NCBI GenBank assembly: GCA_028279595.1
Contig: JANQNK010000020.1
Span: 256,001 to 320,000 of the forward strand
DNA: 64,000 nt
From: Thermoplasmatota archaeon
GTDB taxonomy: Archaea; Thermoplasmatota; JAKEGO01
Direction of reading: 5' to 3'
Positions 1-64,000 of this stretch are shown here, in pieces. Position 1 is the stretch's first letter. Each line of letters starts with the position of its first letter. The notes under the pieces are model-generated. The model saw nothing but the letters and a program-made list of their open reading frames with translations. It did not search any database and had not been told where the DNA came from. Both the position numbers and the translations under genes were made by a program.

Positions 1-810
1 GAGATCGCACTTCTCGAGGCCGATGTCGCGCTGCCCGTCGTCGAGGCCATCAAGGAGGAGATGAAGCACCGTCTCGTCGACGCCAAATTTTCGAGGAAGG
101 TCGACATCGAGGACTCCATAGAGAAGGCCCTCAAGGGTGCGCTGCTCAAGATCCTCGGAACCAACAGGATGAGCCTCGTGAAGGCCGTGGAGACCGGTGA
201 GAAGCCGTTCGTCATCATGTTCGTCGGCGTCAACGGCACGGGGAAGACCACGACCATCGCTAAAGTGGCCAACCGGCTGCTCAGGCGCGGAAACTCCTGC
301 GTCCTGGCCGCCGGGGACACCTTCCGGGCGGGAGCGATCGAACAGCTGATAATGCACGGGGACAAGCTCGGTATCAAGGTCATTCATCAGAAGGCGAACA
401 GCGACCCCGCTGCGGTCGCCTATGATGCTGTGGAGCACGCCAGGGCCAGACGCAAGGACGTGGTCCTCATCGACACGGCCGGCAGGATGCAGACGAACAT
501 CAACCTGATGGATGAGCTGAAGAAGATCAAGAGGGTGACGAACCCGGACCTCACGATATTCGTGGGAGACGCACTCGCCGGCAACGATGCGGTCGAACAG
601 GCCATCAAGTTCGACGGTGCCGTCGGACTGGACGGAGTAATCCTCTGCAAGGTGGATGCCGACGCCAAGGGTGGTGGGGCTCTGTCGATCACCTATTCGC
701 TTGGAAAACCGGTCCTATACCTGGGTGTCGGACAGGAGTACGACCAGATCGTGCCGTTCCAGCCGAAATGGCTCCTGGAGCGCATGCTCGAGGGCGACGA
801 GGACGAGTGA
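1..810 (+). CDS. ftsY: SRP receptor FtsY (5'-truncated by window edge)
   Basis: Frame open from base 1 (EIALLEADVA...). SRP-GTPase motifs GVNGTGKTTT, DTFRAGA, DTAGR, KVDADAKGG, GVGQEY. Confidence 0.97.
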   Translation, partial: EIALLEADVALPVVEAIKEEMKHRLVDAKFSRKVDIEDSIEKALKGALLKILGTNRMSLVKAVETGEKPFVIMFVGVNGTGKTTTIAKVANRLLRRGNSCVLAAGDTFRAGAIEQLIMHGDKLGIKVIHQKANSDPAAVAYDAVEHARARRKDVVLIDTAGRMQTNINLMDELKKIKRVTNPDLTIFVGDALAGNDAVEQAIKFDGAVGLDGVILCKVDADAKGGGALSITYSLGKPVLYLGVGQEYDQIVPFQPKWLLERMLEGDEDE

Positions 811-903
811 GATTACTATTCACCTGATGCCTGGATAGTAAGAAATTAACATGTTCACCAAAACGTATATGGTGTATGGTGTTCATTTTCGGTCGGTGGT
901 AAT

Positions 904-2277
904 GTGAAATATCATCTGATGGTGCTGCTCGTGTTCGTCATGTTCCTAGGTTCGACCATGACCGCAGCGGCCGATTATCCCAACGATTGGACCCACAGAC
1001 CTGTTTTGGAGCATTTCACGGGACTGTCCTGTCCTCCGTGCATGTCGGGGGCACATCCCGATTCCACACAGCTGTGGCAGGAGGAGGGATACACCGAGGG
1101 CAATCCCTGGAACTACATCGAGTTCCATGAGCTCAACGGAGGCGGCGAGGACGACCTCATGACCGACGAGTCCGAGGACAGGATGCGATACTACCAGCCC
1201 GGTGTGTCCGGCACCCCGTCCCTCGAGGCTGACGGCGGATATGTCCAGCTGGGCGGATCACATGGGTCCACAGCTGACGCGAACTACGCCGACATGAAGG
1301 AGGCGCTCGCGGACTCCGGCAACAGGGACGCCATCAAGAAGGTGAAGTTGGATGTCGTCTCCAAGTTCGACGGCAGCGAGTTCGTCATCAACGTCACTGT
1401 CGAGTACCTCCAGAACGATGAAGCGTTCGATCCGTTCAACCCCCTTGCTCCCGATACGCTCAACGGGCTCCTTCACGTCTTCATGATCGAGGACAACGTC
1501 ACTGCCTGGAGCACGGTCAACGAGGAGTACGTCACCACGCACAACGTATTCAGGGAGTACGGGATGGAGGGCGAGGAGATCACCCTCGAGGTCGGAGAGA
1601 CCTGGAACAAGATGGCAGTCTGGAACGTCCCGACCACGGCGATCCGCGACGGCGAGGAGGAGGAGATCCGAGTCCCGATCAACCCTCTCAATGTCTACCC
1701 GGTCGCTGTTCTCTATGACACCGACGACACGTCCTCCGGCAGAGGGGATGGCAGCGACAACAACGACGGTGGCGATGGTGATGGGACCCCGCGAGCACTC
1801 AACTCCGCCACCCCTATGAGCTCCGCCTACGACGCCGACCAGACCCCGCCGACCATCAGGGATATCACCCTGAAGAAGGAGGGCAAGAAGGTCAACGCAT
1901 CGCTTTACCTGGACGACAGGGACGACATCGCCGGAGCGATCATCCTTTACACTACGAGCCTTGGCGGGGATAACGAATCCGTTCCCACGTGGATGTCCGC
2001 CGAGATAAAGCTCAAGGCTTGCGTCGGCGACGTCTGTGACAAGAAGGAGAGTGGTCTCGGCTACGCGACCCTCGACATCACCCCCGGAACGGAGTTCTAC
2101 TTCTACGTCCTGGCCTACGATGGGGAGTGGACCCAGGCGACGTCGAAGCAGATGAAGGCCTCCGACTACATGAAGGTCAGCAGCGGTGGATCGGACGCGA
2201 CCCCGTTCGACCCGATGCTCCCGATACTGGCGTTCGCAATAGTCGCCATCATGGTCAGCAGGAAGCGCCGGAACTGA
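904..2277 (+). CDS. Secreted Omp28/thioredoxin-like protein with C-terminal archaeosortase-type anchor
   Basis: Signal peptide; EHFTGLSCPPC (CxxC); G-TP motif; HNVFR; C-terminal TPF + hydrophobic helix + RKRRN. Confidence 0.7.
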   Translation: MKYHLMVLLVFVMFLGSTMTAAADYPNDWTHRPVLEHFTGLSCPPCMSGAHPDSTQLWQEEGYTEGNPWNYIEFHELNGGGEDDLMTDESEDRMRYYQPGVSGTPSLEADGGYVQLGGSHGSTADANYADMKEALADSGNRDAIKKVKLDVVSKFDGSEFVINVTVEYLQNDEAFDPFNPLAPDTLNGLLHVFMIEDNVTAWSTVNEEYVTTHNVFREYGMEGEEITLEVGETWNKMAVWNVPTTAIRDGEEEEIRVPINPLNVYPVAVLYDTDDTSSGRGDGSDNNDGGDGDGTPRALNSATPMSSAYDADQTPPTIRDITLKKEGKKVNASLYLDDRDDIAGAIILYTTSLGGDNESVPTWMSAEIKLKACVGDVCDKKESGLGYATLDITPGTEFYFYVLAYDGEWTQATSKQMKASDYMKVSSGGSDATPFDPMLPILAFAIVAIMVSRKRRN

Positions 2278-2343
2278 GTGTGTATTTGACTTGATTCACA
2301 GATCACATAGCCGTGGCTACGTCCAACGATACTGGATAACGGA

Positions 2344-3342
2344 TCACCTGTGACGCTTCCGTTTCTTCGAGCGTCCCTTCTTCCCCCGCTGTCTCGGCTT
2401 GCCAGAACTTGCGGGCACCTTCTTGACCGCAGGCTTCTTCCTGGGTCGGGATGCCCGTTTCACCTTTCCTTTGGACCTCGTCTCCCTGCTGCGCCTGCCA
2501 TCCATGAACAGATAGACGCCTACTGCGGCGAGCACCGCGATGAGACCGATCATCCCCATCGCTGTCGTGGAAAGTCCCTCGGAGCCTGAACCCTTGTCCT
2601 CGGTTCCGTCAATTGGGCCCGCTGCCTCGCTCACCGTCTTCTGGGCGCCCTGATAGATCTCGCCTGTCTGTATGTCCTGGACGAAAGCGACCACCCCGAG
2701 GTTCTCGGGCCAAGGGTCCACCGTGAACGTGAAGGTCTTTGAGAAGGCCTCCCCGTCGAGGACGGAGACGTCCTTGGTCCTCATTCCCCTGGCGACGAAG
2801 CGGAACTCATCCAGTCCGTTCGCTCCATCGTACTCAACGTAGTCCTGGACGAGGACGACCGAGAGCTCGGTGTCGTTGAAGATGTCCTCTTCCGGCGTAC
2901 CGTTCACCCACACCTTCAGGGTCGGGTCGTCGTTGATCACGCCGATCCTCAGTTTGAGCGGGGCGGATACCGACGAACGGCTGCTCAGTGCGCTCCTGTA
3001 ATCGTCGCCGACGTCCTCGTATCCCCCGACTATCTTCTCACCGCCGTCGAACACGACGGTGGGATAGCCGTCAACACCGTAGTTCTGCATCCTTCCCTGC
3101 GTCGAAGAGATGCCCATCGGGTCCCTCTCGCCGCTGTATTCCAGGGGATGGAACGATATTACAGCCATGGATCCCTTGTTCGCCTCGTAGACCTGACCCA
3201 GCTGGGGGTCCGCTATGGCACAGTAGGGACAGTTCTGAGCAGTGTACAGTTCGGCGACGACGAACCTGTTCGCAGCGCTCGCTGCCGGCAGCAGGGTGAT
3301 CATCAGAACGATCGATATCGCGAAGGTCCAGGAAGGTCGCAT
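2344..3342 (-). CDS. Omp28/thioredoxin-like membrane-anchored protein
   Basis: Signal peptide; ELYTAQNCPYC; GYPTVVFDG; VVAFVQD...IYQGA; C-terminal TM helix and Lys/Arg-rich tail. Confidence 0.75.
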   Translation of the reverse strand: MRPSWTFAISIVLMITLLPAASAANRFVVAELYTAQNCPYCAIADPQLGQVYEANKGSMAVISFHPLEYSGERDPMGISSTQGRMQNYGVDGYPTVVFDGGEKIVGGYEDVGDDYRSALSSRSSVSAPLKLRIGVINDDPTLKVWVNGTPEEDIFNDTELSVVLVQDYVEYDGANGLDEFRFVARGMRTKDVSVLDGEAFSKTFTFTVDPWPENLGVVAFVQDIQTGEIYQGAQKTVSEAAGPIDGTEDKGSGSEGLSTTAMGMIGLIAVLAAVGVYLFMDGRRSRETRSKGKVKRASRPRKKPAVKKVPASSGKPRQRGKKGRSKKRKRHR

Positions 3343-3427
3343 GTTCGGAATTCCACCTTTCCGCTTTAATATCTTGTCCCGTAAGGCTCCCCAATCGTTA
3401 AATAAGCGCTATCGGCTCGTGACCACG

Positions 3428-4468
3428 ATGCGGAGGGAATACGCGAAGGGGTCCTTCGAGGACGACCACGTCATCGTGCCGAACGAGACCGACGCCTCCC
3501 GGCTGCGGTCGAGAGGCAGGTTCGGCGAGACCATCGCCGGAGGAGCCCTGAGGCTCGACCTGGTGGAGGCACTCTTCCTCCTGGAGGAGGGACGTCTCAG
3601 ACTCAGGACAAGCCACTCCAAGGTCCTTGACGCCGGTTACCGGCTTCACGACGACTTCGGCGTACGGTTCCTGTCCTACAGCGATTTAAGGAGTCGAGGT
3701 CTCGCCCTGTCGACCGCGAGGTCAGGCACGTCCTTCGACATGTTCCCACGCGGCGGGGAGTTCTCGGACCCGTCCGACACCGGTGTCATAGCGGTCTCTG
3801 AGCGGAGCGTACTGTCGCTCGACGACGTCCTTGCCACCGTCTCCTCGATCACGCCATCGAGGGAGCTCATGTACTCGGTCGTTGACGACGAGGGGGACGT
3901 AACCTACTACCATGCGACATCGCCCGAGCTCAGCGGGGACTGGACACCCGACATTCCCGAGGGCCGTATCCAGATAATGGAGGACCGCGGGATAATCGAG
4001 GGAGAGGCGTCCCACGACCTCTTCGAGAAGGGTTTCTTCGGCCGCCGGATGATGTCGTGGACCGTGCTTTCGCTCATAGAATGTGCATACCTCGGAGAAC
4101 AGGGAATGGATATGTTCAGGAGAGGTCGACGCACTTCCGTCAAGGCCGTGATGAGGCGTGCTGCATGGCTGGACAGAACTGCCGACATCAAGCTCGATGC
4201 TTACACGGAACTTCGCAACAGGGGACTGATCCCGAAGACCGGATTCAAGTTCGGAGGGCACTTCAGGGTCTACGACAGCATGCCCAGAACGAAGAGGGAA
4301 TCTGACCGTACTCACGCCCGATTCCTGCTCCAGGTCGTCCCGAGACACTTCAGGACCACCTGGGAAGAGGTGTCCAGGGCTGTAAGGCTGGCCCATGGCG
4401 TCAGAAAGGAGATGGTATATTTCGCTCCGCCCTCGAGGTTCCTCGGGCTCGCAAGGGTGAGGCCATAA
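3428..4468 (+). CDS. endA: tRNA-intron endonuclease, two-unit (alpha2) type
   Basis: Two tandem endonuclease units (LDLVEALFL; LSLIECAYL). Catalytic unit KTGFKFGGHFRVY..H..RLAHGVRK. Start moved to ATG 3428 because the longer ORF overlaps the divergent gene. Confidence 0.93.
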   Translation: MRREYAKGSFEDDHVIVPNETDASRLRSRGRFGETIAGGALRLDLVEALFLLEEGRLRLRTSHSKVLDAGYRLHDDFGVRFLSYSDLRSRGLALSTARSGTSFDMFPRGGEFSDPSDTGVIAVSERSVLSLDDVLATVSSITPSRELMYSVVDDEGDVTYYHATSPELSGDWTPDIPEGRIQIMEDRGIIEGEASHDLFEKGFFGRRMMSWTVLSLIECAYLGEQGMDMFRRGRRTSVKAVMRRAAWLDRTADIKLDAYTELRNRGLIPKTGFKFGGHFRVYDSMPRTKRESDRTHARFLLQVVPRHFRTTWEEVSRAVRLAHGVRKEMVYFAPPSRFLGLARVRP

Positions 4469-4472
4469 CTGT

Positions 4473-6566
4473 TCATTCCGGCGGCGAGACGGTTACGAGG
4501 TCATAGATACCTTCGACACCGGCAGCGTACCTCGTGTTCGTGTAGAAATGCTTCCTTCGGACCACCTCGACCTCGAAGCCATCGATACCGACGGTCGAAT
4601 TCTCGAAGCTCATTATCGTGGTCCTGTTGTTGAAAGGCGAGATGTCCCTGATGTACGCAGCCGTCCCGTTCTCCCGCCAACCGAAGGAGACGTCGTCGCT
4701 CCACAGCTGCGGCCTGACGTAGACAAGCTGGACGATCCCCACCCGGTTCCCGTCTATCGAGCACCTGAAGCCCAGTTCGTTGTCCATCAGTTCGTGGTCC
4801 AGTTGTCCGCCTTCGTGCTCCCCGGGAGCCAGTGTGCTCGCCGTCGAATACGAGTTCCCGTTCAGGACGACGCTCATCATCCTCGTGAAGGACCCGTTGG
4901 CGACCCTCGACAGGCTCCAGGCGTCCATGAAGTATGTCTGGTTCGTGCCCCGGAACCTAACCTTTGGCTGGATGAACCAGACGTCAGGGTCGACAGGTAC
5001 CGTGAAGTTGCTGCTGATCCAGGTATAGTTCTCATCCACAGGTACGTTCGAGAGCACGGTAATGTTGGCAGCGAGGTCGTCCAGGTCCCTGTAGGTCGGG
5101 ATGGTGATATCAAGGTCCAATGTGCCGGTGCCGTTCACGGACCTGACGTATACCCCGAACTCGTACTCCTTGCCCGGGACCGCTATGGCGGTGTTGTATG
5201 GGACGTTCCCTTCGATGTGCTTTCCCGCGTTCGAGGGACTGGTCGCGATCTCCAGTACCTTTCCCCCCGGGACCTTGATGAAGTCGTCCTCCTCGGCGCT
5301 GTACAGGTTCAGAAGGGCCTCGTCCCCCCTGACGGAATAGAAATATCCCCTTGTCGCCAGATTGGAGTCGAATCCGATCAGGTCGGCATTGTCAAGATGT
5401 TCAGTCACGTCTGAACCGATCAGTTCGATCAGGTAGTCCTCTGCCACCATGTGGTTGTTCCAGGTCCATGTCTGGCCGTCCATGACCTGCTTGGGAATGC
5501 TGTACCATTCCATGCCGGACGATGAAACGGAGTTGTCCATTTCCTCCCTGAGGTAGGGCAGGCCGGTAACCTCGAAATCCTGATAGGTGCCGTTGGCCGA
5601 GTCCCAGAGCTGGATGGCTACCTCCGAGTCCGTGATGGAGAAGATGTAGGACCAGCCGCCCTGGTCGAGCCCGGTGGTGTACCTCCCGTTGGAAGGAACC
5701 AGGACGAACGTGCAATCGTCGTCCCATGTCTCCCCATGGAGGTCGTGGGCGATCGTGTCATAACCCTTCTCCTTGTGACCGTGGATGTACAGGACGATCT
5801 GTGGATTGTCGTCGAAGAGGGAATACCACCAGTCTATATCGTTGTGGACCCCGTAGTCGTTGCCGTTCCAGGAACTGGACCTGTCATGTCCGGCTCCCGT
5901 GGTCTCGGCCGTTGCCTGATGGCTCAGGATCACCGTCGTGTGATCCCCATACCTGTCGACGAGGTACTCTATCCATGTCTCCTGATACTGCGATAGATCG
6001 TAGAGCACATTCGTCTGGGCGGCGCAGATGAACAGGACATTGTTGTACATGAAGGCGTAGTTGTTCTCGTTCATGCCGGAGATGGACCGCCCAAGCCGCT
6101 CCTTGCGCACCGGATCGCCGTCGACCATGTTGTCGTAGTTCGTTATGTCATGGTTCCCGAACGTCCAGAAGTACGGTATCCTCTGGTGGTCAGCGTTGTT
6201 GGCGACTATCTGACGCCAAGTGTAATCGACATCGGTCCATTTGCCGGGCATCCTGCTGTCGCTGATCCAGTCCCCCATGGTCGCGATCACGAAGTCCATC
6301 TCGGGAAGGTCTGGGTGGTCCATCCAGTCCTCGATGGTGTCCGTGTCGTGCGGTGGAACCATTCCGTTGGAGGCTCCGTAATGCTGGTCGGCACTCACTC
6401 CGAAATGGATGACGTCACCCCGAAGGTCGTAGACCGTCGGTGGTTCATCGATCTCTTCCTTCTCGTCATCATCATCACTGTCGAAACAACCCTGAAGGCC
6501 TGTTAGTAGCAGAATTATTGTGAGAAGAACTACGATCGGTCGGTCAATCGGATGTGTCCGCCCCAT
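4473..6566 (-). CDS. Lipoprotein with calcineurin-like metallophosphoesterase domain and C-terminal beta-sandwich (CBM-like) domain
   Basis: Lipobox-like LLLTGLQGC; motifs ADQH, MGDW, FGNHD, LSH, IHGHKE. Start set at MGRTHP. Confidence 0.8.
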   Translation of the reverse strand: MGRTHPIDRPIVVLLTIILLLTGLQGCFDSDDDDEKEEIDEPPTVYDLRGDVIHFGVSADQHYGASNGMVPPHDTDTIEDWMDHPDLPEMDFVIATMGDWISDSRMPGKWTDVDYTWRQIVANNADHQRIPYFWTFGNHDITNYDNMVDGDPVRKERLGRSISGMNENNYAFMYNNVLFICAAQTNVLYDLSQYQETWIEYLVDRYGDHTTVILSHQATAETTGAGHDRSSSWNGNDYGVHNDIDWWYSLFDDNPQIVLYIHGHKEKGYDTIAHDLHGETWDDDCTFVLVPSNGRYTTGLDQGGWSYIFSITDSEVAIQLWDSANGTYQDFEVTGLPYLREEMDNSVSSSGMEWYSIPKQVMDGQTWTWNNHMVAEDYLIELIGSDVTEHLDNADLIGFDSNLATRGYFYSVRGDEALLNLYSAEEDDFIKVPGGKVLEIATSPSNAGKHIEGNVPYNTAIAVPGKEYEFGVYVRSVNGTGTLDLDITIPTYRDLDDLAANITVLSNVPVDENYTWISSNFTVPVDPDVWFIQPKVRFRGTNQTYFMDAWSLSRVANGSFTRMMSVVLNGNSYSTASTLAPGEHEGGQLDHELMDNELGFRCSIDGNRVGIVQLVYVRPQLWSDDVSFGWRENGTAAYIRDISPFNNRTTIMSFENSTVGIDGFEVEVVRRKHFYTNTRYAAGVEGIYDLVTVSPPE

Positions 6567-6987
6567 CCGCGCCCTCCTCCGTCTTCCCTTCGCCGTCATC
6601 CGGACCCGAACTGGGTTTGACACCCTTTAATCCCTTCGGCCGTCTCCTCCGGGGGCGGCGGAAGCCGATGAGGCCGTTCATCTCCATTATCCTCAGAAGA
6701 TAGGCCAGACGCGGATAGAGTGGTTCGATCCTCTCGCCGAACTCGTCGTGCATCGTCTCTCCGATCTCGCGTACGGTCCGCTTCCCATCGATGAGCTTCC
6801 AGGCCGCAGTGGACCTTGCGTCGAGATTGATGGAGACCTCTATGGGGAACCCGAAGGCCTTCGCCGCCTTCTCCTTCCATGGTTTCGAGAACTTGGGTCT
6901 GACGATCCGGACCTTGCCGTCCACGGTCTTCCCCTTCACCCTTCGGTAGGGGACCTTCTCAAGAACGTTCTCTCTCACTTGTTCCAT
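6544..6987 (-). CDS. PqqD-like (RRE/winged-helix) protein
   Basis: INLDARSTAAWKLIDGKRTVREIGETM...RLAYLLRIMEMNGLI is a typical PqqD-family pattern; overlaps both neighbours. Confidence 0.8.
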   Translation of the reverse strand: MEQVRENVLEKVPYRRVKGKTVDGKVRIVRPKFSKPWKEKAAKAFGFPIEVSINLDARSTAAWKLIDGKRTVREIGETMHDEFGERIEPLYPRLAYLLRIMEMNGLIGFRRPRRRRPKGLKGVKPSSGPDDGEGKTEEGADGADTSD

Positions 6988-8963
6988 AGGTCATCCCACA
7001 GCTCCCTGACCGAGGACTTCTCTATCAGGGTCCGGAGCGAAACGTATCCGAGCAATATAACGAAGTATGCGAACATCAGCATGCTGGGCCAGGCGGCCGG
7101 ATCGGTGAATATCGCCATCTCGATCTCCGCCATGACAAGTGCGGCGACGATCACGCCCATGAGGGCCTCGCCCGCGATCAGGCCAGAGCTGAACAGGATG
7201 CCGTTGTGGCCTGTCTGCTCCTTCTCCTCGTCTATCTTCTTCTTGATCTCATCGGGATGCAGATGATATGTACGTTTGATTGTGTGATTTTCAGCCACCT
7301 TCCCTACAGTATGCCTGAGGAGGCCGCCGATGAAGATCGGTACGGAGAGCGTGAACGGGAGGTAGATGCCGATGGCGACGGACATGATCGGTATCCTCAG
7401 AATGATGAGCCCGAAGGCGATTATCATCCCGAGCGCCACCATGTCGTACGGCATGTCTCCCTCGAAGACGCCCTGCGTCACACCTGCGATGAGGCCTGCC
7501 TGCGGCGCCGGAAGCGAGGGGCTGCCGATCTCGTACGCGCTGTGAAGGGCTACCAAGGTCCAGCCGATGACGAGAGCGGCTGCGATGACCCCGATGAACT
7601 CGGCGATCTGAAGGTTCCTGGGGGTCGCACCCAGAAGCTGCCCGGTCTTCAGGTCCTGCATGACGTCCCCTGCGATAGCAGCGGCGCAACACACCAGGGC
7701 AGCGACCAGGACCGTCGATGTCATTCCGGCATCACCCTCGGCGCCGAGGGCGACCAGCAACAGTGCCGCGAACAAGGCTGTCGCGACCGTTACCCCGGAG
7801 ATGGGATTGTTGGAACTTCCCACCAGTCCGGCTATGTATCCAGCTATCGCTGTGAAGAAGAACGCTGCCACTAGCATGACGACGCTCGACACTGACGCTA
7901 TCAACAGGTCCTCCGAGACCCACAGGTAGACGGCGAAGATCGGTATCACGAAGAGGAAGATGAGGGTCCAGGTGAGCTTCATGTTCATATCGAGCTCGGT
8001 CCTGATGACCTCCTTCTCGGTGTCCGTGCCGCCGAAAGCCTGACTGATGCCCTTGGTGATTGCCTGTCGCATGCTGAAGATCGAATATATTCCGCCCACC
8101 ACCATTGCGCCGACGCCGATGTACCTGATCTTCGTCGACCAGAGCACCGTGTAGACCCCGATGTCGTCCCACGGGCCGATCCAACCGGCCGGTTGGTCCG
8201 GCCATCCCTGGGTCATGCCGATCGCCGGAGCCAGGATGAACCATCCGAGGATGCCGCCCATGAAGATGTATGACGCGATCCTGAGGCCCACTATGTACCC
8301 AACGCTCATGAGCGCGGGCGAGAGGTTGGCGCCTCCGTAGAAGCGTCCCTTCCAGATCCGGGCGGTCGCCTGGACCTTCTCCCTGAATATCGAGAGACCG
8401 AACTCGGAGGATGCGAACTTGTAGGCCATCGCCGAGGCAAGGCCGACCATGACGTACTTGACGCCTGGACCACCCTCCTCCCCTGTCTTCAGGACCTCGG
8501 TCGCCGCCACTCCTTCGGGATACGGCAGGTCCAGGTCGACTATGAGGACCCGGCGGAGCGATATCGTGAAGAGGACTCCGAGACAGCCACCGACGAGGGC
8601 GATGATGGTCGTCTTGGTGACGTCGATCTCCGACCAGAGTCCGAGGACGAGCAATGCGGGAATGGTAAAGATGACACCCGCGGCCAGGCTCTCGCCGGCG
8701 GACGCCATGGTCTTCGCGAGGTTCGTCTCGAGGATCGTCGCATTCTCGACTATCCCGTACTTAGTGAGACCCCGGAAGACAGCGAGCGCAATGACAGCTG
8801 CCGGGATCGTCGCGGAGACGGTCATTCCAGCGTAGAGGCCGAGGTAGGCGTTCGCCGCCGCCATGACTATCGAGAGGAAGATACCGAGCATCACAGCCTT
8901 CGCTGTCAGCTCCGGAACCGTGACCTCAGGCGGTATGTATGGGACGAAATCCTTCTCTACCAT
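6975..8963 (-). CDS. OPT family oligopeptide transporter
   Basis: ANAYLGLYAGMTVSATIPAAV, LPYPEGVA, GSSNNPISG, MQDLKTG, LPAPQA, GLIAGEAL; many TM helices. Confidence 0.96.
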   Translation of the reverse strand: MVEKDFVPYIPPEVTVPELTAKAVMLGIFLSIVMAAANAYLGLYAGMTVSATIPAAVIALAVFRGLTKYGIVENATILETNLAKTMASAGESLAAGVIFTIPALLVLGLWSEIDVTKTTIIALVGGCLGVLFTISLRRVLIVDLDLPYPEGVAATEVLKTGEEGGPGVKYVMVGLASAMAYKFASSEFGLSIFREKVQATARIWKGRFYGGANLSPALMSVGYIVGLRIASYIFMGGILGWFILAPAIGMTQGWPDQPAGWIGPWDDIGVYTVLWSTKIRYIGVGAMVVGGIYSIFSMRQAITKGISQAFGGTDTEKEVIRTELDMNMKLTWTLIFLFVIPIFAVYLWVSEDLLIASVSSVVMLVAAFFFTAIAGYIAGLVGSSNNPISGVTVATALFAALLLVALGAEGDAGMTSTVLVAALVCCAAAIAGDVMQDLKTGQLLGATPRNLQIAEFIGVIAAALVIGWTLVALHSAYEIGSPSLPAPQAGLIAGVTQGVFEGDMPYDMVALGMIIAFGLIILRIPIMSVAIGIYLPFTLSVPIFIGGLLRHTVGKVAENHTIKRTYHLHPDEIKKKIDEEKEQTGHNGILFSSGLIAGEALMGVIVAALVMAEIEMAIFTDPAAWPSMLMFAYFVILLGYVSLRTLIEKSSVRELWDDLWNK

Positions 8964-9089
8964 AGTTCTCCGGCTAGGTTATTGCTGTATGGCTCTTAAA
9001 GATGACTGTCAACGACATTATCATCCGTGTAACGACCGAACCATGGACCACCTTGGAACCGGTGATAAGACGGTCACCATTCGAAAACG

Positions 9090-9144
9090 TTATAAAAGAA
9101 GGCGTTATACTTAAGTTGCGTTAAGTCAGTTAATCTTGCTTAAC
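9090..9144 (+). promoter_or_regulatory. feo promoter: TATA box followed by phased TTAA operator-like array
   Basis: TTATAAAA at ~9090; TTAA at 9111, 9121, 9130 and 9140; inverted GTTAAG(9120)..CTTAAC(9144). Confidence 0.5.
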
Positions 9145-9158
9145 TCGGAGGCCCTCGA

Positions 9159-9629
9159 GTGGACGAGACGACCCTCGACAAGATCGAGCCAGGCAATGCT
9201 GCCGTCGTTACACGCGTTGGCAGGCATGGCCATGGAAGGAGGCGCCTCATGGCCATGGGAATGGTCCCGGGTACCGAGATCGAGGTTCTCAGGAAGGCTC
9301 CGCTCGGCGACCCGGTCGAGTACAGGATAAAGGGTTACAGCCTCTCCATGAGGAAGGCTGATGCTGCCGACATCGAGGTCAGGCCGAACGGCGGTGTCAA
9401 TGGATTCTCCAGGCCGATGGCCACCATCCCCGAGGGCGATACCGGGCGAATCGTCGGTCTCCACGCTGGGAAGGGCCTGGCGCGGAAGCTCGAGAGAATG
9501 GGTTTCTCCCTCGGGTCCGAGATCCGGATACTCAGGACCGGAAGGGGAAGGCTGAAGGTCGAACTCGACGGAAGCGAGGTCGCTGTAGGCAAGGGCATGG
9601 CCATGAAGATCATGGTCGAACCCCTCTGA
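9159..9629 (+). CDS. feoA: Ferrous iron transport protein A (tandem FeoA domains)
   Basis: RRRLMAMGMVPGTEIEVLRKAPLGDP and a second copy RKLERMGFSLGSEI; directly upstream of feoB. Confidence 0.95.
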   Translation: MDETTLDKIEPGNAAVVTRVGRHGHGRRRLMAMGMVPGTEIEVLRKAPLGDPVEYRIKGYSLSMRKADAADIEVRPNGGVNGFSRPMATIPEGDTGRIVGLHAGKGLARKLERMGFSLGSEIRILRTGRGRLKVELDGSEVAVGKGMAMKIMVEPL

Positions 9630-9638
9630 GGTGTCATC

Positions 9639-11642
9639 TTGGCGCGCGAGACCTACCGGATAGCCCTCTCGGGAAACCCGAACGTCGGCAAGACCACCGT
9701 TTTCAATGCTATCACCGGAGCCAGACAGCACGTCGGCAACTGGCCGGGCGTGACCGTCGAACACATGGTCGGGAAGAAGCGGTTCCGGGGAGTCGACCTC
9801 GAGGTCGTGGACCTGCCAGGAACCTACAGCCTCACCGCATATTCCGCGGACGAGGTCGTCACCAGGGATTTCATCATCGACGAGAGACCGGACGTCGTCG
9901 TCCAGGTCGTCGACGCATCCAACATGGAACGGAACCTGTATCTCACGACCCAGCTTATGGAACTTGGGACAAGGGTCGTCATCGCCCTCAACATGGTCGA
10001 CATCGCCGACGCGAGGGGCGACACCATCGACACTGGACGGATGGAGGAGTTCCTGGAGATACCTGTCGTCAAGACCGTCGGCAGCAAGGGAGAGGGCATC
10101 GATGAGCTTCTGAACGTGATCATCGACGAGGCGCGGCTCGGTCCGCACCACGAGCACGAGATCGGTTACGGCGAGGAGCTGGAGGAGACAATCGCCCACC
10201 TAGTAAGGATAGTAGCGCGGGACCGGAAGATAAAGGACCGCTACCCCCTGAGATGGGTTGCCGTCAAGCTCCTTGAGGGTGACGAGAACGTACTCTCCAA
10301 GCTCAAGGGAAGTCCGGTCGAGAGGCAGGTACGACGATTCCTGAAGAAGGTCGACCAGGTCGAGATCGAGGCAGTCATGGCCGACAAACGTTACGAGGCC
10401 ATAAATGCAGTGCTGCCCCAGGTATGCACACGATGCGTCATCAGGATGTCCCCCTCGGACATGATAGACCGCGTCCTCACCAACAAGTACCTCGGGATCC
10501 CGATATTCCTCGCCCTGATGTGGGGGGCGTTCGAGCTCACGTTCACCGTTGCGGCACCGTTCATGTCGATGATAGACATCGGACTCGGCCACCTGGCTTC
10601 GGCGATCCATGCCAATGTTGCGCATGAAGGTTTGGCGTCCCTTTTGGCGGACGGGATCCTCGGCGGGGTCGGCTTCGTACTGATCTTCATGCCGAACATC
10701 TTCATCCTGTTCCTACTCCTCGCGATCCTCGAGGACAGCGGCTACATGTCCCGCGCTGCGTTCATCATGGACCGCCTGATGTACAAGCTCGGCCTTCACG
10801 GCAAGTCGTTCATCCCGATGCTCATGGGATTCGGCTGCAACGTCCCGGCGATAATGGCCACGAGGAGCATCGAGGACAGGAAGGACAGACTGATCACGAT
10901 ACTCGTCAACCCTTTCATGGCCTGCGGCGCCCGACTGCCCGTCTTCGTCCTCTTTGCAGGTGCCTTCTTCGGCCGTACCGCTGGTGCCGTGATCTTCTCG
11001 TTATACGTCCTCGGGATCGTCGTCGCCATCGTGACCGCGAAGCTCCTCAGGACGACGGTCCTCAAGGGGAGACCGGCTCCATTCATCATGGAACTGCCGC
11101 CATACCGACTACCTACGGTCCGGACCAGCGTCCTGCATATGTGGGACCATGGAAGGATGTACCTGAAGAAGGCAGGGACCATCATCCTTCTCGGGGCGAT
11201 CATCATGTGGTTCCTGGCCAGCTATCCGGCTGGTGTGAGCTACGGGAGCGGAAGTTCCTACGCGGGGATGATAGGACGCACAGTAGCGCCGTTCTTCGCT
11301 CCGATCGGCCTCGATTGGAGGATCGCGGTAGCCCTTCTCTTCGGATTCTTCGCAAAGGAGTTCGTCGTCGGGTCCCTTGGGGTTCTGTACGGGGTCGGCG
11401 ATACCGATTCAGGGGCCATCACGGACGCACTCAGGTCCGAGAGCGGCATCGAACCGGTCCACGCCTACGGGGCGATGGCATTCACCTTGCTGTACCTGCC
11501 ATGCCTTGCCACGGTCAGTGTCATCAGGAAGGAGACAGGGTCCTGGAGATGGACGATGTTCTCCGTACTATACGGTGTGGCCATAGCGTGGACGATCGCA
11601 TTCGCCATCGTGCGGATAGGCGTAATGTTGGGGTACGGGTGA
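9639..11642 (+). CDS. feoB: Ferrous iron transport protein B
   Basis: GNPNVGKTT, VGNWPGVTVE, DLPGTYSL, LEDSGYMSRAAF, GFGCNVPA, FIMELPPY, LYLPCLAT. Confidence 0.98.
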   Translation: MARETYRIALSGNPNVGKTTVFNAITGARQHVGNWPGVTVEHMVGKKRFRGVDLEVVDLPGTYSLTAYSADEVVTRDFIIDERPDVVVQVVDASNMERNLYLTTQLMELGTRVVIALNMVDIADARGDTIDTGRMEEFLEIPVVKTVGSKGEGIDELLNVIIDEARLGPHHEHEIGYGEELEETIAHLVRIVARDRKIKDRYPLRWVAVKLLEGDENVLSKLKGSPVERQVRRFLKKVDQVEIEAVMADKRYEAINAVLPQVCTRCVIRMSPSDMIDRVLTNKYLGIPIFLALMWGAFELTFTVAAPFMSMIDIGLGHLASAIHANVAHEGLASLLADGILGGVGFVLIFMPNIFILFLLLAILEDSGYMSRAAFIMDRLMYKLGLHGKSFIPMLMGFGCNVPAIMATRSIEDRKDRLITILVNPFMACGARLPVFVLFAGAFFGRTAGAVIFSLYVLGIVVAIVTAKLLRTTVLKGRPAPFIMELPPYRLPTVRTSVLHMWDHGRMYLKKAGTIILLGAIIMWFLASYPAGVSYGSGSSYAGMIGRTVAPFFAPIGLDWRIAVALLFGFFAKEFVVGSLGVLYGVGDTDSGAITDALRSESGIEPVHAYGAMAFTLLYLPCLATVSVIRKETGSWRWTMFSVLYGVAIAWTIAFAIVRIGVMLGYG

Positions 11643-11646
11643 TAGA

Positions 11647-12096
11647 TTGCCTGGAAGGAGAGGTCCGAGGATAGCATTCGGGGCCATTGCCGGCGCCCTC
11701 TACCTCCTGTTCGGTCTCATGGAGGCGACCGCAGCTGCAGGGATCGTACTCCCAGAAATCCTTTTCGTTGGAGGCGACCCCATGGGCGCCTTCGTGCTGG
11801 TGATCGTCGGAGCGACCTTCCTATGGGGTTCATGGGAGATCCACCAGGGAATGGATGAAGGGATTGCATATATATACGTCGGAATAGTCCTCGCTCTAGC
11901 ATTCGCAATGATCTACGCTCTCGTGATGGGCGCGAACGCCGTCGAGGCAGGGCCGATCGGGAACGAGGACCTCTCGGACTGGGAGGCGTCCGATGACCTA
12001 AGACCGGGCCTGTACCTCGCCGTACTGCCGCTCATCGGGGTGATCGCGTGGAGGGACAGGTTCCGCCTGTCTGGACTGACGAAGGCGGGAAAATGA
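11647..12096 (+). CDS. Hypothetical 4-TM membrane protein in feo operon
   Basis: Four hydrophobic segments; lies between feoB and the FeoC-like gene with gaps of a few bp; TTG start after GGTGA. Confidence 0.7.
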   Translation: MPGRRGPRIAFGAIAGALYLLFGLMEATAAAGIVLPEILFVGGDPMGAFVLVIVGATFLWGSWEIHQGMDEGIAYIYVGIVLALAFAMIYALVMGANAVEAGPIGNEDLSDWEASDDLRPGLYLAVLPLIGVIAWRDRFRLSGLTKAGK

Positions 12097-12106
12097 CGAT
12101 ACGGAG

Positions 12107-12394
12107 ATGATGGAAATGATCAAGGATACGTTGAAAGCAATGGCCGGCGGAGTCGGTTCCGTGACCGGTATGGCGAAGGAGCTCGGTATCTCCAAGGAGG
12201 ATACCGAGTCAAGGATAGACGAGCTTCTGAAGATGGGCTACATCGAGCAGCTCCCCGAGCACATCTTCAAGCCCCAGTCGGGCGGCTGCATGGGATGCGG
12301 CCTCAACACCGCCTGTGCCGAGGGCGAGGGACCGGCGACCACCGAGAAGACCTACATGCTGACCGACAAGGGCATAAAGGTCGCCTTCGAGTGA
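12107..12394 (+). CDS. FeoC-like winged-helix protein with Cys cluster
   Basis: HTH (MAKELGISKED...LLKMGYIE) plus CMGCGLNTAC; last gene of the feo cluster. Confidence 0.75.
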   Translation: MMEMIKDTLKAMAGGVGSVTGMAKELGISKEDTESRIDELLKMGYIEQLPEHIFKPQSGGCMGCGLNTACAEGEGPATTEKTYMLTDKGIKVAFE

Positions 12395-12436
12395 ACCTGA
12401 GAAAATAGTTATACCTGTAGAGTCTGTCGGTGGAAC

Positions 12437-13006
12437 ATGGACAGGGACTACGTCACCGTCGTGTCAGGTCTTCCGAGGTCCGGCACGTCGATGCTCATGA
12501 AGATGCTCGACGAGGGCGGTATCCCACCGCTCACGGACGAGATCAGGACCGCCGACGAGGACAATCCGAAGGGGTACTACGAGTTCGAGAGGGTGAAGAA
12601 GCTTCCCGACGACACCGAGTGGGTCCCCGAAGCGGTCGGAAGGGCCGTCAAGGTCCTCGCCGAACTCGTGACGCAGTTGCCTCCCGGCCACGAGTACAGG
12701 ATAGTGTTCATACACAGGAACATCGACGAGATCCTCGCGTCGCAGAAGAAGATGATCATCCGGCGCGGTGAGGACCCCGATGCGGTCCCTGATTCAGAAC
12801 TGAGGATGCTCTTCCAGACCTATCTCAAGATATTGAAGAGCTGGATCGATGGGCAGGACAACGTCGACGTCGTCTACGTCCACTACAACGAGATCCTGGA
12901 GGACCCGAGCGGCGCCATCGAGGCGATGGACGGGTTCCTTGGCGGACTCGACACGGAAGCGATGGCTGCAGCCATCGATGATAGGTTGTATCGCAACAGG
13001 GCTTGA
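12437..13006 (+). CDS. Sulfotransferase family protein
   Basis: 5'-PSB loop SGLPRSGTSMLM; NPKGYYE; R..EILASQ (3'-PB-like); VHYNEILEDP. Confidence 0.9.
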   Translation: MDRDYVTVVSGLPRSGTSMLMKMLDEGGIPPLTDEIRTADEDNPKGYYEFERVKKLPDDTEWVPEAVGRAVKVLAELVTQLPPGHEYRIVFIHRNIDEILASQKKMIIRRGEDPDAVPDSELRMLFQTYLKILKSWIDGQDNVDVVYVHYNEILEDPSGAIEAMDGFLGGLDTEAMAAAIDDRLYRNRA

Positions 13007-13024
13007 GCCATCGGCTCATACAAT

Positions 13025-13546
13025 TCAATAATCGTACCTAACGGCCACGCCGTCCTCTATCTCCAGACCGTCAGCGTCGACACGGGTTATCCTGTGTCTC
13101 GCACCCACGTACTTGACCATCTCGATCCCGGCCTCGTCCAGCAGTTCCTTCGACAGATCGTCAGGATAACCTTCCATGTAGACGATCCTCTCGATCCCGC
13201 CGTTGATGAGGAGCTTCGAGCAGATGACGCACGGGTGAAGTGTCGTGTAGACCGTCGCTCCCGCGATAGGTGTACCGAACACTGCTGCTTGCACGATAGC
13301 ATTCTGTTCCGCGTGAACCCCGCGGCAGAGCTCGTGCCTCTCGCCGGCCGCTATCCCCAGCTGTTCCCTCATGCATCCGATGTCTAGGCAGTGCCTGAGC
13401 CCTTTGGGAGCACCATTGTATCCTGTGGCGATGATGTGCTTGTTCTTCACGAAGACGGCGCCGACCGCCCTTCGGGTGCAGGTGGTCCTCATCGCTACGA
13501 TCTCGGTGATCGCCATGAAGTATTCGTCTGTGTCGAGCCTCTTCAA
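13025..13546 (-). CDS. dCMP deaminase (cytidine/deoxycytidylate deaminase family)
   Basis: [21 protein letters not shown] zinc motifs. Confidence 0.93.
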
Positions 13547-14421
13547 TCGGGTCCTCTCCTCATCCTCTCCATCGTTTCCACGAACGTGACATACTCATCG
13601 AGCATTATGTCGAGGTCCCTCGACAGTATCGCCATGTCGTCGCCGAGCTTGTCTATACCGTTCTCGGAGACGGCGGCCTTGAACCTCTCCCTGACGCTCT
13701 TCAGGTCGGCAAGTGCCTCGTCGACGCTACCGGGTGGCCTCATGGCCCCGATCGATTCCCTCGCCTTCTCGACGAAACCGGTCGCCAGTGAGGGTGGTAT
13801 CTTCAGCGCATCCCTGATGTCCCTCGGGGGCTGCATGGCAAGAGTGCCGATGTTCTCGATCCCCCAGCGCCTCAGCTTCCGTGAGTACTTCGGTCCGATG
13901 CCCAGAAGGTACCTTGGAGAGGCCTGTATGACATCGAGCATGGAGTCGGGGTCGAACTCCCTGTTGAACATCGCCCTCACTTCGGGCGGGACCCGTGAGG
14001 CGGCCGCGATGTACTCGGCGGCGTCGATCCATCGGCGGATCTCGACCCTGTACTCCTCCGGGTCCAGTGCGGCGAGCATCGATAACGTCGTAACGCCGCT
14101 GTCCCAGAGGTCCCTTATGGCCTTCTGGTCGGCCTCGCTGATGAGTCCGATGTTGGCCGCGAGGGCGTCGCCTGGTTCGAGGGATTCGTCAAGGAAGTCC
14201 CTGATGAACGTGTCGTAGGCCTCGCGGGCCATCTTGCGAAGGGCGTTGATGTCCTTGGGCACGTTCCTGCCCGGTTCGACGCGGAGCATGTCCACAAGTC
14301 GCTCCACTCCCGCGTCGGTAAGTCGCTCCAGCGACCCCTCGGAGACAGCCATCGCCGAGACTGGGATGTTAAGGTCCTTCCATGGATTGCCCGTCGGCTC
14401 TATCTGCCCCTTCGCGCTCAT
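13543..14421 (-). CDS. Hypothetical protein with repeated helix-hairpin-helix (DUF4332/HhH-like) modules
   Basis: Three similar units: [58 protein letters not shown] overlap with the deaminase gene. Confidence 0.65.
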
Positions 14422-14504
14422 CAGCCTCTGCCCATACAATGGGTCCCAGCCATAAATACCTTATCTGGAACCGTCTGGGTACATTCTTCACGAGTGGGTG
14501 GTGT

Positions 14505-15119
14505 TCAGGCGGACGTCCTCTCCGGCGCACCGATCGGTACCCCGCCAGGTGTCCTCGCAAGGTAGAGGTACGGAAGCGAAAGCACAGGAAGCACCATCGC
14601 TGTCGAGATAAGATGTCCGATCGTGAATGGCAGTGCCATCGTGTAGCAGAGGATGAATCCCTCGAGGCTGTGTGCGTAGAACGGCCCGAGCCAGACGCCG
14701 AAATTCGTCCAGGCGTCGAAGACAAGGACCCCTGCGATCCCCGAGCCCGTCAGCATCGTCAGGCCCCTTGGAGAGAAGTCAGCGGTCTTGCCGAGATAGC
14801 TCGAGAGCAGTCCGACCATCGCGAAGCCCGACCAGGTGAACACCGCGATCTCCAGGATGAAGACCGCACCACCGCCTATCAGCACCGTGTCGATGTAGAG
14901 GTCGCTGAAGGCCATCGCAAGGACCGGTACCGCGATCCCGTAGTTCCTTCCGAGAAGCGATCCCGCAAGGACCGAAACGGCTCCGATGGATATCCACAGG
15001 TCGAAAGCCACCAGCTCGTTGCCCGGGGGCATCAGTCCCCTGAAGGCCAATCGTCCAGCCACACCGATGCAGACCAGCGAGGCCGCCATCATAAGTCTCA
15101 GTTTCCTTCCATCATCCAT
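14505..15119 (-). CDS. DUF6580-like / ECF S-component-like membrane protein
   Basis: About 6 TMs; PVLAMAFSD and F..WTNFGVW...Y....EGFILCYTMALPF patterns. Start MDDGRK overlaps the upstream stop. Confidence 0.75.
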   Translation of the reverse strand: MDDGRKLRLMMAASLVCIGVAGRLAFRGLMPPGNELVAFDLWISIGAVSVLAGSLLGRNYGIAVPVLAMAFSDLYIDTVLIGGGAVFILEIAVFTWSGFAMVGLLSSYLGKTADFSPRGLTMLTGSGIAGVLVFDAWTNFGVWLGPFYAHSLEGFILCYTMALPFTIGHLISTAMVLPVLSLPYLYLARTPGGVPIGAPERTSA

Positions 15120-15540
15120 AGCCCTCGAACCTCCATTCAACGTGATCTCCGTCCTCGAGGCGGTATCTGTCGGCGCCGACCATGCCGGCATCGCCGTTCA
15201 CGTAGTAGATCCAGTACTTCCCGTCGTCGCCGCCGGTCCTGTGGCCGATCCTGTCCACCAGGATCGAGTCGAAGCTCGCCCAGTAGGTGGTCTCGACCGT
15301 AATGTTCGCTACCCTGGGCCGGGCAACGTCCAGAAGGGCGCCGAAGACGGTCGCGTTCACGGTCTCGATATCGTAGGTGTCCTCCGTCCCGTCGCCGAAA
15401 TCGAAGGTCACCGTCACGCCGATCGGCTCGTCCACGACGTAGTCCCCATCGTCTCCGCTCATCCAAAGGCCGAACATGGCCCCGACTCCCAATGAGACGA
15501 AAACGACGGCTGTCAGCACTACTGTGAACACCTGATTCAT
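15112..15540 (-). CDS. DUF4430 (transcobalamin C-terminal-like beta-grasp) membrane-anchored protein
   Basis: N-terminal TM; TVFGAL; YWIYYVNG...VGADRYRLEDGDHVEWRF. Confidence 0.88.
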   Translation of the reverse strand: MNQVFTVVLTAVVFVSLGVGAMFGLWMSGDDGDYVVDEPIGVTVTFDFGDGTEDTYDIETVNATVFGALLDVARPRVANITVETTYWASFDSILVDRIGHRTGGDDGKYWIYYVNGDAGMVGADRYRLEDGDHVEWRFEGYG

Positions 15541-15614
15541 ACTAACCCCTGGAGCGGTCTCCCACCCATCGTTGACTGTTTATTTAAGATTTATCGAGGA
15601 ACGGTCCCGGCTCA

Positions 15615-16325
15615 CTATCTCGTCCTTCGCCGCCACCCTATGGTCGCGATCCCGACGACGGCGAGCATTGTCACGGCGATGATGAACCCGAACTCGGGTA
15701 TCACAGTCCCCGTGGTCTCGGCGGCAGTGCTGTTGGTCACGTAATGGTCGTTGGCATAGAACCTGTAGGTGTGCGTGCCGCCCCCTAGCTTGGTCTCGTA
15801 GTAGAACTCCGCACCGTTGGTGTAGTTCGTGTCCATGCCGTCCACCTGCATCATCGTGTGGTTCGTTCCGTCGATGTTGACGTAGACGAACATGGGCGTG
15901 TTATTGTTCTCATCGATGTAATCGACGGTGAAGTTGAACATCGTAGTCCTGTCCCCCGATGACGGGTCCATCGTCCCGTTCTCGAGCTCGGGGGGCGCAT
16001 TGACATTGACGGTCCCGGTCATGCTGGGGTGATACTCGCAGTAGTAGGACCAGTTGGCTGCCGAATTGAAGACTATGGAACCGGTTCCCCCGGATCCACT
16101 GATGTCACCCGTATCCCAGGCATCGTCGTCCTCTGTGGCCGTGTGGGTCGCCGAGTCGTTGTTTTCCCACGTGATCGTGTCCCCTACCTCGATCGTGATA
16201 TCCTCCGGCTTGAACTCGAATCCCTCGATCTCGACCCAGTGGGTCTTCGCCGAAACACCAGGCAGGACCAGCAGGGAAAAGCCCAGGATAAGCAGTACCG
16301 CTATCAACAATTTTCGTGATACCAT
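15615..16325 (-). CDS. Cupredoxin (plastocyanin/azurin-like) with PEF-CTERM sorting signal
   Basis: FKPEDITIEVGDTITWEN..HTAT..YYCEYHPSMTGTV type-1 Cu ligands; C-terminal IPEF + TM + RRRTR; AGGTGA SD before ATG 16325. Confidence 0.9.
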   Translation of the reverse strand: MVSRKLLIAVLLILGFSLLVLPGVSAKTHWVEIEGFEFKPEDITIEVGDTITWENNDSATHTATEDDDAWDTGDISGSGGTGSIVFNSAANWSYYCEYHPSMTGTVNVNAPPELENGTMDPSSGDRTTMFNFTVDYIDENNNTPMFVYVNIDGTNHTMMQVDGMDTNYTNGAEFYYETKLGGGTHTYRFYANDHYVTNSTAAETTGTVIPEFGFIIAVTMLAVVGIATIGWRRRTR

Positions 16326-16384
16326 TCCTATCACCTGTGACGGAAGCACGGCTGGAATGTATATCTTCATCCCCTAAATCGCGA

Positions 16385-17623
16385 TCATTCGATCATCGCA
16401 CGCGCGCCGCAATGCGGACACTGTATGACCGCCGGTCTCTCCCGGACCCTGACGATCAGCTTCCTCTCGCACTTGTAGCAGCGGATCAGGAACTCCTCCT
16501 GCTTCGGTCCGCCCACGGGTGCCTGCGAGAACTGTGCCTGTCCGGAGTCCTTTCCGCCTGTCACGGCTGCGCCACCTGCAGGCGCACCTCCAGGCGCGGT
16601 CCCACCGCCGCCGGCTGCTGCCGGTGCGCCTCCCCCAGCGGGTGCTCCTCCGGCCTCGCCTCCGATGGGCGCGGACGTGGTCGGTCCGCCTCCGCCCATT
16701 CCGCCGGTCTGGGCTACCCGGCCTCCCGATCCCGCTACGGGTGACGGGAGGGCGGATCCGTCGTAGGCCGCCTGTATGAGCTCCTTCGGCGGAGCCCTCT
16801 TGAAGACGTCGATGTGCTTCTTGACTATTGGATCGACGATGAACTGCTTGATCGCCAATGCCTCGTCGAGCTCGTCGAGGACCGCGTGATGATATCCAAT
16901 GAGCAACGCTTTGTCCTGCGCAAAGGACCTGAGGATCATCTTGGTCTTACCGCCCTCGCCCATGAGCTCGATGTAGGTCGCGAACTTCTCGGCGACGCTC
17001 TCGCAGTAGAAGCGGACCTTCCCGCGCAGTCCCATGGAGCTCCTCGCGATGGAGGGTTCGAGCATGAATATGTTAACACCCTTGAGGGTGTTGCCGATGA
17101 CATCGACGATCCTGTCGGCGGGGAGCGGGAGTGCTATCCTCTCCGCAGTGTTGATGAGTCCCTTTGCGACCTCCATCCATTCCGATGTGTCGATGGGCCT
17201 CGGGTAGACTATCGGAGCCTCGATCGAGAAGGATACCGGTAGGACCTCCTCCTCCCTCATGTGGTCGGTCTTGGGGTTGAGGAACTGAAGTTGGGATGAT
17301 AACGATACCTCTCCACATACATGGGCGGGCCTGAACTCGAGCTTGACGACCTCCGGCTTTCCCGGGAGCAGACGGGGTATCTTCGTCTGCGTCGTCATAG
17401 GAAGTAGTGACTGCGGGTGCCTGACCGAGATGAGGATGTCGTAGATCGGCCTCTTGACCGTGTTGACGAGCATGAGCATGTAGATGACGTTCGCACCCTC
17501 GAACCTGATTGTACTCTTCGTCTTGATCAGCTCCGAGCCTCCGCTCGTGAGGTCTCCAAAATCGGTCGGGTCTGCGATGTAGTCCTCGACGGTCTTGATT
17601 CCACCCTTCTCGTCACGAACCAT
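16385..17623 (-). CDS. Hypothetical protein: putative adaptin/coatomer appendage-like sandwich+platform domain, Gly/Ala/Pro linker, C-terminal zinc ribbon
   Basis: Long ORF with its own TATA box (~17688-17697); CYKC...CPHC. The appendage resemblance is by eye only (see findings). Confidence 0.6.
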   Translation of the reverse strand: MVRDEKGGIKTVEDYIADPTDFGDLTSGGSELIKTKSTIRFEGANVIYMLMLVNTVKRPIYDILISVRHPQSLLPMTTQTKIPRLLPGKPEVVKLEFRPAHVCGEVSLSSQLQFLNPKTDHMREEEVLPVSFSIEAPIVYPRPIDTSEWMEVAKGLINTAERIALPLPADRIVDVIGNTLKGVNIFMLEPSIARSSMGLRGKVRFYCESVAEKFATYIELMGEGGKTKMILRSFAQDKALLIGYHHAVLDELDEALAIKQFIVDPIVKKHIDVFKRAPPKELIQAAYDGSALPSPVAGSGGRVAQTGGMGGGGPTTSAPIGGEAGGAPAGGGAPAAAGGGGTAPGGAPAGGAAVTGGKDSGQAQFSQAPVGGPKQEEFLIRCYKCERKLIVRVRERPAVIQCPHCGARAMIE

Positions 17624-17825
17624 GCTGCGTCGATCCTCCGCCGGGGAACCGCCCCCGATACGTTACCGTATCCCTGAATATATCTAGGTTTATATAAATC
17701 CTTACCGCCCTCTCTCACCAACGACGGGGCTTATTTCACCATCGCGGGCCCTCGTTGCTGTTGTCATCGTGCAAAACAGGGCTGATTTTCCCGTTTAGTC
17801 CGGGGGTCTGGCCACCCGAACTTCT

Positions 17826-20800
17826 CTATTGTTTCTCCTTCCTTTCGGGATCCTCTTTCTCCTGCTTCTCGACACCCTCTTCCCATTCGGGTGTGGGGGC
17901 ACCCTCGTCCCCGGGTCCTGCAGGGGTCTCGCCGGGATCATCGCCGTCCGCCTTCGAACCCTCCCATTCCGGCGTTGCCTCGGGATCGTCGGAATCGTCC
18001 TCTGCGGAAACCTCATCCTGTTCGTCGCCGTCGTCCTCCCATTCAGGGGAGTCGACCGACTTCGATTCGTCCCGCAGGCCGTCGAGGTCCTCCTTCCTCT
18101 CGGGTCCCGGCCTCGCTCCGGGGACGGCCTTTTCATCCTTGTCCGGAGCCCTCATCGATCCATAGCGCTCGACGTGTCCGGCGTCCTCGAAGTCCTTGAT
18201 GTCGGGTCCCTCGTCCGGTTTCCGCGGCACGCCCATGGGGAAGTCGGGGCCTACATCGTCGGGTTCGCTGCCCGGGATCGGCGGTAACGGCTTGAGGCCC
18301 TTTCCGTCGTCCTCGACCTCGTCTTCGCTGTCCCCGTCCTTGGTCTTTTCCCACGCATCGTCCTGCGATCCCTTCGGCAGCAGCGCGCCGCACTCGGGAC
18401 AGCGATGGGATACGTTGTCCTCGACCTCGGACCTGCAGCGCGGACAGGTGACCTTGTTCGCCCTTGCCCTGATCTTCTTGAAGGCGCTCTTGTGCCTGAT
18501 GTAGACCACTGCAAGGAATATCACGACGATCACGAGGACCGCTATCATCAGGAACGGAACGAGGGAGCTCTCGTCCTTCTCCCCCTGCAGCTCGAGGGGA
18601 GCGAAGATCGTCAGATGAGTGACGTTCGCCCAGACGAAGTCGTTCTCGATGTCGACGCCGGTAAGACCCGCGATACGCCAATCCTCGTCCTCGGCATCCC
18701 AGTAGAACATGCGCAGTTTCTTTGCGCTGACACCGGAGGGAAGGTCGCCGTAATGCACCTCTATACTGACCCACGAGACGTTCGCATCGGGATCGTCGAT
18801 CTCGATGGTGAAGTAGAGTCCTATGTCGGTCCTATCACCGCCTGACGGGTCTGCGGTGGGGCCTACGTCCAACTCACCCGGGCCCTGGATGGATGCCCAG
18901 ACCACAATGTATCCATCCGTGAACGAGCTGTTGATCATGAGGATGCGGTCCCGCGTCACGACCGTCGCTGTGAGCGGTAATAACTCACTCCCTTTGGACC
19001 CGTTGTTGATACCGTCAGTTGCCACGATCCAGTAGTTGACCCCGGGCGGGACCACGGCATAGCCAGGAATGACGGCAGAGTAGGTGCCTGACAAGTGGTC
19101 CCCAGAGGTCCGATCCATTTCGATGCCAGCGAAACTGAACGGGTATCTCGGGTCCTCGTAGCGAAGCTCGACATATTGAACGAACCGATCATCGCCCACT
19201 ACCGCCGAAATCGTCAACGGTTCGCCGTGCGTCCAGTTGACCTCGGGGACATGGCTGATCCACGGCGCATCGGTGTCGTCCGGAGTAAGGACGTCCACCT
19301 CGTACGGGTCGCCCACCGGGTCAGTGACCGAGTTGCGACCGTCCGAGGCGATCATGTAGTAGGAGAAGTCGTCGGAGACATCCGAAGCAGGGATCGTCGC
19401 TTTGAAGAGGATCCCTCCGTACATTGGCAGTGTCTTCCATGATGAGCCCTTCCCGTAATAGAGCGTGACATTGTCGATCCCGATGTCGTCATACACATAT
19501 ACCGTGATGTTCACATCCACACCGGCCTCCGCCGATGTCACTGGTTCGTGGACGATGGCTGGGGGATTCCTGTCGACGGCCGAGAGGTCGATTGTGAAGT
19601 TCCTCTTCTCGGACGGTACCTCGAACCTGCCATCGCCGATCTCCACCCACCATTGGTAGGTGATGTTCTCAGTGAGATTGTATATGAATGTTGCCGATGA
19701 GTTGTGCTGGTGGACCTGCCAGACCTCGGTGCCGTTGTGATAGAGGAGCAGGCGGTTGCTGTAGGCGTCTCCGTCGGGATCGTAGGACTGCCACGCGAAC
19801 AGGACGGTGGTCGAATTGATGACAGCGTCGTCGGGCGGTGTCAACAGATCCACGGTCGGCGGATGGGGAAGGTCGGAGTTGTTCAGGGTGACGAGGGTAC
19901 CGAGGCTGTATCCATCGACGGACTGGTCGCTTGGAAGGAACCATACGTACAGTGTGCCACTGAACTCGGGGACGTCGTTGAGCGAATCCCAGACGAAGGT
20001 GTAATTCACCCCGGTTGCGTCAACCGGTAGGTCGTCGGTGTCATTCAGGATGGTACAGGGTCCGTATGTACTGTTATCGATGTGCCAACCGACGTAGACC
20101 GAAACCGGGTCCCAGTTCGCGTCCGCAATGGTCACGTTGAACCAGACCAGTCCCATGTCGACGTTCTTGTCGATGAGCTCGATCGTCGGCTGTTGCGCCA
20201 GTAACATGAAGGATATCCTCAATACCGGACCGGGACCCACGGTTTGTTTGACCTGTTCGCTTGCCCTATCCTTGACCGAGACGTTGTAGGTCTGGTTGTG
20301 AGTACCAGTGATGTTGTGAACGACGCCGGGCATGATGATCCATGGGCTCTTGCCCTTCGTGTCCGTCCGGGCTCCAGTTCCGCCATATCCGGGGGATGCA
20401 TGCATTACGGTATCGGATATCGTGTTCAGGACCTCGATCTCGGCGTCGCCGACCGGATTGGATGCAAGGGTGTCGTCGGTCACCATGACCTGGAAGTACA
20501 TCATCTCAGTGATCCAGCTGTAGTCGTGAATTGTCGCCCAATCCCAGGTCGAGTTGTATGTAAGCAGGTAGGAGCCCGACAGGTCCAACCTACCAAAGGA
20601 AACGTTGAAACCGGTGCCCATTGAATCCCTCAACGCGAAGTAATCGTCAATGCTCGAGTGCTCGATCCAGAAGGTGGTGTCCATCAGTTCGATGTCCTCG
20701 ATGATAGAATCCGAGATATCGATGTCGCTCTCATGGGCCTGTAGCTCGCACCACGCCATACTCAGTGAGGCGCCTTCGATATCGATGCCTTCGGAACCCA

Positions 20801-23249
20801 CTATCAGGATGTTGATGTCGGTCGCGTTCATGATTGCGAGGTTCGAGCTGTTTATCAGTGCAAGGTATCCATGCTCGCTGGCATCGATGTCATCGGTAGC
20901 GTTCATGTAATATCCGATGGAGCCTCCGTTCACTGTCACCGTCTCGTTGAAGTCGAGGGTGGTCATGTCGATGCTCTCTCCGTCCATCCACAGGTTGCCG
21001 ATGTCCGAATCCCTCATGACCAGCGTACCGAAGCTAACCTTGAGGTCGTCGGAAAGCACAGAACCTGTTATCTCGAGGGTTGAATCTCCCAACCAGGCAT
21101 CCCCCTCCAGACCGGAGTCGATGACCACGACATGGCTCGAGAAGTAGACCTGGGCCGAGTTGAACCCTCCCGTCATGTTCGAATCCTCTATCGTCAGGTT
21201 CGAGAACACGACCATGAAGCCACTTGGAACATCGACGAAATTGCAGCCTTCGACCATCACGTCCGCGAATGTCAGGTTGTACTGGCTCCCCCCTCGGAAA
21301 CTTACATCATCGAAGTTAGCCGACCCGGTTATGTCGAACCCATCCGTGTTGCGTATCTCACCGCCCGTCCAATTGACGTGGCCGCCCACTGACAGGTCCG
21401 CGCCGATCAACGACGTATCCATGAACTCGGCCGTCCCCGTGATATCGAGATCGCCCTCGATATCGATCATGTACAGCGATGCCGATCCCGGAATCGACAC
21501 CGAGTCGAACACTCCGATTGTCGAATTGCTCACGGATGAAACGGAATCGATCACCATCCGCTCGTTCTCGACCCATTCTACGTGGATGCCGTCCTCCATC
21601 AGCTCGAGGAGTTCGATCCGTGTGTTGATGGACCCGTTGAGGGTCAGGGCTTTCGATATGGTGCCCCCGTCATAGGTCCCGTTGAGAACGTGTATGGTAT
21701 CTCCTTCGGCCGCGTTGTCGTGCCCCTTCATCACGGTGTCGTAGGGGTGATCCATCGAACCGTTCATGCTCCCGTTCGCGTCGTCGTCGACGTAGATGTC
21801 CATCGCGTACGGTCTTGTGAACGTCTCCTGGCGGCTCAACTGCATGTTCAGGTCCCTCATCTCCGACCAAGGTCCGAGGGTCATGCCTGCGTCGATGTCG
21901 TGGAGCGTCATTCCCCCCATGCTCCGCGTCATGTACTTGACGATGACACCTCCGATGATACCTGTCGACCGCGTCTTGTCGTCGGTCCCGTTGTAGACCT
22001 CGGTGGAATATATCTTGGAACCATCCTCGATAACGACACCGTCGACCCCCTCGATGGGTCCTTCCGAGTTCTTCGCATAGAGCCAGAGGTAATTGTACAT
22101 CGTGAACGTCGATGTCGAGTCCACCGAGTGATTGTTATGTGTGAGATTGTAGGAGTTAACCTCCGACGAGTCGATGAGCTCCATGTCCATCTCGGTGACA
22201 TCAATGGTGGAGTTCGTTATGTTGCCCCATGAGGCTTCGTAGCCGATCCCGTCCTCCGATTCGTTCAGGCCGATATCGTAGATGTCGGAGCTCGAGTTCC
22301 GGAAGTAGATCGACGCGAAGGTTCCGTCGCACCTGTAGAAGGTCGTGTCCATAATGGTCAATGTCGCCATGTAGGTCTCCATGTGTCTCTGTACCGAGTC
22401 AACGAGCGAGCTGTTCACGATATCGACGGTACCCTCGGAGACGGTGATCCCGTCGGTGGCCCCTTCTATCGTGACGTTGTCAATGGTCACGTCAAAGCCT
22501 TCCGTGATCGGTATCCCGTCGGTGCAGTCCTGTATCAACGAGTCCTCTATGGTGACGTTGATGTTGTCCTTCAGCATGATGCCGTTGGAGGCCGAGTAGA
22601 TCTGTGCCCTCCTGACGATCGTGTCGTTGGTCTCCTTTGCGAGGTCGATCCCGTAGGTGCTCCCCGTGACCATCACGTCCTCGATGGTGACATCCTCGGA
22701 CTCGTAGATGTACATACTGAACAGGGACACACCGAGGACGCTCGAGTTCCTAACTGTCACGTTGGTAGAGCCTTTCACGGAAACGCCGCGCACACCGTTC
22801 GTGATGTCGATCTTGTTCATCAGCGCGGTCTCGGCACCGGTGATGTCGATCGCAGTCTGGGTTATCGTGGGGAACTCCAGGTCCCTGAGCCTGATGTCGG
22901 GGGCCGTGCAAAGGATGCCGAAATCGCCGTCCTGGACCGATATGTGGCTGATGGTCGCGTTGGCGCTGACGTCGAACACGGTCCCGACAACCTCGACCGC
23001 GGTCTCGGTGGTTCCGTTCCCGTAGATCGTGACCGATTTGTTGACGATCACATTCTCATGGTAGTTCCCGGCGAACACGTAGATCCAATCGCCATCGGTC
23101 GCGTTGTCGATAGCGCCCTGGATGTTGTCGTAGTCCGCCTTCGCCCAATCGTCGTCGACGATTATGACGTCGCCGCTGCCGACAGCGGCTACGGCTAAAA
23201 GCATGCTCGATAGGCACAGGAGTGCTAGAAATCCCCTCAACATGTGCAT
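17826..23249 (-). CDS. Large cell-surface protein: right-handed beta-helix (NosD/pectin-lyase-like) regions, Ig/FN3-like domains, single TM, cytoplasmic zinc ribbon and acidic tail
   Basis: Signal peptide; IIVDDD..YDNIQGAIDNA..G.Y.ENVIV and IYVDDD..G..DHPY.TV beta-helix caps; D..PP.I.H repeats; TM LVPFLMIAVLVIVVIFLAVVY; CPRC/CPECG. Confidence 0.85.
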   Translation of the reverse strand: MHMLRGFLALLCLSSMLLAVAAVGSGDVIIVDDDWAKADYDNIQGAIDNATDGDWIYVFAGNYHENVIVNKSVTIYGNGTTETAVEVVGTVFDVSANATISHISVQDGDFGILCTAPDIRLRDLEFPTITQTAIDITGAETALMNKIDITNGVRGVSVKGSTNVTVRNSSVLGVSLFSMYIYESEDVTIEDVMVTGSTYGIDLAKETNDTIVRRAQIYSASNGIMLKDNINVTIEDSLIQDCTDGIPITEGFDVTIDNVTIEGATDGITVSEGTVDIVNSSLVDSVQRHMETYMATLTIMDTTFYRCDGTFASIYFRNSSSDIYDIGLNESEDGIGYEASWGNITNSTIDVTEMDMELIDSSEVNSYNLTHNNHSVDSTSTFTMYNYLWLYAKNSEGPIEGVDGVVIEDGSKIYSTEVYNGTDDKTRSTGIIGGVIVKYMTRSMGGMTLHDIDAGMTLGPWSEMRDLNMQLSRQETFTRPYAMDIYVDDDANGSMNGSMDHPYDTVMKGHDNAAEGDTIHVLNGTYDGGTISKALTLNGSINTRIELLELMEDGIHVEWVENERMVIDSVSSVSNSTIGVFDSVSIPGSASLYMIDIEGDLDITGTAEFMDTSLIGADLSVGGHVNWTGGEIRNTDGFDITGSANFDDVSFRGGSQYNLTFADVMVEGCNFVDVPSGFMVVFSNLTIEDSNMTGGFNSAQVYFSSHVVVIDSGLEGDAWLGDSTLEITGSVLSDDLKVSFGTLVMRDSDIGNLWMDGESIDMTTLDFNETVTVNGGSIGYYMNATDDIDASEHGYLALINSSNLAIMNATDINILIVGSEGIDIEGASLSMAWCELQAHESDIDISDSIIEDIELMDTTFWIEHSSIDDYFALRDSMGTGFNVSFGRLDLSGSYLLTYNSTWDWATIHDYSWITEMMYFQVMVTDDTLASNPVGDAEIEVLNTISDTVMHASPGYGGTGARTDTKGKSPWIIMPGVVHNITGTHNQTYNVSVKDRASEQVKQTVGPGPVLRISFMLLAQQPTIELIDKNVDMGLVWFNVTIADANWDPVSVYVGWHIDNSTYGPCTILNDTDDLPVDATGVNYTFVWDSLNDVPEFSGTLYVWFLPSDQSVDGYSLGTLVTLNNSDLPHPPTVDLLTPPDDAVINSTTVLFAWQSYDPDGDAYSNRLLLYHNGTEVWQVHQHNSSATFIYNLTENITYQWWVEIGDGRFEVPSEKRNFTIDLSAVDRNPPAIVHEPVTSAEAGVDVNITVYVYDDIGIDNVTLYYGKGSSWKTLPMYGGILFKATIPASDVSDDFSYYMIASDGRNSVTDPVGDPYEVDVLTPDDTDAPWISHVPEVNWTHGEPLTISAVVGDDRFVQYVELRYEDPRYPFSFAGIEMDRTSGDHLSGTYSAVIPGYAVVPPGVNYWIVATDGINNGSKGSELLPLTATVVTRDRILMINSSFTDGYIVVWASIQGPGELDVGPTADPSGGDRTDIGLYFTIEIDDPDANVSWVSIEVHYGDLPSGVSAKKLRMFYWDAEDEDWRIAGLTGVDIENDFVWANVTHLTIFAPLELQGEKDESSLVPFLMIAVLVIVVIFLAVVYIRHKSAFKKIRARANKVTCPRCRSEVEDNVSHRCPECGALLPKGSQDDAWEKTKDGDSEDEVEDDGKGLKPLPPIPGSEPDDVGPDFPMGVPRKPDEGPDIKDFEDAGHVERYGSMRAPDKDEKAVPGARPGPERKEDLDGLRDESKSVDSPEWEDDGDEQDEVSAEDDSDDPEATPEWEGSKADGDDPGETPAGPGDEGAPTPEWEEGVEKQEKEDPERKEKQ

Positions 23250-23413
23250 CGCCAGTGTTCAATCGCCACTGTTTCATTTATAGGTTTGCATATAGGCCTT
23301 AGCGGTCAGGTCGTAACGCGTTTCCATGCTGAGTGGAGGTCAGCCATATCCCGCGAAACATTTTCCACGATAGGTTTAATTATAACTCACCGTATCGGCG
23401 ACCGGTGACACAG

Positions 23414-24553
23414 ATGGACATGAGTTCCTACCTCAGTGAGTACGATAACGAGAACATCACGATAGGCGCCATCGCCTCCCACTCTGCCCTGGACGTCTTC
23501 GACGGCGCGGTCGAGGAGGGCTTCAAGACCCTGGCCATCTGCCAGGCGGGCCGTGAGAGGACCTACACGGAGTTCTTCAAGGGCTACAGGCGAGATGGTG
23601 AGATGTACCGCGGCATGGTCGACGACTCGATCGTCCTCGACAAGTTCAAGGATGTCATGGGGCAGGAGATGCAGGTCGATCTGAGGTCGAGGAGCACGGT
23701 CATGATCCCGAACCGCTCGTTCTCATCGTACGTCGATATCGAGGACATCGAGGAGCGGTTCCATGTGCCGATGTTCGGTAGCAGGAACATGCTCCGGGTG
23801 GAGGAGCGCGGAGAGAAGCAGGACTACTACTGGCTCCTCGAGAAGGCCGGCCTCCCGTTCCCGGAGAAGGTGGCACCCGAGGACATCGACGAGCTGACGA
23901 TCATCAAGCTGCATCACGCGGTCAAGAAACTGGAGCGCGGTTTCTTCACGGCATCCTCGTACGAGGAGTACCAGCAGAAGTCCGAACTGCTGCTCAAGCA
24001 GGGCATCATAACACAGGAGGCCCTCGACGGCGCACGTGTCGAGCGATACGTGATAGGACCGGTCTTCAACCTGGATTTCTTCTACTCTCCGCTGGAATCG
24101 AGGGCGAACGCCATCGAGCTCATCGGCGTCGACTGGAGGTTCGAATCGTCCCTGGACGGCCACGTCAGGCTCCCTGCACCCCAGCAGATCTCCCTGAACG
24201 AGAAGCAGATCGTTCCTGAGTACACTGTGGTCGGACACAACAGCGCGACCATCCGGGAGAGTCTGCTGGAGAAGACCTTCCCGATGGCCGAGAAGTTCAT
24301 CGAGGCAGCGAGGGAGCACTACTACCCGGGAATGATCGGGCCGTTCTGCCTCCAGACCTGCATAGACAAGGACATGAACTATTACATCTACGACGTCGCT
24401 CCGAGGATCGGCGGCGGCACCAACGTTCACATGAGCGTCGGTCATCCCTACGGCAACGCGTTGTGGCGGAGACAGCTATCGACGGGCAGGCGCGTCGCAA
24501 TGGAAGTGAAGCGCGCGGCCGAGGAGGACAGGCTCTCCGAGATATGCACCTGA
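23414..24553 (+). CDS. purP: FAICAR synthetase PurP family (ATP-grasp)
   Basis: ASHSALDVFDGAVEEGF, IPNRSF, ERGFF, TIRESLLE, IGPFCLQ, DVAPRIGGGTN. Confidence 0.92.
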   Translation: MDMSSYLSEYDNENITIGAIASHSALDVFDGAVEEGFKTLAICQAGRERTYTEFFKGYRRDGEMYRGMVDDSIVLDKFKDVMGQEMQVDLRSRSTVMIPNRSFSSYVDIEDIEERFHVPMFGSRNMLRVEERGEKQDYYWLLEKAGLPFPEKVAPEDIDELTIIKLHHAVKKLERGFFTASSYEEYQQKSELLLKQGIITQEALDGARVERYVIGPVFNLDFFYSPLESRANAIELIGVDWRFESSLDGHVRLPAPQQISLNEKQIVPEYTVVGHNSATIRESLLEKTFPMAEKFIEAAREHYYPGMIGPFCLQTCIDKDMNYYIYDVAPRIGGGTNVHMSVGHPYGNALWRRQLSTGRRVAMEVKRAAEEDRLSEICT

Positions 24554-24562
24554 GGTGATCCC

Positions 24563-25135
24563 ATGTCGGATGATCGGGGACCAATAACAACGAGGACAGT
24601 GGTCCGAAGGACCATGCTGGTAGTGATTGCGCTCTTTATCCTGGTAGCGCCATCGATGCAGGTCGCAGCGACAAAGGAGACCCGCGACTGGAACGTCCAG
24701 GAAGGTTCATGCTCGTTCCACGGTCTCGGACACCCTTACACACTGGACCAATTCCGTGACTACGACGTCGTCGAGGTCTTTGTTAACGTATCTTACGGCG
24801 GTCCGATCGACGTCTACCTCATGAAGGCCCGCGAGTACAACAAGATGAAGGACGGCGAGGATTTCACAGCCGAGGTTTCGAAGCAGAACACCAATCGCAC
24901 CAGGTTCAGGTGGCAGAAGCACAGCGACATCCTGTACGTCATCGGCTTCGACAACATGGACAATGCCAAGGACAACGATGCTCAACCGTACACCACCGCC
25001 TACATCCATTTCTCCATCGAGATCGACGAAAGGCACCAGGACATGGAGCTCTGGGCGATCCAGCAGTGGGGAATACTGGCAGGTGCTATAATCATTGTAG
25101 CCACTGTTGTCTTCGTCAAGGTTAAGCTTCGTTGA
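24563..25135 (+). CDS. Hypothetical type-I membrane protein with beta-sandwich (GOLD/p24-like) ectodomain
   Basis: Signal peptide; GGPIDVYLM...YVIGFDN; C-terminal TM; paralog of 52211..52879. Confidence 0.65.
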   Translation: MSDDRGPITTRTVVRRTMLVVIALFILVAPSMQVAATKETRDWNVQEGSCSFHGLGHPYTLDQFRDYDVVEVFVNVSYGGPIDVYLMKAREYNKMKDGEDFTAEVSKQNTNRTRFRWQKHSDILYVIGFDNMDNAKDNDAQPYTTAYIHFSIEIDERHQDMELWAIQQWGILAGAIIIVATVVFVKVKLR

Positions 25136-25144
25136 ATTTCTTGT

Positions 25145-26305
25145 TCACTCGAACGACCGCCGGATGCTCTCGATCGCCGCATCGATGTTCTCCAGACTCG
25201 TAGCGTAAGAGAACCTCAGATATCCTTCACCGTAGGGTCCGAAGGATGTCCCCGGAAGGACCGCGACACCTGCGTTGTTGAGGAGATGGTCTGCCACCTC
25301 CTGCGAGGTCATGCCCGTGCCCTTGATGTTCGGGAACGCGTAGTATGCTCCCTTGGGGGCGAGGCAGCTGAATCCGGGTATGGAGTTCAATCCTTCCACC
25401 ACGCGGTCCCTCTTCTCCTTGTACCTCACCATCATCTCAGAGATGAACGCCTGATCTCCGGTGAGGGCCTCGACACCGGCCCACTGGGTGAACGTTGCTG
25501 TACACGACACGGCACTCACGAGGAAGTCCTGCAGTCGTGCCGCCAACGGTTTCGGGACTACCATGTAACCGAGGCGCCAGCCTGTCATCGCATAGTATTT
25601 CGAGAATCCGTCCAGGAGGACCGTCCGCTCGGCGCAGCCGTCCCTCGCCGTGGGCGAGAAGTGGTCGTCCTCGTATGTCATCTTCGAGTAGATCTCGTCG
25701 GACATCACCCAGACATCCCTTTCCTCGGCTATCTCCGCGATCTCGTCCATCTCCTTCCTGGTCATCACCGACCCGGTCGGGTTCTGGGGTGAGTTGACTA
25801 CGATCAGTTTCGTCTTCTCCGTAATACGTTCCTCGATGTCCGCCGGGTTCATCCTGAACTCGTTCTCCTCAAGCAACGGGATGCAGACCCCCTTGGCGCC
25901 GATGAACGAGACAATGGAACCGTATGCCGGATATCCCGGGTCCTGGTAGATGACCTCGTCCCCGGGGTCCACGATCCCTAGCATTCCGAAGAAGATGCCG
26001 GGTTTCAGTCCCGGAATTATGACGATCTGCTCGACGTCCGGCCTGTATCCGCGGGTCCTCTCGACCTCGTCCTGGAGTGCTTGCCTGAGTTCCAGGACTC
26101 CGACGGAAGGGACGTAGTGGGTCTTCTTCTTCTGGATCGCCCTGATGCCTGCCTGGGCTATGTTATCGGGTGTCTCGATGTCCGGCTCTCCGATCTCGAA
26201 GTGGAGTATCTCCCTGCCCTGTCGTTCCAGGGCCTGGGCCTTCGCCAGCACCTCGAACGCCGCTTCTCCGTAGATCCTTCCCGCTCCGTCGCTGAGCTCT
26301 ACCAT
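25145..26305 (-). CDS. PLP-dependent aminotransferase class I/II (aspartate aminotransferase-like)
   Basis: IGEPD, NSPQNPTG, SDEIY, GFSKYYAMTGWRLG, GEGYLRFSYA. Confidence 0.95.
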   Translation of the reverse strand: MVELSDGAGRIYGEAAFEVLAKAQALERQGREILHFEIGEPDIETPDNIAQAGIRAIQKKKTHYVPSVGVLELRQALQDEVERTRGYRPDVEQIVIIPGLKPGIFFGMLGIVDPGDEVIYQDPGYPAYGSIVSFIGAKGVCIPLLEENEFRMNPADIEERITEKTKLIVVNSPQNPTGSVMTRKEMDEIAEIAEERDVWVMSDEIYSKMTYEDDHFSPTARDGCAERTVLLDGFSKYYAMTGWRLGYMVVPKPLAARLQDFLVSAVSCTATFTQWAGVEALTGDQAFISEMMVRYKEKRDRVVEGLNSIPGFSCLAPKGAYYAFPNIKGTGMTSQEVADHLLNNAGVAVLPGTSFGPYGEGYLRFSYATSLENIDAAIESIRRSFE

Positions 26306-26306
26306 C

Positions 26307-28127
26307 TCAATGACCTCCTGCGTATCCGGAGAGGCCGAGTTCCGCCAGCCTCCCTTCCGTGGGAACGCCGGTGGCGTCCCAACCTCTCAATGAATAGTAA
26401 TCCTGAAGGCACTTCTCGTACCCCTCCCGGTCGAGCGTAACACCCTTCGCCTCGCCCTCCGTGAAGGGATCGTTGAACATCCTCGGAGGGAGAGAGTCAT
26501 CCGGGTTCATGCCTTCCCGAAGATTGAAGAGCCGGACGAGATTCCAGATCCTCTCGCCGGCCATGAGATAGCTCTCGACGGTGTGGTCGAAACCCGTGGC
26601 CTTGTTCCACATATCGACGCAGTCCTCCTCCGATACTGGCGCGAAATCGCAGAGTACCAGGGAGAAGAATGCAGCCCTCTCGTCCTGCATGCCCTTGACG
26701 AGTTCAGGCTTCCTTTCGAACGAGAATCTGTCATAGTCCGGGTCACCGATCTCCGTAGTGACGGTCCAGGCCCTCTCGTGGCAGCCGCCCCTGTCGGATG
26801 TGCCGTATGCCAGTCCCATGCCGAACGCTCCCCGTGGATCGTATCCCGGGATCTCAAGTCCGTTGGCGTGCACTGCGAACGCTTCGGAACCTTGACCTAG
26901 GATCTCGGCAGCTCCCCGAACACCCTCGGCGAGCACGTCCCCAGCCCGGTTACTCCTGTGAGCGATATCGTCGGCAAGCTGTGCCAGTGACGGCGGATCG
27001 CCCCACGATATCGAGTTCCCGCCGAGGTCCTCGTCGGAAAGGACCCCCTTCATGTATGCCTCGACGGCGAACCCAAGCACACCACCGAGGGAGATGGTGT
27101 CCATCCCGAGCTCGTTGCACCTTTCGTTGAGGTAGGCCACGTCCTCCATTGTACCGACCCCGAGGTTGGAACCCATGAGGGCGATCGTCTCGTACTCAGG
27201 ACCCACAAGGGTCGTCCCCTCGAATGGTCCCGACTTCACCGATGACCTGTTCCAGCAGGCTATCATGCAGTTGTAGCAGGCTCCTCCCTTGTCGACGATC
27301 CTCTCCTGCATCTGCTCGGCAGTTATCGCCTCGCCGTCCTCGAACCACCCTTCCTGGTAGTTCCTGGTCGGGAGCAGGCCCCAGTCGTTGACGGGTTTGA
27401 CCCAGTACGGTGTTCCGAACTTCGTACGGTTGGGCAGGAACGGATGCTCCCTGAATATCTTCAGGACCCTCGCCGTCGCCTCCTTGAACCCATCGGGGTC
27501 GTGGAGCGGTACGGTCCCGGTACCGACGATCGACACCGCCTTGAGGTTCTTGGAACCCATGACAGCACCCGAACCCCCCCGGCCCGCGTGCCTGTGGCCG
27601 TCCACGGTTATCGCCGCCAACTTCACCAGGTTCTCCCCGGCGGGGCCTATGACGGCCGTCCTGACGCGTCCGTTCGCCTGTAAGGCCTCGTGTGTCTCAA
27701 GGCATTCCATCCCCCAGAGGTCTGACGCGTCCTCGAACTCGATAGAATCATCCGATATACAGATCTGGACTGGTGATTCCGACCTGCCTGTTATGATGAT
27801 GACGTCCCAGCCCGCCTTCTTCATCTCGGCCGCAAAGGTACCGCCGAAGTGGGAGTCGAGGAAGAGCCCGGTCTGGGGAGATTTCGTTACCACCGTCCCC
27901 CTTCCCGACGTTTGCGCCCCCGTTCCTGTGAGCGGACCGCTCGTGAACATCAGGAGATTCTCGGGAGAGAGAGGATCGGTTCCCGCAGGAAGCCTGTCGA
28001 ATAGCAGTTTCGCTCCGAGCCCCTTGGCTCCTATGAAATCCCTTGCATCGTCAAGGTCCGTCTCCTCGATCGAGGTCGTCTTCGATCCCAGATCGATGTG
28101 CAGCATCCTACCTGTGTAGCCACCCAT
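26307..28127 (-). CDS. Aldehyde:ferredoxin oxidoreductase family protein (W-pterin)
   Basis: KSPQTG, IGPAGEN, AGRGGSGAVMGSKNLKAV, CYNCMIAC, GPEYET, LGMDTIS, PGYDPR, RGGCH. Confidence 0.96.
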   Translation of the reverse strand: MGGYTGRMLHIDLGSKTTSIEETDLDDARDFIGAKGLGAKLLFDRLPAGTDPLSPENLLMFTSGPLTGTGAQTSGRGTVVTKSPQTGLFLDSHFGGTFAAEMKKAGWDVIIITGRSESPVQICISDDSIEFEDASDLWGMECLETHEALQANGRVRTAVIGPAGENLVKLAAITVDGHRHAGRGGSGAVMGSKNLKAVSIVGTGTVPLHDPDGFKEATARVLKIFREHPFLPNRTKFGTPYWVKPVNDWGLLPTRNYQEGWFEDGEAITAEQMQERIVDKGGACYNCMIACWNRSSVKSGPFEGTTLVGPEYETIALMGSNLGVGTMEDVAYLNERCNELGMDTISLGGVLGFAVEAYMKGVLSDEDLGGNSISWGDPPSLAQLADDIAHRSNRAGDVLAEGVRGAAEILGQGSEAFAVHANGLEIPGYDPRGAFGMGLAYGTSDRGGCHERAWTVTTEIGDPDYDRFSFERKPELVKGMQDERAAFFSLVLCDFAPVSEEDCVDMWNKATGFDHTVESYLMAGERIWNLVRLFNLREGMNPDDSLPPRMFNDPFTEGEAKGVTLDREGYEKCLQDYYSLRGWDATGVPTEGRLAELGLSGYAGGH

Positions 28128-28174
28128 TTGATCACGTCCGTGATTGGGACGATTATGTCCCCTGAGCGTGAGGT

Positions 28175-29194
28175 TCAGTCCATGTTCAGGAGGTCGATGA
28201 GCAGTGCGAAACCGGTTTCCCGCTTCCCGGCACCCGGTCCGACTATCGTGACCGGTCCGAGCTCGTCGGTCTCGAAGGTCAGGGCGTTGGTTGCCTCGCC
28301 GACGCCGGCCAGCGGATCGCTGAGCGGCAGCCTCATGGGCTTGACGCTCGCCGAGAATGTTCCGTCCTCCTCGATCTCAGCACATCCGATGAGCTTCCAG
28401 CGCTCCCCGGAGGCCTTCGCCGAAGCTATATCCTCCATGGAAATTCCCGTAATGCCCTCGCGCTCGACGTCCTCGATCGAAATGCGCTTGCCGAGCACGA
28501 CGTTCGAGAGGATGACGACCTTTCCGAGGGCGTCCCAGCCCTCAACGTCTCCCGTGGGATCGGCCTCGGCATAGCCAAGCTCCTGGGCCTTTGCGAGGGC
28601 GTCCTCGTACGACATCCCCTCCTCCATCCGGGTGAGGATGTAGTTCGTCGTTCCATTCATTATCCCCTTGAACCCTGTGATATTGTTGCCCGCGAGCGTG
28701 TACCTCGCAAGGTTCAAGACGGGCGTACCTGCCAGGACGACACCCTCGAATCCGTACTGGACGTCGTTCTGGATCGCCAGTTCCGTCAATTCTGCGACGT
28801 GCTTGACCGTCGGCCCCTTGTTGGTGGACACGACGTTCATGCCGGCATTCAACGCTGCCTTGACGTGCGTGGTCGCGGGCTCTCCGGTCTTGACGTCCGT
28901 GTAGGTGACCTCGATTATCGTGTCGGCATTGGTCTCGGTTATCGTCGCGAGGCTGTCCATCCCCTTGATGCCCGTCGGATAGTTGCCGAGGTCCTCACCG
29001 GACGATGCCATCTCGAGGAGCTTGGTCATGTCCAGGCCTTCCTCGTCGTAGACAGCGCCCTTGATCATGTCCGAGACGGCCACCACTTCGTATGTCAGGC
29101 CGAGGTTCTCGAGCATCTCGGCCTTTTCCAGGAGTATCTCGCAGAGTCCGACGGCCACTGTGCCGAATCCGATGAACGCCAGCCTGTGATGCAA
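28175..29194 (-). CDS. hom: Homoserine dehydrogenase (short form, no ACT domain)
   Basis: IGFGTVA, VVSTNKGP, GIMNGTTNYIL, AQELGYAEADPTGDVEGWDA, GPGAGKRET. Confidence 0.95.
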   Translation of the reverse strand: MHHRLAFIGFGTVAVGLCEILLEKAEMLENLGLTYEVVAVSDMIKGAVYDEEGLDMTKLLEMASSGEDLGNYPTGIKGMDSLATITETNADTIIEVTYTDVKTGEPATTHVKAALNAGMNVVSTNKGPTVKHVAELTELAIQNDVQYGFEGVVLAGTPVLNLARYTLAGNNITGFKGIMNGTTNYILTRMEEGMSYEDALAKAQELGYAEADPTGDVEGWDALGKVVILSNVVLGKRISIEDVEREGITGISMEDIASAKASGERWKLIGCAEIEEDGTFSASVKPMRLPLSDPLAGVGEATNALTFETDELGPVTIVGPGAGKRETGFALLIDLLNMD

Positions 29195-29195
29195 T

Positions 29196-30470
29196 TCAGT
29201 CCCCCCTGTGGTGCAGTTCGGGAGCGGCGATGAAGGTCAGACCGTTCTCCGTCAGCGCCCTGGCGGTGTTGTTGAGGGCGTTGTGCTTCTCGAGGTAGTT
29301 GCGGGTCAGGTGCGGCATGACGCCCTGCGCTTCCGCGTCCGACCTGTCCATGAAGTAGTCGAGGATGTCGCTCGGGTGTTCGAGGGTCTCTTCGACCGCC
29401 GTCTCCCCGCCCTCGTGCTTCGCGCTGATGTTCTTGACCGTGGATGCGATCTCGAGGAGCTCGTCCCGCCTGTCGTAGGGCTGAATAACGATGCTCTTGT
29501 ATGTCTCGAGGATGTGGTGCTCGAACCTGACGTTCTCCTCGAGGCCGAGGTTGCCACGGATCTGGTCGCTGATCTCGATGGTGGTATTGTCCACGGAGTT
29601 GGAGAAGTTGAAACCGATGAGCGACGTCGTCCCGTCCGGTCGCGAGAACAGCCGCGCCATCATCAGGGTCCAGAAGACCGCGTAGGGATTGTCGTTCCCC
29701 ATGAACACGGATATCTTGAACTGGATGTCGATGCCGAGCTTGTGGAGCAGATAACCGACGAAGATCGTGCCTGGATTGATGTTCAGCACTTCCTTCACTC
29801 CGTAGTTCGTGTAGTAGTAGAGGAACTCGTCCGCCCAGAGGACGGGATGGTCGTTCGGCTGTCCGACGCCTCCGAAGTAGCCAGTTATCGTCGCCGGTCC
29901 ACCGAGATGGACGTTGCTGCCGTCAGTGCCCTTCGTGTCCAGGGTCTCGCACCAACTCGCTCCGATGATCTGCATGGCGGCGGACATGGCAAGGATGTCA
30001 TCGTCCTCCTCCTGCTCCTTCATCTTTCGGACACGGATGAACCGCCCCGGCATGAGCTCACCGTTTTCAATGGCCTGCCTGGCCGACTCCATGAAGAATG
30101 AGAAGTACTGGCATGCCGAGACCTCGAGGGTGACGGCGAAGTCCTCGTTGAACATCATCTCGTCCGCGCCGTCTCCGAGGACCTTCCTGCGATACTCATC
30201 CACACCGATGAAGGCGCCGGAATCCCGCTGCTCGATCAACCAGTTCAGGTCATCGATGTAGGGCGAGCCCTTGGCCTCGAGTCGCGCCATCAGGTTCTCC
30301 ACCTTTCCGGCATCCCGAGCCTTCCGGTTTATCTCCTCGGGTCCGCCGTACTTCTCGACCACGGCCAGGAAATCGTTCACAAGCCTGTTGTCTGGGTCGA
30401 GCAGGAACGCATTGATCTCGTCGAGTCTCATGTCCTCTATCGCCAGTTTACCACGTATGTCATCTGACAT
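29196..30470 (-). CDS. Hypothetical soluble enzyme-like protein (possible TIM barrel), first gene of the hom-AOR-aminotransferase operon
   Basis: 424 aa; GGGAGG SD; stop 1 bp from the hom start; motif-rich (ETLDTKGTDGSNVHLGG, FKISVFMGNDN, RFEHHI, SAKHEGG); family not recognised. Confidence 0.8.
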   Translation of the reverse strand: MSDDIRGKLAIEDMRLDEINAFLLDPDNRLVNDFLAVVEKYGGPEEINRKARDAGKVENLMARLEAKGSPYIDDLNWLIEQRDSGAFIGVDEYRRKVLGDGADEMMFNEDFAVTLEVSACQYFSFFMESARQAIENGELMPGRFIRVRKMKEQEEDDDILAMSAAMQIIGASWCETLDTKGTDGSNVHLGGPATITGYFGGVGQPNDHPVLWADEFLYYYTNYGVKEVLNINPGTIFVGYLLHKLGIDIQFKISVFMGNDNPYAVFWTLMMARLFSRPDGTTSLIGFNFSNSVDNTTIEISDQIRGNLGLEENVRFEHHILETYKSIVIQPYDRRDELLEIASTVKNISAKHEGGETAVEETLEHPSDILDYFMDRSDAEAQGVMPHLTRNYLEKHNALNNTARALTENGLTFIAAPELHHRGD

Positions 30471-30599
30471 GCAATATGCCTCCCAATGATACCTCCGACG
30501 CTCGCTTGAGGGATAGTTCCGAACGCCCCATCGAAGTATCGCTCCACCCTAGTCTTTGGGGGATATTAATTTTTCGTTATGCTGTCAACAGTTTGGTCA

Positions 30600-31589
30600 T
30601 CAAAAGGTCGACGATAGTCGTTTGGGAGCCCGGTCTACGCCCTTGGAGAACAGGTAGCCCGCGATGAGAGGCAATCCAATCGACATATCTACGAACGCCA
30701 TCGATCTCTTCGCCCTCCTGTCCACCTTGCCCCAAGACTGTGCTTCCCTGAGCGTCGAACCGGACAGTCCTCCCCATTCCGGTCTGTCCATGGTGAGCTG
30801 TACCGCGTACTCATGTCCTGGAACGTCGCCGTATATCATGTCCGCCATCACGACGGCGTCGTTGATGTAATTCTTCGGAACACCGCCGCCGATGTAGATC
30901 GCGCCGGTCCCGTCGGCGTCGTTGACGAGCTTGGCCATCTCCATGTTGTCCTGGATCGTGTCGATGGTCGGTCCCTTGCCCGTACGGCTCCTGACGACGG
31001 CAAGTCCGATCCCGATAGAGCTGTCGGCGATCGCGGGGCAGTATACCGGCACGTCGAGGTCCTTCGCGGTGCAGAGGATCGAATCCTCGTCCTCGACCAT
31101 GTCAGAGAGGTGATCCATGAAAAGACGGGTGCCCATGGTCCCCTCCTGCTCCGCGAACTTCCTTCCGATGAGGATGTCAAGGGTCCGGAACGCGTACTCA
31201 TCGACGTAGGTGTCGTATATCCTGTCTATGTAATTGTCATGGAGCTCGGCGTCGGGAGCTTCCACGTCCCCTTTGTAGTGCTTGTAACCGGCAGCCTGGT
31301 AGAGGTCCTGGTAGAGTATCGCTCCTGTCGATACGACCACGTCGATCATGCTCCTCTTCATGAGGTCGGCGACGACCTTTCGAAGACCTCCCGCGATCAT
31401 CGCTCCCGAGAGGCCCAGGAATACTGTGACGTCATCGTTGAGCATGTCCTCCCAGATCCTAGCCACATCGGCAAGGGCCCTTCCCTGGAACGACGTCGAG
31501 CCCAGGGACTCGACGAGTTCCTCGATGGACGATACCATCTCGAGGTCGATATGCTCGATCTCCTCCCGGAGGAGGTCCTCCCTCTTCAT
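30600..31589 (-). CDS. Deoxyhypusine synthase family protein
   Basis: LSGAMIAGG, DRIYD, CPAIADSSIG, IGGGVPKN, GGLSGSTLREAQSWGK. Confidence 0.93.
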   Translation of the reverse strand: MKREDLLREEIEHIDLEMVSSIEELVESLGSTSFQGRALADVARIWEDMLNDDVTVFLGLSGAMIAGGLRKVVADLMKRSMIDVVVSTGAILYQDLYQAAGYKHYKGDVEAPDAELHDNYIDRIYDTYVDEYAFRTLDILIGRKFAEQEGTMGTRLFMDHLSDMVEDEDSILCTAKDLDVPVYCPAIADSSIGIGLAVVRSRTGKGPTIDTIQDNMEMAKLVNDADGTGAIYIGGGVPKNYINDAVVMADMIYGDVPGHEYAVQLTMDRPEWGGLSGSTLREAQSWGKVDRRAKRSMAFVDMSIGLPLIAGYLFSKGVDRAPKRLSSTF

Positions 31590-31598
31590 GACGTCACC

Positions 31599-32153
31599 TC
31601 ACTCGATGATAAGTACGGCTGCGGCTACAACGGTGGTCCACTTGCCACTGGAGCCGCTCTTCGCTGCGACCGCGATGTGCTGGGTATTGACTATCCGGCC
31701 GTCGATCTTGAAGATGTCCCTGACCTCGTCGTAACCCGCGTCGAGGTCGTACTCGATCCCCAGCGTGGATGCGAGCATCTCCGCGGCGAGGTCCTCAGCG
31801 TACTCGCCGATCTTCTCCTCGGACATGCCGAACTCGTGGTGCTCGCTGATGTAACCGTGCTTGGTCCTGTCCTGGGGTATGGCGCAGCCGATGGCTGCCG
31901 AAACGAGGCGCCCATCCTCCTTCGATCCGTTCTGCGAAAGCACTGTGTGGAGGATCTGGCCGGCTTTGAGCATCCCAACGCCCTCGTCCATGGATATGAT
32001 CTCGCACTCCGGCGGCATGATGGACGAGACCTCTACAAGATTGTACCTGGCGATCCTCGCGTCCCTGAGCGCGAGCTCGAAGCTGGCGAGCTTCTCGCGG
32101 TGGATGCCGACGCCCCTCGTGAAGAATACCTTGCTAGGCACTAGACCGGTCAT
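31599..32153 (-). CDS. pdaD: Pyruvoyl-dependent arginine decarboxylase
   Basis: SFELALRDARIARYNLVEVSSIMPP (Ser-Ser pyruvoyl site); GYISEHH; WTTVVAAAV. Confidence 0.95.
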   Translation of the reverse strand: MTGLVPSKVFFTRGVGIHREKLASFELALRDARIARYNLVEVSSIMPPECEIISMDEGVGMLKAGQILHTVLSQNGSKEDGRLVSAAIGCAIPQDRTKHGYISEHHEFGMSEEKIGEYAEDLAAEMLASTLGIEYDLDAGYDEVRDIFKIDGRIVNTQHIAVAAKSGSSGKWTTVVAAAVLIIE

Positions 32154-32197
32154 CTAGTCGGTGAGGGCGCTTGGGATATAAACGCTTTTCCGCGGGT

Positions 32198-33013
32198 CTA
32201 TCTCGAGAACGCGGCTCCCGAGAAGTCCTCCGGGATGATTCCCTCCGTTGCGTAGATGTACAGGGCCGCGGTCAGCACTCCCTGCGCGGCATAGCTCATC
32301 GAGATGACGATGACCAGGCCGCAGACGCCGATGACGATCAGGGCCATCCCTGTCAGGAACATACCGGCATAGAACATCAGATAGAACCCGAGGAATATCG
32401 GGATGATGAACAGGATCGAGAAGAGCAGGAAGATGAGTCCGAGAACGAATCCCGAGACCATCGTCTCTCCCCAGGTCTTCTTGAAGAGGCTTCCGCTCCT
32501 CTTGATCGAGTCGATCATCGGCCTGTCCTCGTAGATCAGCACAGGGATGACGAAGAACGTCAGCAGGCTCCAGGCGGCCTCCGCGATCATGCCGAATATC
32601 GATCCGAGGAAGCCCAGCTCGCGTTCCAGGTAGTTCCTCAGTACTCTAAGCAGCAGCCCGACGGTCGCCGAGATCAGTGCCCACTTGACGATCTTCCCCA
32701 GTCTGCTGTTCGCCATGCGGATGCCGTCCTTTATGGTAGGATCGCCACCCCTCAGCCTGATCGTGGCAATTGCGATGATGGCCACGTTGAAATACACGGC
32801 AATGAACGCAAGCACGAAGTACATCACGAAGTAGAGTGCATAGGCTCCGTTCGACTCGGCCAGGCCGAAGAACGAAAGTGGAAGTATCACGGACAGGATC
32901 AGAAGCACCATCACCGTTGCCGAGATTATCGGGAGCAGCAGCAGCTCCTTGTCCTTCCTAATGACACCGATGCTCATCTTCGTGAGTCGCCATGAGTCTC
33001 CAAATGTCCCCAT
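32198..33013 (-). CDS. DUF6159-like membrane protein
   Basis: SWRLTKMSIGVIRKDKELLLLP; WALISATVG; SIKRSGSLFKKTWGE; ALYIYATEG. GAGGTG SD before ATG 33013. Confidence 0.8.
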   Translation of the reverse strand: MGTFGDSWRLTKMSIGVIRKDKELLLLPIISATVMVLLILSVILPLSFFGLAESNGAYALYFVMYFVLAFIAVYFNVAIIAIATIRLRGGDPTIKDGIRMANSRLGKIVKWALISATVGLLLRVLRNYLERELGFLGSIFGMIAEAAWSLLTFFVIPVLIYEDRPMIDSIKRSGSLFKKTWGETMVSGFVLGLIFLLFSILFIIPIFLGFYLMFYAGMFLTGMALIVIGVCGLVIVISMSYAAQGVLTAALYIYATEGIIPEDFSGAAFSR

Positions 33014-33175
33014 AGGTATTACACCTCGGAAATCGGATTCCATATCATGTAGATAACACTGTCGCCGATACCTTCGATGCAACGCTGTCAATATGTCGAT
33101 TTCAAACGTAAAATCATGACATTTAATGATATATAATGACAATATATTTATATCTCATTATAATAAGCCGGTACC

Positions 33176-33403
33176 ATGAACCCTGACAGCGAGAAGAAGT
33201 ACACCACGATATCCATCCCGACCCCCCTCGCCAACAAGGTGAAGGAGAGGATACAGGGTACCGGTTTCAGCTCGGTGTCCAGCTACACGACCTACGTCCT
33301 GAGGCAGATCATCTCCTCGGACGAGGCGAAGGACGAGGCGTTCTCCAAGGAGGACGAGGAGCGCATCAAGGAGCGTCTCCGGAGCCTGGGATACATCGAT
33401 TGA
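33176..33403 (+). CDS. Ribbon-helix-helix (CopG-like) regulator
   Basis: YTTISIPTPLANKVKERI..GFSSVSSYTTYVLR; tail IKERLRSLGYID. Confidence 0.85.
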   Translation: MNPDSEKKYTTISIPTPLANKVKERIQGTGFSSVSSYTTYVLRQIISSDEAKDEAFSKEDEERIKERLRSLGYID

Positions 33404-33432
33404 GCGTGACGATCCAGAATTGAGGTGAACAC

Positions 33433-34554
33433 ATGATCACACCACACGGAGGAAAACTGATAGACAGGACTGCGTCGGAAAGCGAGCGCGAGGCGATCCT
33501 AGCGGAGGACCTGCGCACCATCGAGATCGCATCCGGCAAGGCGGCAGAGGTGCAGAACATCGCGACCGGCGTCTACAGCCCCCTCGAGGGCTTCATGACC
33601 GAGTCCGAACTCGTGTCGGTCATCGACACGATGAGGCTCCCGAGCGGACCGGCGTGGACCATCCCGATCATCCTCGACATCTCCGAGGACATCGAGGTCG
33701 GCGAGCGCATCATGCTCAACCACAACGGGAAGCCGATGGCGATGATGGAGGTCGATGAGATCTTCACATATGACCTGAATGAGATCGCACAGAAGGTCTT
33801 CGGTACCAATGACAAGGAACATCCCGGCGTCGCCAAGGTCCATGCCATGACCGGCAAGTTCGCCGCCGGCCAGATCACCCTCGTGAACGAGTACGAGGTC
33901 CCCTTCGGCGAGATGTACCTCAAACCCGAGGAGACCCGCGTCCTGTTCCAGGAGAAGGGCTGGGACCGTGTCGTCGCGTTCCAGACCAGGAACCCTCCGC
34001 ACGTCGGTCACGAGTACGTCCAGAAGGCCGCACTGACCTTCACGGATGGATTGCTCATCAATCCGGTCATCGGAAAGAAGAAGACCGGCGACTTCAAGGA
34101 CGGCGTCATACTGGACTCGTACAAGGCCCTCATCAAGGACTACTATCCGGAGGACCGCGTAGTGCTCTCTACGCTTCTGATAGACATGTGGTACGGCGGA
34201 CCTCGAGAGGCCATACTCCACGCGATCATGAGGAAGAACCTCGGCTGTACCCACATCATCATCGGCCGCGACCATGCTGGCGTAGGCAAGTACTACGGGC
34301 CCTTCGACGCCCATGAGATATTCAAGGACTTCCCGGACCTCGAGATCGAGCCGTTCACCTTCAGGTCGTTCGCGTACTGCCCGAAGTGCGGTTCGCCTGT
34401 CAACGACAAGATCTGTCCCCACGAGGACCTGGTGATGTTCTCGGGGACCATGGTCAGGGCCATCGTCAACGAGGGCAAGATCCCCAGCAAGGAGCTCATG
34501 AGGCCCGAGGTGGCCGAGGTCATTGCTGCCCAGGACAGGCCCTTCGTGGAGTGA
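33433..34554 (+). CDS. sat: Sulfate adenylyltransferase (ATP sulfurylase)
   Basis: PHGGKLI, YSPLEGFM, AFQTRNPPHVGHE, GPREAILHAIMRKNLGCTHIIIGRDHAGVG. Confidence 0.98.
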   Translation: MITPHGGKLIDRTASESEREAILAEDLRTIEIASGKAAEVQNIATGVYSPLEGFMTESELVSVIDTMRLPSGPAWTIPIILDISEDIEVGERIMLNHNGKPMAMMEVDEIFTYDLNEIAQKVFGTNDKEHPGVAKVHAMTGKFAAGQITLVNEYEVPFGEMYLKPEETRVLFQEKGWDRVVAFQTRNPPHVGHEYVQKAALTFTDGLLINPVIGKKKTGDFKDGVILDSYKALIKDYYPEDRVVLSTLLIDMWYGGPREAILHAIMRKNLGCTHIIIGRDHAGVGKYYGPFDAHEIFKDFPDLEIEPFTFRSFAYCPKCGSPVNDKICPHEDLVMFSGTMVRAIVNEGKIPSKELMRPEVAEVIAAQDRPFVE

Positions 34555-34558
34555 GACC

Positions 34559-35575
34559 ATGGACTGGCCGAAGCTCGATGAATTGCTGGAAGGCGATTCT
34601 CACGGGCTGATCATACATCACTGGGACGCCGACGGGATATCGACTGCCGCGATGCTCCAGATGTACCTGGAGCGGCGGGGGAAGACGATCGAGCTCTTCT
34701 CTCCGGTGATAGGTAACTTCTTCCTGTCCGAGCCGGACAGGCAGGCGATAATGGGCGAGTACGACTTCGTCATGGTCTGCGACATCGCGCTCCCCGCGCC
34801 CGACATCGGATGGGTGGCCGAACGGTGGAAGACCATCCACATCGACCACCACCTGCTGAGGCACGACTTCCTGACGCAGATCAATCCCGTCGTGAACGAC
34901 GTGGACCCGGGCGAGTTCCCCTCGGCATCGTGGGTGACCACGGCCTTCCTCGGAATGCCCTTCAGCCTGCTCTCCATCTACGGCGTCATCGGCGATGTCG
35001 GGAAGAGGGTCGAGGGCATGCCCGTCTGGGAGGACGTGAAGAAGGTCATGGACCTCTACCACCTCGAGTTCGACGACGTCCAGGAGATCGTGGATCTGCT
35101 CGACTCATCGTACAAGGTCGGGGACAGGGACGGCGTCGTGAACGCCGTCGCGAAGCTCCGAAACACCTACGAGGACCCCGAGGCCATCCTCCACGACAAG
35201 GCCTGGCACGCGAACCTCGATTCCATCGACAAGGAGATGGAGCGTCTCCTGTCGCTTCCGAACGAGGAGGTCTACGGGATCACCGTGAAGGAGATCGAGA
35301 CCAAGTTCAACCTGATCAGCGCCCTCGGACGCGACATGGCCGCAACCCACGGAGCGGCCTTCGTGATAAACCGCGGATACTTCGAGGACAGGGACCAGCT
35401 CTACCTCAGGAGGACCGACGGGATCACGGTCGGCGACATCATCGACGCCGCCAGGGACCGCGGGTACTCCGCTGGAGGAAAGAACGAGGTCGTCGGCATG
35501 GTAGTGCCGAAGGAAGATACCGAGAGCGCCATCGGACTGGTCTACAAGCTCTCGGAGGGGAAGACGCCCCAGTAA
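34559..35575 (+). CDS. DHH family phosphoesterase (candidate PAP phosphatase)
   Basis: HHWDADG, VMVCD, HIDHH, SAGGK; lies between sat and cysC. Confidence 0.85.
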   Translation: MDWPKLDELLEGDSHGLIIHHWDADGISTAAMLQMYLERRGKTIELFSPVIGNFFLSEPDRQAIMGEYDFVMVCDIALPAPDIGWVAERWKTIHIDHHLLRHDFLTQINPVVNDVDPGEFPSASWVTTAFLGMPFSLLSIYGVIGDVGKRVEGMPVWEDVKKVMDLYHLEFDDVQEIVDLLDSSYKVGDRDGVVNAVAKLRNTYEDPEAILHDKAWHANLDSIDKEMERLLSLPNEEVYGITVKEIETKFNLISALGRDMAATHGAAFVINRGYFEDRDQLYLRRTDGITVGDIIDAARDRGYSAGGKNEVVGMVVPKEDTESAIGLVYKLSEGKTPQ

Positions 35576-35639
35576 CGAGCATCGAATGAAAGACAATGAT
35601 GGATATGGATGAGAACAAGGAAAGTACGGAGGAATTGAA

Positions 35640-36170
35640 ATGAAAGGATTCACACTCTGGTTCACCGGACTGCCCTCCTCGGGCAAGTCCGCGCTGGCAG
35701 ACGATCTGGCCCCGAAGCTCCGGGACATGGGCATCAAGGTCGAGCGCCTCGACGGAGACATCGTCAGGAAGACGCTCACGAAGGACCTGGGATTCAGCAA
35801 GGAGGACAGGCGGACGAACCTCGAGCGCGTGACATTCGTCGCGACGCTACTCGCAAGGAACGACGTCGCCGTCCTGGCGGCATTCGTCTCGCCATACAAC
35901 GACATCCGCCACTGGATACGCGAGCAGCACGAGGACGGCCAGTTCGTCCTGGTCTTCGTGAACACCCCTGTCGAGACGTGCATCGAGCGCGACCCGAGGG
36001 GCAACTACAAGAAGGCTCTCGCCGGCGAGATCAAGAGCTTCACGGGCATCGACGACCCGTTCGAGGACCCCGACGACGCCGACATCGTGATCGAGACCGT
36101 CGGACGCTCCATCGAGGAGACCAACGACGAGATCCTCGCGAAGCTCAAAGAGTTGGGCTACATCGAGTAG
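35640..36170 (+). CDS. cysC: Adenylyl-sulfate kinase
   Basis: WFTGLPSSGKS, LDGDIVR, LGFSKEDR, FVSPY, RDPRG.Y, FTGIDDPFEDP. Confidence 0.97.
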   Translation: MKGFTLWFTGLPSSGKSALADDLAPKLRDMGIKVERLDGDIVRKTLTKDLGFSKEDRRTNLERVTFVATLLARNDVAVLAAFVSPYNDIRHWIREQHEDGQFVLVFVNTPVETCIERDPRGNYKKALAGEIKSFTGIDDPFEDPDDADIVIETVGRSIEETNDEILAKLKELGYIE

Positions 36171-36183
36171 GCGTCCAGAACTA

Positions 36184-36215
36184 GGGGCTCATTTAGAGCC
36201 CCGCGTTTTCTTTTT
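36184..36215 (+). terminator. Hairpin + T-tract terminator after cysC
   Basis: GGGGCTC-attta-GAGCCCC followed by gcgTTTTCTTTTT. Confidence 0.7.
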
Positions 36216-36228
36216 CGATAGTTTTTTC
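36197..36228. repeat. 32-bp direct repeat, copy 1 (upstream of first pilin-like gene)
   Basis: agccccgcgttttctttttcgatagttttttc; copy 2 at 36825-36856 differs at 2 positions; both begin 55 nt before the ATG. Confidence 0.85.
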
Positions 36229-36251
36229 CACTCAGTATTGGATACTGAGCT

Positions 36252-36743
36252 ATGGAACCAAAGAGGAAAGCCATCTTCAAAGACATCCCTCGATATCAGA
36301 TCGCTCTTCTGGTCATCGTACTGATGGCTGGCGCATTGGTCGCTGGTATCTGGATCATATCTCCTCCTGGGGTGGATGATCAGAAGTATCAACCGGTAGC
36401 GACTGTCACCTCCACTTGGACATCCGATGGCAATATAACTGTCAATATATCCCATATCTCTTCTCGTATCAGGTTATCTGAGTTCAAGTTCATCATATTG
36501 GATCTAAATCGAATACCAGTCGAGGAAGGCGGTCTGTATGACAAGGTCAACGGTACATACAGATCCCAAAATCTGATCTTTCATGATAATGACCTCGATA
36601 AGCGGTTATCAATCAACGATACCCTGACCCTTGTCTCAGTTGATAATGGAGGAATTGTGGAACAGGGCTACATATTACGTATATGGCGTATCGATGCTTC
36701 CCCATCCACGATGGCGGCCGTTGAGATCCAAGCGAAGAAATGA
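36252..36743 (+). CDS. Archaeal pilin-like protein, paralog 1
   Basis: N-terminal hydrophobic helix; PVATVT..GNITV; FHDNDLDKRLSINDT..NGG..GYILRI. Confidence 0.7.
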   Translation: MEPKRKAIFKDIPRYQIALLVIVLMAGALVAGIWIISPPGVDDQKYQPVATVTSTWTSDGNITVNISHISSRIRLSEFKFIILDLNRIPVEEGGLYDKVNGTYRSQNLIFHDNDLDKRLSINDTLTLVSVDNGGIVEQGYILRIWRIDASPSTMAAVEIQAKK

Positions 36744-36824
36744 TGAATCGATCAATTCAATCGAGATTCGCCGCGACGAATCTTAAGGGGATGATTTACT
36801 GTATGTGCAATCGGCCTCCATGAC

Positions 36825-36856
36825 AGCCCCGCGTTCTCTTTTTCGATAGTTATTTC
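36825..36856. repeat. 32-bp direct repeat, copy 2
   Basis: agccccgcgttctctttttcgatagttatttc. Confidence 0.85.
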
Positions 36857-36879
36857 ACACCTGTGGCAGTTACACGATC

Positions 36880-37353
36880 ATGGGTGATCCAAAATCCAAT
36901 CGACCTCCTTTCAGGGTCAATCCCGTCTTCGCCGTGATCATCATGGTCGCCATAACGATGGTATTGGCAGCCACACTGTACGTGTGGGCTGAGTCTGGTT
37001 GTGATGGTCCCTATGCACCCGTCGCTGCGGTGACCATTGACAACAGCACCGGCAATTATACGGTCCGGATCTTAGATATCGACCCGGAGCCAGATATCGA
37101 GGATGTTGGATACGTCCTGCTGAACACGAACTGGATCTCAAGAGAAAGCGGTGACGTCTTGGATATAGTCAATGGCAACCTTAGTTCAAATACGGTCATC
37201 TATTTCGATAACGACAACAATAGCAAGTTGAGCATTAACGATACCTTCTTCATCCTGTCATATGAGAATGGCGGCCTCGCCAAGGAGGAATTCACATTCA
37301 GGTTGATCCACCATCCGACCGACGGAGCGATGGTTTCGGTCGAACTTCCCTGA
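36880..37353 (+). CDS. Archaeal type IV pilin-like protein, paralog 2
   Basis: VNPVFAVIIMVAITMVLAATLYVW matches the archaeal pilin N-terminal helix; FDNDNNSKLSINDTF..ENGG. Confidence 0.8.
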   Translation: MGDPKSNRPPFRVNPVFAVIIMVAITMVLAATLYVWAESGCDGPYAPVAAVTIDNSTGNYTVRILDIDPEPDIEDVGYVLLNTNWISRESGDVLDIVNGNLSSNTVIYFDNDNNSKLSINDTFFILSYENGGLAKEEFTFRLIHHPTDGAMVSVELP

Positions 37354-37384
37354 AAATATGCTTTAATACTGTCGATCCCATTTC

Positions 37385-37867
37385 ATGGGTGCTATGCGCC
37401 CTCCGAGGAGGAATAACACCACATTGGTGATCGTTGCTGTAATAATCGTTGTCGCTATCACCGTCGTAATTGCTTCCGTATCATACCTTTGGGCCACGGA
37501 TATGTGTGGCGACCATGGCAGGAACACTCCCGTGGCCACGATCACGGTCAGCAAGGATCCAGGAGGCAACTACACCCTGCTCATCTCCTCGATCGAACCA
37601 GCGGCCGATCTCGATGAGGTCAAGTACCAGCTATTGAACCCGAACCGAGTCCCGGTCGAGCAGGGAGATATGGACGAGATCGTGAATGCAACGCTCAATA
37701 CCACAACAATAATCTTCCTCGACAACAACAACGATTCGCGGATGGGAACGGGCGATGAGATATTCCTCCTGTCGGAGGAGAACGGGGGTCTGGCCAGAGA
37801 GGGATACATCTTCCGCATCATATTCGATCCGACCCACAAGTCGATCGCTTCTGTCGAATTGACGTGA
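37385..37867 (+). CDS. Archaeal pilin-like protein, paralog 3
   Basis: VAVIIVVAITVVIASVSYLW; FLDNNNDSRMGTGDEI..ENGG..GYIFRII. Confidence 0.78.
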   Translation: MGAMRPPRRNNTTLVIVAVIIVVAITVVIASVSYLWATDMCGDHGRNTPVATITVSKDPGGNYTLLISSIEPAADLDEVKYQLLNPNRVPVEQGDMDEIVNATLNTTTIIFLDNNNDSRMGTGDEIFLLSEENGGLAREGYIFRIIFDPTHKSIASVELT

Positions 37868-39442
37868 TCAGGAGAAGGTTATCGTCGAATACGATTTGTC
37901 ATAACGCTGGTCCCTCAACACGAGGGTGAAGTCGCTGTCTGCCGCTCCTCCTTCGGCGGCGGACCTGACCCATATCTTGTCCCCCGTTGTCATTCGCCCG
38001 TTCAAATCCATATCCTCGAATACGATGAATAGTGTATGGTTTATGCTCCTTGGTGGCATTCCGACAGGGTCCCGGGAATAGAAGACGGGTGGGTGTTCAT
38101 TATCAGCTGAATTGTATGAATGTAATGTGAAATTGATATCAATGAGGTCCCCCTCGAGGTCGATCCTGCGGTGGTCGGGATCCAGCAATGAGACGTTCTT
38201 TCCCAACCCGTCGTAGAGGGTGTATTCGATCTCGTCCATGCTGTGACCGGATGCGTTCAATAGATCGACACGATATGACCCATTTACTATCGTTACGTTG
38301 TAATCGATCTCGAAATTGGTCCTGATCATCGGTGTGCGGATCAGGGTCTGGTCCCAGTTCCGGATGCCAAGTCTGATGCCATCCCATTCATCGACAGCTC
38401 CTCCGTTAACGGAACCTCTGACCCAGAGGGTATCCCCGGAAGTGACCAGCCCGTCCGAGTCCGAATCGAAGTAGACAGTTGCGAATGTGTGGTTGATCGA
38501 TATTGGTGGTCCTCCCGCTGGTTCCCTCGAATAGAATATCCCCCTATAGGTCGTGTTGATCTTAGTATGGTTCTGGTGGGAGATGGCACTAGAAAAATCT
38601 TCGTGTGTATAAACGATATCCTCAAGACTTCCCAACATGGTAATGATCTCGCCAGATGGATCCTCCCACCTATTCTGCATGAAGTTGTATGTCAACAATT
38701 GATATGAGACATCATCGATCGGCCAGGGCTCACAGTCGACGATCTTGATCCTGTAATCCCCCTGGTTCTCATAGATACTGACGTCGATCGGTACGACAGC
38801 CCTCTTGAACGTGATCTCCACCACATCGTCGTTCCTGTGTGGGTCATAGAGCTTGAGCTTGCACCCGGCGTACACCCCGCCCCCGATCGCGTCAGACCTG
38901 ATTTCAATGTGATCCCCTTCAGTCAGTTTCCTGTCCCTAACGTACCAGACCTTGCCATTCGGATATTCATTCCGGATAGGCATGTCATAATAGACGAGGA
39001 ACAGTGTAAGGTTGTTCTTCGCATCAGGATAATCCGCATAGAATCGTGACCAGTGGTCCTGTGGTGGGGTCGGATGGGCGTCTGGCCATTCCTGTTGGTT
39101 ACGTGCTTCCGATGACTTGTTCTCATCATACCAGATGTCCCAGAGGGTCCCTTCCAAGGCGATGAAATTGCCATCAGGGTCGGTCACGAATACGACGGCG
39201 CCCTCCGGGTCGACCACCTTGAACCTGATGTTCTGGAGATACTTGCCATCGGCCTCTACCACCTCGATCCGATAGATGCCATCCATCGGAGTGTTCACTG
39301 CATATCTGAATCTGCTATCGTCGATGGTTCCCATGTACCAGAAATAACCTGCTCCCGTCGTCAATATGAACGCTGCCATGAAGATGACTACGAACTGCTC
39401 GTGGTTGAGCTTCATCCTGCGCATCTTGACACCCTGCCGCAT
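37868..39442 (-). CDS. Membrane-anchored protein with three tandem pilin-like globular repeats
   Basis: One N-terminal TM; repeats G.YR[IV]...L.G.L.DI...D.D.[DN]G..T.GD.[IL]WVR....GG. True start may be one of the downstream Met codons. Confidence 0.75.
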   Translation of the reverse strand: MRQGVKMRRMKLNHEQFVVIFMAAFILTTGAGYFWYMGTIDDSRFRYAVNTPMDGIYRIEVVEADGKYLQNIRFKVVDPEGAVVFVTDPDGNFIALEGTLWDIWYDENKSSEARNQQEWPDAHPTPPQDHWSRFYADYPDAKNNLTLFLVYYDMPIRNEYPNGKVWYVRDRKLTEGDHIEIRSDAIGGGVYAGCKLKLYDPHRNDDVVEITFKRAVVPIDVSIYENQGDYRIKIVDCEPWPIDDVSYQLLTYNFMQNRWEDPSGEIITMLGSLEDIVYTHEDFSSAISHQNHTKINTTYRGIFYSREPAGGPPISINHTFATVYFDSDSDGLVTSGDTLWVRGSVNGGAVDEWDGIRLGIRNWDQTLIRTPMIRTNFEIDYNVTIVNGSYRVDLLNASGHSMDEIEYTLYDGLGKNVSLLDPDHRRIDLEGDLIDINFTLHSYNSADNEHPPVFYSRDPVGMPPRSINHTLFIVFEDMDLNGRMTTGDKIWVRSAAEGGAADSDFTLVLRDQRYDKSYSTITFS

Positions 39443-39547
39443 TTACTACCACCTTACGAGTTAAAAGCATTGCCATGGCTAATTTCGTAGAAAGAGATAT
39501 CAAATGGCAGTCTTCTCCCGATGTGAGGAGGCCGTCACACGGAAGCA

Positions 39548-40021
39548 TTGACGATCAAGCCGATAAGGGAAGAGGACCGCGAGTTCGTGCGGATAATCTT
39601 CAACGAGTACTGGGGGTCGACCCAGATGATCACGCAAGGGAAGGTCCTGAACTGCGATGAACTCCCGGGTTTCATCGCATGGGACGAGATGAAGCCCATC
39701 GGGGTCATCACCTATCTTATCGTGGACGGCGTGTGCGAGCTGACCTCTCTGAATAGCATCGTCGAGGGAAGGGGGGTCGCCACGGCACTCATCGAGGAGG
39801 TAAAGGAGACCGCCCTTAAGGAGAAATGCTCACGGATCTCTGTCGAGACCTCCAATGATAACCTCATGGCCCTCAATTTCTACCTGAAGCGCGGCTTCCG
39901 GCTCATCGATGTACATCTGGATGCGATCACTGAAGCGCGAAAGATAAAACCGCAGATCCCGAAGGTCGGCGGACACGGGATAGTCCTCAGGGACGCCATC
40001 GAGTTCGAATTGACCCTCTAA
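39548..40021 (+). CDS. GNAT family acetyltransferase
   Basis: SLNSIVEGRGVATALI; TSNDNLMALNFYLKRGF. Confidence 0.9.
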   Translation: MTIKPIREEDREFVRIIFNEYWGSTQMITQGKVLNCDELPGFIAWDEMKPIGVITYLIVDGVCELTSLNSIVEGRGVATALIEEVKETALKEKCSRISVETSNDNLMALNFYLKRGFRLIDVHLDAITEARKIKPQIPKVGGHGIVLRDAIEFELTL

Positions 40022-40398
40022 TCGTCCTCGACATCAGCGTCGATGATCCTGCCCTCGGGTCCGGCCGGGGAATCCTGCTTCTCCTCATCCTTTCCCGGGA
40101 CCTTGCCACCCTTGGTCCTGATTATCGGAGGGCCGTCCTGTCTCTGTCTGCCAGCTTTCCTGTAGTAGGCCCGCTGCGCGCGTCTCTGGGCCTGGGCCTG
40201 CGCCTGCCACTGTTGAGCTCGTCTCCTTCCAAGCCAGAACAGGAAGAGCAATAGGCCGAGAAGGACCAGAGCACCCAGACAGCAGAGTGTGAGGACGAAG
40301 ATGAAGACCCCGGAGAATATCATCAGCGCTATCACGATGACGATGAGTATCAGGAAAGGGATCCCTTCGATCTTGAACCTGCCCTTCATTTCGGTCAC
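40018..40398 (-). CDS. Hypothetical membrane protein (FxsA-like basic/Gln tail)
   Basis: Long hydrophobic N-terminus; tail ending IIDADVEDD. Confidence 0.6.
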   Translation of the reverse strand: MTEMKGRFKIEGIPFLILIVIVIALMIFSGVFIFVLTLCCLGALVLLGLLLFLFWLGRRRAQQWQAQAQAQRRAQRAYYRKAGRQRQDGPPIIRTKGGKVPGKDEEKQDSPAGPEGRIIDADVEDD

Positions 40399-40489
40399 AT
40401 CCGGAGCGATGACGACCTAGGCTGTATCTCGGTGTCGTCACTGCCCTCAAGATGGGACTGCGCCGATATTACTTGAAATTTCCCCCGGC

Positions 40490-40774
40490 TCAGAAGATGC
40501 TGTGGTGGATGGTCCTCATGACCATTCGGCCCTTCGGGGTGCAGATGTACGGCAGGATGAAGGGAGCGAGCATTCCGCCACCTCCATCGCCGCTCTGAGC
40601 GATCAGACCCATGTTCTCGAGCCTGCAAAGCTCGCAGGCGAGGTCCTCTCGCTCAAGTCCCGTTATTGTCTCGAGGTATGGCATGAAGATGTCGCCGCTC
40701 GGGTGGTTGCACAGTGTCTCGACGATGCGGCGCTGGGCCTCGCTCTCGAAGAAAAGTCCCGAGCCCTCAGACAC
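40490..40774 (-). CDS. Small winged-helix-like hypothetical protein
   Basis: LETITGLEREDLACELCRLENMGLI...Y.CTPKGR; GTG start after GGGGAG. Confidence 0.55.
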   Translation of the reverse strand: MSEGSGLFFESEAQRRIVETLCNHPSGDIFMPYLETITGLEREDLACELCRLENMGLIAQSGDGGGGMLAPFILPYICTPKGRMVMRTIHHSIF

Positions 40775-40919
40775 GGTCCGACTCCCCTTTCCACCTGGAC
40801 ACATCTGCGCACGACGGGATGTCCGGTGTGTGCATGCAGGCGATCAATATCGACCTCTGTATCACCGGGTGCTCCTGTAGTTCCGCCAACAGGGGGGTCA
40901 CCATGTTTTCCATCTCCAT
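40767..40919 (-). CDS. Possible 50-aa ORF
   Basis: MEMENMVTPLLAELQEHPVIQRSILIAC...; TATA-like TTTATAT about 20-28 nt upstream; overlaps the next gene's start. Confidence 0.3.
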   Translation of the reverse strand: MEMENMVTPLLAELQEHPVIQRSILIACMHTPDIPSCADVSRWKGESDRV

Positions 40920-41130
40920 TATCGGATTTCCACGAACACATATAAAGGAAATCTGGTGATAACCTGGGACCCATGGGTGGCCACCGTACTCCCTGCGGTT
41001 TCACCTTCGAGCGACCCGTCTCCGAGCAGGATCCCTTGTGTAGATCCTCGCACAACCACTGTAACGGAACAAACCTTATATTCTGTGACAATCTCACCGC
41101 ATTCAAGCGAGGAATGTTACGGGGGTCTCC

Positions 41131-41667
41131 GTGATGGCAAAGAAAGGGTCAAAACGTAACAAGACGGTCGAGACCGGCGAGGTCCTGAAGAGTCTGATCG
41201 ACGATCCGACGAGAAGCGTCGGGCAGATCGCCGAGGAGCTCGAAAGCAACAGGCAGACCGTTTGGCGCAAGAAGAAGAAGCTCGAGAACGACGGGATCAT
41301 CTGGGGATACACCGCGATCACCGACGATTCGAGGCTCAATCATCTCGCCTATCTCATTCTGCTCAAGACGAAACCCCTCAGCAAGGAGGTCTCCGAACTC
41401 ATCGTCAGCAGGGTGGAGAACAACGAGATGGAGAAGCAGGACATCCGGCTCCTCGACCTGTTCTACACGAACGGCGAGTTCGACTGGGTTCTCCGGTTCT
41501 CTGCTCCCGACCACGTCACTGCACGCAGGTATTTCGACACGATCCGCGTCCTCTACGACGGTTGGCTCCTCGAGAAGCCTGTGATGCTCGACCTGAACTT
41601 CTGCCTTGTAGTCGGAGGCAAGGCGAACCCGAACGTCTCCACTCTCAACGATTTCGCGGCCATCTAA
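41131..41667 (+). CDS. Lrp/AsnC family transcriptional regulator
   Basis: DPTRSVGQIAEELESNRQTVWRKKKKLENDGIIWGYTA; GEFDWVLRF. Confidence 0.9.
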   Translation: MMAKKGSKRNKTVETGEVLKSLIDDPTRSVGQIAEELESNRQTVWRKKKKLENDGIIWGYTAITDDSRLNHLAYLILLKTKPLSKEVSELIVSRVENNEMEKQDIRLLDLFYTNGEFDWVLRFSAPDHVTARRYFDTIRVLYDGWLLEKPVMLDLNFCLVVGGKANPNVSTLNDFAAI

Positions 41668-41713
41668 CATTTCGTGATATAGGATTATATATCCGCGGAC
41701 CCGTGTTGTATAG

Positions 41714-44674
41714 ATGGGTCCCGAGGGTACGGCCGGAGATATCGATTACGATGCCGACTACCGTCCGGTCTTCCACGATTTCTACGAGCTCATCAAGCAC
41801 CGTGTCGGCCGGATACTACTGGTTTCCAGCCTGTACGACGCATTCACCCTCGAGGAGGAAGGTCTGCTGTTCGAGCAGATATCCGGCGAGTACAGGGACC
41901 TGCTCCTTCCGTTCCCTCCCCAGGTCATCAGGGTATCCTCGGCCTCGGACGGGCTGGAGGAGCTGAGGAACGAACGCTATGACCTGATCATAACCATGGC
42001 GAGGATATCGGATATGGAATGTCAGGACTTCGCCGCCAGGGCGAAGGAGATCCAGGACATCCCCGTCGTCCTCCTGCTCACGGAGATGGCGGACATCCAG
42101 TACTACCATCGCCCGGGGGCGGTGATGAGCATAGACAAGGTGTTCTACTGGAACGGCGACTCCGCCCTCTATCTCGCCATCACGAAGTACATCGAGGACA
42201 CGATGAACATCGCCCACGACACGTCCACCGGCCTCGTCCGGGCAATTCTCGTGATAGAGGACTCCCCCCGGTACTATTCGATATTCCTTCCCCTGATCTA
42301 CACCGAGATCATGCAGCAGACGCGCGCCCTCATCACCGAGGGGCTCAACGAGCATGAGGAACGGCTGCGGATCCGCTCGAGACCGAAGATCATCCTCGCT
42401 GAGACCTACGAGGAAGCGATGGAGATGTACAAGAGGTACAGGCATCAGATCATGGGTGTGATCTCGGACGTCAAGTACAAGCGCAACGGCATCATGGACG
42501 GCGAGGCCGGTTTCAGGTTCGCCGAGGAGATCGACGACGAGATCCCGATCCTACTCCAGTCATCCAATGTCGACTGCGCCAGCATGGCGGCGGACCGTGG
42601 CATCACCTTCATCGACAAGAACTCCGAGTCTATCCTCCAGGAGCTGAGGGACTTCTTCACTGACAGCCTGGGGTTCGGGGAGTTCGTCTTCACGAGACCT
42701 GACGGGACCGAGCTGGCGAGGGCCTCGGACCTCAGGGAGTTCATAGAGATAGTCGAATCCATACCGATCGACTCGCTCAAGTTCCACGGATCGGCCCACC
42801 ATTTCTCGAACTGGCTAAAGGCAAGGGGGGAGATCGACCTCGCCCGGAGGCTGAGGGACGTCAAGGTCACCGATTTCGAACTCGGAGAGGAGATCCGCGA
42901 GTTCCTTCTCGACTCGATCAACGAGAGCAGGAGGGTGAAACAGCTCGGCGTGATAACCGACTTCAACAAGCAGAACTTCGAGTTCGACCAGACCTTCACA
43001 CGCCTGGGAGGAGGCTCGCTCGGTGGGAAGGGGCGGGGCATCGCGTTCCTCTCGATGCTGCTCAACCAGAGCATGATAACGAGCCAGTTCGAGGGGATCG
43101 AGGTCAAGATACCCGAGACGATCGTGATCGCCACTGACGAGTTCGACAGGTTCATCCTCGACAACGAGCTTCATGATTTCATCAAGGAGAACCGGACCGA
43201 CGAGGAGCTCAGCGAGAGGTTCCTCTCATCCCGTATATCCGACGACCTGAGGGAGTCGCTCGGACGGTTCCTGGACCATGCCCGGTGGCCCATCGCCGTA
43301 CGCTCATCGAGCCTGCTGGAGGACTCACAGAACCAGCCCTTTGCGGGACTGTACTCGACCTATATCCTTCCGAACAACTGCGATGACGACGGTACCAGGC
43401 TCGAACAGCTCGAGCAGGCCATCAAGCTCGTCTACGCATCAGCCTTCTACAAGAGGGTGAAGGCTTACATTCGGGCGACAGGCCTCATCCCGGAGGAGGA
43501 GAAGATGGCCGTGGTCATCCAGCGACTCATCGGGAACCGGCACGGCGACAGGTTCTACCCCTCCTACTCAGGTGTCGCACAGTCCCACAACTTCTACCCC
43601 GTCCATCCCCTCAGGCGCGAGGAAGGCGTGGCAAGCCTCGCCCTCGGATTGGGCAAGATCGTCGTAGACGGCGAGAAGGTCCTCTCCGTATCCCCCGATC
43701 ATCCGAACGTCATTCCCGGGTTCTACACGCCAGACGACGTCTTCAAGAACTCCCAGAACCACTTCTACGCCCTCAACATGTCCGAGTCCTGCTTCGACCT
43801 CGGAATGGGTGAGGACATCACCCTGAGCAAGCTTCCCATTCCCACAGCGCAGGAGGATGGGACCCTGGACGACATCGCGAGCACGTTCGATGCGAATGAT
43901 GGAAGGCTGCGCGACGGTGTCGGGACCGACGGTCCGAAGCTCATCACTTTCGCCGGGATCCTGAAATACGGGAAACTACCCCTCATCAAGGTGATCAAGG
44001 AGCTTCTCGACATCGGCCAGAAGGGAATGGGCCGGGCCGTGGAGATCGAGCTGGCCGGTCGACACAACGATGCAGGTGACCCGGAGTTCTATGTCGTCCA
44101 GGTCAGGCCGCTCGTGACCATGAGGGAGCGTTCACACCTTCAGATAGGTGAGGCCGAGGAATCGGATGCGCTTGTGCTTTCCGACCGCGCCATGGGCAAC
44201 GGCATCGTCAGCGGCATCACCGACGTCGTATACGTGAGGCCCGAGACCTTCGACACGACCGAGACCATGGAGATAGCCAGGGAGATCGGGACCGTGAACG
44301 AGCAACTGGATGGTACTCCATATCTCCTCATAGGTCCAGGGCGCTGGGGGACCCGGGACAGGTTCCTCGGCGTACCCGTCGAGTGGGACCAGATATCCTG
44401 GGCCAAGAGCATCGTCGAGGTCCAGCTGGAGGGGTTCAGGATAGACCCCTCCCATGGGACTCATTTCTTCCACAACATCACGGCCCTCGGTATCCCGTAC
44501 TTCACCATCGGGTTCAACAAGGAGGGCGAGAACGTCGACTGGGAATGGTTCGACGCCCAGAAGGCGGTCGGAAGCTACAAACACATACGGCACATCAGGT
44601 CCGAGGTGCCCCTGACCGTCAAGGTCGATGGTAGGTCGGGAAGGGGGATAGTTACCACGGAGCCGACCGACTAG
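41714..44674 (+). CDS. Receiver-like + PEP/pyruvate-binding (PPDK_N ATP-grasp) domain protein
   Basis: ILLVSSLYDAF, ILVIEDS (REC-like), GSLGGKGRG, PIAVRSSSLLED..FAGLYST, EKMAVVIQ, GLGKIVV, VQVRP, GPGRWG, PSHGTHFFHN. Confidence 0.9.
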   Translation: MGPEGTAGDIDYDADYRPVFHDFYELIKHRVGRILLVSSLYDAFTLEEEGLLFEQISGEYRDLLLPFPPQVIRVSSASDGLEELRNERYDLIITMARISDMECQDFAARAKEIQDIPVVLLLTEMADIQYYHRPGAVMSIDKVFYWNGDSALYLAITKYIEDTMNIAHDTSTGLVRAILVIEDSPRYYSIFLPLIYTEIMQQTRALITEGLNEHEERLRIRSRPKIILAETYEEAMEMYKRYRHQIMGVISDVKYKRNGIMDGEAGFRFAEEIDDEIPILLQSSNVDCASMAADRGITFIDKNSESILQELRDFFTDSLGFGEFVFTRPDGTELARASDLREFIEIVESIPIDSLKFHGSAHHFSNWLKARGEIDLARRLRDVKVTDFELGEEIREFLLDSINESRRVKQLGVITDFNKQNFEFDQTFTRLGGGSLGGKGRGIAFLSMLLNQSMITSQFEGIEVKIPETIVIATDEFDRFILDNELHDFIKENRTDEELSERFLSSRISDDLRESLGRFLDHARWPIAVRSSSLLEDSQNQPFAGLYSTYILPNNCDDDGTRLEQLEQAIKLVYASAFYKRVKAYIRATGLIPEEEKMAVVIQRLIGNRHGDRFYPSYSGVAQSHNFYPVHPLRREEGVASLALGLGKIVVDGEKVLSVSPDHPNVIPGFYTPDDVFKNSQNHFYALNMSESCFDLGMGEDITLSKLPIPTAQEDGTLDDIASTFDANDGRLRDGVGTDGPKLITFAGILKYGKLPLIKVIKELLDIGQKGMGRAVEIELAGRHNDAGDPEFYVVQVRPLVTMRERSHLQIGEAEESDALVLSDRAMGNGIVSGITDVVYVRPETFDTTETMEIAREIGTVNEQLDGTPYLLIGPGRWGTRDRFLGVPVEWDQISWAKSIVEVQLEGFRIDPSHGTHFFHNITALGIPYFTIGFNKEGENVDWEWFDAQKAVGSYKHIRHIRSEVPLTVKVDGRSGRGIVTTEPTD

Positions 44675-44704
44675 TTTTTAGTAAAGTCAGTACCTTGCCA
44701 TACC

Positions 44705-45763
44705 GTGGGACGGAACGGGTTCGAGAGATCGGTGGAATTCCTAGAGGGCAGACCTCTCCTACTACTGGTGGTCCTCGCGATCGTTCCCTTCCTGGTTGTC
44801 AACGCCGTACTCTCCCCGCTGTCGGGCGGGACCCACGGTATGACGCATTCCGATCATGGGAACGACATCTGGTTCGACGGCACGGTCGACGGAGTGCCCT
44901 ACAACGGCTCGGAACCGCCCACCAGCGGCCACTTCAGGGGCGACGTCACCATCGGCGATAACACCGGATGGGTCATTTGCAACGGCGAGGTCCGGTTCTC
45001 CGGCAAGCTGGTGATTCGGGACGCCGAGCTCGACTATACGATCCGGTCGAACCGTTCCGTGAAGGGTCCAGGGAACACCGTGCGCCTCGAAAAGGACTAT
45101 CAGCACATCGACATCGACGGGATTAGCGGAGACATGGAGGGTGGCGTACCGGTCTGGTATCTGGGGTCCTTCGGGACCGCCGTCGGCATCAGTGCCTGGG
45201 CGTTCTGGTTCCTGTTCAAGAGGCGTACAGGTCACGATAAGCTCGTTTCCACCGTGCTACTCGGTGCCGGTCTCATCTGTTTGTACAATGTATTCTTCTT
45301 CGGGCCGATGTTCACCACGATCTGCGTGGCCTTCGTGGCAGTGCCCGCCTTGGCCATGTTCTCGTTCGGCATATACAAGTCGATAAGGGAGGACATCTCC
45401 ATGATGGACACGGACCTCCGGCTGTCAGGCATCCCCGAGGTCCTGATCATCGTCGGCGTCATCGTGCTCATCATCTCCACCGGCATGGTCGTCCACGCCG
45501 GCTGGGGCTCCTTCGACGGATACATGCACGACCCCGGGATGGCATGGCGGAACCTCATCATGGGGATCGCCGGACTTCTGATAGGCGGCGCCCAGATCGG
45601 GTTCGGCTTCGGCAAGCGTCTATTGAGAAAGAGGTCGCCGCGGTCAGGGAGACCAACGAAGGAGAGGTCTCGGTCAAAACCAGATGACGAGGATGAGGCG
45701 AACGTGTATGGATTGAAGGATTATCGTCCATTGAACGAACCACCGCGTCCGCCCGAGAATTGA
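44705..45763 (+). CDS. Hypothetical multi-pass membrane protein
   Basis: N-terminal TM, beta-rich ectodomain, about 5 C-terminal TMs; host-like codon usage. Confidence 0.65.
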   Translation: MGRNGFERSVEFLEGRPLLLLVVLAIVPFLVVNAVLSPLSGGTHGMTHSDHGNDIWFDGTVDGVPYNGSEPPTSGHFRGDVTIGDNTGWVICNGEVRFSGKLVIRDAELDYTIRSNRSVKGPGNTVRLEKDYQHIDIDGISGDMEGGVPVWYLGSFGTAVGISAWAFWFLFKRRTGHDKLVSTVLLGAGLICLYNVFFFGPMFTTICVAFVAVPALAMFSFGIYKSIREDISMMDTDLRLSGIPEVLIIVGVIVLIISTGMVVHAGWGSFDGYMHDPGMAWRNLIMGIAGLLIGGAQIGFGFGKRLLRKRSPRSGRPTKERSRSKPDDEDEANVYGLKDYRPLNEPPRPPEN

Positions 45764-45767
45764 TATC

Positions 45768-46331
45768 ATGAACACGATAAGAACACTATACATCACCAGC
45801 AGGAAGGACTGGCGAAAATGGCTGGAGGAGCATTTCGAAAAAGAGAAGGAGATCTGGTTGGTGTACCCGAAGAAGGCGTCCGGTAAAGAAAGGATACCGT
45901 ACAACGATGCCGTGGAAGAAGCATTGTGCTTTGGCTGGATCGACAGCACGGTCAGATCCCTTGATGAGGACAATAGCATCCAACGTTTTACTCCAAGGAA
46001 CCCCGGAAGCACATATTCCCAGCAGAACAAGGAAAGGATGAAATGGCTCTTGGAACACAACATGATCCATTCCTCAGTTTTGGAAAAGGCGAACCAGATC
46101 GCCTCGGAGAAGTTCATTTTTCCAGAAGATATCATTGAAGCTATCAAGGAAGACGAAACGGCCTGGGCAAATTACAACAATTTTTCAGACACATATAGAA
46201 GAATTAGGATAGCTTATATTGACGCTGCACGCAAACGCCCTGACGAATTCAATAAGCGACTTAACAATTTCATCGTCAAAACCAAAAAGAATAAACAAAT
46301 AGGATTCGGTGGGATCGAGAATTATTATTGA
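45768..46331 (+). CDS. YdeI/OmpD-associated family protein
   Basis: WRKWLEEH, YNDAVEEALCFGWIDS, RFTPR, YIDAARKRP. Confidence 0.92.
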   Translation: MNTIRTLYITSRKDWRKWLEEHFEKEKEIWLVYPKKASGKERIPYNDAVEEALCFGWIDSTVRSLDEDNSIQRFTPRNPGSTYSQQNKERMKWLLEHNMIHSSVLEKANQIASEKFIFPEDIIEAIKEDETAWANYNNFSDTYRRIRIAYIDAARKRPDEFNKRLNNFIVKTKKNKQIGFGGIENYY

Positions 46332-46435
46332 GTGATCTGGACGATGGAATCCACCCCGCACCACCAAACCGTTCACCATGAACGCTGGGATGAGGGAGAG
46401 GATCGAGGGTATCGTTGAATCGTAGTATGAGAGAA

Positions 46436-47050
46436 TCACTTACGCCTTAGATTGTGTTTGTCGAGTATTTCGATTACCTGCTGATAGTAATCCATAATAG
46501 TATCGATATTTGAAGTATCGATGGAGTATTCTTTTTCTCCGAAAGTGTACTTACCATTAACTATATTTCCGAAGTTTCCGAGATATCTCTTTGGTTCCTT
46601 CTGCTTAACGTCCTTAATCGATATTGTTCTTTCTTCGATATGTTCTAAGTGACAGCGAATTTCGTTATAATTTTTAAAGTATTCATCATATTGAATCTTG
46701 ACTTTAAGAAGTTCTTCGAATCCAGTAGCTTTGTAAATGGCCACTAGTAAAGTAGGAAGACGATTCATTAAGATGAAATAAAACTGACAGTCAGCAAACA
46801 TTTTGTCCTGAATTTCACGCCTTAAATTCACATCCAATTTATAGAAATCGGCATCATGCTCAAGAGCAGTACGATCTTCCTCGATACGTTTTATTTGTAT
46901 TATTGCCCATCGGCAATTTGTTTCGAACAATTGTATTAGGATACCTGCCCTGTAACTGGTAATTGACCCCCAATAATCGAATGATTTGCTCATTTTAAGA
47001 TCATATGGATTATCATTGCCATCTGAAGGTAGCTTTCTCGGTTCGACCAT
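46436..47050 (-). CDS. Hypothetical helical protein with HEPN-like RxxxxH motif
   Basis: EIRCHLEHIEE; AT-rich; GGAGG SD. Confidence 0.6.
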   Translation of the reverse strand: MVEPRKLPSDGNDNPYDLKMSKSFDYWGSITSYRAGILIQLFETNCRWAIIQIKRIEEDRTALEHDADFYKLDVNLRREIQDKMFADCQFYFILMNRLPTLLVAIYKATGFEELLKVKIQYDEYFKNYNEIRCHLEHIEERTISIKDVKQKEPKRYLGNFGNIVNGKYTFGEKEYSIDTSNIDTIMDYYQQVIEILDKHNLRRK

Positions 47051-47221
47051 TTAATCCCCATCCTCCATATCGAATCTAGTAGCTTATTATTTATGGTCCC
47101 TATGACCCCTTTGACCATGCCCTACGTTATGACGTCATAAATTTATGTCCTCTTATGGTGTCTGGCTTGCTATCATAGGGATGGTCTAGGGCATGAGGAC
47201 ATAAGCGAATGGTGTTATGAA

Positions 47222-47701
47222 CTATAATTTAAACTCCTGTCGATTTCGCTCTTCGAGAATTCTAAAAGCTAGCCGTTTATCGACAGGAATACGATTTATT
47301 GCATTCCCATATGGTGTGTGTTTCTTCTGATTGAATAGAATCAGACGATCATTTGGATATCCTCGGATTGTCTCTAACCTATCGACATTTGACCATGGAA
47401 CAGTAGCTTCATGGTCTATGTAAGTAATATGCAATCCATCGATAGCAAATCCAACTCTCTCAGGTATTCTTTTAATGTTGTATCGCATAAGAAAAAAGAA
47501 ATGTAATCCGCCAAATATTGCTACGGAGAATCCTATCAAGGGGTCCTGAACGAGATCAGATCCGTAATAACCATGAACGATACCTAATAAAGCTATCGGG
47601 ATTGCGATTGCGAATGGTCCGTATACTAACAATTTTCGATAAATGTTCCGGTATTCCTCCGAGAGTTTATTATCTCGCCATCGTATTTCCATAGACTTCA
47701 A
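47222..47701 (-). CDS. 2-TM + PH-like domain hypothetical protein (paralog A)
   Basis: Two TMs then RVGFAIDGLHITY...VPWSNV; similar to 47811..48299. Confidence 0.65.
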   Translation of the reverse strand: MKSMEIRWRDNKLSEEYRNIYRKLLVYGPFAIAIPIALLGIVHGYYGSDLVQDPLIGFSVAIFGGLHFFFLMRYNIKRIPERVGFAIDGLHITYIDHEATVPWSNVDRLETIRGYPNDRLILFNQKKHTPYGNAINRIPVDKRLAFRILEERNRQEFKL

Positions 47702-47810
47702 TTATTTATGTAATCTCAAGTTAATATTTAGAATCTTAGGTTTGGTATCCCCCACCTACGTCGCCGTGGAAGGGTATAAGTAGAGTCAGAGGGAATCGAG
47801 AGACGGGATC

Positions 47811-48299
47811 ATGAAGTGGATGGATAATGATGTCAATAGTCAATACATCTTAAGGAGGAAACGATGGAGAATATTATTTCCCGCTTCCATTTTATTCATT
47901 ATGATGATTACAGCGTTGGTCTTTTACTTGTTGGATCCGAATAGAGATATTCGGATATTTATTCCAGCAGTCTTAGTAGGTATATGGGGTGCATCGATTC
48001 AATATTATATTCAAAATTATAATGTTAATCGGATAGTAAAGAGAATTGGATTATCGAAGGAATCAATTACTCTTGACTATCATCGTAAAGAAAGATTAAT
48101 CCTACCTTTTAAGAACATAGTGAAAGTTGACACTTTGGACAACTGGAAAGATGTTTATTTTATTCAATGTAGACATCCAACCCCATCATTGTTTAAGAAG
48201 GTGTTCAATCAAGGAATGGAATACGTAGTCGTCACCAACAACATTGCATATCAAATCCAGAAGGTCTTAGCTGTAAATGGTATTTCTTCGAATGATTGA
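47811..48299 (+). CDS. 2-TM + PH-like domain hypothetical protein (paralog B)
   Basis: Two TMs then RIGLSKESITLDY...LPFKNI. Confidence 0.65.
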   Translation: MKWMDNDVNSQYILRRKRWRILFPASILFIMMITALVFYLLDPNRDIRIFIPAVLVGIWGASIQYYIQNYNVNRIVKRIGLSKESITLDYHRKERLILPFKNIVKVDTLDNWKDVYFIQCRHPTPSLFKKVFNQGMEYVVVTNNIAYQIQKVLAVNGISSND

Positions 48300-48646
48300 T
48301 CTATAAATTTACCTTGGTGGGGTGGGGGGTGGCGTACCCCGTTATGGCCTATGGTTTTAGCTTTGGGAGTATATAAAGCGTTACGAAAAAAAGTTATTAT
48401 CTATTACCCCCCGCGCATGGTGCGGGGGAGCGGACCGTTGATTCCACAAATCAGATACGATATGGAATCTACGGGTCAGTCGATTCCCGAAGTCAGGGAA
48501 TCGACGTCTGTTAGTCTCTTCCAGCACCACCATCTGATTCAATCTGATAGTGACGGAAAGATGGTGGTGTGAGTGCTTGGATTCGAACCACTTAATGAGA
48601 TCTTGCTCTCTGGATTAAGATAAGATTATTGGGTCGATCTGAATCG

Positions 48647-48682
48647 AAAAAAAGAAAAGACCGGGCCGGTCGAACCGGCCCG
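48647..48682 (-). terminator. gdhA terminator
   Basis: 9-bp perfect stem CGGGCCGGT/ACCGGCCCG (48662-48682) followed on the minus strand by a long T-rich tract. Confidence 0.85.
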
Positions 48683-48702
48683 AATTCTGTGGGTTGTCTC
48701 GA

Positions 48703-50037
<1,335 letters not shown>

Positions 50038-50171
50038 TCAAATTTCCTCCGGTCTAAGCGTCACCCCCGAAGGGGCGTGATAACATCGAGGTTTCCTATA
50101 AATATCTTTTCATTATGTCGAACCCCTTTTCGTTAATTATCGATGTCCGTCGACGGGTATCTACCATAATA

Positions 50172-51629
50172 TCATAGGGCGCCCTGCGAGTATGCGAATC
50201 TGCGTTCGCCAGCCATGATCCGCCGGCTGTGCCTCCGAGCCCTCTGCGTGATCTTGATGAGTATCGTGAAGTTGACAGCGGCAACCATGAATGGGATGGA
50301 TATCAGGCCCACGTTGACTGTCTCGGCAAGGTAGGCGGAGGCGTTCCAAGCTGAATGAAGACCGATGGCCAGTCCCATGGAGCCGATCATCAGTGGGATC
50401 GGACCGATGGACTCCATAAGCTCACCGGAGAGCTTCTCGCGCCGGTAGACACCGTAGGAGTATCCGACGACCCCTGTACCGACCGCGTGGCCGAGGGTAC
50501 TGAGCAGGCCCCTGGCGAGGGACCCTGCTCCCCATAGGATCGGTACCCCGCCCTCGGTCAGATCGGTGTAGAGGAAGAACGATTCGTACAGGAGGTTCTC
50601 CACCATGGCGAAACCCATGCCGCACGTCACGCCGTAGACGAGACCCTGGAGAGGAGTCCTTATCCACTTGCTCAGGAAGATGAGGCCTATGGGCTTGGCA
50701 AGCTCCTCGAGGATGGGAGCCGCCACCGCGACCAGGAGGAACAGGTCCCTGCTCGGGACCATCGCCTCCGATAGGATCGCGATGTTCGTGGAGAGCATCC
50801 CCCACGTGAGCGCCAGAAGCATCGCCCTCCTCGGCTCGGGATCGAACTGGTTCGTATATGTGTACGAGATCCACATCAACGAAGGGAACGAGAACGCGAT
50901 GACGAACGCTGCCGGGAATCCGAAATACAGAGCCGGGTTCGACCTTCCGAGTATGAGGAGAGCTGATCCCGCCACTATGCTGAACAGGAATATGTAGAGC
51001 AGGGGTCTGGGTTCGGGAATGTCCCATCTGTTCGTTGGGATCCTTTCGTCGGCGCTGTGCCACTCCCATGTGTACCTGAACGGCCCCCTCTGTCTGCTGA
51101 ACCCTGGGTCGGGAGGCGTTCTCCTATCGGCGGACCACGGCCACGAGCTCCGATGCCTCCCGTAGCGCGGGTCCCTGATCGGTCCCTCCCTGAGGGGAGG
51201 CCCGTACGGCCTTTCCATCGACCACGTGTCCCTCCAACGGGCGCTGTCCCTCGGCGGCGGACGCCTCCATCCGGACTGGCCGCTGCTTTCGACGAGTCGG
51301 TCGTAGGACCACTCGTCGTCAAGTGGCGGAGGTACTGTTTCCACGGGATCGACTGTCCACGGATGATACCTGTCGAATTCCCGCGGCTCGTATCTGGCAT
51401 TGAAGATGTAGTACCCACCCGGCATCAGGACCAAATAAAGCAGGAGGGACCCGACGAGGTAGAGGATGCCCATGGCGAGGAGGATTATCACCGGTCCGTA
51501 TCCAAGACCGACGGTGAGCTCCCAGAGGCCCATTGTGGTCCCTATCAGTATCGCGAGCGACCCGACGACCAGTACGTATATCCGGAGAATGTCCTTGACC
51601 ATGGACATGGCTACTGAACAGCCGTCCAT
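50172..51629 (-). CDS. PrsW family intramembrane metalloprotease with long N-terminal extension
   Basis: APILEELAK, GMGFAMVEN, GH, LHSAWN; start uncertain. Confidence 0.85.
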   Translation of the reverse strand: MDGCSVAMSMVKDILRIYVLVVGSLAILIGTTMGLWELTVGLGYGPVIILLAMGILYLVGSLLLYLVLMPGGYYIFNARYEPREFDRYHPWTVDPVETVPPPLDDEWSYDRLVESSGQSGWRRPPPRDSARWRDTWSMERPYGPPLREGPIRDPRYGRHRSSWPWSADRRTPPDPGFSRQRGPFRYTWEWHSADERIPTNRWDIPEPRPLLYIFLFSIVAGSALLILGRSNPALYFGFPAAFVIAFSFPSLMWISYTYTNQFDPEPRRAMLLALTWGMLSTNIAILSEAMVPSRDLFLLVAVAAPILEELAKPIGLIFLSKWIRTPLQGLVYGVTCGMGFAMVENLLYESFFLYTDLTEGGVPILWGAGSLARGLLSTLGHAVGTGVVGYSYGVYRREKLSGELMESIGPIPLMIGSMGLAIGLHSAWNASAYLAETVNVGLISIPFMVAAVNFTILIKITQRARRHSRRIMAGERRFAYSQGAL

Positions 51630-51653
51630 CGCTACTTATACCTAATTGCGAAG

Positions 51654-52214
51654 TCACACCCTTCCGTGTGATATTCCGGACCCGAGCGCCGACGCGATCA
51701 GCCGTGAGACCCGGAGGGACTCCGGGATGTTCCCGATGACGGTGCAGAGCGAGAGTAGCTCTCTCACGCCCGCTTCATCGGTCCCGGCCCAGCTCGCGTG
51801 TATCCCGCTCATCTCGGTCCAGGTTCGCCCCTCGAGGAGCTCGAGCCTCCTGCCCGGGTCGTCGAAACGTGTGCCAAGGGCGTCCCTCACGGCGCCCATG
51901 TCCGGGGCGTCCCTCACTATGCTGATCAACGGCGTCCCTGTCCTCTCCGTGAAATCCTCGACGTCGATGACATTGAATCCTGCCATCGTCGTGGCATTGG
52001 TGAAGGCAGCGTGGACCTGGTCCCTCTGCGGAGCCCTCTCGAGCATCGAGATCATGACGTCGGTGGAATCGTCGCCATCGATCGCAACCCGGTCGACGGC
52101 CACCGCCTCTAGATAATCGGGTGCCCTCATGACCGCCATGACCAGGTCTGCGGAATCGGCGTCCAGGTCCACCGGCCCGGTCGAGAATCCGGCGCTCCGG
52201 ATGTGGTTCTTCAT
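51654..52214 (-). CDS. DUF99 (endonuclease V-like fold) family protein
   Basis: DGDDST, AGFNVID, P.ISIV..PD, GNIPESLRVSRLIA. Start MKNHIR overlaps the upstream stop (ATGA). Confidence 0.85.
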   Translation of the reverse strand: MKNHIRSAGFSTGPVDLDADSADLVMAVMRAPDYLEAVAVDRVAIDGDDSTDVMISMLERAPQRDQVHAAFTNATTMAGFNVIDVEDFTERTGTPLISIVRDAPDMGAVRDALGTRFDDPGRRLELLEGRTWTEMSGIHASWAGTDEAGVRELLSLCTVIGNIPESLRVSRLIASALGSGISHGRV

Positions 52215-52879
52215 GACCCCTGCTCCGGCCCTTCGCCCTTCCCGGGAGGCCACTTGGGTCCCGAGGGCTTCTTCGGCTTGATGGCGGGTGCCGGCGGTTT
52301 GCTCCTCTTCTTTCCGGGTGTCTTCGGTCCGGGCATCTTCTTGACGGTCCCCGGCTCGACCTCCTCTACATCTGCCTTCGGCGGTTTCCTGAGGAAGAAC
52401 CTCACGAAGACGTAGAACAGAATTATCACGAATATCAGGACCAAGCCGCAGCAGAACGCGGTCAGGAACGGATCGGCCGGTAAATCCTCGGTCCAGGTGA
52501 CGGTCATTACGATGCTCGCCGTCTCCGTTCCCGGGGCGTCGGTGTCCGACGGGTTGTCGAGGTTATCGATGACGATCGAGTAGTTGCCCTTCTCGCTCCA
52601 GACGGTCCTGACGTCGGTGATGTTCTCGAAGACCCTGACCTTGACCGACGACGCGCTGTACGAACCGTTGTTGCCCTCGATGATGTAGAGGTCCACCTCC
52701 GGGTCGGAATCGAACTCGATCACGATGTCGCCCTCCCAGTCGGGATCTACGACAATGACCCTGTGGCTCCCGGCAGAGAGGTTGAAATCCCACTCCTTCT
52801 CCTTCTGTATGGCTGAGACGCCGGGTGTGACGAGTATGGCGAGAAGCAGCACCGCGACGATGAACTTCGAGGTCCTCAT
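52211..52879 (-). CDS. Hypothetical type-I membrane protein (GOLD/p24-like ectodomain), paralog of 24563..25135
   Basis: Signal peptide; EVDLYII...YSIVIDNLDN; TM; Pro/Lys tail. Confidence 0.65.
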   Translation of the reverse strand: MRTSKFIVAVLLLAILVTPGVSAIQKEKEWDFNLSAGSHRVIVVDPDWEGDIVIEFDSDPEVDLYIIEGNNGSYSASSVKVRVFENITDVRTVWSEKGNYSIVIDNLDNPSDTDAPGTETASIVMTVTWTEDLPADPFLTAFCCGLVLIFVIILFYVFVRFFLRKPPKADVEEVEPGTVKKMPGPKTPGKKRSKPPAPAIKPKKPSGPKWPPGKGEGPEQGS

Positions 52880-52989
52880 GGTCCGTCAACCCCGACGACG
52901 TACTTTAACCTTTACCGGTCCAACCATTTCGAGACCGTTCGGAGAGTCGTATCCCGTCCCCCGGATCATCGGATTTTGCACCATTTTTC

Positions 52990-53050
52990 AGACGCGCTCG
53001 ATGACGTCTCAAGCGGCCATCGACGCGTCTCAATCATACCCGATGATTGG
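52990..53050. repeat. Dispersed copy of bulged-hairpin element
   Basis: AGACGCG-C-TCGATG...CATCGA-CGCGTCT followed by a CAATCAT/ATGATTG hairpin. Confidence 0.7.
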
Positions 53051-53178
53051 TCTTTCGGCTTACGTTTGCGCCACGTTTGGGACGGTTATCGGAAAAAGTC
53101 CACCGGAAATGCAGGTTTCACCCCCTTCGGGAAAGGTATTTGAACCCCAATTTCAATTCCTTTCCGAGAGGAGTCATC

Positions 53179-53322
53179 ATGAAGGCTTATTGTATGAAGT
53201 GCAGGAAACAGGTAGATGTTGTGGACCCGAAACAGATAACCATGAAGAACGGCCGCCCGGCCGTCAACGGTACCTGCGCAGAATGCGGTACCAAGGTGTT
53301 CAAGATCGGGAAGCTCGAGTGA
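53179..53322 (+). CDS. Small zinc-ribbon protein (DUF5679-like)
   Basis: MKAYCMKCRK...MKNGRPAVNGTCAECGTKVFKIG; GAGGAG SD. Confidence 0.88.
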   Translation: MKAYCMKCRKQVDVVDPKQITMKNGRPAVNGTCAECGTKVFKIGKLE

Positions 53323-53947
53323 GCCTTTCCAGACCCTGGACCACACCTTCTAGTCGCTGGACCTCCAGCGCAGCGAACACTCTGTCGTAGTTCGAGACAA
53401 GCCAGTGTATGCGTCGGGCCATCTGGTCCTCCCTGAACTCCTCGAGTTTGCGGAATCCCTTTATCCGGCGTACCTGGCCATCCCACTCCAGAGCGAACTC
53501 GGCGGCCGTCCCGGCCTTGAACCTCTTTCCGATCAGGTTACGCATGAGCATGCCGTATCTGACGGTCTCTATCGGCTTGATGAACTTGACCGACGCCCGG
53601 TACATCGAGAGCTCCGACAGGTCGACGCTCCTGATCGGCACATCGTTCTCGACGGCATATCGGCAGACGGCTATCAGGTCCGGTGGCGGCATCCCGACGT
53701 CGCCGTACCTCGTCAGATGCCTTGAATATATCTCGTCGTAGTTCGTCATGTGGTCCTCGTCCACCCCGTCGAGGGAGGACATCAGGCCGTCGAGCTCCTG
53801 CTTCGACACGGCCAGTGCTATGACGTCGGGACCGAACTCCTTGATGGCATCCATCTGCCTCTCGACCTCGGATGCTAGGCCCCTGACCGCTCCGAACAGC
53901 ATGACCGAACCGTATCCGGGGATCTCGATGGCCTTCGTCGTTTCCAT
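53300..53947 (-). CDS. Hypothetical protein, degenerate TraB/PrgY-like
   Basis: PDVIALAVS..EL; REDQMARRI; GAGGT SD before METTKA. Confidence 0.65.
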   Translation of the reverse strand: METTKAIEIPGYGSVMLFGAVRGLASEVERQMDAIKEFGPDVIALAVSKQELDGLMSSLDGVDEDHMTNYDEIYSRHLTRYGDVGMPPPDLIAVCRYAVENDVPIRSVDLSELSMYRASVKFIKPIETVRYGMLMRNLIGKRFKAGTAAEFALEWDGQVRRIKGFRKLEEFREDQMARRIHWLVSNYDRVFAALEVQRLEGVVQGLERLTRASRS

Positions 53948-53954
53948 GATGACC

Positions 53955-54563
53955 TCACTCCGATCCGCAGGCGCCCATGTCCTTGCGCCGAACCTCTCCT
54001 CTTGGCTCGACCTCCTCGAAGACCTCCGCACTGAACCTGTAGAACAATATATCCTCGCCTAGCCACGCGCCCGGGCTCAGACCGGCCTTCATGCATGTGT
54101 GGGAGAGGAACGCGCTCACATCCCAGCCCTGCTCGACCGGGACCTGGGGCAAGAGTACTCCGCGGGCCATCCCGCTCTCGACGACGAGGCCGTGGACACC
54201 GACCGTCACCTCCTCGACGAGGGCGCCGCCCTTCGCCGGAACGAGTTCGAGCGGTGTCAACAGCGACACCTCGACAGCAAGCCCGTCCATCTCGGACATG
54301 CCCACCTTGGGGAACCTCGGGTCCCTGGTCGCCGCCGAGACAGCCACGTCCTTTATGGTCTCACCGAGCGCTTTCACACCCTCGATGTATCCGATGCAGC
54401 CTCGGAGATCGTGATCCGGGAAGGTCTTGAGGGTGACGAAGGCACCGCTCTCCTTCTCGAATATCTCTGGAAGTTGCGGAAGCTCGCCCTCTCCTGAAAG
54501 ATGCCTTTCGATGACCGACCGTGCGAACGTCACAGCTGCCGCTCCGTCCTCGTCAGTGTACAT
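53955..54563 (-). CDS. AMMECR1 domain protein (AmmeMemoRadiSam protein A)
   Basis: GAFVTL, LRGCIG, AATRDPRF, VEVSLLT, GVLLPQV, CMKAGL. Confidence 0.95.
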   Translation of the reverse strand: MYTDEDGAAAVTFARSVIERHLSGEGELPQLPEIFEKESGAFVTLKTFPDHDLRGCIGYIEGVKALGETIKDVAVSAATRDPRFPKVGMSEMDGLAVEVSLLTPLELVPAKGGALVEEVTVGVHGLVVESGMARGVLLPQVPVEQGWDVSAFLSHTCMKAGLSPGAWLGEDILFYRFSAEVFEEVEPRGEVRRKDMGACGSE

Positions 54564-54589
54564 GACAGCGTCGAATCGCGGGGGCTCGA

Positions 54590-55480
54590 TTAATACCTAT
54601 CGGACATGTAGCCCGGTCCGAGGCCCCAGTCGTCGTCCTCCTCCCGCTTGCGTGGAGGCTCCTTGATCTTCTTCAGCGTCCTCCTGAAGTGCCAGACGAT
54701 GAAGACCACCACGACTATCATTACGATGGTAGAGATCAACATCACCCTGTTCTCAAGGAAGTAATTGCCCAGCGATATCATTCCCTGCGGATGCAGTCCG
54801 TAGTAGTAGATGACCATCGAGATGAGCATGTAGGGTACGACGAGGGCCATGGCGTTCTTCATGTTCCCTGAGACGACGCCGTAGAAGACAGCGGTCATGA
54901 AGGCGAAGGCGAGGAGATAGGCCGCAGTGGCGTTCATCAGGTGGTCGCTCGCCCCTGCCGTGGCGAACATCGAGAACGTGATCCCGAGGATGGCCGGGGC
55001 CATGACCACGCCGCCCATGACAAGTAGCTTCGCCTCCTTCCGGGCCAGCGCCTGCCTCTCGAGCTGGAGCACATAGATGGACCACGTGTCCTTCGTTATC
55101 CTCTCGAGCGTGTCGGCCATCTCGGCCCCCTGCTCGAGGGCGATGATGAGCATGCCCACGGACCTCTGGATCATCTTCGAGCCCGACTCCTCCCCGAACT
55201 TGAGGATCGCGTCGGAGAACGTCTCCCCCTCGGTGACGCGGTCGTTGAGCCTGTCGGTCAGACGTCTGATGGGGCCTGCGCTGGTCGTCGCAGCGGCGAA
55301 GAGCGCCGTCTCGATGGCCTCGCCGTTCCTGAGGCCCTCCACCATGCTGTTGATGAAGGTCGGGAACTCCATCTCGACCTCGATGACGTGCTTGCGATGA
55401 TATGACGTCCACTGAAGGTACACGATGCTGATGATCGCCGGAACGGCGAGTATCCATATGGTCAGCATTATCGCGGACAT
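54590..55480 (-). CDS. Type II secretion F / Tad-type pilus platform membrane protein
   Basis: EFPTFINSMVEGLRNGEAIETAL...GETFSDAI...GAEMADTLERI; several TMs. Confidence 0.85.
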   Translation of the reverse strand: MSAIMLTIWILAVPAIISIVYLQWTSYHRKHVIEVEMEFPTFINSMVEGLRNGEAIETALFAAATTSAGPIRRLTDRLNDRVTEGETFSDAILKFGEESGSKMIQRSVGMLIIALEQGAEMADTLERITKDTWSIYVLQLERQALARKEAKLLVMGGVVMAPAILGITFSMFATAGASDHLMNATAAYLLAFAFMTAVFYGVVSGNMKNAMALVVPYMLISMVIYYYGLHPQGMISLGNYFLENRVMLISTIVMIVVVVFIVWHFRRTLKKIKEPPRKREEDDDWGLGPGYMSDRY

Positions 55481-55482
55481 CG

Positions 55483-56076
55483 TTACACCTTCGGGGCTTT
55501 GACCCACACGTACACTATTATCATCAACAGGACGATGGAAATGAGCAGATATCCGAGGTCTATCGTGTAGACAGGCGCCCCTCCGGGAGCGCCCGGAAGC
55601 TCGCTATCGGCCATTATGTCGGATGTGAACACGACTATCCCCAGGATCAGGGGAACGAGCACACCGAGGATCACGAACATCTCTCCGATACCCCGGGACA
55701 TGTCCAGGAAGTCCCTGAACCGCCTCTTCCGGAGCTGGGTCTCCCTGAGCGCGATCTGGCGAAGGGTGTTCGTCACACCGGCGGACGTCACCAGGGACCG
55801 TACGATCGCCCTTGCCATCTCCGTGTACAGCTTGTTCTTGACACGTTTCGCGGACTTCTGCATTGCTCGATCGAGGTACGATCCCTGCTGGACCTCCGCT
55901 ATAATCCGTTTGAACTCGAAGGATACCTCTCCATAATCGTGAGAGGCCACGTACTCTATGGCCGTCTCGATGCTCGCGCCGGACCGCAGGACGAGGTCCA
56001 TCCCCATGATGGCGTAGAGGAGGTCGTTCTCGTCCACACCCCTAAGCCTTAACTCATCTCCCAGTGCGTCGAACAT
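55483..56076 (-). CDS. Type II secretion F / Tad-type membrane protein (short)
   Basis: SGASIETAIEYVASHDYGEVSFEFKRII...GVTNTLRQIA. Start moved to MFDALG; the upstream extension is repeat-derived. Confidence 0.85.
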   Translation of the reverse strand: MFDALGDELRLRGVDENDLLYAIMGMDLVLRSGASIETAIEYVASHDYGEVSFEFKRIIAEVQQGSYLDRAMQKSAKRVKNKLYTEMARAIVRSLVTSAGVTNTLRQIALRETQLRKRRFRDFLDMSRGIGEMFVILGVLVPLILGIVVFTSDIMADSELPGAPGGAPVYTIDLGYLLISIVLLMIIVYVWVKAPKV

Positions 56077-56185
56077 GCGTGAAACTGGATGGACATGTGC
56101 CGTTTTATAGGTTACTGAGAGAAATGTCATCCCGATGCCGAACAGATCGGTCCATTGCGAGTAACGGATCCATCCGTATTCGACA

Positions 56186-56375
56186 GACGCGCTCGACCGC
56201 AACTGTGGTACGCGGTCGACGCGTCTCATCTGTACTGGTTGGGGGTAGCCAATGACTGCCGACGCGCTCGACCGCAACTGATGTACCCGGTCGACGCGTC
56301 TCATCTGTGCTGGCTAGGGATGGCCAATGACTGCCAACGTACTCGACCGCAAATGGCGTACGCGGTCGACGCGTC
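56186..56375. repeat. Tandem 75-bp repeat (about 2.5 units): 40-bp bulged inverted repeat + 35-bp hairpin linker
   Basis: Units start at 56186, 56261 and 56336; consensus GACGCG-C-TCGACCGC-N11-GCGGTCGA-CGCGTC. Confidence 0.95.
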
Positions 56376-56487
56376 CCGCGCCTGGTGCATGCGGCCGGTC
56401 ATTGACCGCTGCCGTCTCCCGAGGTACATTTGTTTCGAAAAACAACCTATATATATCAAATCCGATACCGGCGTAAGGTGGTACCGG

Positions 56488-57621
56488 ATGGATATGATGG
56501 ATAACGTGTTCATGCTTGCTGGGCCAGTGAAGATACATCCTCGTGTGCTGCGTGAGATGTCTCACCCATCGATAGCGCACAGGTCGCCGGAGTTCACGGA
56601 AGTGCTCGGCGAGACAAGGGAACTTCTGAAGTACCTGTTCCAGGCGGACCGCGAGGTCGCGCTCCTCAGCGGGTCCGGAACGGCTGCCCTCGAAGCCTCA
56701 ATAACCGGTATAGTGGACAGGGACGAGAAGATCCTCTGCCTCGAGAACGGCAAGTTCGGCGAGAGGCTCGGCGAGATCGCGTCGGTGTTCACGAACCACA
56801 AGGTCGTCAAGGCCGACTGGGGCGTCCATTTCGACCTGGACGAGGTCGCCGCGGAGCTCGAGACCGGCGAATACAGGGCCATCGCCCTCTGCCACAACGA
56901 GACGTCCACCGCCATGACCAACGACGCGGCCGCGATCGGCCGTCTTGCGGCAAAGCACGATGTCCGCTACCTCCTGGATGGTATCACATCCGTCGGAGGG
57001 CTCGAGGTCAAGCCCGAGGAGCTCGGCGCGGACCTCGTCGTCTTCGGTTCCCAGAAGTGCATCGCCGCACCGTCGGGGCTCGCTGCCGTTTCCATATCCG
57101 ACAGGCTGCTAGACGAGCTCAACACGAGCACGTCCTACTATCTCAACCTCAAGAAGCACGCGATCAAGCTCCGAGACGGCTCTCAGACGCCGTACACACC
57201 GGCCATTCACCTCATAATGGGCTTCCGCGAGGCCCTGAGGATGGTCAAGGAGGAGGGTCTGGAGAACAGGGTCGCCAAGTTCGCCGCCATGGGCGACGCG
57301 ACGAGGGCGGGAGCGAAGGCCCTCGGCTTCACTCTCTTCCCGGACGAGGCGTACGCTTCGAACACCTGCACCGCGATCAACTATCCCGAGGGTCTGGCGG
57401 ACTCGGACTTCCGACCACCCCTCTGGAAGAAGCACAACGTCATAATCGCCGGGGCCCAGGCCCACATCAAGGGCAAGGTCTTCAGGATCGGCCACATGGG
57501 CCTCACTCGGTGGACCGAACTCGTCGCTACGTTCGGTGCGATGGAGTCGGTCCTGATCGACAACGGATTCGATATCGAACCCGGCGTCGCCACGGGCGAG
57601 ATAATCAGGAGGATGGGATGA
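56488..57621 (+). CDS. Class V aminotransferase (serine-pyruvate/alanine-glyoxylate type)
   Basis: AGPV, HRSPEF, GSGTAALEA, HNETST, DGITSVGG, GSQKCIAAPSG, TPYTPA, FRIGHMG; TATA at ~56448. Confidence 0.93.
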   Translation: MDMMDNVFMLAGPVKIHPRVLREMSHPSIAHRSPEFTEVLGETRELLKYLFQADREVALLSGSGTAALEASITGIVDRDEKILCLENGKFGERLGEIASVFTNHKVVKADWGVHFDLDEVAAELETGEYRAIALCHNETSTAMTNDAAAIGRLAAKHDVRYLLDGITSVGGLEVKPEELGADLVVFGSQKCIAAPSGLAAVSISDRLLDELNTSTSYYLNLKKHAIKLRDGSQTPYTPAIHLIMGFREALRMVKEEGLENRVAKFAAMGDATRAGAKALGFTLFPDEAYASNTCTAINYPEGLADSDFRPPLWKKHNVIIAGAQAHIKGKVFRIGHMGLTRWTELVATFGAMESVLIDNGFDIEPGVATGEIIRRMG

Positions 57622-57806
57622 TGGCTCTGGAATGCGACAAGTCGAAATGCCTCTACTGCGGAGCGTGCGTGGGCTCCTGCCCCGTTGAAGCGCTCACCCT
57701 TTACTCGTCATGGATCGAGGTCGACCATGACACCTGCACCGAGTGTGGCATATGTGTCACGCTCTGCCCCGTCGGGGCGATGACCCTCGGAGGCGGGTCC
57801 GAATGA
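57621..57806 (+). CDS. 2x[4Fe-4S] ferredoxin
   Basis: CLYCGACVGSCP and CTECGICVTLCPVGA; coupled to GGR. Confidence 0.95.
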   Translation: MALECDKSKCLYCGACVGSCPVEALTLYSSWIEVDHDTCTECGICVTLCPVGAMTLGGGSE

Positions 57807-58978
57807 GACACGAGGTCGACGTCCTGGTCATCGGAGCGGGACCAGGTGGATCGATGTCCGCCAAGTTCGCCGCCGAGAACGGCGCCGACGTCCTCATGAT
57901 CGAGAAGCGCCAGGAGGTCGGCTCCCCGGTTCGTTGCGGAGAGGGCATCGCCGAACTCTGGCTGAACGACCTGGGCATCAAGCCGGACAAGCGCTGGATA
58001 GCCAACCAGGTGGACGGCGCCAGGCTCTTCTCGCCGAGCGGTCACTGCCTCACGATGGACGCCGCCCGCGCCGGATCGGAGACGGGTTTCGTTGTCGAGC
58101 GCGACATCTTCGACCGCACCCTTGCATCGGAGGCCGTCCTCGCGGGGTCGGACCTGTGGGTCCGCGCGATGGCCATGGGCGCCAAGGTCGAGGGCGATAC
58201 GGTCAAGGAGGTCGTCGTCGATCGCCTCGGCGAGCGGATAACCGTGGTCCCGAAGGTCGTCATCGCGGCGGACGGTTTCGAATCACGAGCCGCCAGCTGG
58301 GTCGGTCTCGACTCACGTCTAAAGCTCAAGGACATCGACTCCTGCATCCAGTACCGGATGGTCGGGATCGACGATGATGCGAGGTACAACGACTTCTACG
58401 CCGGTTCGGATGCCCCAGGTGGTTACGTCTGGGTCTTCAGCAAGGGCGAGGGCGTGGCCAACGTCGGCATCGGTGTGGCCGCCAGCAAGCTGAAGGCGCC
58501 CGCGGATGTGAAGATGTACCTGGACAGGTTCATTGCCAAGCACCCCGAGTTCGCCAAGGGAAAGGCCGTGGACATGGTGGCGGGCGCCGTCTCGACGTCG
58601 TTGCCCATGGACCAGACGGTCAAGGGGAACTTCATGCTGGTTGGCGACTCCGCCCGGATGGTGGACGCGCTCACGGGCGGCGGTGTCGTCAACGCCTGCA
58701 TGGCCGGTAAGATCGCTGGACGCCTCTCGGCCGAGTATGTCCAGGGGAGCGATGTCCTCGGCGACTACGAGAGGGCCTGGCGCTCGGAGCTCGAGAACAC
58801 CATGGTCCGCAACTATGTCGCGAAGGAGAAGGCCGTCAACGTGACGGACGAACAGTTCGACCGCATCGTGCTGGCCCTTCAGGAGCTGGAGATAACCACG
58901 ATAACCACGGCGGAGATCCTCGGCGCGGTCGCAAAGGCGGTCCCGGACCTCGTGGCGGAACTGGACCTGATGTTCTGA
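57803..58978 (+). CDS. Digeranylgeranylglycerophospholipid reductase (geranylgeranyl reductase family)
   Basis: IGAGPGGS, VRCGEG, IAADG, PGGYVWVF, ANVGIG, VGDSA...LTGGG. Confidence 0.93.
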   Translation: MRHEVDVLVIGAGPGGSMSAKFAAENGADVLMIEKRQEVGSPVRCGEGIAELWLNDLGIKPDKRWIANQVDGARLFSPSGHCLTMDAARAGSETGFVVERDIFDRTLASEAVLAGSDLWVRAMAMGAKVEGDTVKEVVVDRLGERITVVPKVVIAADGFESRAASWVGLDSRLKLKDIDSCIQYRMVGIDDDARYNDFYAGSDAPGGYVWVFSKGEGVANVGIGVAASKLKAPADVKMYLDRFIAKHPEFAKGKAVDMVAGAVSTSLPMDQTVKGNFMLVGDSARMVDALTGGGVVNACMAGKIAGRLSAEYVQGSDVLGDYERAWRSELENTMVRNYVAKEKAVNVTDEQFDRIVLALQELEITTITTAEILGAVAKAVPDLVAELDLMF

Positions 58979-59049
58979 CGAAGGTCGGGTCGCATTCAAC
59001 CTTTAATGTTTTATAGCATGGGCTTTGTCGAGGTCCCGGAGGTTTCGAA

Positions 59050-60744
59050 CTGACCGATGGTATCGGGAGGCTTGGGTCCGAGGCGAGCAGGGTCCTCACC
59101 CGCATGCTCGAGGCCCAGGGCAACGTCGTGATGGCGTTCCGCCGAGGTGGCGGGTACTGGGACTCATCAGAGGTCTTCAGGTCGGATTCCGTCACGAGCC
59201 TCCAGAACTTCGGGTTCCTGACCTCTGCTCACGGTTTCCTCGACGACGACGACTATGCGTTCGCAATGAGGTCGAGCGCTGCCTTCCTCTGGGACGCCCT
59301 CAGGAGGGGTGACCTAGATACCGCGGACCTCGCCGAGCTGTTCCGTGGGCTCTGCATAGCATACGCTACCACCCGTGACAAGGTGTACCTGCAGATGATA
59401 GAGGACGCATCGGTCGTGCTCCTGCCGGAGGAAGGCGTCCCGGACTTCGGGACCGCCATGGTCGAATCGCTTTTACACATGTCACTAGTCTTCGACAGGC
59501 TACCCAGGGGATACAAGTCGCGCGTCCGCAACGTCATCGAGAGGGCGTTCGAGGATATCGAGAGCTGGGGCAGGGACCCAAGGTCCCCGGACGAGGCGAT
59601 AAACATCGCAGTACTCCTGGACAGGATGGGCACTGTCCTCGGACGGACCACGCCGGTCGCCAAGGCCCGCGAGGTCCTCGACAACGCCTTCGGCCCCAGG
59701 TCGGAAGAGAGGTGGGTAGTCGACATCATGGTCGCTCGATACGTCTACGGCGGCGAGGTCCCCGACGGCGAGGACCGGGACAGGATGCTGAGGCTCCTGA
59801 GACGCAAGATAATCTACGCTGTCAAGAGCGAGGAGACCGCCGACCTGAGGCTCATATGCGATCTTGCTCGGGAACACTGGGAGGAGGTCCTCACCTCGAA
59901 GGAGTCATCCGAGTTGACCCCGAAGATCGACGGGATCGTCCGGGAGAAGGTAATCGGCAGGATGAACCCCGACGGGGGCTGGGGCGACAGGTACGTCTAC
60001 CGCGCCACTGCGACCGCAGGGATCGCACTGTTCAACATCTATCTCGTGACGGGGAACGAGGCCTTCAGGGACGCCGCCCACGACGCCGGGGCATACATCC
60101 GGAAGAACATATGGGACATGTCGGACGGCATCTTCTATTCCATGGACCGGATCAGCGAGCTCTTCTTCCTCCTCGACAGGGACGTCTCGGACGACACCTA
60201 CGCCCTGTTGCTGGAGAACTATCACGAGAGGATACTCAACGCCCTCGAAACGGTCGGCAAGAGCGACCGGGACAGGCTCCTCTGGTATTCTGCGGAGCTA
60301 TGCATCCTCACGTACTACCTGATGAGGATGACGGAGGACAGGCATCTCTCGAAGCACCTGGCCGACGTGTCCACCAACCTCGTCCATCTGCTCGACCAGT
60401 CGGTATACGACACGTCTTACTATCCCTGGTTCCAGGCTACCATCCTGGCCCAGGAGGTCCTCACAGAGGAGGACGGCGAGTACTACGGGATATTCAAGCC
60501 GTACCTTGCCCGGATGACGATCGATTGGAACACGACGATCAACGAGGAGATCGCCTATCAGAGGTACATCTACACGTACGACGCGACCCCTTCGGACGAC
60601 CTGGCCCGCGCAGCCGTGAGGCGAGCGTCCGGATTCATCAGAAAAGATATTATACTCAATATCTCACATCTAATCGAGATAGCGAAGATATTCAGGCTCC
60701 TGGAGGCAGGAAATGGTGGAGACGATAAGAAAGGCTCTGCGTGA
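59050..60744 (+). CDS. Hypothetical alpha/alpha-toroid (prenyltransferase/six-hairpin-like repeat) protein
   Basis: RMNPDGGWG, LFNIYLVTGNEAFRDAA, AYATTRDKVYL helical-hairpin repeats. First ATG is at 59104, but an SD-preceded CTG at 59050 is in frame. Confidence 0.65.
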   Translation: MTDGIGRLGSEASRVLTRMLEAQGNVVMAFRRGGGYWDSSEVFRSDSVTSLQNFGFLTSAHGFLDDDDYAFAMRSSAAFLWDALRRGDLDTADLAELFRGLCIAYATTRDKVYLQMIEDASVVLLPEEGVPDFGTAMVESLLHMSLVFDRLPRGYKSRVRNVIERAFEDIESWGRDPRSPDEAINIAVLLDRMGTVLGRTTPVAKAREVLDNAFGPRSEERWVVDIMVARYVYGGEVPDGEDRDRMLRLLRRKIIYAVKSEETADLRLICDLAREHWEEVLTSKESSELTPKIDGIVREKVIGRMNPDGGWGDRYVYRATATAGIALFNIYLVTGNEAFRDAAHDAGAYIRKNIWDMSDGIFYSMDRISELFFLLDRDVSDDTYALLLENYHERILNALETVGKSDRDRLLWYSAELCILTYYLMRMTEDRHLSKHLADVSTNLVHLLDQSVYDTSYYPWFQATILAQEVLTEEDGEYYGIFKPYLARMTIDWNTTINEEIAYQRYIYTYDATPSDDLARAAVRRASGFIRKDIILNISHLIEIAKIFRLLEAGNGGDDKKGSA

Positions 60745-62383
60745 GCGGACCGAGAGGACGATGGACCCGAAGAACGCCCGGTGGCGCACCGACGAGCACG
60801 AGGTGGACGTCCAGTGGCGGGACATCGGAGGCATGCGCGAGGAGAAGAGCACGTTCAGGAGAATGGTGCGCTCCCTCGGGGAGACAGCGTCATATCCCTC
60901 GAAGGGCTTCGTGATATACGGCCCGGGCGGCTGCGGCAAGACGATGCTGGTGAGGGCGATCAGGAGGGAGGCCAAGCGCCAGGGCGTCGCATTCCATCGG
61001 ATCAGCTGTGCAGCTCTCTACATGGAATCGCAGCCGAAGCTCCGGCTCGACCACATCTTCCAGAGGGCCCTCGTACCCTCCGTCATCTATCTCGACAAGA
61101 TCGAGACACTCGCATACGCGGACGCCGCCGGCGCCGAGGAGGCCCGGACCAGCGAGAACCCGACCTTCGCGTACATGGCCGAGAAGATCGACTCCCTGCC
61201 GGACGGCGTGGTGCTGATCGTCGAGACGAACGAGCCGAACCTCCTTCCGGAGTTCCTTCTCAGGTCCGGTCGCCTCGAGAACCAGATCTATGTGCTACCA
61301 CCGGACGAATCGATACGGCATGAGATCTTCAGCAAGTTCCTCGACGACAAGGAGATGGCCGAACAGCTCGCCATCGACACCAAGGGCTACACGGGCGCCG
61401 ACATCATGAGGATCTCCGAGGAGATCAACGCCGGGCGGCTCAAGCCTTCCAAGGTACTTACCTTCAAATCATCCCTCAACTACGCGGAACACGCGAACTG
61501 CACTCTCTTCCAGAGACGCCACACCAGGGAGACCGTCTACCAGACAGACGTGGGATTCGAGGACATCGGAGGCCTGAAGGACGTCAAGAAGGACATCCAG
61601 TTCGCCATGGAGCTCATCAACGACGGAAAGCTCCAGAGGCGTCTAGGACTAGATGCCCCGAGGGGTATTCTACTCCAGGGCCCTCCTGGCTGCGGGAAGA
61701 CGATGCTCGCGAAGGCCATAGCCAACCAGCGCAAGGTCCCGCTCATCTCGCTCAAGGGAACGGACCTCCTCGCCAAGTGGCTCAACTGGTCCGTGCTGAA
61801 GGTCCGCGAGGTATTCACCGAGGCCGAGGAGAAGGCGCCATCGATAATATTCATCGACGAGCTCGACTCCGCCGCCCGAAGGCGCGGCGTCGAGGAGGGC
61901 GGCTCCGACGCCGTCGTCAGGGAGGTCGTCGGCGAGCTCCTGACCCAGATGGACGGCATCAAGGAGAAGGAGGACATCCTGGTCATCGCGGCTACGAACG
62001 ACCCGTGGTCGATAGACGACGCCCTGCTCAGGCCCGGCCGTTTCGACAAGATAATCTACGTCCCTCCCCCCGACGAGGATGGACGGCGCGAGATCATCGA
62101 CAAGGTCATCGGACGGTCGAAGATAAACCACGAGATCGACATCGAGCGCATAGTCAAGGCGACCGAGCACTACTCCGGCGCCGACCTCGAGAACATCTAC
62201 AACGAGACGCTCACCAGGCGCTACATAGAGCGAAAGAACCGTCTCCGGAAGATATCGACCAACGACTGGCTGAGGACCATCCAGGTCACTCCGCCATCTA
62301 TCTCCATGCATTCGCTGAAGTACTACGAGAACTTCCGAGCGGTCAAGAGGCTCGACAAGCACATCCCCGAGATGTACATGTGA
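60713..62383 (+). CDS. Cdc48/VAT-like double AAA+ ATPase lacking the N-domain
   Basis: D1: WRDIGG, GPGGCGKT, YLDKIE, RSGRLE. D2: FEDIGGL, GPPGCGKT, IFIDELD, ATN..IDDALLRPGRFD. Ends EMYM. Confidence 0.9.
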   Translation: MVETIRKALRERTERTMDPKNARWRTDEHEVDVQWRDIGGMREEKSTFRRMVRSLGETASYPSKGFVIYGPGGCGKTMLVRAIRREAKRQGVAFHRISCAALYMESQPKLRLDHIFQRALVPSVIYLDKIETLAYADAAGAEEARTSENPTFAYMAEKIDSLPDGVVLIVETNEPNLLPEFLLRSGRLENQIYVLPPDESIRHEIFSKFLDDKEMAEQLAIDTKGYTGADIMRISEEINAGRLKPSKVLTFKSSLNYAEHANCTLFQRRHTRETVYQTDVGFEDIGGLKDVKKDIQFAMELINDGKLQRRLGLDAPRGILLQGPPGCGKTMLAKAIANQRKVPLISLKGTDLLAKWLNWSVLKVREVFTEAEEKAPSIIFIDELDSAARRRGVEEGGSDAVVREVVGELLTQMDGIKEKEDILVIAATNDPWSIDDALLRPGRFDKIIYVPPPDEDGRREIIDKVIGRSKINHEIDIERIVKATEHYSGADLENIYNETLTRRYIERKNRLRKISTNDWLRTIQVTPPSISMHSLKYYENFRAVKRLDKHIPEMYM

Positions 62384-62448
62384 GTGGTCGGATCGACCGT
62401 TTCACCCCCGATAGCGTCGGATTTCTGCCCCTTTTTTAAATAATATCA

Positions 62449-62976
62449 GTGGTTCCGAGGTCGAAATCCAATGGACTGGCCCTTGGTGTGAAAGAGGGAA
62501 ACGTATTTATAACGTCGACGACAAAAATATACTTTGGTGGCAGGACGTTAGCAAAGACATACAAGGAATGTATACAGGTAGACTCCCTGTGCAACACGTT
62601 CACCGAGATGCTCTCCCGCGAGGGATTCAACATCTACAAGGTAAACAGAACCGATGAGGTTACCGAGGTCCAGCTTCTTCACAATGCCCCTCTCGTACTG
62701 GGGGATGTGGAGGCGATCGACATCGCGTTCCACAAGCTGGACGAAGGTTACAAGCTCGAGCTGAAGGTGGCCGTTCACGGCCGTGACATGGTGAACGTCC
62801 TACCCTCCGGCATCGAGATAATGGAGAACGCGATCGCCGACCTGACCCAGGGAAGCGGGCTCAGAAGGTATACCGTGGGCGTTCTCGGCGTCGGGGCACT
62901 GAACGCCTTCAGGGTCCAGAAACGCCTCCTTCGACAGCTGGAAGGCCTGGCAACGACCCCTCTGGGACATACCTGA
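62449..62976 (+). CDS. Hypothetical protein (true start probably downstream, near 62550)
   Basis: Host-like codon usage from ~62550; a TATA-like TTTATAA at ~62506 lies inside the annotated ORF. Confidence 0.55.
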   Translation: MVPRSKSNGLALGVKEGNVFITSTTKIYFGGRTLAKTYKECIQVDSLCNTFTEMLSREGFNIYKVNRTDEVTEVQLLHNAPLVLGDVEAIDIAFHKLDEGYKLELKVAVHGRDMVNVLPSGIEIMENAIADLTQGSGLRRYTVGVLGVGALNAFRVQKRLLRQLEGLATTPLGHT

Positions 62977-63028
62977 TATTACGAAGATAGGAGACATCGG
63001 CCGATGGTCCCAGCCATGGCCGGACAAT

Positions 63029-63754
63029 TCACTTCCTGGAGCCCTCGGGCTCGGCAGTCATTACCATGAACCTCTCAAGGTGGTCCGCCAGGAAGGCATT
63101 TGTCGTGAAACCCGCTGCAGATAGGTCCGGCGCTGCGATCAGCGCGTTCTCACCATCCGTTATCAGGTCCACCGCTATGATCCCCTCGCGCCGAAGCACC
63201 GTCGCCTCCTCGGGTACCTTCTGGAAGGGCGCCGTGATTATCGTGACATCGATGCTCCTGGCTACCAGTCCCTGGAACTCCCTCTGGTAGAGCTTCCTGA
63301 ACTCGGACATGTAAGGGACGGACAGGACGACGCTGTTGTCCGCGGTGTCGAGGAACTCGCGGATCTTCTCGATGACCCTGTTCCGGCCCGTAAGCGTGTA
63401 GATAAGCTGAGGGACCCCCGACTCGCTTATGCTCCCGTGGATGGAGGACAGCTCGCCGTAGACGCGCTGGACACGGTCGACGGTCTCGCCCTGGACCGAT
63501 TCGATGGGGTTCGGCTTGTATATCTTCGGCCTACCCTGGGTGACGATGATCAGTCCCTTTTCGACCAATGAGCTGAGGACCTTGTAGCTGGAGGTCCTTG
63601 GAATTCCGGCGGACTGGGCGATGAGTTCGGCGTCCCCATATCCCCGTGCAACGAGTGCGACGTATGCACGCGCCTCGTACGACGTCAGACCGAACTCCAT
63701 CAGGTCGTCGGCCAGGGCGTCGATCTGGTCCTTGAGCCGTTCCGGTGCTTCCAT
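63029..63754 (-). CDS. TrmB family transcriptional regulator
   Basis: FGLTSYEARAYVAL...AGIPRTSSYKVLSSLVEKGLI..GRPKIY; C-terminal effector domain. Confidence 0.93.
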   Translation of the reverse strand: MEAPERLKDQIDALADDLMEFGLTSYEARAYVALVARGYGDAELIAQSAGIPRTSSYKVLSSLVEKGLIIVTQGRPKIYKPNPIESVQGETVDRVQRVYGELSSIHGSISESGVPQLIYTLTGRNRVIEKIREFLDTADNSVVLSVPYMSEFRKLYQREFQGLVARSIDVTIITAPFQKVPEEATVLRREGIIAVDLITDGENALIAAPDLSAAGFTTNAFLADHLERFMVMTAEPEGSRK

Positions 63755-63797
63755 CTGCGCCCTCAGTATGCACCCGGACTAAAAATGTTCCGATGGA

Positions 63798-63995
63798 TCA
63801 GGCATAGTTCCAGGCCTTGCTGGCCGCAATGATGCCTAGAATGCCGATCGGTATCGTGATCACTCCGCCGATACCGCAGAGAACGGCACCCGCACGGTAG
63901 CTACGGGACCCGATCAAAGCCCCACCAATGATGAGGAGGATGGCTGTGAACAGGAACACCATTCGCAATATCTCGATGTCCATCACCAATGCCAT
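63798..63995 (-). CDS. Small 2-TM hypothetical protein (possibly 5'-truncated)
   Basis: Hydrophobic 65-aa ORF at the window edge. Confidence 0.5.
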   Translation of the reverse strand: MALVMDIEILRMVFLFTAILLIIGGALIGSRSYRAGAVLCGIGGVITIPIGILGIIAASKAWNYA

Positions 63996-64000
63996 GAGCA

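Follow-up and report, generated by a model that had tools for sequence, protein, structure and literature searches.

Ear domains are interaction hubs of eukaryotic vesicle coats, where they read multivalent aromatic-acidic motifs, and the ears found in archaea bear on the origin of membrane trafficking. The closest described system is arCOG15284, the "adaptin appendage domain" encoded in Vps4/ESCRT-III/SPFH loci of Methanosarcinales (Makarova et al. 2024, mBio 15:e00335-24, PMC10936438), for which an HHpred probability of 98% to 5NZR_B and 2IV8_A was reported. One of its members has a zinc ribbon, and another is joined to a GOLD domain by a membrane linker; the proteins include Methanosalsum zhilinae WP_013898571.1, with the ribbon at its C-terminus, and WP_013898578.1 (PMC10936438). 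The same study, which also treats ear-containing proteins of Asgard archaea, proposed that appendage domains date to the last archaeal common ancestor (Makarova et al. 2024, PMC10936438).

Here, we analyzed a stretch of 64,000 nucleotides from a Thermoplasmatota genome (the window), in which one gene (16385..17623, minus strand, from the ORF list and its translation) encodes a protein of 412 aa, P0001, consisting of an ear, a hinge and a zinc ribbon. A phmmer search with aa 28-280 reached the ears of Methanolobus and Methanomethylovorans loci with E-values between 3.7e-31 and 9e-29, the best matches being those of Methanolobus sp. ZRKC2 (L041, E 3.7e-31) and of a Methanomethylovorans locus (L038, E 5e-31). 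Since these loci contain MIT-AAA (Vps4-like), ESCRT-III-like, SPFH-zinc-ribbon and coiled-coil/winged-helix genes and are thus organised identically to the published ones, P0001 belongs, on this indirect comparison, to the arCOG15284 superfamily. It shares the two-lobed domain with this group, and the C-terminal zinc ribbon with WP_013898571.1, but differs from the Methanosarcinales members in its phylum, its soluble form, a long Gly/Ala/Pro hinge and a conserved N-terminal peptide of its own; moreover, arCOG15284 genes adjoin SPFH, ESCRT-III-like and Vps4-like genes, whereas the P0001 gene does not. An appendage in a non-Asgard archaeon, as the first-pass annotation had it, is therefore borne out by the Thermoplasmata host, but not as a novelty, because such domains were published in 2024 for Methanosarcinales and P0001 is a homolog. 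New relative to that paper are the phylum Thermoplasmatota and the free-standing layout, and with the basic discovery already published, P0001 is of value for the details that it opens to testing, not as a new type of system.

Layout and conservation of the window protein

All features of P0001 lie on the minus strand. An acidic N-terminal peptide (aa 1-27, 17543..17623), recognised by its conservation in orthologs as GG.KTV..Y...P.DF..L, precedes the ear, which comprises an Ig-like beta-sandwich subdomain (aa 30-135, 17219..17536) and a TBP-like alpha/beta platform subdomain (aa 137-262, 16838..17215) with the near-invariant W149. Behind the platform, a helical extension (aa 263-289, 16757..16837) carries the family motif K.[FY]I.D.I, which is kept in alignments A1, A2 and A3. 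A hinge of low-complexity Gly/Ala/Pro composition (aa 290-372, 16508..16756) then leads to a C-terminal zinc ribbon with four cysteines (aa 378-412, 16388..16492), whose CxxC...CPxCG pattern is invariant in the orthologs. The two cysteine pairs (CxxC...CxxC) are located at aa 382-405, and weak matches to Pfam zinc ribbons were obtained at aa 380-409 (E 0.015-0.1). Helix prediction found no hydrophobic helix in P0001, indicating a soluble form. The first-pass annotation had read from the sequence a beta-rich unit followed by an alpha/beta unit, a Gly/Ala/Pro linker with a zinc ribbon, and a DFGDL motif in the N-terminus. All of these were recovered: the two units as strands at 33-134 and a helix/strand unit at 139-256 of the AlphaFold2 model, the linker and ribbon by composition (aa ~290-372) and by the cysteine pairs, and DFGDL at aa 21-25.

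The gene is real, as it has five close homologs with 49-94% identity, orthologs in 3/3 species-level genomes of its order, N-terminal peptide and zinc ribbon included, and 133 distant relatives, obtained by exhaustive phmmer against 1.8 billion representatives; 104 of these reached E <= 1e-10, and the matched part was aa ~33-275 throughout. Scans of genome and metagenome contigs with P0001, and of metagenome contigs with alignment A3, yielded no further close orthologs with flanks. An alignment of six orthologs, down to 49% identity, retained 12 invariant positions in the N-terminal peptide (M1, V2, G7, G8, K10, T11, V12, Y15, P19, D21, F22 and L25). Within DFGDL, D21, F22 and L25 are thus invariant, while G23 varies (G/A/S). 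The first-pass annotation had matched DFGDL to the DFGxPhi ligand motif of gamma-adaptin ears, a putative reading that is weakened by the variable Gly and by the low-confidence, undocked N-terminus of the model. The hinge of the 49%-identical ortholog is Pro/Gln-rich and about 90 residues longer than the Gly/Ala/Pro hinge of P0001.

Predicted fold and likeness to eukaryotic appendages

Based on an AlphaFold2 model of aa 1-290 (pLDDT 88.3, pTM 0.83), computed with the 89-sequence alignment A1, the core of P0001 (aa 30-262) is confidently predicted to fold like a two-lobed adaptor ear. The N-terminal peptide remained undocked in this model (pLDDT 46-57), and along the helical extension the pLDDT drops from 91 to 57. 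The first-pass annotation had claimed a colinear likeness to the beta-COP appendage and had named AlphaFold with Foldseek as the way to check it. The model contains the platform subdomain, and in a Foldseek search against the PDB the best 16 matches were all appendage domains, each aligned over 234-274 columns, with beta-COP at the top (9qpq_H, residues 711-953, E 2.7e-10). The gamma-COP structures 1pzd and 1r4x followed at E about 4e-9, the AP-2 alpha ear (1w80 and others) at E 5e-8 to 3e-6 and the AP-2 beta2 ear (1e42, 2iv9) at E about 1e-6; BBSome subunits ranked below these 16. With regard to structural class, the sandwich is present, the platform follows directly, and both subdomains are colinear with solved ears. 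Global superpositions on solved ears gave an rmsd of 13-14 A, and the two lobes are thus set at another angle than in those structures. A language-model feature search, which we treat as a lead only, placed adaptin and coatomer appendages as the nearest named clusters (score 0.86). Overall, P0001 represents a clear, high-confidence Thermoplasmatota ear in a soluble ear-hinge-zinc ribbon layout.

Sequence profiles did not reach this relationship. Even when E-values up to 1 were allowed, Pfam gave no match to aa 1-290; P0001 did not attain the gathering score of any of seven appendage families (PF02883, PF02296, PF09066, PF07718, PF14806, PF08752, PF16381), and these seven are absent from the 25 most frequent of the 121 families matched in the 89 relatives. 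A sequence-profile search of the PDB returned only a bacterial NEW3-like sandwich and weak arrestin matches and did not arrive at adaptins. Since neither kind of profile detects an ear, the link to eukaryotic appendages rests on predicted structure and on the published HHpred results for relatives. At the position of W149, which lies in the first helix of the platform, 85/88 relatives have a tryptophan; it may correspond to the tryptophan at the ligand site of alpha, beta2 and gamma-COP ears.

In lobe order and size, P0001 resembles the beta- and gamma-COP, AP-2 alpha and beta2, and AP-4 beta4 ears (9qpq_H, 1pzd, 1r4x, 1w80, 1e42, 2mj7), and like them it sits on a flexible hinge. The hinge of COPI and AP ears, however, comes from a HEAT-repeat trunk and precedes the ear, whereas that of P0001 lies behind the ear and leads to the zinc ribbon. 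While the large subunits of COPI and AP complexes place a HEAT/alpha-solenoid trunk in front of the ear, P0001 has only 29 residues there, and its relatives carry ectodomains, membrane helices, TPR or zinc ribbons instead of such trunks. Furthermore, COPI and AP ears belong to a heterotetramer, a context that P0001 lacks, and sequence-profile similarity between the two is undetectable.

The archaeal ear family and its loci

Among 135 representatives of the family, 54 showed the architecture ectodomain-membrane helix-ear, 15 a short N-terminus followed by helix and ear, and two the order ear-helix-ectodomain; 44 had no predicted helix and 20 were partial. A membrane helix thus precedes the ear in 69/135 representatives. 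The mean net charge of the 15 residues behind this helix is +3.4, compared to -1.1 ahead of it, and the ear of these relatives is therefore cytoplasmic. The description of the domain as stand-alone in the first-pass annotation accordingly applies to P0001, but not to the family, where the ear is mostly the cytoplasmic tail of membrane proteins. The ectodomains include PEGA, CARDB, carboxypeptidase-regulatory-like, DUF2341 and other domains. Across Methanosarcinales and some Thermoplasmata, many surface proteins unrelated to each other use this one ear as their inner tail. In none of the 89 aligned relatives does a Pfam family span the ear; 43 of them (43/89) have a Pfam Zn_Ribbon_1 somewhere in the protein. 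The A1 consensus ends in a CxxC...CxxC ribbon, and about half of the 135 representatives show this pattern behind the ear.

A pattern scan of GTDB species genomes detected 50 ear loci, mostly in Methanoperedens, Methanosarcinaceae (Methanolobus, Methanococcoides, Methanomethylovorans) and ANME-2, with a few in Thermoplasmata. Of the sampled Thermoplasmatota genomes, 45/401 contained an ear match, clustered in few families. In one Thermoplasmatota family (f16), a single compact ORF of ~281 aa matching most of the ear was present in 23/24 sampled genomes (e.g. G202:C62:2032-2607); it is a minimal stand-alone ear that appears to be conserved through that family. The Methanosarcinales ears (alignment A2) have three invariant or near-invariant cysteines in the sandwich (G-E-C-G-x-C ... 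C-P, corresponding to P0001 aa ~103-140), which could form a branch-specific metal site or redox feature; P0001 keeps only the first of them (C103). The one other ear match in the genome of P0001 lies on another contig (G000:C11:143326-143871, minus strand), where a 389-aa ORF gave two weak matches restricted to the sandwich part (E 8e-8 and 4e-5); the ORF probably encodes a tandem Ig-like protein unrelated to the ears.

The neighbouring ORFs of the 50 ear loci were clustered and representatives annotated. A recurrent module comprises a gene for a 185-204-aa ESCRT-III-like protein (weak Snf7 matches), a MIT-AAA ATPase and a coiled-coil/winged-helix gene, and in its divergent arm an SPFH-zinc-ribbon gene followed directly by at least one ear gene. 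It is the "Meth_adaptin" system of Makarova et al. 2024. SPFH genes are present in 26/50 loci and stand directly upstream of the ear gene in 22/26 of these, while ESCRT-III-like genes were found in 16 and Vps4-like genes in 12 of the 50 loci. In six loci, two of them from Thermoplasmata, an unrelated helical protein of 115-184 aa (family F4) occupies the ESCRT-III-like position; the two Thermoplasmata loci are ordered helical protein, SPFH, ear. Four loci of Methanoperedens and ANME-2 (L004, L006, L030, L050) represent a "Meth_adaptin" variant, in which SPFH and tandem ears are preceded by F4 and by F8, a coiled-coil protein of ~400 aa that has no match in Pfam, in place of the ESCRT-III-like and Vps4-like genes; L006 has four ear genes in tandem.

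Neighbourhood, candidate partners and proposed role

We consider it probable that P0001 is a soluble cytoplasmic adaptor-type protein, whose ear is homologous to arCOG15284 and structurally equivalent to the beta/gamma-COP and AP-2/AP-4 appendages. It is likely a membrane-proximal protein-docking adaptor, and only by inference do we assign it a membrane-coat role. On the inner side of the membrane, the ear would act as in eukaryotes and dock partner proteins or short peptide motifs. The floppy hinge of ~80 residues ties it to the small zinc ribbon, which may be a tether or address module common to the SPFH scaffold and to membrane-protein tails, anchoring P0001 to the same assembly as either of them. 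In the Thermoplasmata host, the ear would have turned into a free subunit instead of a built-in tail. The conserved DF..L of the N-terminal peptide could act as a self-ligand or as a handle for a further partner.

The own genome of P0001 encodes elements resembling those of the ear loci. At 11.5 kb past the end of the window (G000:C18:331549-333284; L070:7549-9284), a gene for an F4-like helical protein (P0145; 175-198 aa) overlaps an SPFH gene (Band_7_1) with three zinc ribbons, 58 kb from the ear gene on the same contig; in other archaea, such a pair of helical protein and SPFH precedes ear genes. No Pfam model exists for the F4 family, which is widespread in archaea, with 390 relatives and a presence in 110/401 Thermoplasmatota genomes. 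A model of P0145 (pLDDT 84.9) found no PDB match at E <= 0.001 and so did not show an ESCRT-III/PspA fold for F4. No SPFH, ESCRT-III-like or Vps4-like gene is among the immediate neighbours of P0001. Pfam searches of the 86%-complete genome for Snf7, MIT and Vps4_C gave nothing above cut-off, with one weak MIT match outside the window, and tblastn with the ESCRT-III-like, coiled-coil/winged-helix and Vps4-like neighbour families returned only generic AAA ATPases.

Upstream of P0001 on the same strand, separated by a gap of 202 nt, lies the gene of a giant surface protein of 1807 aa (17826-23249, minus strand) with a signal peptide, right-handed beta-helix/NosD-like repeats and many Ig-like modules. 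Its translation ends in a membrane helix (18501-18560), a basic stop-transfer segment, a zinc ribbon such as is common in the ear family (18387-18446) and an acidic, Pro-rich, disordered cytoplasmic tail of ~185 residues (17829..18386), all on the minus strand. The tail contains three [ST]PEWE motifs about 26 residues apart, SPEWEDD, TPEWEGS and TPEWEEG (18036-18047, 17961-17972 and 17880-17891, minus strand), as well as DDAW, DFPMG, DFED and HVERYGSMRA. This tail accounts for three of the only four PEWE occurrences counted across all long ORFs of the genome, and PEWE was rejected as a general sorting tag since the motif is not common to other proteins of the genome. In a sister genome, where the ear is 71% and the giant protein ~33% identical, the whole region is colinear. 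The C-terminal stretches of the two giants (membrane helix, zinc ribbon and tail) are 41% identical overall, and the sister tail keeps DAW, DF, HVERYxSMRA and TPE[WY]E in diverged surroundings. The neighbours of the 49%-identical ortholog are unrelated housekeeping genes and show no synteny with a giant protein. Within the 202-nt gap, we read from the sequence a TATA-box-like element (TTTATATAAA, 17689..17698, minus strand) ~70 nt upstream of the ATG and a GGAGG at 17635-17639; the TATA-like element suggests that P0001 has its own promoter behind the giant gene.

If the likeness to appendages were generic, P0001 would combine an Ig-like sandwich of the CARDB/NEW3/TRAP-beta type with a helix-grip domain by chance, would have no specific evolutionary or functional tie to coat-adaptor ears and could be a zinc-ribbon nucleic-acid binder. 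We regard this as highly unlikely. Possible, although in our view doubtful, is that P0001 acts as an SPFH/ESCRT-like membrane-remodelling or sorting component that is encoded apart from its partners and shares the zinc ribbon with them as a module for assembly, which mirrors the proposal for arCOG15284 in Methanosarcinales. The 22 loci with homologs directly behind the SPFH-zinc-ribbon gene, the frequency of ESCRT-III-like (16) and Vps4-like (12) genes in the family, the gene order of the two Thermoplasmata loci and the presence of the helical-protein/SPFH-zinc-ribbon operon in the same genome are in line with this assumption. The helical protein also occurs in 24/45 ear-positive versus 86/356 ear-negative Thermoplasmatota genomes, a modest overlap among genomes that are kin. 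However, ear gene and SPFH operon are 58 kb apart, searches of the 86%-complete genome found neither a Vps4 with MIT nor Snf7, and the ear is much less widespread than the helical protein, whose model has no ESCRT-III match.

A more specific alternative, which we judge to be unlikely, holds that the ear recognises the acidic-aromatic [ST]PEWE (and DAW/DF) motifs in the tail of the neighbouring giant, in the manner of adaptin ears on DPW/FxDxF motifs; the two proteins would then represent a split form of the ectodomain-membrane helix-ear-zinc ribbon proteins. The adjacent genes on the same strand point in this direction, as does the giant itself, which has the helix, the family-type ribbon and an acidic tail but lacks the ear that relatives of P0001 bear at that spot. 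Moreover, the gene arrangement is kept in the sister genome, the tail motifs persist there despite an identity of 41%, and PEWE hardly occurs elsewhere in the genome. Given that the whole region is colinear with the sister genome, though, the adjacency may be mere inheritance, and the 49%-identical ortholog has no giant neighbour. The TATA-like box suggests separate transcription, and the ear is not basic (net charge +1), so there is no obvious charge match to the acidic tail. In addition, comparing the ectodomains of the giant fused-ear proteins P0017 and P0052 with the neighbouring giant aligned only the zinc ribbon (E 0.006), leaving the ectodomains unrelated. A complex prediction of ear aa 28-280 (89-row alignment) with the P0144 tail (residues 160-290) gave an ipSAE of 0.00 in two runs, below the mark, which speaks neither for nor against the pairing. 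By analogy with eukaryotic ears, the giant tail is a plausible candidate ligand of P0001, with a putative and unproven binding, and its PEWE repeats offer a concrete candidate peptide for a first test of ligand binding by an archaeal ear. We estimate as quite improbable that free ear and tail constitute a prokaryotic pair of ear and short linear motif, in which platform or sandwich would bind the acidic [ST]PEWE repeats like adaptin ears on DPW/FxDxF/WxxF, and through which a non-Asgard archaeon would link a surface adhesin with a membrane scaffold of the SPFH/ESCRT-like kind.

On its downstream side, P0001 is followed after 14 nt by the gene of an exported cupredoxin/plastocyanin-like protein of 251 aa (15615-16370, minus strand; Pfam Copper-bind, 3.9e-9), and this short gap suggests that the two genes are co-transcribed. 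The cupredoxin-like protein ends in PEFG, followed by a hydrophobic helix and then RRRTR, a C-terminus that resembles an archaeosortase anchor of the PEF/PGF-CTERM type. Beyond it, the region continues with a DUF4430 and a DUF6580 gene.

Follow-up and report, generated by a model that had tools for sequence, protein, structure and literature searches.

The oxidation of homoserine to aspartate is known in bacteria from the degradation of canavanine, for which Pseudomonas canavaninivorans and Rhizobiales use a canavanine gamma-lyase, homoserine dehydrogenase (Hom), an aldehyde dehydrogenase (ALDH) and aspartase; the section running from homoserine dehydrogenase through aldehyde dehydrogenase to aspartate has been reconstituted in vitro (PMC9533460). 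A synthetic 'homoserine cycle', using an aldolase and an aminotransferase for 4-hydroxy-2-oxobutanoate (HOB), has also been described (reviewed in PMC8879981). Two further systems are relevant: lower ectoine catabolism, which involves the diaminobutyrate transaminase DoeD, the aspartate-semialdehyde dehydrogenase DoeC and the AsnC-type regulator DoeX, and the canonical aspartate pathway, composed of Ask, Asd, Hom, ThrB and ThrC.

An earlier note on 64,000 nt of a Thermoplasmatota archaeon genome (the window, meaning the whole stretch of DNA analysed) proposed that four adjacent genes encode an undescribed oxidative homoserine pathway. That novelty stands only in part: the route itself is already known in bacteria (PMC9533460), whilst the version employing an aldehyde:ferredoxin oxidoreductase (AOR), and its entry enzyme, appear to be new. 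The locus shows that an uncultured archaeon lacking the normal threonine and lysine pathway nevertheless keeps hom, within a conserved operon headed by a widespread orphan enzyme.

Organisation and gene content of the operon

The operon consists of four minus strand genes, encoding a protein of unannotated type (X), Hom, AOR and a class I aminotransferase (AT), separated by 1, 47 and 1 nt (Table 1). All four open reading frames were found where, and in the order in which, they had first been reported, and reading the sequence gave the same junctions: X and hom meet at TGA-A-TTG, AOR follows hom after 47 nt, and AOR and AT meet at TGA-G-ATG. A GGAGG ribosome-binding site lies 8 nt ahead of the X ATG, and the leader further upstream contains an A/T-rich TATA-like box, GAAAAATTAATAT, at approximately 30575-30563, which may represent an archaeal promoter. 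The arrangement is not the product of chance, since the adjacency of X and hom recurs in 27 loci, with AOR linked in 24-26.

Table 1. Features of the operon and its leader, in window coordinates
Feature	Coordinates	Strand	Description
X	29196-30470	-	424 aa; no Pfam or NCBIfam match
hom	28175-29194	-	339 aa; PF00742 3.4e-60; NCBIfam PRK06270 equivalog 404.9 bits (cut-off 373 bits)
AOR	26307-28127	-	606 aa; AFOR_N + AFOR_C
Aminotransferase (AT)	25145-26305	-	386 aa; PF00155 1.6e-66
Intergenic leader	30471-30599	-	129 nt, 5' of X; candidate archaeal promoter (GAAAAATTAATAT) + GGAGG

Hom exceeds the equivalog cut-off and, as the only match in the genome, is its sole homoserine dehydrogenase. Alignment with the closest solved relative, 3do5, reveals the catalytic Asp/Lys block AEADPTGDVEGWDALGK to be retained; the N-terminal GxGxxG nucleotide fold reads FIGFGTVAVG and beta-2 is closed by VVAVSD, the Asp at the end of this strand suggesting a preference for NAD. 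No ACT domain was detected, as had been claimed, and the protein is as long as homoserine dehydrogenases of the short archaeal type. AOR matches both of its domain families strongly (PF02730, 2.1e-76; PF01314, 5.4e-127) and has all four 4Fe-4S ligands, in the motif CYNCMIAC (CxxCxxxC) at 284-291 and at Cys493. It scores 451-461 bits against 1aor and 9mqx, and 344 bits against the formaldehyde enzyme 1b25, which places it, among the tungsten-type aldehyde:ferredoxin oxidoreductases, in the AOR subgroup of broad specificity. AT has the Aminotran_1_2 fold and the PLP-lysine motif GFSKYYAMTGWR, with P. horikoshii 1dju/1gd9 and the Thermus AspAT as its closest solved structures, features consistent with an AspAT-like PLP aminotransferase of class I, subgroup Ib/I-gamma. 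On the aspartate aminotransferase equivalog asp_aminotase_Arch, for which the cut-off is 550 bits, it reaches 317 bits, and it falls under the cut-off of each NCBIfam equivalog.

Being of broad type and below cut-off respectively, AOR or AT could serve general peptide fermentation. A looser association could accordingly be envisaged, with AOR and AT taking amino acids through 2-oxo acids and aldehydes to acids, and X and Hom functioning outside the homoserine/aspartate series. The AOR subgroup, the Pyrococcus aromatic aminotransferase as the closest solved relative of AT and the 2-oxoacid oxidoreductase genes flanking the operon would all suit such an arrangement. However, it accounts poorly for the 1-nt junctions, for the strict co-occurrence of four genes whose products are only 40-70% identical across families, for the substitution of an ALDH at exactly the AOR position in some loci (see below), and for a Hom that passes its equivalog threshold with its catalytic motif intact; we therefore regard it as improbable.

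The X protein family and its gene neighbourhoods

X had no sequence match in Pfam, NCBIfam, PHROG or the PDB, nor did its profile match any PDB sequence. An AF2 model (pLDDT 92.1, pTM 0.91) has an N-terminal six-helix domain (approximately residues 1-105) followed by a (beta/alpha)8 barrel (approximately 113-415), in agreement with the TIM barrel anticipated from the alternating segments of the sequence. The top Foldseek match was a DAHP synthase (E 2.7e-4, TM about 0.3), and VIA-align returned a flat list of generic TIM barrels at Z 10-12, including 1cb7_B at Z 11.5; neither method found a match clear of the generic TIM-barrel level. The families compared were DAHP synthase, class II aldolases, ketose 3-epimerases, GlmE/KamD (the B12-mutase large subunits), BKACE and type I dehydroquinase, and hhalign against PanB gave a probability of 0.3%. 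X appears to be a founding-type member of an unannotated enzyme family. Aligning its homologs revealed that the polar motifs previously picked out contain invariant or near-invariant residues (E116, S118, D178-N186, N230, N232, D260, N261, E317-H319 and K351-E353). Searches of Pfam and NCBIfam gave no match to Cys_Met_Meta_PP or any other PLP family that would indicate a PLP gamma-lyase.

Homologs of X form more than 8000 clusters and occur in at least 594 species genomes. Across 80 fetched loci, archaeal and bacterial homologs are 64-79% identical to this archaeal X, a level unusual for a peripheral catabolic enzyme. The X-hom-AOR-AT module, or a rearranged form of it, is kept in around 27 Thermoplasmatota-type loci, but for the majority of X homologs linkage to hom or AOR, as expected from the earlier note, is missing. 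In Caldiserica the order is X-AOR-hom; this module falls within the grouping of archaeal X proteins and therefore probably represents a transfer rather than independent evidence. Four loci (L032, L040, L042 and L043) have an ALDH in place of AOR, giving X-hom-ALDH-AT. In the one of these in which the type was checked, L042, it is an ordinary non-phosphorylating enzyme, with a lactaldehyde dehydrogenase-like best match (540 bits), and not ProA-like; its position supports, in general terms only, the aldehyde oxidation predicted for AOR. Bacterial X-ALDH and X-AOR pairs also exist. AsnC/Lrp regulators are found in 17 loci, and malic enzyme and four 2-oxoacid:ferredoxin oxidoreductase subunits adjoin the operon in related loci. 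X has no conserved association with a transporter or with any other specific upstream gene.

The genes with which the bulk of the family is associated encode PanB paralogs, DHDPS-like aldolases, amino-acid dehydrogenases and enzymes of folate C1 metabolism. PanB is near X in 47 of 156 loci, as the immediate neighbour in 38, and is a paralog distinct from that of panB-panC and panB-panE. Outside Thermoplasmatota, X neighbours DHDPS-like aldolases, some of them DHDPS-Fae fusions, and in a single protein (P0272) a DHDPS-like domain is fused to X itself; ELFV-type amino-acid dehydrogenases, FolD and FTHFS are further neighbours. Such partners suggest that a 2-oxo acid undergoes an aldol or hydroxymethyl step next to that of X, which we would place at the HOB/homoserine hub. 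Whilst homoserine, the product originally envisaged, remains a candidate, this context makes HOB at least as likely; indeed, as most homologs lie outside any hom context, the reaction of X need not involve homoserine at all. Its substrate might, speculatively, be a 4-substituted 2-oxobutanoate, such as the keto acid of methionine, or a tetronic sugar acid.

The diversity of these partners could instead reflect an enzyme with an accessory or repair role towards 4-hydroxy acids, for instance a hydrolase reopening gamma-lactones of 2-oxo-, 2-amino- and 2-hydroxy-4-hydroxybutanoates, rather than an entry enzyme. PanB, the DHDPS-like aldolases and Hom have only the 4-hydroxy-acid motif in common, and in Polaromonas X is accompanied by a GlcD-like 2-hydroxyacid oxidase, an Fe-ADH and an SSADH; furthermore, X showed no recognisable cofactor-binding motif, and its invariant Arg, Lys, Glu and Asp would fit acid binding or hydrolysis. 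This seems quite unlikely, however, for a protein encoded by the first gene of the operon, 1 nt from hom, which is elsewhere partnered by a PanB paralog rather than housekeeping panB, and which known lactonases match no better than the generic TIM-barrel level.

Direction of flux

Neither ask nor asd exceeded its cut-off in the source genome, G000 (86% complete), and, as with the absence of ask, asd, thrB and thrC already noted next to the operon, none of the four was found across that genome, the search for thrB covering G000 alone. The number of operon genomes covered varied with the gene, up to the full seven for asd; these seven include one that is 99% complete and two single-contig chromosomes. 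Both asd and ask are absent from the five relative-set operon genomes, G000 and four others, and from the two single-contig chromosomes. The five relative-set genomes also lack dapA and dehydroquinate synthase II (DHQS-II), and none has a thrC over cut-off, one operon genome, G012, having a sub-threshold match. Among the eight relatives with hom, located away from a contig edge, and without X, asd is present in all eight and thrC in seven. The separation of hom from the canonical pathway thus extends to the operon genomes checked: as Ask, Asd, ThrC and DapA are missing, Hom is uncoupled from biosynthesis, and nothing was found in these genomes that could act as an anabolic sink for homoserine or aspartate semialdehyde.

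The operon most likely oxidises a four-carbon hydroxy acid down to aspartate. Our preferred reading, to which we assign a probability a little under one half (about 0.45), is of a catabolic funnel, in which a four-carbon skeleton delivered by X passes via Hom, AOR and AT to oxaloacetate. We infer both the direction of flux and the substrates of these three enzymes: X would supply a 4-hydroxy skeleton, either HOB or homoserine; Hom would convert homoserine to aspartate semialdehyde; the tungsten AOR would oxidise this to aspartate, reducing ferredoxin; and AT would hand on the amino group of aspartate, leaving oxaloacetate to enter fermentation via malic enzyme and 2-oxoacid:ferredoxin oxidoreductase. 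Were X to make HOB, AT would turn it into homoserine, acting on HOB/homoserine as well as, or instead of, aspartate/oxaloacetate, and aspartate as the amino donor could close an amino-carrier loop; in that version the genes do not follow one another in the order of the pathway steps.

Of the two directions originally entertained, the oxidative flow from homoserine to oxaloacetate is favoured over an ATP-free, ferredoxin-driven reduction of aspartate, because ALDH replaces AOR in four loci and an anabolic sink was not found. Under the reverse scheme, AT would form aspartate, low-potential ferredoxin would drive AOR to reduce its beta-carboxylate, replacing Ask and Asd without ATP, and Hom would pull the aldehyde on to homoserine, X then using homoserine or HOB to yield an essential product, for instance threonine or homocysteine. 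Such a replacement would explain the kept hom where Ask, Asd and ThrC (and, in G000, ThrB) are missing, the nearby 2-oxoacid:ferredoxin oxidoreductases could provide reduced ferredoxin, and the strong conservation of X fits a core biosynthetic enzyme; moreover, acid reduction by an AOR with an alcohol dehydrogenase has precedent, occurring in engineered Pyrococcus and in acetogens. Nevertheless, this reduction, at about -580 mV, poses a steep thermodynamic demand, the non-phosphorylating ALDH of L042 would be unable to reduce a free carboxylate, the AsnC, malic enzyme and PanB/FolD/FTHFS contexts look catabolic, and bacteria carrying X retain canonical pathways, making biosynthesis a poor prospect.

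A broader proposal, which we consider doubtful, is that X represents a new enzyme class making HOB (or homoserine) from an abundant precursor in a widespread, so far undescribed anaerobic pathway that ends in two exits. Candidate precursors are the keto acid of methionine or homocysteine (through beta-elimination and hydration), a tetronic acid or a betaine-type compound. If so, at one exit PanB paralogs and DHDPS-Fae would run 'backwards', passing the hydroxymethyl carbon onto folate or methanopterin, whilst at the other, in Thermoplasmatota, Hom, the tungsten AOR and AT would oxidise the skeleton to oxaloacetate with reduction of ferredoxin.

Comparison with known systems

With the canonical aspartate pathway the operon shares Hom, aspartate semialdehyde and homoserine, but the genomes carrying it have no Ask, Asd, ThrC or DapA (nor, in G000, ThrB), no ACT domain was detected in Hom, and the proposed direction is reversed. 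Lower ectoine catabolism likewise combines an aminotransferase with aldehyde oxidation, so that a C4 amino compound reaches aspartate by way of aspartate semialdehyde, with an Lrp/AsnC regulator in control; however, DoeD is a class III transaminase, whereas AT is of class I and AspAT-like, the ectoine route has no Hom, DoeA and DoeB homologs are absent, and the association of X with PanB, DHDPS-Fae and folate enzymes would be left unexplained. The homoserine cycle, in which pyruvate and a C1 unit form HOB, interconvertible with homoserine, has a chemistry that fits PanB, DHDPS-Fae, AT and the ELFV dehydrogenase as partners of X. It is an engineered assimilation relying on promiscuous enzymes, without an X-like one, whereas the operon probably runs catabolically; to our knowledge, no natural pathway of this kind is part of that engineered route.

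The lower pathway resembles that of canavanine degradation, a route whose entry enzyme is a PLP fold-type I gamma-lyase whereas X is an unrelated TIM barrel. Its aldehyde step is not carried out by a ferredoxin-linked tungsten AOR (itself replaced by ALDH in the four variant loci), its exit is by aspartase rather than transamination, and its hosts are unlike an anaerobic archaeon without aspartate-family biosynthesis. In canavanine degradation the entry enzyme frees homoserine, as proposed for the operon, and in both the lower pathway would lead from an NAD-type Hom through aspartate semialdehyde and aspartate to central metabolism. Both sets of genes cluster with a regulator, and the dapA-like gene of the Rhizobiales canavanine locus parallels the DHDPS-like genes found beside X elsewhere. 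The clustering of Hom with an aldehyde-oxidising enzyme that typifies canavanine degradation is also present, as hom-AOR in this archaeon and as hom-ALDH in the four variant loci.

Organisation and conservation of the operon

The four-gene arrangement described in the earlier note was borne out, with all four ORFs lying on the minus strand. The first encodes a protein of an unannotated family, referred to here as X, and is followed by genes for a homoserine dehydrogenase (Hom), an aldehyde:ferredoxin oxidoreductase (AOR) and an aminotransferase (AT). The X and hom genes meet at TGA-A-TTG and the AOR and AT genes at TGA-G-ATG, with 47 nt between hom and the AOR gene, whilst the 129 nt leader 5' of X contains an A/T-rich box and a GGAGG sequence. 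Directly upstream, on the same strand, is a polyamine pair consisting of a pyruvoyl arginine decarboxylase gene and then a deoxyhypusine-synthase-like gene, which is not kept with the operon in other genomes; downstream, the convergent gene is PurP. No tRNA genes were found anywhere within the 64 kb window, in which one region of low GC content may represent foreign DNA.

Features of the window, with the four genes of the operon in order of transcription
Feature	Coordinates	Strand	Description
X	29196-30470	-	424 aa; no Pfam or NCBIfam match
hom	28175-29194	-	PF00742 match; NCBIfam PRK06270 equivalog, 404.9 bits against a cut-off of 373; no ACT domain detected; short type
AOR	26307-28127	-	AFOR_N and AFOR_C; tungsten-type aldehyde:ferredoxin oxidoreductase
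AT	25145-26305	-	class I aminotransferase
Deoxyhypusine-synthase-like gene	30600-32153	-	below all equivalog cut-offs; nearly equally close to the 1,9-bis(guanidino)-5-aza-nonane synthase and homospermidine synthase models
1807-aa ORF	17826-23249	-	just past the convergent PurP gene
Low-GC region	46001-48000		GC 0.39 against ~0.59 in the rest of the window; small ORFs
Intermediate-GC region	36-40 kb		GC 0.50-0.52

Hom, encoded by the sole hom gene of the genome, can be aligned from end to end with 3do5, the enzyme of Archaeoglobus, and its catalytic block AEADPTGDVEGWDALGK is conserved. The AOR is closest to the broad-specificity type, with scores of 451-461 bits against 1aor and 9mqx but a lower 344 bits against the formaldehyde enzyme, and retains the CxxCxxxC...C cluster ligands. 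The AT is AspAT-like, with the PLP-lysine motif present; its nearest solved relatives are 1dju and 1gd9 from Pyrococcus horikoshii and the Thermus AspAT, and its score falls below every NCBIfam equivalog cut-off.

The same four genes are found in the closed chromosome CP070798.1, and amongst 80 species-representative loci hom lies directly 3' of X in about 24 of Thermoplasmatota type, usually followed by AOR and AT. In a comparison of 41 Thermoplasmatota, in which kin genomes are not independent, X and hom are adjacent in five (the present genome, G000, together with G002, G005, which is 99% complete, G012 and G022). Several loci vary the arrangement: an aldehyde dehydrogenase (ALDH) occupies the exact position of the AOR in four (L032, L040, L042 and L043), and the AT is on the opposite side of X in four others (L039, L046, L076 and L089). 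The L042 ALDH, the only one of the four checked, is of the ordinary non-phosphorylating type; a ProA-like reductase was rejected for this copy. Related loci are flanked by genes for malic enzyme, an AsnC/Lrp regulator and a four-subunit 2-oxoacid:ferredoxin oxidoreductase. In Caldiserica bacteria the gene order is X-AOR-hom (L077); as their X groups within the archaeal X clade, this module has probably been transferred and would not constitute independent evidence. X-hom-AOR-AT is a real, conserved module.

A large family of predicted TIM barrels

Homologues of X form at least 8000 sequence clusters, all scored candidates having matched, and a scan of species genomes detected the gene in at least 594. 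The best 120 are 76-88% identical, those with names all being "hypothetical", and clustering at 50% places nearly all full-length members in one cluster, with a few outliers of 37-51% identity. Archaeal carriers are Thermoplasmatota, Undinarchaeota and Methanobacteriota; the bacterial carriers include many Chloroflexota, as well as Bacillota, Synergistota, Desulfobacterota, Spirochaetota, Caldiserica, Thermotogota, Myxococcota and Bipolaricaulota. Across 80 fetched loci from both domains, X is 64-79% identical to the archaeal protein of the window, and a plasmid-borne copy from Polaromonas is 56% identical. No match to X was found in Pfam, NCBIfam, PHROGs, the sequences of the PDB (with either the single sequence or a profile) or ESM-Atlas features; this is among the larger fully unannotated enzyme families. 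A 385 aa homologue, P0129 (L019:8001-9158; 49-51% identical), has no partner genes other than small unknown ones around it; its 41 kb, VirSorter-labelled contig also carries a clamp-loader-like AAA gene and genes for ERCC4 and Vsr nucleases, so that this copy could be an auxiliary metabolic gene carried by a virus. The long forms of X at L160, L166 and L151 were discounted as read-through or frameshift artefacts, that at L166 having a partial PanB upstream in frame.

The earlier note had guessed at a TIM barrel, and an AlphaFold model built from a 50-row alignment (pLDDT 92, pTM 0.91) indeed shows six helices at the N terminus leading into a (beta/alpha)8 barrel. The best Foldseek matches were DAHP synthase, a ketose 3-epimerase and a class II aldolase (E ~3e-4, TM ~0.3), and exhaustive structural alignment placed unrelated TIM barrels at much the same level, with Z scores of 10-12. 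Hints of lysine 5,6-aminomutase and MTHFR from a first AF2 model (20-row alignment, pLDDT 72) were not upheld. Membership of X among the large subunits of B12 mutases is not supported: its neighbourhood has no conserved B12-binding partner, and 1cb7_B scores no better than other TIM barrels. Among polar residues, E116, S118, R143, R148, E215, N230, T235, K252, S254, D260, N261 and R334 (X numbering) are invariant, whilst histidines H188, H318, H319 and H352 are only ~90% conserved and neither of the two cysteines is kept. A lysine/carboxylate/arginine site binding an oxo acid or another acid is as plausible as the metal site suggested in the earlier note.

Genomic neighbours of X and the linked PanB paralogues

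Genes within 5 kb of X were clustered at 156 loci and annotated with Pfam and NCBIfam, the counts deriving from two samples of 80 loci each that were picked by similarity. PanB was found at 47 of the 156, directly adjacent to X in 38, and class I aminotransferases at 30. Less frequent were AsnC/Lrp regulators (17), ELFV-type amino-acid dehydrogenases, often with CBS domains (12), PepT-like M20 hydrolases (10), FolD (9), ALDH (8), FTHFS (7) and a DHDPS-like aldolase fused to formaldehyde-activating enzyme (Fae; 6). In the typical bacterial layout, FTHFS and FolD are divergent from PanB and X, sometimes with AsnC preceding and with AT, ELFV, ALDH or AOR following; an AOR is close downstream of X in two bacterial loci (L117 and L146). 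DHDPS-Fae fusions lie directly beside X in Anaerolineae and Undinarchaeota (L045, L047, L057, L060, L086 and L132), often as tandem duplicates; in the one L060 copy scored, the DHDPS part reached 211 bits against the dapA cut-off of 206, and the Fae part narrowly passed (118.6 against 118.05). A conserved protein of ~330 aa, with no match in Pfam or NCBIfam, adjoins X in 11 loci from Chloroflexota and Thermotogae (e.g. L064:4075-5064) and is usually divergent.

A 759 aa protein, P0272 (L186:2979-5258), joins a full-length X to a non-DapA DHDPS-like domain in which the motifs WCPLLT and YQLPQIT occur, although this fusion is known from one 5.4 kb contig only and may be a sequencing or gene-calling artefact. 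On a plasmid of Polaromonas sp. P1-6, a cultured and genetically tractable aerobe (CP087967.1, 101363-126631; L185), X is followed by an SDR, and a sigma-54 activator separates this pair from an operon encoding a GlcD-like 2-hydroxyacid oxidase, apparently split into two ORFs, a DHDPS-like aldolase, a TRAP transporter, Ldh_2, an Fe-alcohol dehydrogenase (Fe-ADH) and a succinate-semialdehyde-type ALDH. The two most distant homologues of X adjoin IlvD/EDD-type dehydratase, Dak and PfkB genes.

The X-linked PanB is a paralogue, as illustrated by one Chloroflexia genome in which the X-linked copy coexists with a panB-panC pair at another site. 'Ca. Formimonas warabiya' DCMF (G041, L177-L184) has eight PanB genes, one of which is beside panE; its X cluster comprises X, an ELFV dehydrogenase, PanB and two MttB genes, and other PanB partners are class I aminotransferases (three of the eight), MttB methyltransferases, an amino-acid permease, a Cys/Met PLP enzyme and DHDPS-like genes. 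These pairings suggest a catabolic role for the paralogues, freeing hydroxymethyl groups to folate. A role for X as a substitute for PanE or PanC in pantothenate synthesis was ruled out, as ApbA/PanE homologues are present in all five X-bearing bacteria checked and PanC in three; in at least two of the five, a further panB of the housekeeping kind adjoins panC or panE. Also counting against such a role, none of the five Thermoplasmatota genomes with adjacent X and hom has an intact PanB, G022 retaining only a 40-residue fragment. The reading of X itself as a distant PanB paralogue was rejected (hhalign probability 0.3%).

Direction of flow, the proposed pathway and its precedents

The absence of aspartokinase and asd from beside the operon, remarked on in the earlier note, extends to the whole of the host genome (a Thermoplasmatota MAG spanning 2.29 Mb over 21 contigs, with 86% completeness), to the four other X-hom genomes and to two operon-bearing single-contig chromosomes. 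The five X-hom genomes also lack dapA, dehydroquinate synthase II and any thrC over the cut-off; in G000 neither ThrB nor HcyBio had a match over the cut-off, and HcyBio-type homocysteine synthesis is not present. Relatives among the 41 Thermoplasmatota that have hom away from a contig edge and lack X have asd in every case, and thrC in all but one. With asd, aspartokinase, thrC, dapA and dehydroquinate synthase II missing, nothing known in these archaea outside the operon would provide Hom with aspartate semialdehyde or act as a sink for homoserine. The lack of dapA and dehydroquinate synthase II rules out Hom as a supplier of aspartate semialdehyde for lysine or archaeal aromatic synthesis. 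Because of this isolation of Hom, and the replacement of AOR by ALDH, the gene content favours oxidative flow from homoserine through aspartate semialdehyde to aspartate, and disfavours the ferredoxin-driven reduction of aspartate that the earlier note had raised as an alternative.

Judging from its annotated neighbours, every partner of X appears to make, break or modify a 2-oxo-, 2-amino- or 2-hydroxy-4-hydroxy acid. PanB and DHDPS-Fae represent hydroxymethyl transfer or aldol cleavage; AT, the ELFV dehydrogenase and the GlcD-like oxidase C2 interconversion; Hom and Fe-ADH oxidation of the C4 alcohol; and AOR and ALDH oxidation of the C4 aldehyde. The simplest common intermediate would be 4-hydroxy-2-oxobutanoate (HOB), with homoserine as its amino form. 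In the operon of the window, X would supply one or other of these, Hom and AOR would perform the two oxidations, and AT would link HOB with homoserine and aspartate with oxaloacetate, possibly in one coupled exchange. The commonest units containing X are two-gene PanB-X and DHDPS-like-X pairs, plus the one fusion; as no aminotransferase intervenes in these, X is at least as probably acting at the oxo-acid level as on homoserine. Its substrate might, speculatively, be the keto acid of methionine or homocysteine, through C4 elimination then hydration, a tetronic acid, through dehydration, or a lactone. An origin from sugar acids would fit the neighbours of the two most distant homologues, and one from amino acids the AsnC, AT and ELFV contexts.

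The partners of X consistently point to 4-hydroxy-2-oxo and 2-amino C4 acids, a chemistry without an assigned natural pathway. Literature searches turned up no publication dealing with the X family, with Hom and AOR in combination or with an HOB pathway occurring in nature. If solved, the reaction of X would explain why sediment Thermoplasmatota without the aspartate pathway have kept hom, yield a physiological substrate for a tungsten AOR and assign a catabolic, C1-harvesting role to PanB paralogues; it might also offer a natural counterpart of the engineered homoserine cycle in synthetic methylotrophy.

The lower half of the proposed route has a direct precedent in canavanine degradation, in which homoserine released by a PLP gamma-lyase is turned into fumarate by homoserine dehydrogenase, an aldehyde dehydrogenase and aspartase, every step having been reconstituted in vitro (PMC9533460). 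A homoserine catabolic cluster is also mentioned for Rhizobium, in work cited in PMC10228743. Given these precedents, the oxidation of homoserine by such a route does not amount to a new kind of pathway, and the interpretation in the earlier note is partly supported: the module and the barrel fold stand, and the oxidative direction is favoured. The module is probably a catabolic form of a pathway type already described, and the enzyme at its head belongs to a new family of very wide distribution. The new elements would be the use of a ferredoxin-linked AOR in an archaeon, transamination as the way out, the occurrence in organisms from which the biosynthetic pathway has been lost and, above all, the putative entry enzyme X.
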